Shown here one piece after another: positions 1 through 64,000 of a stretch of DNA of 64,000 nt. Source of the DNA: Octopus vulgaris (Eukaryota); assembly GCA_951406725.2 (NCBI GenBank), contig OX597830.1, forward strand, positions 2,232,001 through 2,296,000, read 5' to 3'. The position numbers and the translations under genes are program-made. Numbering within the stretch: the first letter of the stretch is position 1; every line of letters begins with the position of its first letter. A model generated the notes under the pieces. It did not search any database. It was not told where the DNA came from and was given only the letters and a program-made list of their open reading frames with translations.

Positions 1-2
1 TG

Positions 3-731
3 CAGTTCTCAGGTTACAGCCATAAAGAAAGGATCAGAGTATACAAAGGAGCCATTAAGAAATTTGATCATATATTATGTAATGATAGGAATGGTATTTG
101 CCCACTCTATAGGAACAAGTCATGGAACACTATAGAAAGGACAAAAAAGAAAATAGTTAAGGCCAACTCTTGGTATGATAGCCATAAATACCAGAGTGTC
201 ATGTTCGTTGACACCACCCCTGGAGGTGAACTGGCGTATCGCTTTAGAAGGACCCTAGACAACCTTAAGCTAAGAATTAAGGTTGTTGAAAAGCCAGGCA
301 ACCCTATCAAATCTATAATTGGTAGAATCTATCCTTTTAGTAGAACCCCCTGTACAGATAGGTACTGTACTGTATGTAGATTTAGCCCACAAACAAACTG
401 TAAAGCCAGAAATGTAGTCTATAGTATAAGATGTATAGAGGGACGATGCAGTAACAAGACGACATAAGTAGGGGAAACGGCAAGAAGCATAGGAGAGCGG
501 GTAAATGAGCATTGGAGACAACTCAAAGAAGGTAAAAGCTCATCGATTCTGTACCAACACGCCGAACAAGAACACGGGGGATCAATCAATAACATAGAAA
601 TTAAAATATTATCCACACGTAGATCAGATGCAACAATTAGACAAATTACAGAAGCTACACACATAATAGAAAATAAACCTAGCCTGAATAGGAAACTAGA
701 ATGGAGCACTAACACACACCACAACATATGA
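3..731 (+). mobile_element. Penelope-like element, C-terminal part (RT thumb, Cys linker, GIY-YIG endonuclease), Naiad-like; one in-frame stop; runs off window start
   Basis: Frame 3 reads QFSGYSHKERIRV..GICPLYRNKSW..SVMFVDTTPGGEL..KVVEKPG..PCTDRYCTVC..NCKARNVVYSIRC..T*VGETARSIGERVNEH..EATHIIENKPSLNRK. TAA at 465-467 replaces the Tyr of YVGET. Clade assigned from remembered motifs only. Confidence 0.85.
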
Positions 732-779
732 CGATAGAGGATCCTGAAAACATAATAAATACACAGATAAATAAATAAA

Positions 780-876
<97 letters not shown>

Positions 877-1227
877 TTCGATTCAATTTATTATTATTAT
901 TACTAGTATTGTTGTTATACATACATACATACATGCATACATACATACATACATACATACATACAAGCATATGTAATGATAATAATGGGTCGATGTAAAC
1001 ACATGAACAAAATAAGAATAAACAAAAGCAAAAAGCAAAAAACAAAATACAAATTACATGAACGTATATAAACAGAAGATACAAATATTACAGACATCCC
1101 CCCCCCACACTAAATAAACATAGACGCACATAGAGATATAAGCATGCGCAAATGAAGACATACAATAGAAATACAAAATGGCTGACGGTTAGTAAGGAGA
1201 GACACAAATAAGTGAGAAGAAAACAAA

Positions 1228-1272
1228 GGACCACTGATGCGGTCAAAGGAGTGTGACGAAAGAACTCTGGCC
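1228..1272 (+). ncRNA. Degenerate type I hammerhead ribozyme motif in the PLE 3' region
   Basis: cca-CTGATGC-g-gtca..tgac-GAAA-gaac-TC-tgg. Stem I cca/tgg, stem II gtca/tgac. Core ends in C instead of A; same strand as the upstream PLE ORF. Confidence 0.55.
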
Positions 1273-1380
1273 GAAATAAGATTAATATTAATGTAACAAA
1301 TAAATAACACTGAAGCAAAGTAACACCAAATATATAGTGCGTGTGTTTTTATTGGCTAAACTGGCAAAATGACCATTCCG

Positions 1381-1386
1381 AAATAT

Positions 1387-1461
<75 letters not shown>
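1381..1461. repeat. (TA)n microsatellite
   Basis: Direct reading; further TA-rich tracts at 785-868 and 1637-1850. Confidence 0.95.
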
Positions 1462-1464
<3 letters not shown>

Positions 1465-1937
1465 TATATATAAATATACTTATATATATATATATAAGTT
1501 CAGCAAAAATTTAGATTCACATGAATATGGTACTTAAGTTAAAGGCACAAGTATACTTACAATGTTTAATTAAACGAAGTAGCATGAAACGATTTTACTA
1601 CACTACCTTGGATATCATTGTTGCTTATTTTGTTTGTATATATATATATATTTATATAAATATACATGTATATATATATAAAATTATATAAATATATATA
1701 AATATATAAATATACATATATATATATATATGAATATATATAAATATACACATATATATATAAATATACACATATATATATATATACACATATACATATA
1801 TATATATAAATATACACATATATATCTAAATATACACACACACATATATATGATTTTGATTTTGATTTTTCCAGTTTCAGCTAATGAGCTGTGGCCATGC
1901 TGGGGCACCGCCATTTGGTTTGCTACACGATTTTACC

Positions 1938-2948
1938 TCACGGATGCTTTTTAGTAAACGCCATCTGATGCATGAGATAGTTCGATGCAGCTGCCCTCAT
2001 CTGCACCTCCTGCCGTGAAGTTGGTTCATCCGGGACAACTGACAGGAAGAGATCCAGTCCTACTTTAAAGACATCCGCATCTACACCATGCAGGTCTCTC
2101 AGGTTCTTCGGGAGAATATTGAAGAGCTGTGGGCCTCTGAAGCCCAGGCTATCACAGTATCTTGTCCTACATCTTGATGGCAAATTTGGAGTCCTTGGTA
2201 CTACGCAGTGGCGCCCGGTTCTGGCATTTGTGTGACTCTCGATGCCAAAGTTTGGGACAAGTCCTTCCAGGATCTTCCAGATATATATTATGGCATATCT
2301 TTCTCGCCTACGCTCCAGGGAATAGAGCTTTAATCTCTTGAGTCTTTCCCAGTAGCTTATATGCTGCACAGAGGCTATCTTCTTCGTGTAGCTTCGTTGG
2401 ATCGCCTCAAGTTCTGTGATCAACTTGACACTGGATGGTGACCATAGCTGAGAGCAGTAGTCAAAGTGGCTTAGGACAAGTGTCTTCCAGAGGACCATCA
2501 TGGTTTCTTGTTCTCTTGTTCTAAAGGTTCTAAGAATCCATCCGGCCAGCCGTCTACATTTCATTGCCAGTTTAGCAACATGTACATGAAAGGTCGCGTC
2601 ATCACTCATGTGAATACCCAGGTCACGCACTGATTGTGCCTCTGGGATTGCAATCCCTCCGGGTCCAATGTATTCAATGGGTATTGCATTCAGTTTTGCA
2701 TGCTGATAGCATAAAGCCTGAAACTTTTCAGCATTGAACTGCATGCTATTCTTTTCAGCCCACTTGTATATTTTGTCCAGCTCATATTGCAGGTGCTTAG
2801 TGTCTTCAGGGGTCTGTATTGCCTGTGAAACTTTTGTATCATCTGCATAACTTGTGATCGTGGCTCTCTGCGTGGCTGAGGGCATGTCTGAGAGGGCCAT
2901 TATGAACAGTAGTGGTCCCAAAACAGTGCCCTGCGGAACACCGCTCAC
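1938..2948 (-). pseudogene. LINE ORF2 fragment: RT core and C-terminus
   Basis: 336 aa ORF with GVPQGTVLGP, YADD, SLERRR. Confidence 0.9.
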
Positions 2949-3139
2949 TATTTGACTACTACCACCTGACTTCTATTCTTCAGAAAGTCATGGAGCCATT
3001 CTCCCAATTATCCAACTATGCCAAGATCACGCAGTTTGTGACATATCATTCCATGATCGACTTTATCAAAGGCCTTTGCAAAGTCGAGATATATCACTTC
3101 CACATTTGAGTGGTTGAGCAGTCGTTTCAGCACCCAGTC

Positions 3140-4666
3140 TTAGTGTTGTAGGAGCTGAGTTAAGCAGCTTCTTCCTGGTCGGAAACCATGTTGGGTGTCA
3201 GGCAGCACGTCATTTTCTTCAAGGAAGGTGATTAGTTTCCTTCTGACTATTCGTTCCATGACCTTGCTGATGTGTGAGGTCAGAGAGATAGGTATGTAGC
3301 TCTTGGCCTCCGCTCTGCTACCTCCTTTATGAATAGGGCATATTTTACCTTCCTTCAGATTTCTTGGAAGTTTGCCAGTTGCAAGGAAGCTCTGAAAGAG
3401 AGACTGCAGTGGTCTTGCTAGAACTCTCTTACATACTTTTAGAAGGATTGCCGGGAATCCATCGGGGCCAGTAGCTGAGTTTGTTTTCATCTCATCTATA
3501 GCCTTTATTACATCGTCTTCCTTTATATTGATGTAATCAATCATCGCCGCCTCTGACCCCATATCTGCAGTGGTGAAGAAGTCAGTTGGATTGCTGATTT
3601 GGAAATACCCAAAGGGTGGGGTGAAAACACTCTTGAATTGCTCATTTAGTTTTTCACTTACCCTCATTGGATTTCCTGTGAGTGTGCCATCCCTTTCAAG
3701 GAGTGGCCCTATTCTACAGTGCACCGTAGCTGTTTCTTTGGCATACCTGTAGAAAGCTCTGGGGTTAGATTTTATGTTGTCTATAGCCCAGGGTTCTTTG
3801 TCTGCTCTTTCTTTTTCATGGGAGAGTTGCAGACATTTTTCAATTTCCAACAGTTTCATTTTCAGGCGGGACTTTTCACTGCTTTCAATTTGTTTGTTTA
3901 GGCGATTTGAGATTTTTGTACGCCGTCTCATTAGAATTTTCCTCTCTCTGGGGATTTTATTCTTGTGTATAGTGGCCTTTCTCTCTGGGACACATTTGTA
4001 GCATATGGCTTGCATTACAGACATGAATTGTTGAAGTTTCATGTCGATGTCTGGCGAGGAGAGACATTCAGGCCCGTTTTGTTTGAGGATCTCTTTCCCA
4101 ATTTGTTTCCAGTTTGCCTTATTGAAGTTCAAGCTGGAAAGATTCTGAGAGTTTCTTGTAGGCTGCATGTCCATGCTTTCCTTTGGCCCGAACATAGTCA
4201 GCTCTACCATGTTGTGATCCGAGAGTAGTGTCGGTGTCACTTTCACATTATGGATGAGATCCATATTATTTGTGAAGCAGAGATCCAGTGTGTTACCTGC
4301 CATGGTTGGTTGGAGTATTACTTGCTCCATGTACAGGGTGTTGATGAGGTTCAGGAGGGACCTCGCATGTCCTCGTTCACATCTTGTCATTCCTGGGAGA
4401 GAAAGGCCCTCGGGCCATCTGACATTGGGTAGATTGAAGTCTCCCATGAGAAGTACACTTATGTGCTGTTCTAGTGTGACTAGAACTTCTTCTATTTTTA
4501 TAAGGCAGTCTTCAAACTTGCCCATATGGCTTGGGGCATCTGGAGGGCGATATGTAGCACACACAACTACACCAAGTTGCCTTACATGTACAATTAGTGT
4601 GTCACACACCGAATTTGAGTATGACAAAAGGACCTGGGGTGTGAGGTCCTCACGGATGTACATAGC
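3140..4666 (-). pseudogene. LINE ORF2 fragment: APE endonuclease and N-terminal RT
   Basis: ORF track 3140..4756; its first ~30 codons are TA-repeat readthrough. Confidence 0.88.
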
Positions 4667-4700
4667 ATATATATGAGTGTATATATACACATATACACTC

Positions 4701-4733
<33 letters not shown>

Positions 4734-5699
4734 TATACATATATATAAATATACATATATATATATAATTTACTTCAAACATGTGATCTTCATGAGAGAA
4801 TGTTCAAATTTTCCAATATATTTTATCCTTTTGCATCATAGGAAGGACTTCTATAAATTTGTCTTTAAATTTGAGAAACTCTTTCTATTTTCACGATATA
4901 TTTTATATACCTGATATTTCCTTGATCCCATCCCCTTTTTTATACATTATACCAATTTTTCCCATTATTTTCTAACTTAATGATATTTTTTCTCTGTAGC
5001 TTCTCGATTTGCTTATTGATTGATTTCTTTTCCATATTTTCTAAATGGTTTTCTTTAATAAGATTTTAAGAAGAGTAAAAAAAAAAAAAAGAGGATAATC
5101 TGGAGAAAGTGAGTAAGGAAGATTTTGCATAAAACAAGTAAGTGTGGAGTTAGGTTAGCAATTATTTGGAGTATCAAATTATGGAGAAGTTGAGAGTATC
5201 AGCTAAAATATTCCAAAAATAAAGAATGCAGGAGAATGTTGCTTCTCTTTGACTTTCATCATTTTAAACTCAATTCTATTATTGTTTGATTTTGTTGTTG
5301 TTGTGTGCACGTGAAGTCGATTGTTTGCTATGCCACACTGACAAATACAAGACGATTACCAAATATCTATTATAAATGTTTGATAAAGTCCACCCCAGAA
5401 ATCACACTCTCCCAACTTTTTAACAACATCATTACAATACAATCTAAACTGATTCATTTGCAATTCTTTCTCTCTATTTCTAACATTTCATGGAGGAGAA
5501 GCATTTTTTGGTTCCAGTGAAATGATTTCCATAAATGACTCAACTGTCTCAGATGCAAATCTTAAGAATCACTAAAGCAGCTGATAGTTTTGTTCCTGTG
5601 ATACTAATGTTCATGGCTATGTGTTCCCTTGTATCCTTTTTTATAAGGGTTTAAGACCAATTCCTAGTAAATCTCACCCTTTTATTCACTTCATGAAAT

Positions 5700-6320
5700 G
5701 CTTATTAAGAAAGGGATTCATAGGTGTCAGACTTTTGAGCCTCCACTCTCCCCATGGCTACCACAAAAACATCGTTTGATCAGCTCTTCACAAAATTATT
5801 AATTTCTGCTACTTTCTTGGTATCTATTCATTTTGGGAAATTGAAAATCTCATAAGTTCTATTTCCTACAATAGATTCTTCAACAATTTATATCTAAAGA
5901 TATGGAACCAGCCCACCATCAGATTCCACTTCCCAGTCAAGATAACAGACATTGATGGATGTTCATTCTTCATAATAATGTTACCCTTTGGTGTGACTAA
6001 TGCTGTAAGTGATTTTCAAAGAGTGTTGAACAGAAGAATTACCAAGAATGACATCAAAGGAGTCCATGCCTCTCGTTGAAGTTATTGTCATTGACAAAAT
6101 GAGGAACACAACAAGAACTTGGCTTGATTTATTTCATCATGCTGAGAATCAACAATGACAAATATCTTCTCTTCCATCAAATCTCCATTCGTTACCTGGG
6201 ATACAATGTATAATTTCATTCTCTGCACCCTGAGTCAAAGACACTGAACCTCTGCCTTCATTATTCTACAACTAACAATACAAACTACTGCAACGTCTTT
6301 TGTTTGGTCTCTTCGTAAAT
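5700..6320 (+). pseudogene. Highly degenerate Ty3/gypsy RT remnant
   Basis: Scattered motifs HQIPL (~5916), MLPFGVTNAVSDFQRVLN (~5978-6031), RYLGY (~6190); many stops and indels. Confidence 0.6.
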
Positions 6321-6429
6321 GGTCTTCTTTGGTTGGAACTAATTCAGCTGTTATTGAATCCATATTTTCCATCGCACAAAAAAGACAATTTTGTGATATT
6401 CCTCTGCTTAAAACTTCAGCATCTAAAAC

Positions 6430-6582
6430 AGAGAAGTATTATCTTGGTTGGAAACAGGTGAGGGTTAGTGACGGGAAAGGCATTCAGTCCCAGAAAATCT
6501 GCCTGGACATATTCTGACTGATCCATGCAAGCATGACAACGATGTTGTTGTGGTTAGTGCTGTTGATGATGATGATGATGAT
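6430..6582 (+). mobile_element. SINE fragment, family B (GAAGGGCATCCAGC body, (GAT)n tail)
   Basis: GGGAAAGGCATTCAGTCCCAGAAA..CCATGCAAGCATG..(GAT)n, similar to copies at 8.5, 15, 26 and 42 kb. Confidence 0.55.
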
Positions 6583-6586
6583 AATG

Positions 6587-6816
6587 GCCGCGACTGGCAG
6601 AAACGTTAGCACACCGGGCAAAATGCGTAGCCGTATTTCGTCTGCCGTTATGTTCTGAGTTCAAATTCCGCCAAGGTCGACTTTGCCTTTCAACCTTTCA
6701 GGGTCGATAAATTAAGTACCAGTTACGTACTGGGGCCGATGTAAACAACTTAATCCATTTGTCTGTCCTTGTTTGTCCTCTCTGTCTTTAGCCCCTTGTG
6801 GGTAGTAAAGAAATAG
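6587..6816 (+). mobile_element. tRNA-derived SINE, family A, with Tx1-like 3' tail
   Basis: A-box-like TGGCAGAAACGTTAG, B-box GAGTTCAAATTCC, core GTCGACTTTGCCTTT..GGGTCGATAAATTAAGTACCAG, tail TTTAGCCCCTTGTGGGTAGTAAAGAAAT. Confidence 0.85.
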
Positions 6817-8419
6817 GTGGTGGTGGTGGTGGTGGTGGTTGATGATGATGGCAACGATGATGGTGGTGGTGGTGGTGGTGGTGGTGGTGGTGGTGGCGAC
6901 AACGGCTACGTTGTAAATGTTGCTGCTGCTGCTGCTGCTGCTGTTGATGATGAACTCAAAATGATACTGTGGAGACAGGAGAAAAATAATGGAGGCTGGA
7001 ATCAAATTGTTTGCATTTCCACTTGTAGCCATTTACACACCTGACAAGTTGAAGGAAGAAGAAGATCAATATTGGTGGTCACTAAGAGAATGACCCAACT
7101 GACCACTAGATGTTAAACAACTGGTTTATATTTGTGAAATCAGTGTAAGATATAAATACTTAGAAGCAACAGGCCTTGCAACAAATGAAAACAAACAAAA
7201 TAATAAGATGGAAATATTTCTGACTGCAAGTGATTCTCATGTAATCGTTATCCATTCCAATATTCAGCACCAAAATCTTTGGCATCTCTTCGGAAACCAT
7301 GATTTGGGACAATAGAATATTAATGTGCTCTGGCCTTTTAAATCATATAAGACTGGCGAGAGATTTGAACCATGAAGCCATAAATTCGTCCTGGCTCTGC
7401 ATCATATCCGTTCACCACCTCACTCCACTGATTTCTTAGGTGTGTGTGTGTGTGTGTGTGTGTGTGCATGCATTTATATAGGGAGATAGAGATAGATAAA
7501 TAGATTAACTGATATCTGTGTGTAGATATATACATATACATACACACATACATGTACATGTGCATATGTATATGTGCATTACACATATAGGTGAATGTCA
7601 GCGTATGCATACTATGATATGAATGTGTGTGTATGTGTTTGTGCTTAATGAAGTATTACGATTTCATTTGGAACTTACCATTATTGTACTGCTGGAACAG
7701 AGCAGAAAATGTTGTTAGAGGAAAATTTCTTTTGGCAATCTTTAATGGCAGTTAAAAATCCTGTATTTTAATTATATTTAGTGATTGACTTTTAACCCTG
7801 TTTTTCTTTATCTTCTTCAGTTTTCTTTCAGGAATTATTTAAGATGACTGAATTGACATAAAGAACACTCCAAGACTTTGAAACGAATTTCTGATCTCAA
7901 TTACCATGGTGAAAGCAGTGAAACGACCAACTGGTAATGACCGGAAATAATCCAGCAATGAAGGACGGAATCTTTCAGTTTGGTCAGAAACAAAAGCAGA
8001 GTGGAAGCAATAAATAAATGGTAAACATATAAACAGCAGTTAATTCAAAGAATTATTAGATTTAAGAGATATATCATGCAATTCTTGCTCCATCCTCATC
8101 CACCACTACAACCACACATTTGACAAATGCTTGATTCTTTCCTATGCAAACATGAATGTTTCTTCATGTAAATAATGGTTTCTCTCAGAAGTATATAAGT
8201 GCCATATAAAACAGTTTCTGAAAGATGGCAATTGTAGGCATCGGGTTAATGGAACTGACCTCCAAACATAGTTTCTGCTGATTATTTTTATCAACAATGA
8301 CGAGGCTGAAGAAAACAACAGGAAATTAACACCAGAATCTGAACAAAGGAAAAGGAAGGGAAACTGATATTGTGTTTAGGGAGGGTCATTGTGATAATAT
8401 TAACACACGCACTGGGTGT

Positions 8420-8642
8420 GTTCAATGCCAGTACTGTCTGACTGGCCCTCGTGCCAGTGGCATTCAAAAAGCACCAACTACACTCTCAGAGTGGTTGGCA
8501 TTAAGAAGGGCATTTAGCTGTAGAAACTTTGCCAGATCAGATTGGAGCCTGGTGCAGCCTTCTGGCTTGCCAGGCCTCAGTCAAACCGCCCAACCCATGC
8601 CAGCATGGAAAGCAGACATTAAACGACGATGATGATGATGAC
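8420..8642 (+). mobile_element. SINE family B (probable RTE-type tail) ending in (GAT)n
   Basis: TGGTTGGCATTAAGAAGGGCATTTAGCTGTAGAAAC..CAACCCATGCCAGCATGGAAAGCAGACATTAAACGACGATGATG; multi-copy in the window. Confidence 0.8.
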
Positions 8643-9117
8643 TGGTTCAATTCCACTCCTGTTGTTGGACAATTATGTCTTTGTTGTTTATATTCATTTC
8701 TGGGATCAAAAAGAAAACTACAAAGTTTTTGGCCTGCTAGAAACAGTAGTCAAACCTTCCTCAAATTATGGTATACAGTCTAAACAGTTAAACCTACACT
8801 GAACAATGTAGTGGTTATCATAATAGACAGGACAGCCATAGCTGGAGAGCTTTTAAAACCAAGATCTCTGCCCAGCCTGGCAGACTCAAGGCTATAACAA
8901 TAGCAACAACAACAACCTATTTGATTGTAAATATTGGAAGTCTATGCTTTGCTTGTCCAAGAAGATTCCACTATTAAAGTAATGTCACCCTTCTTTAATG
9001 GTAGGGATCTGAGTTCAAATTCAACTGAGGCAATGCTGTATGTCATCATACAAGAAACTAAATTCAATGATAGCACGTCTCTATAGTTGTTTGATTTGCT
9101 AGAAATAACAGCTTAAG

Positions 9118-9168
9118 CTTACTAAAATCACACACTTCTTACTAAAATCACACACTTCTTACTAAAAT
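9118..9168. repeat. 20-bp tandem repeat (CTTACTAAAATCACACACTT, about 2.5 copies)
   Basis: Direct reading. Confidence 0.85.
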
Positions 9169-10004
9169 GCAGAGCACATTAGATAATGTAGTCCTTGGTG
9201 GATTATGTCTGCAAAACATGATGGGATCATAATAAAATTAAGTTTTAAACCCTAATAGAATTTTAACAGCAGAAGAAAAATAAAACTTCATCTGAACAGG
9301 ACACTAAAATATTACAGGCAAATTTATTCATCATCATCATCGTCGTCATCATCATCGTCATCATCATTATCATCATCATCATCATCATTGTCATCATCAT
9401 CCAATGGTCTGATATATATTTCTCATGATATAGGTGGACTGTGGCAAAACAGAGTTAATGGCTATCATTGTGTGCTGTGTGTACATCTACTTGTTTGTTA
9501 CTTCTGAAATGTCACAAAGAATTTAAGCTCTAATATTAATAACAAGAGTTTCTGTCTGTCTGTCTTCTTACATAAAACTCCCTTCCACTTTACTGTTGCC
9601 GCCCCACTCCTACCCCAGTCCTTAGGGATTTCAATCTTATGATGCTCAGTAACCTCACTAGTGTTGGTGCAATGAAACAGTACATTCTGGGTGGCTATTC
9701 AAAAAGTTGCCTGGCTTTATGACCATTTCAAAGCAGACATTTGAGCCGAATACAGTCTCTGGACATGTGTGATCTGGTCAAACCATGCAAACATGGATAG
9801 TGGACATTAAAAAACAGGAGGAAATATATTGCATTATTGGTATAGATTACAGGCAGAAGAGGCCTGCATGACCTTTGCTGCACTTTGACTCCTGTTGCTT
9901 TCCAAACAAATACACTTTGACCACCAACAGACACATCAAATAGGGTTTTTATGTATTTAAATTACATGCTTTCTATAAAAGGCAAAAAAGTAAAATGATG
10001 TATT

Positions 10005-10514
10005 TTAATCCTTTACCATTTCAACTGGCTGTCTCCAGTTCATATAATCCATCTTGTTTTATGTTCAGACGGGTCAGATCCAGCCTCTCACACCAAATAA
10101 ATAATTCTATCATCAAAATCTCAAAGAAAAACCATGACTATTTCAAGACAGTCTGAATGAATAATCGTTACACTTGACAGGACAATGTACATGGCTCAGT
10201 GGTTAGGATGTTCACCTTGTGAATGTAAGGTTGTCAGTTCAATACCTGGTGGTACGCTGCGTCCTTGAGCAAGACACTTTTTTTTTCATGTTGCTCCAGT
10301 CCACTCAGCTAGCAACTTCAAGTTGCACCTGTAATTCAAAAGGGCCAGCCTCATCACATTCTGGGAACTATGTGAAGGGGAGTGTGGAGCATTCAGTCAC
10401 TTGAATGCTAATTCCATGAGCAGGCTATTCCATCGATCAAATCAATTGGATCATTTGTTGTAACTGATGCAGAGCCAGTTAACACTCAGTAATCCATGAA
10501 TGCAAAGGTGTTAA
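10005..10514 (-). mobile_element. TTAA-bounded (piggyBac-like) MITE with a nested tRNA-SINE (~10190-10480, +)
   Basis: TTAATCCTTTACCATT ... AATGCAAAGGTGTTAA; body is the reverse complement of the copies at 38571 and 61053. Nested SINE head TGGCTCAGTGGTTAG..GTTCAATACC..GTCCTTGAGCAAGACACT. Confidence 0.6.
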
Positions 10515-11125
10515 GAAATAAATACATGTATTATATCAACCCTCAATAACAATAATGTGAAGGTGAGAGCATCAGGCTCACATACCCAATAGCAAAATCA
10601 ATGAAGAGGGTTCAATTCTCAGTGCAAGCATGAACCCCATCACAGCCCATTTTGCAAGAGCAAAAATACGATGCTTTTTTTTTCCTGTGCATGAAATGAA
10701 TTATCTCAAGTTATCTTTTAAATTCATCAAAAGTGAAATCATAAAGATGCGACTCAGTTTCATTACAACAGAAAATGATCAAATATAACAAAAAATAGAA
10801 AAGTTAAAAACACGAAAAAATTTTATCACAGAAGATTATTTTATGGAAATTATAAGAAGTGAAGAAGATATTGCAGAGTTACTCGGGATTCTCTGTTTAT
10901 GTAATTCAATAAAGTTTTGCAAAGAAATATCTTTAAAGATTAAATTCTTTTTAACAATTTGAGGATAAAAACCTCAGGGTTATACTGAAATTAAACTTGA
11001 TAAAATATAACATTTATATAAAAATATATACAAATATATGCATGTATGTATGTATGTATGTATGTATGTATATATATATATACATGTTTATATACATGTA
11101 TATATACATAAATACACACACACAC

Positions 11126-11175
<50 letters not shown>

Positions 11176-12267
11176 CTGTAAATATATACACTCGTTCACA
11201 CATCTGCATATATATATGCATATATTTTTATGCTATCATACAATCACATATACACGTGTAATAAATCTGCATATTAAAAAGCCATTTTATGCTTATTCTT
11301 TTTTTTACATATTTTCAAAATTCTGTCGCCAAATATTCTTGAAATGGGCTCCAAAATGTTTGAGAAATAATATAGAAATAATCTAATATTTATTAAATTT
11401 ATCTTTGATGAAAGACAGTCAAGTTCATTGGTTGATGTAATTTGTAGGTATTAAAGAGAAGCTTGGAATATAGATTTTTATAAAATGATGATGATGATGA
11501 TGAGGCAGAGGAGGAAGAAGAAGAAGAAAAAGAACAATAACAACAAGTGTCGTGAATAAGAACTGACTTGAACCTTAAAGATCCATCCAACACTTGGCAC
11601 CATGGAAAGCACATGTAAGATGATGATGATGATGATGATGAGAAAGACAACAAAAACGATTTGGAGAAGTATGAGGAGAGAAAAAGAAAGGATATGAGGT
11701 GGAGAAGCAAGATGATATCCTCACACACACACACATATAATAAGTTAATAAATAAAACATATGCATATATACATACATATATGTACGTACTTACATCTAT
11801 ATGTATATATACATGCATATATGGGTACAGGAGACCAAAAAAACGTCGAACCCAATGAGAAACGAAAACATAAACACAAAACCAAGGAAATGAACATTTT
11901 TCTTAAACAACGAAAAAATAGAGTACAGGACATACAAAACAAGGAGAATTCCCCTTCTTCAGTCGTCTTTGTTTCATCTACTCCACGTTTCGAAGGTAAA
12001 GGTGAGACATGACTTTAATGAAACAATCCTTCCCGCGAAAATCAAATTAAATAAAATTTGAGATTTTTTTGCCGAGGAGTAAAAGTAGAGGTAGGGATGT
12101 ACATATATATGTATGTATATATGCATATGTTTTATTTATTTATTAATTTATTATATGACAGAACGCACACATCCATTTCTAAGTAAGATTGTTCTTAATA
12201 TATATATATATATATGCATACAGATTTAAATGCATGCATATATACATTTGCAGAGATAAATAGCCAG

Positions 12268-12303
12268 ATTGATAGACAGACTGACAGACAGATAGTTAGA
12301 TAA

Positions 12304-12377
<74 letters not shown>

Positions 12378-12486
12378 GGATAGATGGACAGACAGACAGA
12401 CAGATAGGTAGACAGACAGACTGACAGATAGATAGGTAGACAAATAGAAAGACAGACAGACAGATAGGCAGACAGACAGATAGACT

Positions 12487-12567
<81 letters not shown>
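12268..12567. repeat. (GATA)n/(GACA)n microsatellite
   Basis: Direct reading. Confidence 0.95.
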
Positions 12568-13479
12568 TGAAATAGTGATAGATATGGATGTACATGCACG
12601 TAAATAGATAGATAGATAGAGAGTTAGTTAGGCAGATGGCTATATTGATAGATACGTTGTGATGAAAGTTCAATTTTATCAATACTCCTAGATAGACTGA
12701 TTGTGAAAGAAAGAAAGAAAGAAAGAAAGAAAAAAGTGGTGATATCCATGTTCTGGAATGTCTTTCATTATTGATCAGGTTGATAAATTTTTGACCAGGG
12801 GCAAAGCAGACACGAATGACGAAGACAACAACAACATCAATGCTCATAACAGCTTCTCCACCACCACCACCACCACCACCACCACCACCACAAACAACAG
12901 CTGCAACAACAACAGTGACTTCTTTCCATCTAAAGAACCTTTTCTTGAAGATGAATAAATGTTGCTTCTTCGTTTCATTTCCTGGAGTCTATAGAAAGAG
13001 CCGGAAGTCTAACCAAACTTTCTTTACCATTGAGAGAGGAAAACTTAGCAATGTTCGTTACCAATTTCCATTAAATTAACGAATAATTAGGAAGAAGGAA
13101 TACTGTCTCAGCTTTAAACATCTTACACTCTCCAACACTGTATTTGTGCTTTTAACAAACTATGCACACACACACACACACACACAAGTGTAAATTTATA
13201 TATATGCATACACATTTACACATACATGCATTACCATACAACCACTAACGCAATTTGGAGAAGTATTAATTCACGTTCACACACTGAGACATACACACAC
13301 ACACTGACACATTACACCTGCATATGCATTCACACATATATACATATAAACAATTCCTCTTTTGTAGTTACACATACATACATTTTCGTATCCTATAAAA
13401 TATATATCCATACATGTATATACACCCAAGCAAATACAGGCGTATACATATATACACATTCAAATCATCTTCCTTATTT

Positions 13480-13625
13480 TATGTCAGTTTTCCATGCTGG
13501 CCTGAGTTGGTCATCTTGACAAGGTCCAACAGATTGGATGACCACATCCAGCTTCAGTGTTTCAGCTTTGCCATGGCTTCTATCACTGGATGACCTTCCT
13601 AACGCCAACCACTTTGCAGAGGTCA
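13480..13625 (-). mobile_element. SINE family B fragment
   Basis: TTTCCATGCTGGC..CTGGATGACCTTCCTAACGCCAACCACT, reverse complement of the family B body. Confidence 0.6.
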
Positions 13626-14734
13626 CTGCATGCTCTTATTTACCGCTTCAACACTAGTGATACCATTTTGTAACTTGCAAGACTAACAAGCATCTCTCGA
13701 CTAAGACAATAGGAGAGGATGGTCACTATATGCAGAGTGTTGAAAGGTTAATGTATGATGGGGGGGGGGCGACAGGAACAGGTTTGTTGTGGAGGAGAAA
13801 ATTCATGGCTTCCCTGCATTATGTGGGTGGTGCCAGAAAGTGAGATAAATGTAGGGATTAGATGAGGCCCCAGTGTAGCTTCAGGGTAACACATCCATGA
13901 AAAGGAATAAAGAAGAGAAATTAAAAACAGAGAAACGAGAAAGTATGGATAAGGATGCTAGAGTAGGGTAAGCGAAGAATGCCAGATGGATATGAAGATG
14001 AAGTGGAATTGGTTAGATGTCTAAGGGCTGGTGAATGTTGTGAATAGATGGTAAATGGAATTATGGGAGGCCAATGATAAATATAAATGGGGTGTGAACA
14101 TAAAATAAGGGATTCATTTCAAATGGAATTACTTCAGTAGAGAGTGAACGATGACTGGCAGTACAGAAATGGTGGTAGGATGTATAATGCCAGGTTCTGC
14201 TTTATTAATTGCATCAGAATAATAATACCATAGATAGGAGAGAAACAGAGGGAGAGAAGTCATGGGAAAATGAAGAGCAGGCTTAAAGTTGCAACAGGGG
14301 GGAGTAGTGAGAGATGAATAAAATGAGGAAGGGTGTGGTTGATGGTAAATTATGAGTTGGGAGAGGTTGACAAGGGTAAGAAAGAAGGGTAGATGTCAAT
14401 TAGAAGGAGTTAAGGGAAGGAACCAGTTGTCTGGACAGAGAAAGAGGAAGGAAGAACAGTTGTAGGCTAGACAAACACATCAGAGGGGGGATTCAACTAT
14501 GTACATAGAAAGAATTCTGTGTATGCACACAGATCCTTGGTACTTGTTGTACATGTGTAGTATGATTCTACAGTACCAGTTTTGTAATTATATACAAACC
14601 TGCAAATATATTTTACTTTCAGAACCTTCTTTAGAATTAAGGTGTACTGTATACACACACACATACACATGTGTACGTATGTATGTGTATATATATATAT
14701 ATGAAAAATACACATATATATCTATACATGTGAA

Positions 14735-15158
14735 CATGAAGGTGTGTCGGCATCCAGCCATAAGGAGTCTGCCAGAGTAGTCAGTGGAGCTTGGCCCAGG
14801 CTTGTGGATTACCAGTTCCTGTCAAAACCGTCCAACCCATGCCAGCATGGAAGATAGGTTTTGAAAAATAATGAGGATCATGATGATGGTACTGGCTCCC
14901 TTGCCAGTGGTGTGTAAAAAGCACCATTCACGCATGGTCAATGCCAGTACCACCTGACTGGCCTTCATGCCAGTGGCACATAAAAAGAACCCACTACACT
15001 CTCAGAGTGGCTGGCATTAGGAAGGGCGTCCAGCTGCAGAAACATTACCAGATCACATTGGAGCCTGGGGCAGACTTCTGGCTCACCACCCCTCAGTCAA
15101 ACCATCCAACACAAGCCAGAATGGAAAGCGGACGTTAAACGATGATGATGATGATGAT
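14735..15158 (+). mobile_element. Two tandem SINE family B copies
   Basis: CCGTCCAACCCATGCCAGCATGGAA at ~14828 and GGAAGGGCGTCCAGCTG..GGAAAGCGGACGTTAAACGATGATG at 15020-15158. Confidence 0.75.
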
Positions 15159-15861
15159 AATTGTATATATATATATTTATATATACACATATAAATAGGA
15201 AGGTAGATCTGAGTAAATATGAAGGGTGTGATTAGTGCATGTTCCACTCTGTATATTAGTATACTTATATTAGTGTGTGCGTGTGTGTGTATATATATAT
15301 ATGTGTGTGCGTGTGTATTAGTATATGTAAGATCAGTAATGTTATGGTGAGGAGGAGGAGGAGGAGGAAGTGTATGGAGGTAATGATTCCACATTATCAT
15401 ATGAACGTATGAAAAGGATTAATGAAGCTGCTACATGCATAGAAGAATTGCATAAGATGGTTAATCAGATTTAAATCTATAAAGAAATGAAGTCTGAAAG
15501 ACGATAATCAACGAGAAAAATACAGGGAAGACAAAACAAATATATATAGACATGGGAAGAAATGTTACTTGAAGAACATATTATATACATATTCATATAC
15601 ACTTACATATAGATAGATAGACTATTATCTATCTGTCTGTCCATCTCTGTCTCTGTCTCTCTCTCTATATATATATGCATATATATATATATATATACAC
15701 ACACATATATATATGTGTGTGTGTGTGTGTACACACATATGTATATATATTTGTATGCATGCATGTATGTATATATATATATATATGCATATATATATAT
15801 ATATATGTGTATACATATATGTGTGTGTGTGTGTACACATATGTATATATTTGTATGCATG

Positions 15862-15923
<62 letters not shown>

Positions 15924-15928
<5 letters not shown>

Positions 15929-16538
15929 CCCTTTTATAAACACGCACAACCCTGGAGTTACCAACATCTTCCAAACCATACATTCAAACCTACCAATAGT
16001 CTTACAAAGCCCCAAAATGAAAAACATATTAAACAAATATAGCATAAAAAACAGTAGACGACAGGACAAAAACCTAAAGAAACACCTAACAAGAGCGAAA
16101 TTCTCATAAGAAACTAAAACGGAATTCTTTGCAAAAGAGTGCGGAGATGGTAGATGTGGGATCTGCAGCAACCCCACCTACAAATACATAGAGGGTAACA
16201 GAGAGATAAGATTTAAAAATGGTGACATATTCAAAGTAAATGCAGATATGAACTGCAAGACGCAGAACGTCATATACTGCATAACCTGCCCCACGTGCAA
16301 GGAGAATTACGTAGGTGAAACTGGTAATTCTTTGTGCCAGCGAGCCAGGATCCACCGACAACATGTTCGGCAGGAAGAACTGCGCAAGATACCACTGAGT
16401 ACACACCTAGCTACATGTGGAGGAGAAGGAAAATTTAAGATCTTTCCCTTCTACAAATGTCCGAAGAACGATACCTCCTTCAGGAGGAATATGGAAAAAC
16501 ATTTCATAGCTAAGTTCTCCCCCAAATTGAATGGCTGA
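15924..16538 (+). mobile_element. 5'-truncated Penelope-like element (Neptune-like): RT thumb end, Cys linker, GIY-YIG endonuclease
   Basis: [80 protein letters not shown]; starts immediately after (TA)n. Confidence 0.88.
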
Positions 16539-16553
16539 AACTTTACTCATCAT

Positions 16554-17123
16554 ACATTGAAGGACAAATCTTTCGATTTACAATATAATATTGTAGAACA
16601 TTTAATATGTGTGTGTGTATATATATATATGTGTGTGTGTGTATATATATATTACCTGTTATATACATTATATTGTTTTTGTAATTTACTTGATCTTTAC
16701 TTGCCAATTGTCATTCTAATTTTAACCTTCCTATGATATGCAATTTTCAAGATGGTGTCATTTGATTGTTCACTTTGAATCGATAGAAGGTGTTTTTTTC
16801 TAATATTTCATGTATAAGCATGTATATATATATATAGTGACATTGAAGGACACATCATTCGATTTACAATCTAATATAGTAGAACATTTAGTATATGTCT
16901 GTATATAGTATATATATGTGTGTGTGTATATATATATATATTGCCTGTTATATACATTATATTATTTTTGTAATTTACTTCATCTTTACTTTTTAATTGT
17001 CACTTTAATTTTAACTTTCCTATGATATACAATTTTCAAGATGGTGTAATTTAGTTGTTCATTTTGAACCGATAAAAGGTTTTTTTTCAAATATTTCATG
17101 TATAAGGGTGTATATATATAGTG
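16554..17123 (+). repeat. Diverged ~286-bp tandem duplication just 3' of the PLE ORF
   Basis: ACATTGAAGGAC..TTCGATTTACAAT..TTTCAAGATGGTGT..ATATTTCATGTATAAG begins at 16554 and again at 16840. Confidence 0.9.
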
Positions 17124-17208
17124 GTATAAATATCAACACAATTTTTTCCCCTTCCTCCCTTATTTTTCTTTTTCTTTTTTTGTCTCTCTCCCCTTCTCCA
17201 AACACACA

Positions 17209-17263
<55 letters not shown>

Positions 17264-17546
17264 ACGGACACACACACACAGACACACACCTCAACAAAAC
17301 GATCATAAAAAGTGGAAAGAATTCTTAAACCCAAAAAGGAATTTGACCATCCTCACAATGATAAAAGGAAATATAATTTATGGCCTACCTCCCCACCACC
17401 ATACACTCAGTGACACTGTGAAGTGGTCAAAGTTGAAATTCTTAGAACCCCCTTGGCGTCAATATTCTGTCCAGCAGACCAAAAAAATTCTTTCCTTCTT
17501 CTTCCCTCTCCCGTCCCCTCTTTCTCTTTAGCACTCACCTCAGATA

Positions 17547-17583
<37 letters not shown>

Positions 17584-17963
17584 ATACACATACACACATG
17601 CTCTCTCTCTCACTTTCTCCTCATCCACCTCACCCTCTTGTACTGTCTTATATTACTCCCCACCACTACGAAACTCTATAAAATTATTAAAATTCCCCAC
17701 AAAGGGACTTACTTTGATTTGAAAACCCCATTAGAATGAGAGAAAGCGCTAATGATCTAAGTGATATGATATATATGTAAAAAATGTAATATATAAATAA
17801 ATATCTGTAAATATAAACCATCCGATCTACTGATTACCTCATTTCTTCTAATATATATATATAAATATATGTAATATATGTAATATATATATATATATAT
17901 TACCAGAATGAGATTTAAAAAATCCAAAGCCGTGAAAGATTTCAAAACATTTATAAAGAGAAG

Positions 17964-18011
17964 GTCTTACAGCTGTTTCCAGGATATTTTATATGTCCCT
18001 TCATCAGAGAC
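17964..18011 (-). ncRNA. Type I hammerhead ribozyme (PLE-type, palindromic stem III)
   Basis: Minus strand gtct-CTGATGA-aggga..tcctg-GAAA-cagctg-TA-agac: intact core, stem I gtct/agac, palindromic ACAGCTGT stem III, GUA cleavage triplet. Confidence 0.8.
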
Positions 18012-18206
18012 GCTGTGAGAAAATGGTTAAGCAATAGTTATTCTAGAGAAGATATGAAATATAGAGTGAAGTGGAGGAATGAAAACAAACGTGAGATATG
18101 CAGGGATATTGTATCTGCAGATCCATTATTCAAGCAGAATGGTATACATATAAGTTTCCTGTATCTTGCCTGTGAGTTCCAATGGTATTTGTAATTGGTC
18201 ATTCCA

Positions 18207-18254
<48 letters not shown>

Positions 18255-18829
18255 ATGTTTACAAATCTTTTGAGGGAGGTCTAATATATAATTTGAATAA
18301 AAATTACAAAATTAAGCAAAAAGCAAAGAATATTCACATGCATATAAAACACACATGCACACACATGCATACAGAGGGCTTCTTTATAGTTTCTCTCGAA
18401 CAAATCCACTGGTAAGGCTTTGCTTAGCCGAGGTGTTTATACTTCTTTACCACATACCTATATACATAACACATGACAGATTTGTACCTCACAAGACAGA
18501 ACATAATTGGTCTTAATCAGTGCTCAACAAAGGATCCTATTATACATGAAGTACTTAGGTCTATGACATATGTAAATAGTAAGAGTCAACTCCTAATCTC
18601 CTAATAACCAAGATATATTTACTCTGTGCATATCAGTGTGTGTGTGTGTGTGTGCATGCATGTACACACATGCATTGATATGTATATTTTTGCCCATATG
18701 TTTCATTCTCTTTGACATCATTGTCGGTTTTACATTTACTTTTCTATGCTGGCATGGGTCAGAAAGGCCATCATATTCCAACTCACTTCTTATTTCGTTG
18801 CTCTGTCATGGTAAAATAAAAGAAACTGT

Positions 18830-19300
18830 TGGATCCAGTAGCATTAACTGATGCCATTTATTCCAAAATTCACTGCCAAATCTCTGAAACTTTTTATCTA
18901 AACTCCTTCTTTTTCTTTCTCCCTGAGTCATCTGGGAGACATTAGTCATCCAACTCTCAACTAATTTACTCTGACATTCACACTCAAGAATTATTTGCAA
19001 TAATGAGAAAAATGACAGAAGGAGCAGCAGTGAAAGTTCTTAAGTATGTTCACTTGGTCAGGATTAATGGTAGCAATCAAGTAAAATTGGTCGAAGACTC
19101 ATGACTGATTTGGGTTGAAATTCCTCAAGAAGCAGTCTTAGAATTTATTAGAGGAGAAAAACAATAGAAAAGTAATTTTGGTGACATTAAATGCAAAATG
19201 TTGCAATTTAAATTGGATTGCCAGACAAAAGTGCAATAGTTTCTTTCAGGAATTTTGGCATGAATTAATGACTGGGGTAGATGAGGGATGGAGGAGGGGG
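18830..19300 (-). pseudogene. Possible degenerate RTE-type LINE 3' fragment
   Basis: ..WMTNVSQMTQGERKRRSLDKKF.. weakly resembles the RTE C-terminal G.R.RGRP.KRW motif. Confidence 0.3.
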
Positions 19301-19419
19301 AGGAGGTGGCAACAAAAATCAAACTTTATGCTAAGTTGACAATTTCTTTTGCCAAAATATGAAGCTTCTAAGAAGGAATGAAACCACCATGCATTATATT
19401 ATTTCTAGTACAATGTTAC

Positions 19420-19562
19420 AGGTCGACTTTGCCTTACATCCTTTTGGGGTCGATTAAATAAGTACCAGTTATACACTGGGGTCCATGTAATCGACTTAAA
19501 CCCTTTCTCTGTTCTTGTTTGACCCCTCTAAGTTTAGCCCCCTGTGGGCAAAAAAGAAATAA
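19420..19562 (+). mobile_element. SINE family A, 5'-truncated, Tx1-like tail
   Basis: GGTCGACTTTGCCTTACATCCTTTTGGGGTCGATTAAATAAGTACCAG..TTTAGCCCCCTGTGGGCAAAAAAGAAAT. Confidence 0.8.
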
Positions 19563-20240
19563 ATTACAGGGCAAAAAATCAAATTTGAACTTGAGTATTT
19601 TCCTCTGCATGTTGTCAAGATACTTCTATTACACTCACTGGCTCAGACTGCCTGGCTGTCAACAGGCATTTCAATTAATGTACAATTAGATGTTGGGACG
19701 GGCATAAAAGTGGTACTTCCTGTTACTGAATCCAGAGGGATGAAAGAGACAAAGTGGGTCTTAAAAGAGATTCAACACAGAACACAGTGGGAATGGCACA
19801 ATCAATATAAAGACAACAAGATACACTTTAAGGATATTTTCCTTGTTAAAACAGGGCTTAGTTTTTCAGGCCCCAGCAGAGTTTGCAATTGAACTGATTA
19901 CAAGTAATTTTTGCCCCAGGTAATGCTTCATAACTGGATGCCATTTCTCATACCAGCTTCTTTTCTCACATCTTAGGACACACAACGACACTGAGTAATT
20001 ATTCCAAAACCAGAAGAGATACAGTAAAATAAGATAAAGCTGAGTCATCAGCAAGGAATTCTCACAAGATGAAATCTCCAAGAAGTTTAAATGCACAGGT
20101 CTGTGATCTCCAAATGGCTAAAAAGTGTCAGCAGATGGGCACCAAAGAATTATAGTTGGAATTTACTAAAAAACAAACGACAAAGATGGGTGTGTAAACA
20201 ACAAACACATGTATTAGTTTAACAATCGGGAAATGAGAAA

Positions 20241-20278
20241 GTCTTTTACATTTTGAGCCTACGCTCTTCAACAGAAAG
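20241..20278 (-). ncRNA. Heavily degenerate hammerhead-like motif
   Basis: Minus strand TTGAAGA-gcgtaggctc-AAAA-tg-TA-aaagac; both core boxes carry one substitution. Confidence 0.3.
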
Positions 20279-20884
20279 GAACACAGAGTCATAACATGAA
20301 TGTAGCTTCGGCCCTTTAAAGCGTGAGAATTTAAGGGCCAAAACACTTGCCTGAGGTGGGGTTTCTTCTTTGAAGACCTTCTGCTGGTCAGCTCTCTTGA
20401 GAGTTTCTTACCACTTATAGGAATGGACTGAAATATCTGGAATCACAAAAGAGACAAAACTGCTCTTGTTGTCATTCCTATTCTGCTTTTCCAAATGATT
20501 TGAGTATTTGGGACATTTCTATTCATTGTTTCCTAGACTGCTCCTTTTTCTTCTTCCTCATCTACATTTAGTTGTGTGTATTCATTTCGTATTGCCTTTT
20601 ATTTTTTCCTGCCATTGTAACGCTTTCCTTTTTTTTTGTATGTAGCATAATTATACATATTTGCCATTTTGGATATAAAAATGTAATGTTTGTAAATATA
20701 ATTTTACCAGATTGTGGAAGAAGTTCCTGTTTCTCTGTCGTATACCTTTGGGTATCCAAGGAAAACATTCCTCAGGCAATTGTGAGTCCTTTTACAAGTA
20801 TTTCTGAAAATTCTATTTGATAATGTTTGAATTTACAGAAAATCAAAAATTTCCAAAAGGAGATGCCAAAGTGACATCTTCTCA

Positions 20885-21030
20885 CTACATGAATTGAGAA
20901 TGATGATGATGATGGGGTAATGGTGGTGGTGGTGGTGGTGGTGGTGGCAGAGGTGGCGGCGGCAGTACTGATGGTGTGTGGTGGTGATGATGATGATGAT
21001 TAACCTGAGGCAATTTGCTCTCTATAGTTT
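20885..21030 (-). CDS. Candidate host exon (His/Pro-rich, possibly terminal)
   Basis: Acceptor cacttctgctatattacAG, then phase-1 frame ETIESKLPQVNH7TPSVLP4LP8LPH5SQFM*. Confidence 0.25.
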
Positions 21031-21219
21031 CTGTAATATAGCAGAAGTGTGAAACATCTTTAAGAGGTGACAACAGAGCAATACTGCTCCATAGCAGATC
21101 ATCATCATCATCATCATCATTATCATCGATATCAAGTAGAATGAAGCAGGATTAAACACCAAATATGAAAACATCATTACAAATAATGTTTCCTGCTGTT
21201 GTTATTGTTGTTGCTGTGG

Positions 21220-21600
21220 TCATCCTACATTCATGAACTGGGATCCATTCTTCTGGCCAGCTGTAACCTTCCCATACACAACCTAAAGCAAAGAGGTAAG
21301 GTACAGAACTGGAAGCCATTCACCTTTGTTACAGAAACACTAACTAAATATTCCAGTGGCCACAATACAATAATTGTAAACCGACCCTCAATATTTGACA
21401 GAGCTTGTAAGGTTTGGCACGGCATTGGCCCAAAACAGACCTGGATGCCTGCCTGAAATGGTGAGAGAATCCAGTCCCTGTGCCATGTGTTGACATTACT
21501 TTTTTGCCTGTGTGTATTTATGGCAAAAATGGGGTTCTTAATGGTGAATGTTTGCGTGGTGGAGCAAATGTTAATCTGATATTTTGGCTGCTGCTCTTCC
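21220..21600 (-). pseudogene. Degenerate CR1/L2-like RT remnant
   Basis: ..VLWPLEYLVSVSVTKVNG.. resembles the LL.WI..YL..R.Q.V.VNG segment preceding GVPQG. Confidence 0.35.
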
Positions 21601-22279
21601 TGACAATTCAATGAGGCAGAAATCCAAATAAATTCTCAATGTTTATTCAGGGAGGAATATCAGGGTAAATTTGTGATTTATCTTTCTGATTTATCAATGG
21701 GAAAATATTTACTATCGCATAACGAGGGAGAGAAAAATAGACTATTTCTACTAACGATGATTTGGAGGTAATAATTCAACATTCACTCATAACAAAATCA
21801 TTCAAAAACATACAAACACTCAAAAATACACACACATACATACATGTGTAGATAATATACAGTCATATATACATGCATACATAGCTACAAGATACATGGA
21901 TAATATACAGATATACATACATATACACACATATATATACACAGATGTATTTATACATATGCATATAGCCATACATACATCCATATGTAGATACGTACAT
22001 ATATACATACATGCATATGTAGATACATATATGCATATATACATGCATACATGTTCATATGTACACACATATGTGCATACGTACATATATGCATGTGTAC
22101 ATATGTATGCGTATAAATAAATGCATGAATGCATACATACATGTGTACATATGTGCATACAGATTTACATACATATATAAATTAATTCACGGAGTTAAAA
22201 TTGGTGTCAACATTCTCATGGGATGCAGAAATGGAGTTCATTTAAAAAGTGTGCGAGTCAAAACAAGGAAAGGTTGTTG

Positions 22280-22750
22280 ATCCAGCAAAGAATATGGATA
22301 TTAGTGGCATCTCTGTCTCCGTTTATCACTTGTGATGAATGTTACAAATATCTTGGAACTGATGACAATATTGCCTATGTTGATGCTGTGAGTAAAGCTT
22401 GAGTAACAAAAGAACACTTCAGCAGACTTTGGATTTCCTGCCATTCAGAGTTGTCTGCATTCAATAAAATTATGCCACACAATGTTGGTACCAACATCTG
22501 GGATATTAGAACGGACACTTGAAGAAAGCTTACAACCTGTGTTTTAGAACCAGGAAGATGTAAACAGCTTTTACTTCAACAGTGACACTGACAGCATCCA
22601 AGTTAAACAATGGGGTAGATGTAGAGTTTCGATGTCTTTGAGAGTCACGTTGTTTCACTTAGACAACAACTACAGCAAAGAAAAGAGAGAAAGGAATACA
22701 TCACAGCTATACTTGGCAGGGAAACTCAAAAGAGCAGGAAATTAGATGAA
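22280..22750 (+). pseudogene. Degenerate R4/Dong-like RT C-terminal remnant
   Basis: CYKYLGTDD, SELSAFNKI, RTRK, NSDTD are collinear with YKYLGI, ELNAKNKI, RKTRK, KSDIE of the intact copy at 30.3-30.6 kb. Confidence 0.55.
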
Positions 22751-23733
22751 CAACTCCAGAACAGCTAATCTGAGTGCACAGCTTTGCTGTGTGAACCAAG
22801 GGAGGCTGGATTGATTTACTCATCATTTCAGCAGTGGGTACATCTCCCACAGGTGAGAGAATACCCACAACATTAGCAGGAATAGTAACCCCCTCATGAG
22901 CCCCTAAAATTGCAACTGTTTCTTATCTTTTCTGTTTTGTTTAAAGAACTACTGTCTTACATCATTCACTGCCTCCAGACATTATATCAACAATTATATC
23001 GTTAGGGGCTATTAACAAGTAATTGTTAAATAATTAACTGGTTGCTTTGTTGATATCTGTATGTATGTCCATATGCATGTGTGTGTGTGCACATGTGCAT
23101 GTGTGTTTGTGTGTGTAAATTTTTGCCTTTTCTTCCTTCTCCTTTCTTATCTCATTCTCTAATCCATTAATCTACAACAAAATAGTCACTAAAATATGAT
23201 ACACTTTCATGTGATAATCCAATGAATTAACAATTTTCTACTGATATCACAATTTTCAAGTAACACTATGGCCACTACGGAAATTAAGACAAGTGTGCTG
23301 GCTATAGAGACGTAGTGTAAGAGGATGGGGTGGCTAGCAGTAGTGGTATGGGTGGTGGTGTTGGTGGTAGTGAAGTTGTACATTAATGCTGTGAGTGAAA
23401 GTAATTGTGCTTAAAATGATGATATTGATGCGTATATATATATACATGCATGTAGGTGTGTGTACATACATATACTGTAAAAGCCATTTATTATAATCAT
23501 TACTGATGCTATCAAACAGTCTATTGTTATCAAAATTAGCTGGCCCTAAACTCTTTATATAAAACGATTCCCCAAAAAATTCTGCACTTATTAGAATCAA
23601 CAGTATAAATATTGTTATCTCCTCTGCCTAATGTCATCAGCAGGATTTTATAATTGAAAAAGCTTTGTCTGAAAGTGCTCACAGTCAGTGCAGCTTCCAC
23701 CCTTTCAGTTTCTCACTCTCTCTCCATATATAA

Positions 23734-23811
<78 letters not shown>

Positions 23812-24057
23812 AAAGGGAGAATCTGTATAAGTCTCTTTTATTACTGTTTGATAGCTTTTTAAACATTCTGACTCCCACACACACCAACATCCAGTCAAAC
23901 CGATTCATTGTCTGTAATAACTCGATCTATTGGAAGGAATTCAGCCTCTTTTTCATCGGAGATACATTATGTCCTAAATAACTATGATTTATTTGATTAG
24001 GTGTGTGATTACTTAAGCAGATACCTAATAAAAAGCAGCAAAGAATGGCCATTTACT

Positions 24058-24058
24058 G

Positions 24059-24155
<97 letters not shown>
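24058..24155. repeat. (TG)n microsatellite
   Basis: Direct reading. Confidence 0.97.
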
Positions 24156-24156
<1 letters not shown>

Positions 24157-25354
24157 TAGCAATGCTTTTATAATGTTAACAGCAAATAATATGAAATGGA
24201 TAAAGAGAAATCCCTTAATCAGATCACATCATATATTGAATAACTCCCTTTGCAAAAATTACCTCTCACCTTCTTTACCCAAACTTTAATCCCCTCCACA
24301 CCCTTATGGTATTAATTCTATTTGGTGGACATATTAAGATTAGACACAACTGAATTATTACAAGCAGTTTATTTGTAAAGCACTCTTGAAAATAAGCAAA
24401 TAAATCTAAGACCAAATAAAGCCGTTATAATTACTCTAAGTTGGATCTTTTGTTCAGCCAATATATTGATATTCTGTAAAGTGCAACAAGTCACAGATTT
24501 AGCGAAAGACGAAAGAGCTAAGCATGGCACTTTCAAGTCCAATCCATTCTTACTCTCAGGAGGCTAGAGATTTAGATTAACTTCACTACTCTCTCCATTT
24601 TTGGCTGAAACGATATTTGATTTTATGCTATGTTTTAAAACTATTTCTAGATATTATCTGCTATTGGACATATCTATTGACAAGACAAATGTGTCAAGTC
24701 AGAATTATTTGAAATTCACAACAGACAACCCTCGTGACGAAAAAATCTTCAGTTTTAGTTACCTTTGAGTTGTCTGATATTTACAAAGATTTTGTCACTT
24801 TCCATTTCAAGGTCAACCAGTCAATAATTCCTACATGAATGGAATATATTTCTGCTCAAAGAGATTCTTAGATTCTTCTAGTTTCATTTCTTTCACATAA
24901 ATAAATCTTTACTGACAGGAGAGAGTTTAAGAAGTTCTTTCTTTTTAACTTTGTGGTTCAAAGTTCTATTCCATTTGTCTCACATCCTGGTTTATTGCCT
25001 TTTTCCAGAGACTCAAACTGAACATAGTTCAGAAATGGAAACTGTGTGGAAGCCCATCATAGAGATGTCATGTTACAGTCATCTGGAGTACCACCACACC
25101 ACCACCATCAACAACAACAACAAACAACTTTACTGACCCTTCAATAACTCTAGTGATGTCCATTCTGTTGAAGCTAAGTAACTGGTCTGATGTGAATCCC
25201 CCCTCAATTTCGCTCACCATTCCAGTCTTGGAGAATCTTTAAATGGTCATTAGCACTGCCCTTCCTCCGCTCAGTAACTTATTTACCACAAACATCTTGG
25301 ACTGAATACTTCATTCCACTTAAAACCGTGCACTTGCAATATCATCATTGTTGT

Positions 25355-25442
25355 TCTCCTCCTCCTCCTCCTCCTCCTCCTCCTCCTCCTCCTCCTCCTC
25401 CTCCTTCTTCTTCTTCTTCTTCTTCTTCTTCTTCTTCTCCTT
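25355..25442. repeat. (CCT)n(TCT)n polypyrimidine tract; a similar tract lies at 26850-26992
   Basis: Direct reading. Confidence 0.9.
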
Positions 25443-25789
25443 CGTCCTTTACCTTGCTTCCTTCCATGGTCAGTGAAATAAGACCAAGTTCAATACTTGC
25501 AGAAGGTTTGGTGAATTTATTTTAATGGCTTCAATGTATACTGTGAGTTTCTTTGCCTTTGGTGTTCAGAAGACACTTGACAAGAAATGGAATCAAATTG
25601 AAAGTAGTAGTAGTAGTAGTTTGGGAGGGTCATTGTACCAAGAAAATCACCTGCCCAGGTTGTTGTTCACTTCAGTTTAATTGTTTATTTAATTGCTTAT
25701 TAACTGATGAAAGTGAAATAATTTATAAATGTTTCTAATTTAGGCCCAAGGTCACAAGTTTAAGACCAAACCCTCAGCAAAATGAAATA

Positions 25790-26005
25790 AAATTCTGTGA
25801 AGAGAACAAATTACATGGCTTGTAATCCTTCTCATGGTAACAATGCTCTTCTCAATGCATGTGACATACCATTTAAAACAATCTTTTGCTCTTCTTGCAT
25901 GAATGGTAAACCAGCGGTCATTCTCAAATAATTTTCACTTCCTTCTTCGATAATTCCAAATGCTCCTACAATCATTGATATTGTAACTGTCTTAAAATGC
26001 CACAT
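25790..26005 (-). mobile_element. R4/Dong-like LINE 3' fragment (end of RLE domain)
   Basis: MWHFKTVTISMIVGAFGII..QKIVLNGMSHALRRAL matches MWNLKTETIPIIVGALGMI..QKIALLGTAHILRRTL at 31.5-31.7 kb. Confidence 0.8.
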
Positions 26006-26079
26006 CATCATCACCATTATCATCATCATCACCATTATCATCATCATCATCATCATCATTATTATTATTATTGTTATTA

Positions 26080-26402
26080 TCATCATCATCATCATCATCA
26101 TTTAGCGTCCGCTTTCCATGCTAGCATGGGTTGGACGGTTCAACTGGGGTCTGTGAAGCTGGAAGGCTTCGTCAGGCCCAGTCAGATCTGGCAGTGTTTC
26201 TACGGCTGGATGCCCTTCCTAACGCCAACCACTCCGTGAGTGTAGTGGGTGCTTTTTACGTGCCACCTGCACAGGTGCCAGACAGAGCTGGCAAATGGCC
26301 ACGAACGGATGGTGCTTTTACGTGTCACTGGCACGGGGCCAGGCGATGCTGGCAACGGACACGAATGGATGGTGCTTTTACATGCCACCAACATGGGGCC
26401 AG
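26080..26402 (-). mobile_element. SINE family B with an internal repeat unit (GGTGCTTTTACGTGCCAC.., 3 copies)
   Basis: Reverse complement of the family B body; unit at ~26248, 26311 and 26370. Confidence 0.8.
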
Positions 26403-27473
26403 ACATTATAACAACCTAAAAACCACTACCGTTATCTACCCTTAAAATTTCTTTTAACATTTGTCAGGGTGCAGTGGCAGCATCCCTGCTTCCCTTCCTG
26501 CCTTATCCATCTTGATTTTCCCCCTCCTTCCGGATCAACAGAGTTAACTTACAAGACACAAATACATTCAAAGACCCATCCATGTCATTAGCAACATCAA
26601 CTTTTCTCTTAACTTGGTATTTTTCAGTAAAAGTGCTCAATAAATTTTTAAATGAATTATTGATTATTCGGGGCTATGACACTAAGCCAGTACAGTGAAA
26701 GAATAGAATGTAAGAACCAACTTCTGCTACACAATGGTAATTATTGTATGTGAACTGGCATTGTGGCAAGTCATGCATTGAGTATCTTTAATTGGAACTG
26801 ATGTCAGGTTTTGAAGTGTTTGCCTGGGATTGCTGTGATAACACAAATCTCTCTTCTTTTTCTTCTACTTTTTCTCCTCCTCCTCCTCCCAATTCTCCTC
26901 CTCCTCCTTCTTCTTCTTCTTCTCCTCCTCCTCCTTCTCCTCCTTCTCCTCCTTCTCCTCCTCCTCTTCCTCCTCCTCCTCCTTCTTCTTCAGAGTGGAA
27001 TGGTTCTGGGCTTCAATAAATATTGGGGGGAAGAGGGGGATGAGAAGAGGAAGGGGTGAGAACATACAAAATGTGAGATGAGAACAGATGCAATGTATGA
27101 TGAAAGGGTTTGTTATTTGTTGTTGTTGTGGATGTTGTTGTCATTGCTTAGTGTCAAGTTAACCCTCATCAAACAGACTTGTGATGGAAGACATTCCAAA
27201 CATGACCACCCTGTGTTTGCAGGGTGAATCTAGGACTCCACTGTCTAATGTGAGCTTCCCATTATTTAAGAAGACATTATGTGATTTGAGTAAGATTTGG
27301 TTACCATTTCTAGCAGGCTGAAAGACAAGTAGCATGGTACTTTTAGTATCTGACAGTTACCAAGTAACCTTTGTAGACACTGCTTAAAAGAACTGAAGAA
27401 TTAGTCAATAGAGGTAACCCGTCAGATGTTGAGTGCCAGCCCATAGCTGTTGTACTCCATTCATACTACGTAC

Positions 27474-27649
27474 CATTTTTGGCACCATCAACGTCATCAG
27501 TGTCATCGATGTCACCAGTAGCAGCCCTGGCATCAGTCATTCTCTTCATCATCATCATCATCATCGTAGTGGATGTGGTAGTGGTGGGAGCAGCTGTAGT
27601 AGCAGTAGTAGCAATAAATGATGTTCTAGATGATGATGATGATGATAAT
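27474..27649 (-). CDS. Candidate host exon (Ser/Thr/Met/Asp-rich)
   Basis: Acceptor tcttatcattttccAG, donor ATG|GTACGT; 176 nt, open in phase 2 to phase 1. Confidence 0.3.
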
Positions 27650-28319
27650 CTGGAAAATGATAAGATGATGATGATGATGATGGTAATGATGATGATGATG
27701 ATGATGATGGTAATGATGATGATGATGATGATGATGGTAACAATGATGGTTGAAACAGTGATTGTCATGATGATGATAAAGTTAGTTTATCACAACAGGA
27801 TGTGGTGCTTTTCATAATTCCATAGATGTCAATTTCCCAATTATTCATGAAACGAAAGATTTGCAAAATGAGAAGATGGGGTATTCGTATATTCCACAGA
27901 AAGATGTTAACCCTATCCCATTGTATACCAGGAATAGCTGAAACAAAATCTCTACCGCAGTCCCATTAAAATAGTAATTGAACAGCACACATAAAAAAAA
28001 AAGGAAGATGAAATACTAAAAACAGACAACCGACCATGCTGCAGCTTTGGAGTCGCGTGTGTTTCTCAGTCATTGTCTGTAGTGTTCCTCACGGCTGTTG
28101 TTGAATTTTATTTCCAATCAGAAAAGAAAATGGATTTTTTTGGTGATAAAACAAGTGTGTGTGATGAACATCTGGTAAACGAGCAAAGCTTAGACGCTTC
28201 ATGGTTGGAGAAATTATTGTTTTTTTCCTGATTTTTTTTTTGTTGTTGTTTTTCTGAGTTATTCTGTCCAATAGTTGGCACGTAATCATTGTTCTTGAGC
28301 TATATATACAAATTCTTAC

Positions 28320-28481
28320 TTTTTTATTGAGGAGCCCAAGTGGAGGGAAAAGTTAGACAAAAGAGGTTGAAAAATAAAATCCGAAACCACAACACAAAGA
28401 ACTGTGTTAGTAATTTGGAACATGTCATTTAAAGGTATGAAATATTCGAGAATTGCTGCACCAAATACAAAGAGAAAATTC
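28320..28481 (-). CDS. Candidate host exon
   Basis: Strong acceptor ttttatttttaatattttctttAG, donor AA|GTAAGA; 162 nt, open in phase 2 to phase 2. Confidence 0.35.
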
Positions 28482-28635
28482 CTAAAGAAAATATTAAAAA
28501 TAAAACTAACAAGAAAAAGAGTGAACCTAAAAGTGAACCCAATATTTTCATGTCCAAACATGGCCAGACAAAGGACCAAACTCCTTTAATTTGTCCATAA
28601 AAAATGTTTCCATTGGCAACCTGCTAATTAATATA

Positions 28636-28790
28636 TTCTTTTCTACTCTAGGCACAAGGCCTGAAATTTGGGGGAAGGGCAGCCAATCAATTAGATTGAC
28701 CCCCAGTATGCAACTGGTACTTAATTTATTGACTCCAAAAGAATGAAAGAAAAAGTCGACCTCAACGGAATTTGAACCTAAAGTCAGATG
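28636..28790 (-). mobile_element. SINE family A (GGCCTTGTGCC tail)
   Basis: Reverse complement of core GTCGAC..AAGTACCAG and tail CAGGCCTTGTGCCTAGAGTAGAAAAG. Confidence 0.75.
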
Positions 28791-29353
28791 AACCTGCTAA
28801 AATAACCCACAACGAATTCCCATTTTCATGACAAGACTGCTCTATTTTAATTATTGGCATTTGACTGGGCATTCAGACGAAAGTTGTTTACCTGATCAAT
28901 AATACGATATTCCACATAGTGAGGATGTGTAGGAGGGTTCAGCCTATTGTAGTGTTGTGGCCATCATAAAGGTTTATCTAATATTTTTGATAAATATTTA
29001 AGATTTTGTGTAGCAATCAACCAAATCTAGTCAATAAACTCCTAGACTTTACTGTTTTTACTTCTAAATTACTGAGGAAACATGAAGAATGAGAGTTTCC
29101 CATTTCTTTTTTCTGGTCACTTCATACATGGAGAAACCTTTGCCAGTTTATATTCACATTAAATAGAAACAAACTATTTACTGTTCCTTTCAGTTTTAAA
29201 ATAACTGACAGTAATTTCATGGAGATACAGTATTTTTTTTCTAGCAGGTCAAGTGACCATATAGTGTACCGATCATTGACCCTGTGTAAATTAGGGGAAA
29301 GAAAGAAGAGAACACTCACAAACACATGTCTGTACCAATAATGATAATAATTA

Positions 29354-29560
29354 TTCTATCTACTCTAGACGCAGGGCCATTTTGGTGGAGAGGGCAAGTC
29401 ATTTACATCAACCCTAGGGCTCAACAGGAATTTTATTTTAATGATCCTGAGAAGATGAAAAATATGTCAACCTCAGCAGGATTTGAACTTGGAATGTAAA
29501 AACAGGAGAAATGCTGCTAAGCATTTTGTCTGACATGCTAACGATTCTACCAAATTGCTA
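29354..29560 (-). mobile_element. SINE family A, diverged
   Basis: ATTTGAACT..AAATGCTGCTAAGCATTTTGTCTGACATGCTAACGATTCTACCA is the reverse complement of the family A head. Confidence 0.7.
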
Positions 29561-29628
29561 CCCTTTTAATAAAAGCAATAATGATGATGATGATGATGAT
29601 GATGATCACAATAATAATAATAATAATA

Positions 29629-31803
29629 ATAACCTGCCTCCCTACTATGTTCAAGGCATTTACTGCAGTGATATCGCAAAGGCTGAACAAGCACCTGGAC
29701 GAAAACAAACTGTTCCCAGAAGAGCAGAAAGGATGCCGCAAGGGCTCATATGGCTGTAAAGATCAACTAATGATTAATAAAGCCGTAACTGAAGACAGCC
29801 ACAGAAAGAAGAAAGGCCTCAGTATGGCCTGGATTGACTACAAAAAGGCGTTTGATAGCATCCCCCACACATGGATCCTCAAAACACTAGCCATTAACAA
29901 AGTAGCACCAACAATCATAAAATTCATAGAGCACTCTATGAATAAATGGCAAACAGTCCTACACCTCCAAACAAAAGAGGGACTCATGAAAACCAAAGAC
30001 ATCCCCATTAGAAGAGGAATATTCCAGGGAGACACGCTCTCTCCACTCCTTTTCTGCTTGGCACTGTCACCTCTATCTGATATGCTAAATAGAACTGGAT
30101 GTGGATATAAATGTTACAGCAAAACGATCAGCCACCTTTTATATATGGATGACCTAAAACTATACGCTGCAAATGACAAACAGCTGGAAACACTATTAAA
30201 GACAGTTCATGGATTTACCAAAGAAATAGATATGAAATTTGGATTAGAAAAAATGCGCCAAAGTAACCATGAAAAGAGGAAAACTAGTTAAGAGTAACAA
30301 CATCACACTAGATAAAACAAATGAAATAAAAGAATTAGACCAAAGCCAAACTTACAAATACTTAGGAATCCATGAACTAGATAAGACACAACACACACAA
30401 ATGAAAGAGAAAATAAAAAAAAGAATATTATAGACGAGTTAGATCAATACTAAAAACAGAGCTCAATGCTAAAAACAAGATAATAGGTATCAGCACTTTA
30501 GCTGTCCCAGTTATAAGTTACAGCTACAATATCCTTAACTGGACACGAAATGAACTGTCCAAAATAGATAGGAAAACAAGAAAAATACTGACAGGATCTA
30601 GGATGCATCACCCAAAATCTGACATAGAAAGACTATATATACAACGTATAGAAGGTGGTAGAGGCCTTATACAGCTGGAAAACTACTATAAAATAACCAC
30701 CATAGGACTGCAAAAATACCTACTTCAGAAGGAAGGAAAACTGATCCAGATAGCAGCAAAACACGAGCAAAACAAAAAACTGTTCTCAGTATTTAAGGAA
30801 GCTGACAAATACAAACAAGAAATCATACCACCTAATAAAAACGAAGAAGAAGAAGAAGAAGATGAAGAAGCAACAAAAGCTATAAAACAAATGAAATCCA
30901 AACTAAAAATAGAACAGCAACGAGCCATGATAAAACGATGGCAAGAAAAGCCCCTTCATGGTAAATACTGCACTAAACTAAACGCAAAAGAAATAGACAA
31001 AGAAAAATCCCAGCAATGGTTGAGAAGCTCAGGACTCAAAGCAGAAACAGAGGGATTTTTAATTGCAGCACAAGACCAAAGCCTCCCCACCAGAAATTAC
31101 CAAAAACATGTAATGAAAAGAAATATTACAAGAAACTGCAGAATATGTGGAGATGGACAAGAAACAATAAATCATATTATCTCTAGCTGCCCAGTCCTGG
31201 CTAAGAAGGAATATATTCACAGACATGACAGAGTTGGAACCTACATACATTGGAAGCTATGCCAACATTATGGAATAACAACAGAAAAAAGATGGTATAG
31301 GCACACACCAGAAAATGTCACAGAAAACGAGAAAGCAACCATACTCTGGGATATGCCGATACACACAGATAGAGAAATTAAGGCCAACAGACCAGATATA
31401 GTTGTCAGAGATCATGAAGAAGAAAAATGCTTTCTAATTGATGTATCAATACCGGCAGATGACAACGTGTCTCTAAAAGAAATGGAGAAACTCTCAAAAT
31501 ACAAAGACCTGGAAATAGAGGTAACTAGAATGTGGAACCTGAAAACAGAAACAATTCCTATCATAGTAGGTGCATTAGGCATGATAAAAAAATATTCAGA
31601 CAAATACATAACAAAAACACCAGGACTTACAAACACATATAACATACAGAAAATTGCACTACTAGGCACTGCACACATCCTACGCAGAACACTTTCCATA
31701 CAATAACCATCAGAGCATCACAACAAATCACAGCACATACCCAAGGCACACAGAGCTGCGCTCGGTAGTGAAGTGAAAGCACGCTATAAAAATAAAACTA
31801 CTG
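29629..31803 (+). mobile_element. 5'-truncated R4/Dong-clade non-LTR retrotransposon (RT, CCHC knuckle, restriction-like endonuclease) inserted in (TAA)n
   Basis: ITCLPT, EQKGCR, WIDYKKAFDS, GIFQGDTLSP, YMDD, YKYLG, CRICGDGQETINHIISSC, RHD, RPDIVV..LIDVSIP; ORF ends 31706; (TAA)n on both flanks; only two +1A frameshifts (30248-53, 30415-22). Confidence 0.95.
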
Positions 31804-31835
31804 AATAATAATAATAATAATAATGATAACAATAA

Positions 31836-32035
31836 TCCTTTCTACTATAGGTACAAGGCCAGATATTTTTGGGGGAGGGGAAAGTCGATTATGCAACTGG
31901 TACTTATTTTATCGACTCTGAAGGGATGAAAGGTAAAGTCGACCTTGGAGGAATTTGAACACAGAATGTAGCAATGGGTGAAAAACTGCAAAGCATTTCA
32001 TCCAGCACACCAACAGTTCAGTCAGCTCACCACTT
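31836..32035 (-). mobile_element. SINE family A
   Basis: TCCTTTCTACTATAGGTACAAGGCC..AAAGTCGACCTTGGAGGAATTTGAAC; flanked by (TAA)n. Confidence 0.8.
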
Positions 32036-32042
32036 TAATGAA

Positions 32043-32104
<62 letters not shown>

Positions 32105-32408
32105 GCAAAAGGGGCTGATTGCTACCTAACTCAGATACCAGGAAACCCCAAAATGGCAGAAATTCAAAAGATAGTGCTCATGGAACTGCTCATATCCTAC
32201 GCAAAATACTTTCTACGTAATCTCAAATTTTAAAACAAATATAATTTTCTTATGGTTTCTTAAGCATTCACTAGTACAACACTAAGTACAAAACCAAATA
32301 TTTGACACCCTACACATAACACCAACATGAAATTCCAACTTGTTTCTTGAGGTCTCTGGGTGAGACTTGGAGCCAACTTGTGCAAATGTAAAGCAAAAGT
32401 CAAACATA

Positions 32409-32410
<2 letters not shown>
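32105..32410 (+). mobile_element. R4/Dong-like 3' end fragment (second family)
   Basis: YLTQIPGNPKMAEIQKIVLMGTAHILRKILST*, then a distinct 3' UTR; (TAA)n on both sides. Confidence 0.85.
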
Positions 32411-32465
<55 letters not shown>

Positions 32466-32467
<2 letters not shown>

Positions 32468-32925
32468 GTTTCAAATTTGGGCACAAGGCCAGCAATTTCA
32501 GGGAGAAGGTAAGTCGATTACATTAACCCCAATATTCAACAGATATTTATTTTACTGACCTTGAAAAGATGACAGGCAAAGCCAACCTCTGTGGAATTTG
32601 AACTCCAAACATGATAACAGGTGAAATACAGCTTAGCATTTGTCTCAGCATGCTAACGGTTCTGCCAGCTTGTTGTCCTTTTAATAATAGCAATAAGGAT
32701 GATAATGATAATAATAATAATCCTTTCTACTATAGGCACAAGACCTGAAATTTGGGGGCTGGAGACAAGTCAATTATATCGACCACAGTGTTCCACTGGT
32801 ACTGACCCTGAAAGGATGAAAGGCAAGGTCCACTTCAGCAGAATTTGAACTCAGAATGCAGCGATGGGTGAAATACTGCTTAGCATTTTGCTCAGCATGC
32901 TAACGGCTCTGCCAGCTTGCTGCTC
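32466..32925 (-). mobile_element. Two tandem SINE family A copies (32466-32680 and 32720-32925)
   Basis: Both carry head and core; tails GGTTTCAAATTTGGGCACAAGGCC and TCCTTTCTACTATAGGCACAAGACC abut (TAA)n. Confidence 0.8.
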
Positions 32926-33043
32926 TTTTAATACTAACAATAAGGATGATGATGATGATGATAACTGAAATAAAGTTATGATGGAATAAACCATAAATAA
33001 TAATGATAATAATAATAATGATGCCCTTTTGATAATAGCAATA

Positions 33044-33075
<32 letters not shown>

Positions 33076-33084
33076 AACGGTGAA

Positions 33085-33900
33085 ATGATGAAGGCAATTC
33101 AACCTCAATCCAGCTATAAATACCTGAGAATATTTGAGGCAGGTGGAATGAAACACCAGGACATGAAGGAAAAGACAGAAAGAGAAAGCAGCCTGCAGTG
33201 GGTGAGGAAAATATTGGCTTCAAAGCTGAATTCCAGAGAGATGATTTCGGCAGTAAACTTGCAGCAGCTCGGTATGATGCTAGAATCTTGAAGTGGACAG
33301 TGGAGGTGCTAAAGGAGATGGACAGGAAGTCAAAGAAGTGCCTAATGATGCATGGAGGCCATCATCCATGTGCAGACACTGATCACCTATACATGACGAG
33401 AGCAACTGGAGGAAGGTGGGGGGACTGATAAGTGTGGAAGACTCTCAAACTTGAGAGCCTATTGTGATACCTAGACCAAAGTAAAGAAACCTTGCTAGCG
33501 ACAGTTAGGAACGAGGGAGTATTGAGAGCAGGAAAAAAAGAGGAAACAAAGGAAGAAGTACAAAAAAAGACATGACGAAGAATTACACAAGAAGGGACAA
33601 CACAGCCAATTCCATCTAGCCACAACATAAGTCGCTGGAAAAATATGTGGGATTGGCTCATGAAAGGAACCCTAAAAAATGAGACAGAGAACACTATACT
33701 GGCAGCGCAAAACCACGCTCTAGCCATGAATTGGAGGGTCAAACTGAAGAATGAGCAAGTGTCCCCACAGTGCTGCATCTACAATAGAGTGGATAGAAGC
33801 ATTGCCCATATCATGAAGGAATGCCTAGACTTGCCCCAAACCACTCCAAGTTGTGGCAACACGACCAGGTAGCAAAAGTGCTATAGTGGAAACTCTGTGA
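33085..33900 (+). pseudogene. Degenerate R4/Dong-like fragment (RT thumb to zinc knuckle)
   Basis: SYKYLRI, SKLNSR, MDRKSKK..HHPCADTDHLY..GGR, WDWLMKGTLKNETENTILAAQNHAL, RHDQVAK. Confidence 0.8.
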
Positions 33901-33969
33901 TTCTGCCAGCTCACCACCTTGATGATGACGATGATAATAATAATAATAATAATAATGATAATAATAAAT

Positions 33970-34524
33970 ACCATGATGCAGTATCAGGCAGTGGCTCTCG
34001 TGGCTTCTGATCTTAACTGATTGGAAGTGTTATCATGTACATTGTTTTGTCTTGGCATAAAAGATGGGCTACAATAAATATTCTGCTCAATACCACAGAT
34101 TTGCTTGTCAGTTGCTTGACTTTAACCAGTTGAGCATGTCTCTTAGTGGCTGATGGTATGTGCATCTCTGATCACGAGCAGAAGTAGTGGGGGGAACATC
34201 ATAGCCACATGTTGAGAGGGATTCTTTAGGGTTTGGATAATTCGCCTTTGGAGACATGGGTGTTTCATTCAACATCCTCAAACAACCCTTATTCAGGGAC
34301 CTTTTGAGTGGGATGGGCTACTCGACCTCAAGATAATTCTAACTGAACCCCACCTGCAAGGTCATGTGCTGTTTATCTTGATATAAGATCTCCATGTCGC
34401 ACACATATAGTTGTGATGCATGTGCCTAGTGTACCCTTATCAGACGGGTAGTAATGATGGGTATACTGGGTTTTGTATATTTTACTCCAGTGTCACTTTG
34501 TTGGCATGCACTGCTCTCTCACTC
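33970..34524 (+). mobile_element. Non-coding insert bounded by (TAA)n, probably an RLE-LINE 3' UTR or non-autonomous derivative
   Basis: Unique-looking, higher-GC block between two TAA arrays, ending CTCTCTCACTC-AATAAT; no ORF. Confidence 0.45.
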
Positions 34525-34560
34525 AATAATACTACTAATAATAATAATAAAGATGATGAT

Positions 34561-34880
34561 GGCTGTATGGTTAAGAATTTTATTTTTCAAACATGTGGTC
34601 ATGAGTTCAATCCCAAATGTGTGGAAATGTCTTCTAGAATAGTGCTGGGCCGAGCAAAGGTTCATGAATGGATTTAGTAAATAAAATCTGAAAGAATGGA
34701 ATAGTACACACACACACACATAATGGGCTTCTTTAATTTTCCATCTACCAAATCCACTCACAAGGCTTTGGTTAGCTCAAGGCTATAATAGAAAATACTT
34801 GCCCAAGGTGCCATGCAGTGGGACTGAACATGGAACTATGTGGTTGAAAAGCAAACTTCTTAGCACACAGCTATGCATAC
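34561..34880. mobile_element. Two SINE family C heads in opposite orientation (34561-34705 +, 34725-34880 -)
   Basis: GGCTGTATGGTTAAGAA..GAGTTCAATCCC; and reverse complement CTTGCCCAAGGTGCCATGCAGTGGGACTGAAC. Confidence 0.65.
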
Positions 34881-35199
34881 AAATATATAAATATGTGTGT
34901 GTATGTGTGTGTGTGTGTATGTGTATGTGTGTGGCGGTAGTGATCGAGGTGAATGATTTTTGTTATTTGCTGTGAGGTCAACAGATTAGAAGACTTTCCG
35001 AGGACAAATGAATTTTTAAACAAATTTTGTTGCATGCTTTGTAGAATTGATTATGGGGAAATCAGACATCAGCAAACAACAGCAAAACAATATAAGCGGG
35101 GTTCCAATATGGTGGAGCCACCTAGGAGCCAATCAAAGAGGAACCTCACACATCAAGTATCCCCATAAAAGGTCTTTGCAGCATTGGCAGACACACACA

Positions 35200-35214
35200 C
35201 ATGTATATATGTGA

Positions 35215-35253
<39 letters not shown>

Positions 35254-35293
35254 TGTGTGTGTATGTATGTGTGTGCTGGTACATATACGCACG

Positions 35294-35324
<31 letters not shown>

Positions 35325-35431
35325 GCATGTACATAAATATCTATATATTTCAATATATATATATATATAAACACACACATATATATACACACACATACAC
35401 ATATATATATATATATATATGTATGTAAAAA

Positions 35432-35483
<52 letters not shown>

Positions 35484-36025
35484 TGTATGTGTGCCTATGT
35501 ATGTATGCATGTATATAGATATATATATATATATATGTACCTATGTATGCCTATCTATGTATGTATATGTGTATGTGTGTGCGTACGTATGAATGTATGT
35601 ATACATATATAAATACATATCTTAGTGGGGGTACAAAAGAAAAGAAACGTATGTTGCAAGGAGCCTGAGGACTTTATAGTGAAGTGCTTTTGTGTGAGTT
35701 AGTAGCCTGATGAAAGGCTGGTCTTAGTTTGGTTGTATGTATCATTGATGTGGTTCCATTTCTAAAGAACTATTTGGTCCAATGGAGCTATGCCATCTTT
35801 GAATAACAAAACAAATACAAGCACTTAATAGCACTGACTTAGGAACCTATACCATGCTCCATTCAGATACGCATGTATGTATGGACATATCTATCTATCT
35901 ATTTATCTATCTATCTATCATCTCTCTATCTATCTATCTGTGTGGCATAAATGATTTTTTATATATGTGCATATGTATATACATATGTATATACATATAT
36001 ATATATATATATGTATATACATATG

Positions 36026-36071
<46 letters not shown>

Positions 36072-36196
36072 TAAATATACTTATATACACTCACATGTAT
36101 ATGTACACACACATATATATATATATGTATATATATATATGTAGATATATATAGATATATATATACATACATACAGATATATATATATATATATAT

Positions 36197-36257
<61 letters not shown>

Positions 36258-36283
36258 CATACATATATATACATATATATACA

Positions 36284-36316
<33 letters not shown>

Positions 36317-36320
36317 GCAC
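35200..36320. repeat. Compound (TA)n/(CA)n/(TG)n low-complexity region
   Basis: Direct reading. Confidence 0.9.
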
Positions 36321-37226
36321 ACACACACATAAACTAAAAGGGGAGAAAGAGACAGAGAGAAAAGAGAGAGAGAGAAAAGACATAGATACAGTACCTAACC
36401 AAAAAGAAAAACAACATCACAAACTTTAAAAAAATCTTACATAAATAGACTTAGACAAATATGTATGCTTATGCATTTATATGTGACATCGTGTGCATAT
36501 ATGGCACTGTTTCTATATGTTCCTATGTATGTCTACACATCTGAGTGTGTATTTGTATTTCTGACTACATACACATGCATATATATATATATATATATAT
36601 GCATATATATATATATATATGTATGCATGTATGTATGTATGCATGTATGTATGTGAGTGCATGTGTCTGTCTGTCTGTATGTGTATGTATATGTCTTTCT
36701 CTGTGAATGTCTGTGTGTATAGCTTTATACATCATCCAGTACATTAGAAGCAAGTTTTCTATTCTTAATGATATTACTTAAGTATGAATAACAATGTGAG
36801 TAAACTCCTGAAAAATGAGGGACTCTTTTACTTATTTATTTATTAACTTTTTTTCTTTCCATTTCACACAAGGAATGGTTCTATATGAAATAAAATAAAT
36901 ATAAAAAAAAGGAAAAAGAAAACCTATCTTTCTGAAAGCTTAGTGAATTATCAGAACTCTGTATTCTATAAAATAGTTGAATAATACATTCTAATTACCT
37001 AAAAAAAAAGAAGAAAATGAGAAAAAAGTGGGCGAGAGAGAAAGAGAGAGGGTGATGAAAATTGTGACGAGAGAGGGAGAAATATTTAAATCAAATATAT
37101 TAGCAGAATAGAACTTGCTGTAATTAGGTTCCTTGTGTACTAACACCATTGTCTAAACCTGGATGAGTATAACTTGGCAGCAGACAGACTGGACAAACCA
37201 ACAACAACAACAACAGCATTAATGAA

Positions 37227-37312
<86 letters not shown>

Positions 37313-37657
37313 TGATAATAATAATAATAACAACAATAACAACAACAATAATAATAATATTACAAGAATAAAATAGAAATAAATGTAAAAGAGAAAGAAG
37401 AAATGTGAGTTAAATAGAAAGTGTTGTGTTTCTAATAGATTGTGGATTTAAGAGTTTGGGTTTTGAGCAGGTTTTTAAGTCAGAGACATCGAAGGGGTTG
37501 TGATTGTTTGAAGTATGTAACCATTGTTGGTTTTGAGCAGTTCTGTGAATACCATTCAAGTATCAAGCATTGCAACCACTTCTATGGGAGCGAACAGAGA
37601 AGCATACACACACATGCACACGTGTGTGTGTGTGTGTGTATGTGTGTATATCAGATG

Positions 37658-37689
<32 letters not shown>

Positions 37690-37776
37690 CAGATAGATAG
37701 ATATATAAAAACTACCTATCAAATAATATATCAATATGTATCTTTCAAAATATGTATATATACACATACATATATA

Positions 37777-37810
<34 letters not shown>

Positions 37811-38570
37811 TTTATATATATATATATATATATACACTCACATATATATAAATATATGTATGTTTGTATGTATGTATCTATATGTATGTATATATATTGG
37901 CTGGCAAGCATCAATGTGTTGAGAGGCATAAAAAGTCAGAGGGGCCATTGTGCTGTTGCTTGTTGTGTGGAATAACACCATTACAGCTAGAACACATTAA
38001 AAGGAGTCGTGTTTGGAAAATAATTCTTCTACAACTAAATTCTGCAACGTTTTCTTGACACAAAACGCTGTATATGTTGTTGGCCTTTAACCTGTAATCA
38101 GCCCTGATCGAATAAAACTGTGTTGAAAGACACTCCAGCTATGACCATCCACATTATTTTATTCTTGGCTGAGTAAACCCTGGACTATAGTGCCTAACAT
38201 GTCTTTCTATCTTGTATGTTTGTAAGCTGGTAGCATGAAATATGAGGATTATTTGGTTGCTATTTCTAGTAAGTTACAGGACAGCATTGAGGTTCCTGCT
38301 TGTATTTTTTCAAAGTTGATTAAAATAGAACAAGGGCCAATATTATTAAGTGTTGCAGACCCGTTTCTCTCTCCTCCACTTCCCACCTCCCTTAGTCTGT
38401 TGAATGTCGGCTGTATTCCAACGTATCTCTTTCTAATTTCTTCAAATTCCTTCCCTTCGTCTGAAAACTGTGACAACCCTCTCTACTCTGGAACCACAAC
38501 AACACAGCCTTTTCTACATTGTTAGTCTGTGTAGTGAGGTTGTGGGCCCTCCTCCAACATATCACATGCT

Positions 38571-38796
38571 TTAACCATTAACATTCAGATTGTTCTGTCA
38601 AGTCTAATATTTTTTTATTCAAATTGCTTTGAATAAATCAAGTTTTGTCTTTTAGCTTCAAGACTTGATGAAATGATTGTTAATTATTCGAATGACATTG
38701 TGAGGTAGGTGAGAGGGGTCAGATCGGGTCAGTTTGAACCTAAAACAGGCAGAATATTTGCACTGGATGTGTCTAGTTGAAATTCTAAATTGCTTA
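38571..38796 (+). mobile_element. TTAA-start (piggyBac-like) MITE
   Basis: TTAACCATTAACATTCAGA..AATGACATTGTGAGGTAGGTGAGAGG..CAGTTTGAACCTAAAACAGG; homologous to 61053-61270. Confidence 0.6.
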
Positions 38797-39160
38797 CTAG
38801 TTCTACAATCCCCTTAAAATGTTGGGATGGTCATGAGAGGAATCTTTTTAATCACAGGTTTGGAGGATTAAGGTAGACTTAGAATGAAACAACAACAGCA
38901 ATAGTTACCATGGAGAAGTCTTCATGTTCTTAGTCCACTTACTAGAACTAGCAGCTAAATATCCTTCAAATTTCTCTGTACCACTTTAAAAAAAGGAAGA
39001 ACTCCGAATAATGTTGTCTTAGATAAACCATGTCAGATAAAATATGAAGGGTTGGTCTTTAATGGAATGCTAATAGCTCTTTTCAGTGAAGTCTTCTGCA
39101 GAGTTAAACTACTGCTGCTGCTCCTGCTACCACTACTACTACTACTACTACCACTACTAT

Positions 39161-39201
<41 letters not shown>

Positions 39202-39728
39202 TTGATGTAGTTGAGTAACCAATGACAGGGGAATTTCATAACTGTTAACCTGTTAGAAATAGCAGCTAAATCTTCCACAAGTCACATCCTTCAGCCATTT
39301 GTAAAAAAATAGAAAAAATGGCGGGGGGGGGGGGCGGCAGGATACAGATTAAATTGTCTTAAGCACATTGTCTGAATATTAAGTGGAATGGTCATATTTG
39401 GAATGTTTGTGATGATAGGTCTTGTCAGTGAGGGCTGATGAAGGGATTAAATAAAAACAACAACAGTAATATCACCTCAACTACTTCAACCACTGCCAAA
39501 CTCTCTCACTTCCCCTCACCACCAGCACCCCCACCATAACTACCCCGTCTACAACCACCAGTGCTTTTATCATCAGCATCATCATCCACAACAACAACTG
39601 CAACAATAACAACATTATCATTACAGCAAAATAACAGCCAAAAAAATTTGGTTTATTTGGCAGCTGGATAATCTATTTTCTTGCCTGCTTAAATAACAAT
39701 ATACTCCACCAAAAAATGAATAACAGCA

Positions 39729-39776
<48 letters not shown>

Positions 39777-39924
39777 GCGAATAAAGCACAAGTGAAGAAG
39801 AGATAAGAGTTTAGTGCAGGTCAGTAAGGTGGGAAAATATTATTTTAGGCAAAATATAAAAAACAACCTAAAAAATATGGCAGTAAAAAACATTTGAGGG
39901 AAAAACAAACAGAAATACAAGATA

Positions 39925-40092
39925 AAGGTGCAAGAATGGTTGTGTGGTTAAGGGGTTTATTTCATAACTATGGTGGTTTGGGTTCAGGCTCTCTGTGGGA
40001 CAGCTTTGGCAACAGTCTTCAACTACAGTTCTGGCCCTGAACAACGCCTTGTGAGAAAACTTAGTTAACAGTAAGTGACCAGAGTTTGTCAC
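39925..40092 (+). mobile_element. SINE family C head
   Basis: GGTGCAAGAATGGTTGTGTGGTTAAG..GGTTCAGG..TTGGCAACAGTCTTCAACTAC..GCCTTGTGAG. Confidence 0.55.
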
Positions 40093-41176
40093 ATACATAC
40101 ATACATACATACATATATGCATGCATACATACATGCTTTCATGTGATTAGTTGAGGGGAAAATTGAAGAACAAAAGAAAAAGGAGAGAGAAATAGAGGGT
40201 AAGGGGAAGAATGAGAGAGAAACAGGGGGTGTAAAGTGTATTAAGTGTATAAAATTGTGCATAAAGTGTATATACAAAGTGCATTAAATAATCCTCGTAT
40301 TCTGTCACTCTTCAGTGAATAGCAGATGAGCGCCTGTCTTTTGATACAGACACAACACAAGCCTATGCTTCCAGGTTATTTCAGAAATATCGCAATAAGT
40401 TTACCATTAATTCCTTGAAATATTCACGGGTTCCACTAGTTACTATTATTAGCCAAGAGTATCCATGTCATTGGTAGGTAAAATTTCTTTCTATACCCAT
40501 ATAATTTTTTTCTTTTTAATGTCAAACAAGGGATTTAACTGCAATAAATTCAAATGACTGAAATTTTGGAAAATAAAAATTATAGAAATGGAAACTTCAG
40601 TCTAAATAGGTATAGAAAATCAATCAACTTTGATCTATAGATTTTGCTTTGATACTCTTTAGTGAGTAACAGATAATATTGTTATTTAAGATTGGTCATT
40701 CCTGATGAACGAGAAGTGTGAGCAAAAGTGATCTTTCCAGAACTATTTTCTTTATATTTTATATCCAAGACTATATCCTCCAATGTAAGTATGTGTGTGT
40801 GTGTTTGTAGGCCTCTGTGTGTGTATGTGCATTAGTCAAGGAATTTATCATTCTGCATTATGTTAACGATTTCTACACTACAGGCTGTCATCAGGAGAAG
40901 ATAAATCTATTTGACTTTGCAAAGGAATTTAAATCATCAAGACAACATGCAATAAACAGTTGCATGCAGTCAGTTGCATGTGTTCTGCATCTCGTGATCT
41001 CACAGAATTCCTTCACCCAGGTAGACATGATTTGCATATTGTTCAGTCAATTGATGAATTATATAACTTATCATCACACAATGCATTGAGCACTTAACAG
41101 AACATGGAACACAGGTGCATTCATCTATCTATCTATCCGGCCAGCAATCCAGCCATATATGTGTGTGTTTGTATGC

Positions 41177-41219
<43 letters not shown>

Positions 41220-41278
41220 TATATATACACACAGCCACACATACACACACACACACACGTATATATATATATATATAT

Positions 41279-41601
41279 ATAAATTATTAGAGAGTTATCC
41301 ACTATGTGGACAACTCTAGTGCTAAAAATAGCTCCGAAGCAACCACAGAAGATCAGTTTCCAACTAGAATCAACATACATTTAACGGAAGGAAAGTGAAA
41401 TACAACGAATAAAATAGATTGACTCTATACAATTGCATGAGTCAATCTATTGTATAGAGTCAATCTATTTTATTCGTTGTATTTCACTTTCCTTCCGTTA
41501 AATGTATGTTGATTCTAGTTCGAAACTGATTTTCTGTGGTTGCTTGAGCTATTTTTAGCACTAGAGTTGTCCACATAGTGGATAACTCTCTAATAATTTA
41601 T
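41279..41601. repeat. Long inverted repeat: arms 41279-41433 and 41449-41601, 15-bp spacer
   Basis: Arms are reverse complements apart from 2 substitutions and a 2-nt indel. Confidence 0.95.
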
Positions 41602-41701
41602 GTATAAATTTGTATTTTCTCCGTAGTTTTTTGTGCTAAGCCACTTGGTGTTAAATTAATGGTATTATTAAATTAATATCGATTTTTCACCCTCATTTAT
41701 A

Positions 41702-41765
<64 letters not shown>

Positions 41766-41792
41766 TTTATTTAAAGCAGCAGAAAATTCAAC

Positions 41793-41839
41793 AAAACCCG
41801 TTACTCTGAGTTTCCCCTTGACGTTCGTCGGACGGTTTT
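41793..41839 (-). ncRNA. Type I hammerhead motif (variant core CCGACGA)
   Basis: Minus strand aaaaccgt-CCGACGA-acgtcaaggg-GAAA-ctcagag-TA-acgggtttt; stem II poorly paired. Confidence 0.6.
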
Positions 41840-41888
41840 TGCTAGAAAATAATATGTAAAATAATATGTGACAATTATTGAATAGCCA

Positions 41889-41951
41889 AGATAAAACTCT
41901 GAGTTTCGGATGCCGAGGTGGAAATCCACAACACCATCTCTTCGGTTATCT
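41889..41951 (-). ncRNA. Type I hammerhead motif, left arm (variant core CCGAAGA)
   Basis: Minus strand agataa-CCGAAGA-gatg..catcc-GAAA-ctcagag-TT-ttatct; perfect 6-bp stem I. Confidence 0.65.
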
Positions 41952-41962
41952 GGCAATCTCAG

Positions 41963-42025
41963 AGATAACTGAAGAGATGGTGTTGTGGATTTCCACTTCG
42001 GCATCCGAAACTCAGAGTTTTTTCT
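41963..42025 (+). ncRNA. Type I hammerhead motif, right arm (intact core)
   Basis: agataa-CTGAAGA-gatg[gtgttgtggatttccacttcgg]catcc-GAAA-ctcagag-TT-ttttct; stem I has one mismatch. Confidence 0.7.
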
Positions 42026-42231
42026 TGACTATTGAATAATTGTAACATATTATTTTAAAGTTAAATTTCCTCTATTTACATAATATTGAGGTCTCTTTCT
42101 TTCTTTTGTTATCTTACCGTTTTTGCCAATATATATATATATGTGAGTGTTTGTATATATGTGCATGTGTGTGTACCTGTGTGTGTGCCTGTGTGTGTTT
42201 ATATATGTACATAAATATATATATAAACACA

Positions 42232-42385
42232 CATCATCATCATCATCGTTTAACGTCTGTTTTCCAAGCTAGCATGGGCTGGACGGTTCGACTGGGGTCT
42301 GGGAAGCCAGGAGGCTGCACCAGGCTCCAGTCTGATCTGGCATAGTTTCTACTGCTGGATGCCCTTCCTAATGCCAACCACTCCA
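42232..42385 (-). mobile_element. SINE family B
   Basis: (CAT)n-CGTTTAACGTCTGTTTTCCAAGCTAGCATGGG..CTGGATGCCCTTCCTAATGCCAACCACTCC. Confidence 0.85.
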
Positions 42386-42420
42386 TGTATATGTATATGT
42401 ATATGAATAGATGTGTGTGC

Positions 42421-42471
<51 letters not shown>

Positions 42472-42932
42472 GGTGGGTGAGTGTATTTACATGGAGCACA
42501 AAAATACAGAATAAAAGAAAACATATATAAAGAAATTATATCAACAGCTGTTTCATGAAGCCAAGATTTATGTAATAATCATAATTTGCAGGTGATACAT
42601 GCATAAAACCACAAGTATGCTGCTGGTGACCAGCCTGATGAAGTTATTACTGTAAGTCTGACTCGCCTTTACAAGAGAAGATTAGCAAATGTGAGTCAGT
42701 TAGTAGTGCTTGCAAATACAAAAGGTTGCAGGGAGAGATGAAGCAGACTGAAAGAGGGAGAAGAGGAGAGATAGTTAAAAGGTAAGATAAGGAGTAGAAG
42801 AACAGCCCCAAACACAAGATGAAATGAACAGAGAAAGAAAAGACAACAAAAGCCAGCCTGCTGAAAGCAATGTGATCGACTAGGCCCCTGCCCAAAATGT
42901 CAGGCCTTGTGCCTTTAATAGAAAGGATCATT

Positions 42933-42967
<35 letters not shown>

Positions 42968-42996
42968 TATCATTATTATTATTATTATATACAAAC

Positions 42997-43476
42997 TCAC
43001 AGCTTATCCTGCTGGGTATGATGGAAAGTGTCAGCTGTCTGGGGTATATGTACTTGTTTACACTTGTTTACTGGATATGCTTCAAGAACCCTGCAAAGAA
43101 TTCTTGCAGTTCCAAGCAATGCTGATTTTTGTAGGTGTTCTACCTTCACACTTGCACCGATCTTTTGCAGCCATGTTGGTAGTTGAGGGCTAATACTTCC
43201 AAGTGCACCATTTACTATTGCTATCACGTCTACTCTCTTCATTGACCACCAGTCTTCGTATTTATTTTTTCTTCTTCTTTCTCTTTGATCCTGTTGTCAC
43301 CAGAACATGCTCTGTTGATTATCATGCATGTTCTCTCTCTTTTATTAACCACAACAATGTCCGGTTTCCGATGTTTAGTCAGGTGATCACACTGGATCAT
43401 TGCATCCCACAGGATTTTGCAATTCTCATTTTCGGTGACACCTTCTGGGGTTTGCTGATACCACATCTTTGCTCTT

Positions 43477-43508
<32 letters not shown>

Positions 43509-44000
43509 TGTAGTAGTAGTAGTAGTAGATTGTCGCACAGTGTCAATGGAAATGTACCAGAGTATTTAGTCATCTGTCAAAACATGACAAGGGCCTCAGG
43601 TTGATGATGCTCTCCTTAAAATCCGAGCAGTCCCTTGCAAGATTGATGTTCATATGGCACCAATCTTGTAAAGTATTCCCGAAATGCTTTGAGAAGTTTA
43701 AAAGCTTCATTGGGATTTTGCTATTATTATCAGATTTGACTCAGGTTTGTGTTTATTTCTGGTAGAATTTATGTGGGTTGTGGGTTACCACCTGTAACCT
43801 TAGGTATCCACTGCTTTCAGCAGTCTTTCAAGTGCTTAGAATCGTCCTGATAATCTTTCCTGTCCGTAACAGGCAGACTTTCTGTAGAAGATCTACAAGA
43901 CTTTCTATTCCAATCTCCTTCAACCATTTGTCGGCAGAATATTTTTGCCTACAGTTTTCAAAGCACCAATTATTAACGACAAAACTTTTATAATTTTCAT
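42997..44000 (-). pseudogene. Degenerate R4/Dong-like fragments interrupted by (TAA)n
   Basis: KMWYQQTPEGVTENENCKILWD..RKPDIVVV, IVNGALG..HLQKSALLGTARIL; a further RLE-end-like remnant at ~43840-43990. Confidence 0.8.
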
Positions 44001-44051
44001 TTTCCAAATTCGTGCAATTTCAAATTCTAAGTGATTCTTTTATTCGTGTTT

Positions 44052-44283
44052 CTTTTATTCTTTTACTTGTTTCAGTCATTTGACTGCAGCCATGCTGGAG
44101 CACTGCCTTTAGTCTAGCAAATCAACCCCAGGACTTATTCTTTGTAAGCCTAGTACTTATTCTATTGACCTCTTTTGCTGAACCATGGGGATATAAACAC
44201 ACCAGCATCAGTTGCCAAGCGATGTTGGGCAAACAAACACAGACACACAAACACTCAGACACACAAACACTCAGACACACACT

Positions 44284-44322
<39 letters not shown>

Positions 44323-44331
44323 ACACATACA

Positions 44332-44370
<39 letters not shown>

Positions 44371-44505
44371 GACAGGCTTCTTTTAGTTTCTGTCTATAAA
44401 ATCCATTCACAAGGCTTTGGTTGGCCCGAAGCTCTAGTAGAAGAAACTTGCCCAAGGTGCCACACAGTGGGACTGAACTCAGAGCCATATGATTGGTAAG
44501 CATCT
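44052..44505 (-). mobile_element. SINE family C, near full length, internal (TG)n, CR1/L2-like 3' tail
   Basis: B-box GAGTTCAGTCCC, body CACCTTGGGCAAG, tail GGCAGTGCTCCAGCATGGCTGCAGTCAAATGACTGAAACAAGTAAAAG. Confidence 0.85.
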
Positions 44506-45264
44506 TCTGTCTTTATGATGCTGCAATCAAATGGATGTGATGGATCAATTAGTAGACATCTTTGCTATTCTTTGTCTCTTATTGTTATTTCTGGTTTTAT
44601 TATTTTCTACTTTCTTGGATGTTTGAATTCCTACAGAATTTTACAATTCTCCAACTCCAGAACTCTTTCGAGCCAATCTTCATATCATGTGGCTCCAGCT
44701 TCAAATCCCCATTTCTGGCAAAGCTTCCTGTTTAAGACTTTCACTCTTTGGTCATGCCTCCATTTCTTACATTCTTCTGGAGCCAACTTGAGACATTCTG
44801 CAACAATATATGTGATTATTATCATCATCATCATCATCATCATCATCATTATTATTATTATTATAAGTAGTAGTAGTCGTAGTAGTAGTAGCAGCAGCAG
44901 CAGAAAGAAGTGGAAGAAGAGGAGGAGAGCAGTAGCAGTTTTATGTCATTTCTCGTCAATAAATTTTTTTAATCAATCATTTTGTTTAATTTGTTTATTG
45001 CATCTTTTTCTTTATTTACTTTTGTACTTTCTTTTAATTATCATTAGTCACCATTAATCACCATTCATCATCATCATCATTAGTGACAGTGATGACATCC
45101 GCTGTGACTCGAATCAAGAGCAGTCACACGCTTTGGTCACAGATGCTTGTGTTATATAAAAACAAAAAAAAAAGACCGAATAAACCAGAGTGAAAGGAAA
45201 TCACTACTGGCAGGTCTCTATCCAGCACTTGCCATTTCACAAAACTCTCGTTAATACCTAGAAC

Positions 45265-45657
45265 TCTTATAGCACACTGTACAAAATGCTTAGCAGCATT
45301 TTGCTTGTTCTGAGTTCTGAGTTCAAATTCCACCAAGGCTGACATTACCTTTTGTTTTTTGGGTTGAAAAAATAAGTACCAGTTGGGCAGTAGGGTTGAT
45401 GCAATTCCCTTGCCCCTTGTGCCAAAGTTTGAAACCAATATCACAAACTTTTTTACGGTAGCAGCCTGTCAGACTAAAGGATTCATGGGACATTTTTTCC
45501 GGTTCTTCATTCTGACTTCAAAATTCCACCAAATGCAGCTTTACCTTCCATCATTTCAGGGTCAATAAAATAAGTACCAGCTAAAAACTAGGGTCGATGT
45601 AACTGACTTGCCCCTCCCCTCAAATTACTGGCCTTGTGCCAAAATTTGAAAGCAATA
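45265..45657 (+). mobile_element. Two tandem SINE family A copies
   Basis: GAGTTCAAATTCCACC..AAGTACCAG..CCTTGTGCCAAA.TTTGAAA occurs twice. Confidence 0.75.
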
Positions 45658-47195
45658 ACTTTATCTCTTGTTGCCTTACCAACCAAACACTTTACTGTAA
45701 ACCTAGAGCAAATAACTCTGCCTCCATCTGCTGCCTATTTACATATTAATGAAGTAAGCGATTTATAATTAAATCTAACTTTTGTTACAGTCACAGAGCA
45801 ACAATAGTAGTGACGGACTGACACACTAGACAGCTGTAGTTTGGTTTCGTAGTCTCGATTATGTTAATATTTCTAATGATATCAATTGATTTTTTATAGT
45901 TGTTCTTGCTTCACTTGAACATAATGATGCCTTTATATAAATATTCTAATTTTAATTGAAATTAAGCAGCCTCATCATGAAATTAAAAATCGTTTGTTGG
46001 GTGGGGTGGGGTGGGGTGAGTCTGGTCTGTATGGCCAAAGTTCAATTTTTAATTTTCTTTGGCTTATCGTGCTGAAGTTTTGCCCAAGTAAGTTTGAAAA
46101 GTTGGTAAATTACCATAGATTTTGTGAATATTGTTAATTCTGTGGATCATCTGGATTAATAGCAATAGCTAAGAGGAGAAAGCTTAGAATAGAAACAGAT
46201 GATTACCTTATTAATAATGTAATATCTACCTTGAGGTTAACGAGTGATATATTCCAGTAATAACAGCAAACACCTTGCATAGATACGACAAGCCAAACAT
46301 TAAGAAATGTTTTGCTGTAATTGTGATACTTTTTATATTTTAAAGATATTTGCCAGTATACATTGGTCAAGTGCCAGAGGTCATCTTTCAGGGGAATCGG
46401 TCACTTAATTTTGATGTTATTAACACAAATATTTCTTGTACAATGATCTAAGTATAATGCCAATTGCCAAAATTACAGATTCGATATTTTGGTCTTGCGC
46501 CGAGTGAAATTTATTTCTGTACTATTATAAATTAAAGGATACTATCAGCCCTGATAATTGCAGCTATAATGAACAGCCGCTATTTAATGTAGAAAGTCTC
46601 TCCCTTATATGGCTGGTGTTGTGATGAAATATAACTCTATAATATTTACTATTGATTTATTACACAGGCACACGGACTCCAGTGCTATTTAACGTGGAGA
46701 ATCTTTCGTCTTCAATTTTCTGCAGTAAAATGCAAGAATCTAAAATGGCTGCTAGACATACAATAATGACTATGTAGATACAATATTTATGAGAGGGAAA
46801 TAAGCATATAAATCGCATGTGTACACATGTCATGCATGAATTACTGCTGTAAATTACTGAAAGTGTTCAGACATTTAATATATGTTGATAAATACTGTAG
46901 AAATGTGATATTTGCCTGCAGTAGCCATTATTGGTGTTAAAGAATTTGGTATTGATTGATTCTATCTGCAGTGTCTCAATTATAATGACTCCTTCTCAGT
47001 GCAGTTGAAGAATTCACTTGCAGACACAGCATGACGATACTTTCTTTGCATAAACTACTAATGATTCCAGTTACCATGTTATTACACACGCAATTCTATA
47101 ACATTAATTCCATACATTTTTGCTTTCTCTGTCTCAATGCTAAACTTCTCTCACCACTACATTGCCCATAGCAGTCCATCTAACTGTCCATCTAA

Positions 47196-47621
<426 letters not shown>

Positions 47622-48031
47622 CGATCGATAGTGTTCATTGTTGGATCGGCTCGTAAGTCAATCGCCTTTTTTATTGTTTTTTGCTAAAGTTTCGTTTCAA
47701 ATTTTCACGCACGGAGTGAGTAAGACACCCAGTTTTCACCTGGGTGTGTTTTCCGGGGGGGGGGGGGGATTTTGCCCCTAGGGGCAAATTCAGCCTTGAT
47801 TAGATATCAAAAATTTTGCTTCTATAGCTTGTTTTTACATAACGTCGCCGAAGCGTTCCTCATAACGCATAGACGCTGTTCTCTCTCTCTCTGTTGCATC
47901 CATTTGTTTACGTTTTACATTTTCGGAGTTTTCAACTTTTCAAACGCCCAACTTTCGCTTGGGTGTTTTTTAAATGTAGACTTCGCCCCTAGGGGCATTT
48001 TCATCAATTGATTTTTATTTCTCGCTAAAAA

Positions 48032-49942
48032 ATGTCGAGAAATCTTATCGTAGAGCAGTAATCTGCGATTTTTTCTAAGGAGGATTTTCCTGCTTTGGGA
48101 AAGACAGTCAACAAAGACGCTGCCACAAAGAATGATAAAACAGTAATCAACACCTCCACCACCAACACCAAAACTACCACATCTACAACCTCCACTGACA
48201 CAACAACAACAAGAATAAGAACAACATAAATGAAGTAAATATAAATGTCGATGATGTTTCGCAAGATTTGATTATCTCACCTATTAATGGTGAAGATAAT
48301 ATTAACAAGACAAAAGTAACAGTTCCTGAAAAAGCTACAAACACTACAGCAACCAACAATAATTCTGATCCAAAACAACAAAAACACACAACGACAACAA
48401 CTGCCAGAAGAGAACTGTGAATTTCGCTGACACGCTGCGTCAAAAAAAAGAAATTGTACATTTCACAAATGAAGAGTTGGTGGAGACACGTTCACTCTTC
48501 ACAACTTCAGGACAAAATTTAATTCTGTACACACCACAGCATGTGAAAGAAGATGTGGAGAAGAGAACAATTTTGTATAGAATTATGTAAAAAAGAATCA
48601 AAAAAAACAGAACAGGTAACAAAAGCAGACATTGAAAAATGTGCCAAACACATTATGAAAATCAAACAATACATAAACTGGGGTCCCCAATTTAATACAG
48701 TGCTGGTCCGCTTCCATAATCAGGAAGAGGCAAAAGCTCACTCTACGGAGACATTACAAGATGAAGAACTCGTCATGGTCCCATACTACATGGGACAAAG
48801 AGTGAGTAAGATAAAAATAAAAAATGTTCCGCCCGAAATCCAACCCAAATGGATAACATCGGTGATATGTTATCATTTAAAATCAATTAACATTTTAGAA
48901 GTCGCCGTTGTAAAAAATGATAATTGGAGTGGGAAATCAACAGAAGTCAAAATCCAAATAGAGGAGAGCTCAATTCAAAAGTTACCCGATATTATATATT
49001 TGAAAAATGGCCAAAGCCTGTAAGTGGTGGCGGAGGGTAAAAAAGCACGATGTTACCGCCGTGGCAGCCCAGACCACTTAATCGCAAAGTGCGTTTATGG
49101 ACAGAAAAAACAAGAAAAAACAAACCAGAAAACAAATACAAAACAACCTCTTCTACCAACACCACCAAACCCACAACTGATACAAGAATTATATAGAAAT
49201 ATGGAACAACGCCAAGAACAACAACAAACTAGCAAACAAACCCCAACAACATCACCAAGAAAAGAAACAGCACCATCACAATTACCACTGACGTCGCAAC
49301 CAAATAAAGAAGCAAAACCACAACCAACATCAAAAGACAGACCAACACCAGCACCAAGGACGACAACTAAGAAAACAGATAACAGTGACGAGAAGACAAA
49401 TTCTACCTCTAACACCACAACAACACAAACACTTTCTACAAACATACATATTAACGCAAATGCTTTGCCTTTACCCCATTCTGATTCGTCAGACTCTTCG
49501 TCTAACGACGAAAGTTCGACGGAATGGCAAATAGCCACAGGGGGTAAAAGGAAAAAATCAAAAAAGCCCACCAAACAAGCAAGTAAAGCAGGGAGATATT
49601 TAACTCCTGACAGCCTCTTAGACAATCAACCATCAACGACCCCGCTAAACCACACTCACATCTAACAGCAATAGACACGGACAATAAAAACTAATGGAAT
49701 ACATTGCATCTTACACAAACATTTGTGAAGATGACTTTAAAGTAGATAATCATCCAGGAACTACACCACCGACATACATAAAAATTGTACACATCACACA
49801 AACACAGCACCACACACTCACAACCGTCTTTCCAAATGCAGTCGGGGGGTTTCAAAAGTACTTGTCTAAAAAACTTTACAAACACCTCCTCAAAGACATT
49901 TCAAAAGAAGAAAAAACTCAAACTTTCGAAATGAGTAAGTGA
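48032..49942 (+). pseudogene. Tx1-like ORF1 (gag-like, CCHC knuckle), disrupted
   Basis: ATG at 48032; pieces 48553-49023, 49024-49665, 49694-49942; knuckle CYRRGSPDHLIAKC (one Cys to Arg); T/Q/P-rich linker. Confidence 0.75.
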
Positions 49943-50001
49943 CCTTCCCTCTTGCCTCTTTCAATGTAGCGTGTGAAACACAAATTTCTTAAACATCAAT
50001 T

Positions 50002-52038
50002 ATGCTTAAATTAGGTTGTGTGAATGTGCGTGGCTTGGCGTCGGCTTGGAAGCAAGGTTACCTTCTAAACGACATCAAGTCACTGAACTGATAATAGCTA
50101 TCAGTGAAACCAGACTCAGCAAGCCGCGGGCCCTCGCGTCCATGTTTGGCGGTCAATTCGACATTTATTTTTCTCCCTGTCTGCCGAACATGGGTGGTGG
50201 GAGTACCGCGGTGCTTTTTCGAAAGAGTCTAAATGTAAAAGTAAGAACAATATTCTAGACCCGGAGGGTAGGCTGGTTGTCTTGGACGTGGATGGCAGAA
50301 ATGGGTTTGCATTCCGTCTGATGGCAGTTTATGCACAGTCCTTAACGGGTCGGGCAGATTTCTTCAGACGTCTAGAGGTTTTCCTGGGTACGTCTAGACC
50401 TTTACTGTTAGTAGGGGATTGGAACGCTACCTTGGACACGCATCTGGACTATGTGGGAATGGATAGGAATAGAAGGGGGTGTAAGTGCCTCAAAGACCTG
50501 CTCAGACGTTTCCATTTGTCTGACAAGTTCCGACTCGACCATCCCAATGTGCCAACGTGGACTTGGTCAAACCGCGTCGGATCGTCGAGAACTTATCTAG
50601 ATAGAATTCTATGCATGACAGAGGATAGGGATAGTGTAGGATGTCCACAATTTAAAATAGTCAGCTACACAGATCACAAATTTGTGACGTGTACGCTCGA
50701 CTTAGATAAAACACATAGACAGGATCCCGGTTACTGGAAACTGAACACATCGCTCTTAGCGCGACAGGTTTACAGGAACCGGATTAGCGAGTTAATTAAG
50801 AGGGCGTTGATGGGAGCCATCGTTAACAACCGCTGGTGGTTCGCCCTGAAAATGGCAATAAAATCGGAATCAATTAGGTTTAGCAAGGAATTAGCGATAG
50901 ATCGAAATAGAGTAGAGGGAGAATTGGTTAAGAAACTAGAAGAGGCACTTACTACTGGCAGCGTAGCCAACGTGCTGGCTGCGAGGATGACACTCGACCA
51001 ACATCTCAACGCCAAACACGAAGGTTGCGTCGTCAGAGCTAAAATGCGTGCCTTAAGGAACGAAGAGATCGAAGCTGCACGAGAGGCCCGGGTAGCGGAG
51101 GCGCAACGTGGCAACAGAGCCACCATTCGGTCTCTAATAGATCAACAGGGATGCAGTTTACTCGAACCCGAAAGGATGTGTGAAGCCTTTCAACAGCACT
51201 TTGCTCGACTGTTTGGTGCGAGTGGTGGGTAGGAACGCGGAATGGATTTCAGTGCCTACCTGACCGACCTGCCGCGGCTCTCGGCAAGGGAAGCGGAGTG
51301 TTGTGAAAATCCCATCACCGCCGCCGACGTGCGGGATGCGAAGGCGAGCTGTGCGAGGGATAAGTCGTCTGGATTGGATGGTCTACTCTACGAGCTGTAT
51401 TGTCAAATGCCAGACTTGTTTGGCGACCTCTTGGCATCAGTCTACTGCAACTGGCAACAAAACGGGAGAATCCCCGGTTTCGTGAGCCGAGGTGCTGAAG
51501 AAAGACCCAAACAAGGGGAATTTTATAGATAATTTCAGGCCCATCACTCTGCTCAACGCAGATTTGAAAATTTTGGCCAAAGTAATAGCCGAGAGGTTGG
51601 CGATTGTCATTGGTAAACTGGTCGACAGGGCGCAAACATGCGCCGTGCCGGGCAGAACCATACATGAAAACCTCCATCTGATGCGCTATATCGTGGACAG
51701 GGTAGTTAAGGATCCTGGCATAGGTGGGGCGCTGATCAATTTGGATCAGTGTAAAGCCTTCGATAGGGTCGACCATCGGTACTTGGTGGCCGTCCTCAGG
51801 GTGGCTGGCTTCGGTCCCGTCTTCCGCGGTTGGATCGCTGCCTTGTATAGCGGCATCCGATCGGTAGTTCGGGTGAACGGTCACCTGTCGAAACCGTTTG
51901 ACATCACGCGTTCGGTCCGTCACGGATGTCTCCTGTCGGTGCTTCTGTATGTATTGACTCTCGAGCTGCTACTGCGGAAGCTGGCGACACTGAGGGGCAT
52001 CCCACGGGAACTGGGTTGCGGGACGAGCGTGTCGGCAT
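50002..52038 (+). pseudogene. Tx1-like ORF2, 5' part (APE + RT up to YADD)
   Basis: Starts MLKLGCVNVRGL; ends ..GCGTSVSA at the LTR insertion. Confidence 0.9.
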
Positions 52039-52276
52039 TGTTATGTAATCATCACAACAAACATGAACAATCAACGTTGCCCATTGTCTCCCTTGATACA
52101 AGGACATTCAGTAAGTTTCCCGCCACAACAAATACCTTGTACAACAACGGCAGTCTAATAAAGTATCTCGTATCGTTAACACGTTTTTTCAGTCTCTCTC
52201 ATTTTCTTAATCTTTCATACTAAGTACTCACTACTTCCTTTAATACTCAATATATTATATTTATATAACAACAACA
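52039..52276 (+). repeat. 5' LTR (238 bp)
   Basis: TGTTATG...ACAACA, contains AATAAA; last 140 bp repeated at 55826-55965. Confidence 0.93.
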
Positions 52277-52287
52277 TGGTGTCAGAA
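52277..52287 (+). promoter_or_regulatory. Primer binding site, tRNA-Leu type
   Basis: TGGTGTCAGAA immediately after the LTR; complementary to the tRNA-Leu 3' end ..UUCUGACACCA. Confidence 0.8.
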
Positions 52288-52354
52288 TACTAAAAGAACC
52301 CAAAATACAGAAACCAAAAGAAAAAAGAAGTTGAAATCATACTTCAAAGACGAA

Positions 52355-55300
52355 ATGGAAACTTTACCGCATCCAAAAGACCTAGACTTTAATCAGGAAA
52401 ATCTAGCCGCAGCATGGAAAAAGTGGAAAAAAGAATTCAATTTCTTTTTGATAGCAACAGAAAGTGACATGAAGCCAGACAAAGTAAAAACTTCAATGTT
52501 TTTAACTTGCATCGGTTCCAAAGGCCGAGACATCCATTCCACTTTGGATTTCGATTCACCCGACGAAGAAATGAACCTTCAAACAGTAATCGAAAAATTC
52601 GATGCATATTGTGAACCCAGGAAAAACATAACTTTCCTGAGACACAAATTCTTCACATGTGGACAAGCGGAACATCAAAAATTCGATGAGTACGTGATAG
52701 AGTTGCGCCAAAAGGCACAACAGTGCGAATTCGGCAACCTCACAGACAGTCTCACCAAACATAATTTGATATGTGGAATCAGAGACATGAGATTAAGAGA
52801 AAGATTATTGAGAGAACCAAATTTAGACTTACAAAAAACAATTCAAGCAGGTCAGAGTGCAGAGCAAACACGACTCCAATCAAGGATGCTAAATGCCACA
52901 TCCGAAACAAGAGATAACGAAATCTCGAGGGTATATAGTCAACACGACAGAAAAGGCGCCAAAACTCAAATAACTCGCCATATGCAATCCAGACATCAAA
53001 ACGAACAAGGCGGAAGTGACAGAAAGCCCGCGAAGTTTCAAGCGCCAAGTCATCACTACGTCACTAACTGTCACTAGTGTGGTTATAATCACAAAAGAAA
53101 TAAATGCCCAGCATTTCACAAGACATGTGAAAAATGCAAGAAACAAGGACACTATGCAAAAATGTGCAAATCAAGAAAATTTGTACATAAAGTAGAGATA
53201 CTTACCGACGATGAATCAGATGACGATACACATGCACTCGAAATGATCACTGCAAATAATTCCCGCGTGCACAAAATCGAAAAGTTCAAGACTCCAAAAG
53301 ACATTTGGACGATTGAACTAAAAGTGAACAACTCGAATGTAACATTCAAAATTGATACTGGAGCAGACGTAACCGTACTGCCATTCAGAGAATATAGAAA
53401 TATAATTCCAAAACCACAACTGCAAAAAACCTCAACTCGATTATAAACTTACAATAACACAGCTATAAAAGTGCTAGGAAAATGCACAGCAGTCATTAAA
53501 TACAAAGAATTATCAAAACAAATAAAATTCATTGTTGTAAAAACAAACTCGCACGCAGTTATAGATGCAAAGACAGCTAAAGATCTTAACCTAATTCAGA
53601 GAATTTCAAAAATAAAATCGTCGAACACAAACGACATAATAGAAAAATATGAAGACTGTTTCGGAGAAATCGGCACTTTGTGAATAACACATCATATCAC
53701 AGTGGATCCACAAATAACTCCTGTAATTCATCCACCAAAATCGGTTCCTTTTTCTATAAAAGAAAACTCAACAAAGAATTAAAAAGAATGACAGAATTAG
53801 GTATCATAAAACCTGTTAGTGAACCTACAGACTGGGTAAATTCCCTAGTCATCGTTGAAAAAGCCAACGGAAAACTCCGACTCTGTTTAGACCCCAAGAA
53901 TCTAAACAAAGCCATAAAAAGGCAACATTTCAAACTCCCTACAGCGGAGGACATTTTTGCACAAATGCATAAACCTAAATATTTTTCGAAACTCGATGCA
54001 TCTAATGGATACTGGCAAATTCCAGTTGACGAAGAAAGCTCCCATCTGTTAACGTTCAACACACCTTTTGGAAGGTATCGCTTCTCACGACTACCCTTTG
54101 GAATTCACAGCGCCAGTGAAGTTTTCCAAAAAGAAATTGCAAAAATAATAGAGGGCATAGAAGGAGCAAGAAATTCACAGGATGACATTATAATCTGGTC
54201 CAGCACTTTAGAAGAACACACAAATAGACTACAACAAGTTTTCGATCGAATCCGAAAGCACGGATTAAAGTTAAATAAATCAAAGTGTATCTTCTATGAA
54301 TCACAAATCAAGTACCTTGGGCATATATTAACCAGCGATGGGATAAAACAAGATCCAACCAAAGTACAAGCAATCATTCACATGCCACTGCCAACAAGTA
54401 AAAAAGAATTACAAAGATTCCTAGGTATGACAAATTACCTATGTAAATTTTTATCTAATTACTCCGAAGTTACAGCACCATTACGCCAGCTTCTACAGAG
54501 TGACACGTTATGGTCATTCGACAAACCACAAATCGAAGCAATAAAAAAGCTAAAAGAAATGATTACCAGAAAACCAGTGCTACAATTTTATGATCCAGAT
54601 CTACCAATAAAAATAACTACAGATGCTAGTAAGCATGGGCTCGGAGCGATACTTGAGCAGAAACACAACGAAAGATGGCTACCTGTTTCGTTTGCATCTC
54701 GTGCAACAACTCAAGCAGAACAAAACTACTGTCCGATAGAGAGCGAAGCTCTCAGTATAGTTTTCGCATGCAAGAAATTTCATCAGTTTATATACGGAAC
54801 TCATTTCAGAATCGAAAATGACCATAAACCGTTGAAGCAAATATTCAAAAAATCGATCACTAAATGCCCCACCCCGAATCCAAAGATTTCTACTAACATT
54901 ACAAAGATATGATTTTGACCTAAACCACATACCTGGTAAAGAATCAATTGTTGCAGATACCCTATCACGTGCATACCTTGAGCAAAATACTCCAGAAGTA
55001 TCAGACGAAGATATGAAATCGCACATACATGCAGTAATAAAAAATTACCCCATAACCGACACTAAATTAAACGAGTATAAAGAAGCCACTGCAGACGACC
55101 CGTCACTACAGACACTCATTACATATACAAGAACAGAATGGCCCCCAAAAGACAAAATACCAATAAACATCAAACCATTCGTCTCCGTTCGTGATGAAAT
55201 ATCAATCATCAATGGTCTCGGTCTAAAAGGTTCAAGAATAATTGTACCTAAGTCATTACATAGAGAAGCTCTACAGGAAATACATACCGGACACATGGGT

Positions 55301-55522
55301 ATCGAAAAATGCATAGAGAGAGCCAAGGAATGTATATTCTGGCCTGGCATTAACGCTCAAATCAAAGACATGATTAACACATGCTCATGCTGCATCCACT
55401 ACAAAAACCAACAATCAGCCGAACCACTAATAAATCGTGAAATACCTACTACACCATGGACCAAAGTGGGTACAGACGTATTTCACCTGTCTGGAAATTC
55501 GTATGTCACAATAATTGCGTAA
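52355..55522 (+). pseudogene. gag-pol polyprotein, disrupted
   Basis: Gag NLAAAWKKWK, double CCHC knuckle (53069-53167), protease KIDTGAD, RT LRLCLDP/LDASNGYWQI/LPFG/QDDI, RNase H TDAS/E.EAL/DHKP, integrase zinc finger HTGHMG..CSCC. Confidence 0.92.
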
Positions 55523-55830
55523 TGCGTAATGCTTAAGAGCGCTAACTGAGGTTCTTCGCCACTCTTGAATGCCTTTTTAGCGTCTTTTTTATTGTCAGTA
55601 TATTTCTCTCAACCATGCTATTCGCTTGATGATAATGCGGGCTTGTCTTCGTGTGATGAAAATGCCAATTTTTTGCAAATTTTTTGAATTCAGCCGAATT
55701 GAATTCTGGACCGTTGTCACTTACAACTGTTTGCGGAATTCCGAATTTAGCAAAAGTTTCTTTTAATTTTTTTATTACGGTTTTTGACTGGCAATCATTT
55801 ATTTCGTGTAGATCAAAAAATCTTGTTGTA
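55517..55830 (-). pseudogene. Inverted integrase catalytic core
   Basis: Minus strand TTRFFDLHEI..FGIPQTVVSDNGPEF..SPHYHQANSMVER continues plus-strand ..YVTII. Confidence 0.9.
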
Positions 55831-55965
55831 CAACAACGGCAGTCTAATAAAGTATCTCGTATCGTTAACACGTTTTTTCAGTCTCTCTCATTTTCTTAAT
55901 CTTTCATACTAAGTACTCACTACTTCCTTTAATACTCAATACATTATATTTATATAACAACAACA
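55826..55965 (+). repeat. 3' LTR, missing its first 98 bp
   Basis: 139/140 identical to 52137-52276 by manual comparison. Confidence 0.93.
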
Positions 55966-57169
55966 GGCATATGCGGACGATGTCACCTTCATAGTGTCGA
56001 GCGAAAAACACATCCAGATGATAGGCGTGACACTAAAAGAATACGAAACGGTGACGGGAGCGAAAATTAACCCGGAAAAGTCAGTGGGTTTGCTACTCGG
56101 CACCTGGAGAAGCAAGCCTATACCGTCCAACTGCGACTCAGTAGTGGGATGCTGGACGGACGGACCAGTTAAATTGCTCGGGGTCTGGTTCAGTCCGGAC
56201 CTCCAAATGGATAAGAACTGGGACGAGATCACGAGTAGAGTGGTCGCTCTCAGCCAAACATGGGCCGAGAGAAAGCTGTCTCTAAATGGTCGGGCGGAGG
56301 TGGCGAACGCGTACATCGCATCCGTCATCGATTACCGCCTGACCGTCGTGCCTTGTCCCGACGCCACCATCACCAAACTGGAGCCCATACTCTTCCGCCT
56401 CCTGTGGAAGGGTGGCGTTCCGATGGTGAGGAAGTCCATTTGCTGTCAACATCCGTTGAATGGAGAACTGGGCATGCCGAGGTTGATGATGCGCAGGCAT
56501 GCGCTGAGACTGCAACTTACAAACGACTAAAGCGTTCTATAGAGGACTAGTGGAGGGAAGGTCCGACGACACACTCGGGGCAAACCTGGGCGTCGACGAG
56601 AAATTCCTAACCCGCCTTTTCAAGGCGACGTTCGGTCCGGGGCCTATGGATAACTTCCAGAGATCCCTGGCTTGGCAATGCTATCGAGACGCACTACCTG
56701 TTCGAGAGAAGAGCTACAGGCATGGTTCGAAAACCACCACCGGACCGACCTGCCCGAGATGCGGTCAGAACGATGAAACCGTTCTGCATGCACTCGTGCT
56801 GTGTTCAGATATTTAAGAGCTGTGGACCTTCGTCGAACAGCTGTTGTCGCGTGTAGGACGGGCCCGCTTATCGGCCGAGTCTATCGTGAATATTTTCCAC
56901 CACCTTCCTTTAAACGGGAAGGGAGAACGGTTTTCGTAACACTGGTGCCGATGGCGAAAGAATGTGTGTGGTGGACGCGTTTGAAAGGGCTACAAACAAA
57001 CACTTTCCTCTCTGGTCAGTCTCTCGTCAACTTTTTCAAGTACCACTTGAAAAGGAGGATGAGAATAGGGAGGAAGGCTTTGTCGAATGAATGTTTCAAT
57101 AAAAAGTGGGTAAAAGTGGCAAAAATGGTCAGTATGAAAGACGACACCATTTTAAGCGTAAATCTGTAA
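55966..57169 (+). pseudogene. Tx1-like ORF2, 3' part (YADD onward, zinc finger)
   Basis: AYADDVT, GAKINPEKS, KLLGVWF, LSLNGR, GELGMP, CPRCG..H...C. Confidence 0.9.
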
Positions 57170-57479
57170 CCAAAAGAAACAACGAGAAGTAAGGCGACTT
57201 GCTCATGTGTACTTTTTCGAACTGTCTGAGGTGACCTTGGTCTTTTTTGTAGGTTTTTCTTTCCAAGGCTACACACAAACTGTGAACAATAGCGATCCCC
57301 CCGCCCTCTTTCTGGGGGAACTTTATATATATTGCTTTTTATACACCACATAACCCACAGATCCCTATTGATCGAACGTTTTTCTTTGTGTGTCCCACCA
57401 ATCCCACCTTGAAAAGAAAAACTCTACATTGTATTTCGTCCATTTGTTCTGTTTAGCCCTGTGTGGCCACAATAAAATG

Positions 57480-57480
<1 letters not shown>

Positions 57481-57567
<87 letters not shown>

Positions 57568-57570
57568 TTA

Positions 57571-57638
<68 letters not shown>

Positions 57639-57760
57639 CCTCTCTGTCTATCTATCTATCTACCTATCTATTTGTCTGTCTTTCTGTCTGTCAATCTGTC
57701 TGCTTCTAAGTCTGCCTGTCTATCTGTCAATCTATCTATCTACCTAGCTATCAGACTATC
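57481..57760. repeat. (TATC)n/(TGTC)n/(TC)n microsatellite, 3' flank of the Tx1-like element
   Basis: Direct reading. Confidence 0.95.
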
Positions 57761-58854
57761 TTGCCAGTTAACAAGCTCACCATCTAACTATTTGTCTATC
57801 TACATATTCATCCCTCCATCTACCTAGCTGGCTATCTACCTATATATCAATCTCTCTCTCTCTTTGAACACACACATGTTCCAACTATTTGATATGTGCA
57901 CTTCATGGGGATCCATAATTATACCTATATGAACCAAAATGATGAATAGGTGTTTCTTAATTAGAAATTAAGCTTTTATCTGTTCCACTTTATATCACAA
58001 TTTATGAAGGCAAGCATCATAGGTTACAGCTATTGAACAAAGCAATCACTGGTTCACTGCATTTCTAGTAGCAAACAAGGGAGTATTTGTAACTCAGTGC
58101 TGAGTACACATCACAAGAGATTTTGTTTAAACAGCATGGGATATTTTCAGTCTGCAACATTTATACATATGAACACACACACGCACACACACTTACACAC
58201 ACATACACATATACACTTACATACATGAGTGTGTGACTGACAAACAAGCAACGGCAATGTTTGATAGAGAGAACATTCAGCCATTCTCAGAACATAGGGA
58301 ACCTCATTGATGCTGGTGCCATTATACAGTCCACTCTGTAAAGTGGATGGTGTTAGGATGGTCATCAAGCAGTGGAAATGATGCCAAAAACAGAATGCAT
58401 GAGTAAAATGCTATTCATATAAGAATGACTCAGATCTTGAAACCTGTTGAATCCATTCTAGCATGGAAAGCTGAAGTAAAACTGAAATTGGCAATGATGA
58501 TGTTGTTGATGATGATGATGACCATCATGATTATGATAATCATGATAATGTTGTGTATAAGAGAGCTTCAGTGAGATTTCTCTTCACCAAATCTCATTCA
58601 TGAGCCATTGGTAAATATGATGGTAAAGTACAAGACATTTGTTTAAGGTACTGCAGGATAGGACTGAACCAGAATCTCTATCAAACATTGCTGTTGTAAC
58701 CTGCCCTAATCCTACCACAATCACACCGGCATGTTTATGTAGGAATGAAAATAAGAAGTGTTAATGTTCCTTCATATCTTTGCTACAAAACATTTGCAAA
58801 ATAAAACTGAAAATCAAGTTACTATGGCTAAATTTGATCAATGTTAGAATCCTA

Positions 58855-59140
58855 GGCACAGGCTTGGCTGTGTAGTCAGAAGTTTGCTTGCTAACCACAT
58901 GGTTCCAGGTTCAATCCCAGCCTATCATAAGTGTGTGTGTGTGTGTTTATTCACACCACTGCTCAATAACCAGTGTTGGTGTGTTTACATCCCCAAACCT
59001 GGTTTGGCAAAAGAGACCACTAGGATAAGTACTAAGCTTTAAAAAAAACAAGCACTAAGGTCAATTTGTTTGTCTAGAATTATTCAACGTGATGCCCCAG
59101 CATGGCCACAATCTAATGACTGAAACAAGTGAAAGCTAAA
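58855..59140 (+). mobile_element. SINE family C with CR1/L2-like tail
   Basis: Head GGCACAGGCTTGGCTGTGTAGTC..GGTTCAATCCC; tail TGCCCCAGCATGGCCACAATCTAATGACTGAAACAAGT. Confidence 0.85.
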
Positions 59141-59272
59141 AAATTCTGGTGTGGAGTGCATGGGGAGTTACAAGGGTCATTCTGTAACCCTGTGATTTTC
59201 ATTTAACAATTCTTTGAGCAAGTACTTTCACTCAAAACCTCCATGTAATCAATACCATGACACAGAACTTTT

Positions 59273-60099
59273 GGGGCTAATGCAGTTTCGCACCTCTCTT
59301 TGTAAAATGCAGTTTTTTGAAAAACATTTTTTCAGATTCCTACATTTTAGATGTTGGAGATTATGAATATGCAAAAAAAAATTTTTTTAATCTCCCTCCC
59401 CCCACACATACAGCCCCTTATAAAATTTTGAATTTTTTCAAAATTTCTTTTTTCCTTATGTTTTAGATGACAAATTCCGAATATGCCAGAAGCCACATTC
59501 CCAAAATTTTTAATTCAATAAGATTATAGATATGTGTATAAAGAGATAAATATGAATGTCTTCCTACAACAGTAACACCGTCCTCTACAAGCCCACCACA
59601 TTTAGTTGACAAATATATTTTATGAATAAACAGAAAGGGATAAATAGATAGACAGACAAATGAATAAAAGGGTGAAAAAGTTCAAAATTTGAAATTGGGG
59701 GAGGGGTGAAATTTGAGCCCCTTATTAAACTTTATAACATTAATTATTAAATATTGTTTGTTTCTCATAAAATGGCTTGCATGGGGATGTGGTGTATTTT
59801 TAATTTACATTATATTATTATTTATGATTATTTAAGGTAAACAAGTAAAACACAAATTCTTCTCACTTTAATGTTTTTGTCTGTATTTAATTTCAATTTG
59901 CATATGTTCGTTAATTTGCTACGATCTCTTTAGAGCAAACAAAAACCTAAAATTTAAATTGGGAGAGGAGAGAGTGGGGTTAAATGAAAAAATTTTTCTT
60001 TTTTTTTTTGCATATTCATAATTTCTGACATCTAAGCCTGAAAAAACTTTTGCAAAATAATGCATTTTTCAAGGAGAGATGCAAAAATGCATCAGCCCC
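59273..60099. mobile_element. Non-autonomous DNA transposon (MITE): imperfect TIRs over 100 bp, 8-bp TSD
   Basis: TIRs GGGGCTRATGCA..TTATGAATATGCAAAAAAA at both ends; TSD GAACTTTT (59265-72) and GAACTTTC (60100-07). Confidence 0.8.
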
Positions 60100-60383
60100 G
60101 AACTTTCTATCATAACTTCAGAATGACCAACATCTTGAACAAGTACCTTCAGTAATAATCCTTGTATGAATAATATCTTGACCACGTGTCTTCTGTCTGA
60201 GCCTCCTCTGCATGATCAAACCTTGCAATGAATTTCCCAAACAGAAATTGTATTGAGGCCCATCATCCCCATGACTAATTACATTTAGTGGGTTTCATCT
60301 TTCAGTCACAATGCACAATACTAGCGGCTGGTGCTAGTATGACTACTACTATTATTACATCAGTAATAATCCAACAAAGAAAG

Positions 60384-60598
60384 GTGGCAAGCTGGCAGAA
60401 ATGGTAGCATGCTGGGTGAAATACTTAGCAGTATTTTGACTGTCTTTTTACATTCTGAGTTCGAATTCCGCCAAGGTCAACTTTGCCTTTCATCCTTTCG
60501 GAGTCAATAAATTAAGTACCAGTTGCATACAGGGGTCGATCTAATCGCCTGGACACCTCCCCCAAAATTTCAGACATTGAGCCTAGAGTAGAGAAGAA
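60384..60598 (+). mobile_element. SINE family A
   Basis: GGTGGCAAGCTGGCAGAA..GAGTTCGAATTCCGCC..CTTTGCCTTTCATCCTTTCGGAGTC..GCCTAGAGTAGAGAAG; flanked by AATCCAACAA/GATCCAACAA (possible TSD). Confidence 0.85.
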
Positions 60599-61052
60599 TG
60601 ATCCAACAAGGAGTTTCTACATGGTCTCTCAATCTCTTAGAAATAGTAGCCAAATCTCCCTCAAATCACACCTTTTCATTAAAAAGGACATGGTGATTAA
60701 TGGGGATTTCGTGTTGTCTATAAGAAAGAGACGTGGGTGTCAAGTCAGGAAAGCCTTCTATCATAGGTCAGTTCAATCAGGTTTGACCTGTTGCTAAATA
60801 ACAACAACCTGTGACTGTGTGTTGAAACAAAGGCAATTATGCTGTGGAAGGACCACATGGAAACCTAGAAAACCTATTGAATCCTATCTCCCTTAACATT
60901 TTGAGCTGTTCAAATGTTTGACCCACAACTATTATTGAATTAAGGAGGAAGCTGGTTGCTAATCTGGTCACTGTTGTAAAAGGAACTGACTCTCCTGGTC
61001 ATTGTTGTGAGGTCAATATTTTAGCAACTCAGAAAATAAATAAAAATTGCAT

Positions 61053-61270
61053 TTAACCGTTTAGCATTCTGTCGAATGTGGTGTTTTTTGATTCCCGTTG
61101 CTTTGAATCAATCATACATTACTTTGTAGCTTTGAGATTTCATTGATGTGATTGTTTATTTTAAGAATGACATTGTAAGGTAGGTGTGAGAGGCCAGATC
61201 TAACCAGTTTGAACCTAAAACAGGTGGAATATTTAGGCCAGATGTGGCTGGTTGAAATACGAGTGGGTTT
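61053..61270 (+). mobile_element. TTAA-start (piggyBac-like) MITE
   Basis: TTAACCGTTTAGCATTC..; homologous to 38571 and 10005. Confidence 0.6.
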
Positions 61271-62020
61271 TGATGTAATTGCAACAAAGATTAATTTGAT
61301 GACTATAATGGCTCCTTCTAATGGTACAAAGTCAGAAACTAGTCAGAAGAGAGAAGGACTGATTGAAGCAATATCATTTCATAGTATGCGTTTGTTTCCA
61401 TGGCTTCAAATAAATACAATACAAAATTGACCATGGTAAAGTTTGAACTCAGAATGTAGAGTTTTACAATTGATACTGCTAAGGATAATTATTATTGAAA
61501 TAATATGTAAAGCAATTTATATGGACATTTTACAAGATCTATCTCTTTAATTGTAATACTAAATATTTCAGGCTGTGTGTTTATATAATTTACACTCACA
61601 TTTCAACATTGAAATATTTCACTTTTAAATTCTAAAAGAACAATAAAAACCAAAATTCAACGATAAGGAAAGCTTAGATGTTGTTAAGAGAATATTGCCT
61701 CTCTCAAGTTTCATTATACCCTGAGGGTATCTGATGGCATTTGAAGGAAGGGTAATAGGGAGGGAAAGTGTCTACTTTATTAAAACCATTTATCAGAATA
61801 AAATAATTAACTCTTAAAAATAACTTTGTTTTTATTCAACTCAGAAGCTTTATTATTTCACACTAATGTTTGTGGTTAGAAATTAAAAATAAAACACAAC
61901 TGTTAGAAGGTCTACATTTTCATCTTTATATGATATTTTTTTATGGAAAGCAAAAGTTTCTTAAGGATCCCAGCAAAGAAAAGGCAGAAAATCAATGGTT
62001 TGATGCATAGCCTTGTTATT

Positions 62021-62110
<90 letters not shown>

Positions 62111-62479
62111 CTGATCATTTTGTCTATCTCGATCTCTCTCAGACCAACTTTCATGATATAAAATTCTGGAAACTGGGTTTGAAATAAGACAATATGTTTT
62201 TAGTGTTTTTATCTATTTCTCTGTTTTATCTTATCATTTAAGTCCAGACCAGCATTGAACAAACATTTGATCAAACACCATCCACCCATGACTATCTCAT
62301 CATTCCCAGCAGGCAGGTTGCAACTGGGATCACATTAACCAGAGTATTTTTTCTTTTTTATTTAAAAGGCAATTTGACTACTATTTCAATCAAATCAAGC
62401 AGCTAGATAAAGAATTCCTCATAAATTCAGTTAGTCAACTAATTATAAGTTAGGATAATACCTATGAGCAAGTAAGATG

Positions 62480-62725
62480 CAATCATTTGCATAAAGACGG
62501 TCACGAATAAGAGACTGAAAATCTCTTCAGAAATGGCAGCAAATCGATGCAAGAATATTAGTGCCCCAGAAGAACAATTCACAGCTTAAGTAAGGGTATA
62601 AATGCAGAGGAAAGAGAATTGGAGCAACAATGTTCCCTTGCTTGACACCATTCTCAACAGAAATGGGTCCCCATCATTCCACTACTGACATTAACCCATA
62701 CCTCCATCCCATTATGAAATGATTT
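62480..62725 (-). pseudogene. Degenerate RTE-clade RT fragment
   Basis: FHNGMEVWVNV..VENGVKQGNIVAPILF resembles the RTE HDGM..GVKQG..LAP.LF signature. Confidence 0.7.
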
Positions 62726-62780
62726 GATATATTTATATGTACACTCATACATACACACACACACACGCATACACACATAC

Positions 62781-62822
<42 letters not shown>

Positions 62823-62824
<2 letters not shown>

Positions 62825-64000
62825 GCTTGGGTTCGTCAGTCGTTTTTCACTCATAGACAGAGAAAAAATTGACATAATTCTATTAGCTAGAAAAACCATA
62901 ATAGAATTCGACGGTAGACTCTGAACCAGATCCGATACCCCCGACAACTTCGATGTGGCTATGGGCTCGAGCGATTCAGCTCAGGTGACTGACTTGGTCG
63001 GGGCCTACCTGCTCAAGAAGCTTTTCTCCGAGGTACCGGATCTTCAGGGGGGTCTATACAGAGACGACGCTCTCTTCATATACCCCACCAACAATAGGAG
63101 TAAACTAGAAAGAATTAGGAAAAAGATCAGGCTTTTTTTCAAATCCTTCAATCTTAAACTAGAATTTATGACCAACACTAAAATAGTAAACTTCTTAGAT
63201 GTTACGTTAGATTTGAATAAGCACCTTCACTACCCGTATAGGAAACCAGAAGAAACTACCAAATACATCCATACCTCTTCCAACCATCCACCCTGTATAA
63301 TTAGCACCACGGTCCAAGCCATCTCAGACAGACTGACAAAACTATCCTCTAATAGAGAAATTTTCAATAATCATGCACAACACTACAACCAGGCTCTCTA
63401 TAGTGCCGGGTATAACCAGAGAATATCATATGTAGACCACCCGGGAACGTCCGTCGGCCATAAGACTCCCAATTATAATCGAACTCAGCACTCAACTCAC
63501 ACTAGAGATAATTCTAATTTAAACTCCAAACAACGTATAGGAAATAGGCGAACTAATAGAACAGCACACAATAGTAACCCTCCCGACGAGAACAATATAG
63601 ATCCTATTAGGAGAAATAGAAGGGATAATAGTAGATTACGCAAATATATATGGTTCAACATACCTTTCAACTTAGCAGTTAGGGGTAAGTTATGTAAGAG
63701 AATATTCTCTATAATTTCCAACAACTTCCCACCCACCCACAAGTATAGAAGTATCTTCTCCAACAAAACTATTAGGATTTCCTACTCTACCCTGCCCAAC
63801 ATGAGCTGCCTCATAGCTAAACATAACTATATTAATATTAGAACAGCTAGATCAAGAACAAACCATAGCGACCAACAGAACCCCCCTCACCTAGACAGTA
63901 GACAATATAACCAGACTGACAGCCATACTACCCAAACAGTTAGTAATAACACCCGCCAACACAACAGAGGAAATGCTACACCCATCAACAACCAGGAGGA
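62823..64000 (+). mobile_element. 5'-truncated Penelope-like element RT (FDV.MGS / LYRDD type); runs off window end; mostly missing from the ORF track
   Basis: Manual translation: one TGA (62922-24), then open to 64000: FDVAMGSSDSAQVTDLVG, GLYRDD, VNFLDVTLDL, PYRKP, SNHPP, AGY, IWFNIPF, ISYSTLPN. Starts directly after (TA)n. Confidence 0.9.

Follow-up and report, generated by a model that had tools for sequence, protein, structure and literature searches.

The insert and its three hammerhead motifs

The window, by which we mean the whole 64-kb stretch of octopus DNA that was analysed, carries an insert between two TA arrays, (TA)30 at 41705-41764 and a short TA run that begins at 42129, as originally predicted. 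The three type I hammerhead motifs predicted within it were recovered at 41793-41839 (minus strand), 41889-41951 (minus strand) and 41963-42025 (plus strand). We refer to them as HH1, HH2 and HH3; GAAA-CTCAGAG-TH is present in all three. The 12-mer that covers GAAA and stem III matches exactly at three places in the window, all of them inside the insert, and with one mismatch allowed there are four window matches against 0.53 expected, a number reached in 0 of 100 shuffles. A search of the insert against Rfam returned nothing at gathering score. The inverted repeat exists and has hammerheads on both arms, but its length is 107 nt at 90% rather than the 95 bp first given (arms 41845-41951 and 41963-42069, spacer 11 nt). 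What had been read as a single insert of about 365 bp consists instead of two elements from different families, termed A (41852-42129) and B (41764-41851). The features are as follows:

41705..41764, no strand: (TA)30 microsatellite, the insertion target common to the insert and to the family C element at its left; TA flanks recur at the same ends elsewhere
41764..41851, minus strand: family B solo 3' end (pLTR), 5'-truncated, assigned to a Hydra-clade PLE, older CCGA subfamily
41793..41839, minus strand: HH1, type I hammerhead with stem III ACUCAGAGU and a GUA site; stem II is damaged relative to the family
41825-41831, minus strand: HH1 core, CCGACGA
41852..41951, minus strand: left arm of the family A foldback, a tail-less pLTR 3' end whose truncation lies just 5' of stem I
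41889..41951, minus strand: HH2, type I hammerhead with a 6-bp stem I, a long irregular stem II and a GUU site
41939-41945, minus strand: HH2 core, CCGAAGA, the family majority
41952..41962, no strand: inversion junction of the A foldback
41963..42061, plus strand: right arm of the family A foldback; of four non-CpG sites that tell subfamilies apart, three are unlike those in the left arm
41963..42025, plus strand: HH3, with stem I broken at its third pair
41969-41975, plus strand: HH3 core, CTGAAGA, a minority state in family A
42062..42129, plus strand: 68-nt PLE tail, equivalent to the sequence between pLTR end and ORF start in tandem full-length A elements
41281..41704, no strand: family C foldback, outside the present finding; the copy is truncated inside stem III

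Elsewhere in the window, the broken frames of an LTR retrotransposon lie at 52244-55522 (plus strand); we take these to be Gypsy-like, with gag-like, RT/RNase H and integrase-like frames, the names being based on motifs. Fragments of several LINE-type elements with endonuclease and RT frames were also seen (1938-4774, minus strand; 29542-31706, 48547-52223 and 55958-56530, plus strand), and that at 29542-31706 presumably resembles the restriction-like-nuclease clade.

Two families rather than one composite unit

The genome searched is 2.8 Gb in size and rich in microsatellites. With the 366-base insert as the query we obtained at least 2,118 candidates; among the best 40, which were scored, all 39 besides the window itself match only from query base 89 or later, while the first 88 bases, which correspond to family B, have 234 candidates in the genome. 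Family A, for which there are about 4,000 core matches (3,958), starts and finishes at identical TA junctions at 30 loci, the window included, with one of the two ends being the end of the tail, and these copies differ from the majority sequence by 4.1% on average. Family B occurs elsewhere either solo or as a foldback of its own with its own tail, and the window piece departs from the majority of 25 other copies at 5 of 82 bases. The B-A composite is absent from the 29 other A loci and the 29 other B loci examined. Among 13 pairs of co-oriented motifs that lie 72-102 nt apart genome-wide, two are an A followed by a B, namely the window and locus L206, and these two pairs have different junctions and different B subfamilies. 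We attribute the A/B neighbours at both loci to the TA targeting that is common to the two families.

A template switch between B and A RNAs, by which the B piece and the A foldback would stem from one integration event, seems to us improbable. It would fit the few AT-rich bases that separate the two pieces, the 12-nt direct repeat at their junction and the likewise short gap at L206; however, the A end is complete and sits at the TA junction usual for it, B loci often show a solo B end with TA after it, and B fragments are found near A copies elsewhere with TA between them (L006, L026), as shared targeting predicts. We observed two families with autonomous parents, TA flanks, a tail on one arm only and CCGA as the majority state. 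The proposal of a non-autonomous unit with three hammerheads fails on two counts: both pieces are truncated ends of autonomous, protein-coding PLEs of the Hydra clade, and among the other loci examined the composite was not seen again.

The coding parents of families A and B

Walking upstream from family B led to a full element (L091) that has the ORF, a 3' pLTR and two further pLTRs, one inverted and one direct; parents of this family have many intact frames of 727 aa in a unit of about 3.36 kb. For family A, 20 fetched stretches gave 14 frames of 698-717 aa that are 96-100% identical, some of them in 2.58-kb tandems. The A and B proteins are 44% identical to each other, and at E<=1e-20 there are 1,037 full-length relatives among 7,998 scored sequences. 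The 717-aa (A) and 727-aa (B) frames are each a single ORF with RWK, DKT, an RT core and, C-terminally, a GIY-YIG-type nuclease; the nucleases have a CxCX5C linker, a CxxC and a CxH and have no CCHH motif. Pfam gave no match for A or B, either as fragments or as full frames. Naiad PLEs have an N-terminal nuclease, a DKA motif and no canonical hammerhead. A Naiad origin, which would explain the missing ribozyme of that clade, was ruled out by the C-terminal position of the nuclease and by the DKT motif.

The published diagnostics of the Hydra clade include RWK, DKT, CxCX5C and CxxC/CxH, and nearly all of its members insert in (TA)n (PMC8557442). As described for that clade (Craig et al. 2021, PMC8557442), A and B lack cysteines between the GIY and YIG-like halves of the nuclease and have a type I hammerhead near the 3' end, an inverted truncated pLTR with tail and a (TA)n target. 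The A and B elements have pLTRs in direct and inverted orientation and a tail at one end, next to (TA)n; an inverted truncated pLTR, a one-sided tail and a (TA)n target are described PLE anatomy (PMC8557442, PMC3846280). Three differences from the published material can be named. The core is ccga in A and old B, whereas all 26 of the published rows have ctga (CUGA), rows that were found with a canonical descriptor and are therefore biased (PMC8557442). The octopus entry Hydra-1_oBim in File S2 of that paper has other stems, and neither the A nor the B motif occurs in File S2. The tail is about 70 nt long here against 30-40 nt in the clade as published (PMC8557442). The canonical CUGANGA is found in the pLTR of young B and is absent from A and old B, and for this reason we call A and old B variant Hydra elements. 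From the motifs listed, the parents of A and B appear to be Hydra-clade PLEs. The expectation that type I hammerheads of this kind reside in PLE terminal repeats was borne out, as they lie in the pLTR ends of these parents (L091; the 717-aa and 727-aa frames).

Two observations concern family A outside the window. At G000:C1:57208924-57222508 (L234, L235) there is a young two-armed array with six A hammerheads in 2.58-kb tandem units on both strands, with several intact 717-aa frames, which suggests recent activity of the family. At L248-L253, young A copies have a common 5' frameshift that leaves an open frame of 664 aa; since the frameshift recurs at several loci, it seems that a defective master was copied in trans.

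Stem III and the predicted dimers

In a dimer of type I hammerheads, the strand that completes stem III runs through the cut site into stem I, and therefore both stems are exchanged. Stem III had been said to be unable to close a monomer loop. In fold prediction a closure of 3 bp with a 3-nt loop is possible, at +2.1 kcal/mol when taken alone, and within the family A fold the closed form is at -18.9 kcal/mol and the open form at -18.7 kcal/mol; the duplex of two stem III 9-mers is at -7.4 kcal/mol. A homodimer held by the palindromic stem III is the predicted fold, in keeping with the dimeric action first suggested: unconstrained cofolds of young A with young A, young B with young B, and HH2 with HH2 gave double hammerheads. 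Unconstrained cofolds of young A with young B, of HH1 with HH2, and of HH1 with itself (a damaged copy) were not hammerheads.

The original prediction had HH1 and HH2 act as a heterodimer through their common stem III within a mobile non-autonomous unit. The two motifs do share a strand and an identical stem III and are 93 nt apart, and a second A-then-B pair exists at L206. The strand exchange just described requires stem I to pair across the two partners, and in neither direction do HH1 and HH2 form a contiguous pair at the junction (0, compared with 4 and 6 for self-pairing); the proposed ribozyme thus has neither a cross stem I nor a hammerhead cofold. HH2 is moreover locked in a hairpin, and the composite is missing from the 29 and 29 other loci. 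The identical stem III 9-mer is published for Penelope-3_HM, and stems III of the form actc-N-gagt occur in 5 of 25 Hydra families (File S2, PMC8557442), so the shared stem III is a published trait of the Hydra clade. Head-to-head B/A hybrids with a gap of 68-98 nt number 0 in the genome, while same-family close pairs, counted by hand, number 15 among the first 100 motifs listed. According to the modelled structures, an A/B heterodimer hammerhead cannot form, and we regard the heterodimer model as extremely improbable.

Folding of the whole cassette predicts a hairpin of about 100 bp on both strands, at -164 and -160 kcal/mol. Read-through of either strand would place the family A motif behind its own antisense arm in the transcript, and on the minus strand the stem III of HH2 pairs with that arm at p >=0.998. 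Both A motifs are thus predicted to be trapped in the foldback hairpin and silenced. Two features of stem II, an extra base before GAAA in family A and a length of only 2-3 bp in family B, may weaken catalysis further.

At L202-L203 (G000:C6:16176542-16176717) we found three A hammerheads in direct tandem with a period of 82 nt, a micro-satellite of ribozymes in which same-family dimers could form in cis.

From these observations, we consider it very probable that the locus holds a head-to-head foldback of the end of a Hydra-clade PLE (A) beside a solo truncated B end, likely placed there by separate insertions in one TA run, and that the hammerheads are the normal terminal-repeat ribozyme of each family, for which activity is predicted only in same-family dimers of tandem element RNA, and silencing within this foldback. 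Taken by itself, the cassette is retroelement debris of an ordinary kind.

The CCGA core is a lineage state

A type I hammerhead is expected to have an invariant U at position 4 of the core, and at this position HH1 and HH2 have a C; HH3 has the U and a broken stem I. The CCGA core had been left as either an inactivating change or a family variant, and the data favour the latter, since it is present in 42/42 hammerheads beside young A elements (20 stretches). Genome-wide, 13,344 motifs combine this stem III with a C-N-GA-N-GA core, and 7,676 of them have C at position 4; a hand count of the first 100 listed gave 64 C, 35 T and 1 A. Among the first 100 of the 3,958 family A matches there are 95 C, 5 T and no purine. 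CCGA as decay specific to single copies is ruled out by this majority state in A (95/100 listed; 42/42). The young A sequence is also present in the contigs of four runs, where no difference is listed at the core position. Among 60 A arms, 56-60 retain the other core and stem III positions examined, a conservation that among young A copies reflects in part recent copying from few masters and not selection.

Family B is divided. Its older subfamily has CCGA (60 fragments, 6.7% pairwise) and its young subfamily CTGA (42 fragments, 1.7%), the young intact copies having it (written CUGA) in 34/34. Older relatives of A with a different loop II also have CTGA. As both the young intact B and these older A relatives have CUGA, U4C is not needed for success. 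Stem I differs in sequence yet pairs in A, B and C, the junction with stems I and II being present, and the loop II hairpin of an older A relative is compensated.

With CCGA as the family A state, it is the CTGA copy of the window, HH3, that is deviant. T is found at core position 4 in 9/59 A arms, against 4/60 at another CpG and 1.7% at non-CpG sites, and the HH3 core is likely a product of CpG decay. A-to-I editing of the foldback was considered as a source of T-to-C changes when all changes looked like A-to-G on the plus strand; this was rejected because CCGA is a family state and the substitution spectrum of 30 A copies (A>G 43, T>C 41, C>T 64, G>A 63) has no A>G excess.

Further CCGA hammerhead families were seen at G000:C1:364433, C1:2524052, L281 and L020, one with the same stem III and a short stem II and the others with different stems III. 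One minimal hammerhead family has 4 CTGA and 3 CCGA members.

Between lineages, position 4 has switched from U to C or back, with the stems and the remaining core retained, and U4C is therefore likely to be tolerated: as judged from these sequences, it would give a slower ribozyme rather than a dead one. The contrary reading is that U4C inactivates the hammerhead, that A, old B and C spread without cleavage, and that the motif is a hitch-hiking or protein-binding structure. We think this unlikely, while granting it appreciable weight. In an anole PLE, catalytic mutations had no effect on insertion in vitro and RNA ends at the cut site were not found (PMC11167929); a dead motif keeps its share of probability because cleavage was dispensable for insertion in that system. 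Activity in vitro is considerably lower with U4C (PMC3088659, citing Ambros and Flores 1998). A metagenome scan gave at least 123 motif hits, and of those listed 35 have a stem I of >=4 bp; all 35 are CUGA under a pattern that allowed C or T, and they comprise about seven stem sequences, many being copies of one family. In A, B or C there is no pile-up of 5' ends at position 0 of the cut site and no copy starts exactly there, in a sample of loci that is biased in that they were chosen by queries containing the whole motif. Against loss of function, the same pyrimidine swap is seen in the unrelated A, old B and C and in a further family, with a purine in only 1 of the first 100 motifs listed; families with proteins 44% identical retain the UH site, covarying stems and the remaining core bases; and the viroid with U4C stayed infectious (PMC3088659).

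Tolerance of U4C has a described parallel in the natural viroid variant, which is much weaker in vitro and was viable, the activity being sufficient in vivo (Ambros and Flores 1998, via PMC3088659), and the single core change in A, old B and C is the same. In the viroid, as described there, U4C is a rare variant (PMC3088659), whereas here it is the majority state, found in more than 7,600 motifs of the genome and in a young family whose ORFs are intact.

Family C and retrozymes

Family C, a copy of which lies to the left of the insert, is a young non-coding family with a tandem unit of 493 bp, copies 97-99% identical and at least 2,146 candidates. Its type I hammerhead has a 6-bp stem I, a long stem II and a perfect 8-nt palindromic stem III unlike that of A and B, and the core is CCGAAGA in 19/19 contexts of intact copies; in the window copy the inversion falls inside stem III. 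Tandem same-strand non-coding units with a hammerhead and with no coding parent, as expected of a non-LTR retrozyme, are what we find in family C, which looks like a retrozyme moved by PLE machinery. In having a type I hammerhead in dispersed non-coding repeats it resembles the animal non-LTR retrozymes as described (Cervera and de la Pena 2020, PMC7229834; Li et al. 2026, 10.64898/2026.07.22.740005). The A and B insert was also considered as a non-LTR retrozyme; it traces to coding PLEs and contains no tandem same-strand repeated unit, and this identity was therefore rejected.

A possible origin of the foldback

For a PLE protein studied in vitro, both target strands were cut and extended, and reverse transcription started at the two ends of the tail (PMC11167929). 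Two such starts match a foldback in which the pLTR end closes one arm and the tail end the other. By analogy, the GIY-YIG nuclease of the element would nick both strands of (TA)n, reverse transcription would begin on one side from the pLTR end and on the opposite side from the tail end, and both copies would stop just 5' of the hammerhead and then be joined head to head. Formation by a double nick with reverse transcription from both ends of the tail is what we infer for the A foldback. In other A copies a short palindrome just upstream of stem I coincides with the inversion junction or lies close to it.

The two arms of each foldback were compared by hand at four non-CpG diagnostic sites; three further columns at the arm ends were dropped because the tail-less arm does not cover them. 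Agreement was complete in 23/30 foldbacks and 12/120 comparisons differ. Three of the 30 differ at two or more sites, and the window arms differ at 3/4, far above 1.7% per site, which makes two templates or a later conversion likely. Such discordance would also be expected if the dimer interface of stems I and III served mainly to pair two element RNAs in a dimeric RT complex, much as in retroviral dimer linkage; the two arms would then come from different RNAs and cleavage would be secondary, which would account for U4C having been able to fix repeatedly. That A/B hybrid foldbacks are absent and that the inversion lies just 5' of stem I fit as well. Gene conversion, or a source with unlike 5' and 3' pLTRs, nevertheless explains the same arm data, and discordance of the arms is a weak argument on its own; we give a primary role in RNA pairing only a small chance of being correct.

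Conclusions

In the literature searched, whose coverage of PLE hammerhead variants is incomplete, we found no report of U4C in PLE or cephalopod hammerheads. Lunse et al. (2017) reportedly treat PLE hammerhead variants, and U4C could already be contained there. The motifs described here resemble the minimal PLE hammerheads of Cervera and de la Pena (2014, PMC4209133) in being of type I, with a palindromic stem III and a predicted action as dimers. That description includes opposite-strand pairs 100-700 bp apart, and low activity of these hammerheads is expected; its core variant is U3-A8 and not U4C, and stem III is longer here, at 9 nt (PMC4209133).

Searches limited to CUGANGA would overlook more than half of this motif class in the genome (7,676/13,344). 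Within one genome, two young Hydra families share stem III and have intact ORFs but differ in the core, CUGA in one and CCGA in the other. This constitutes a natural experiment, and the contrast between A and B makes it directly testable whether PLEs need hammerhead cleavage.
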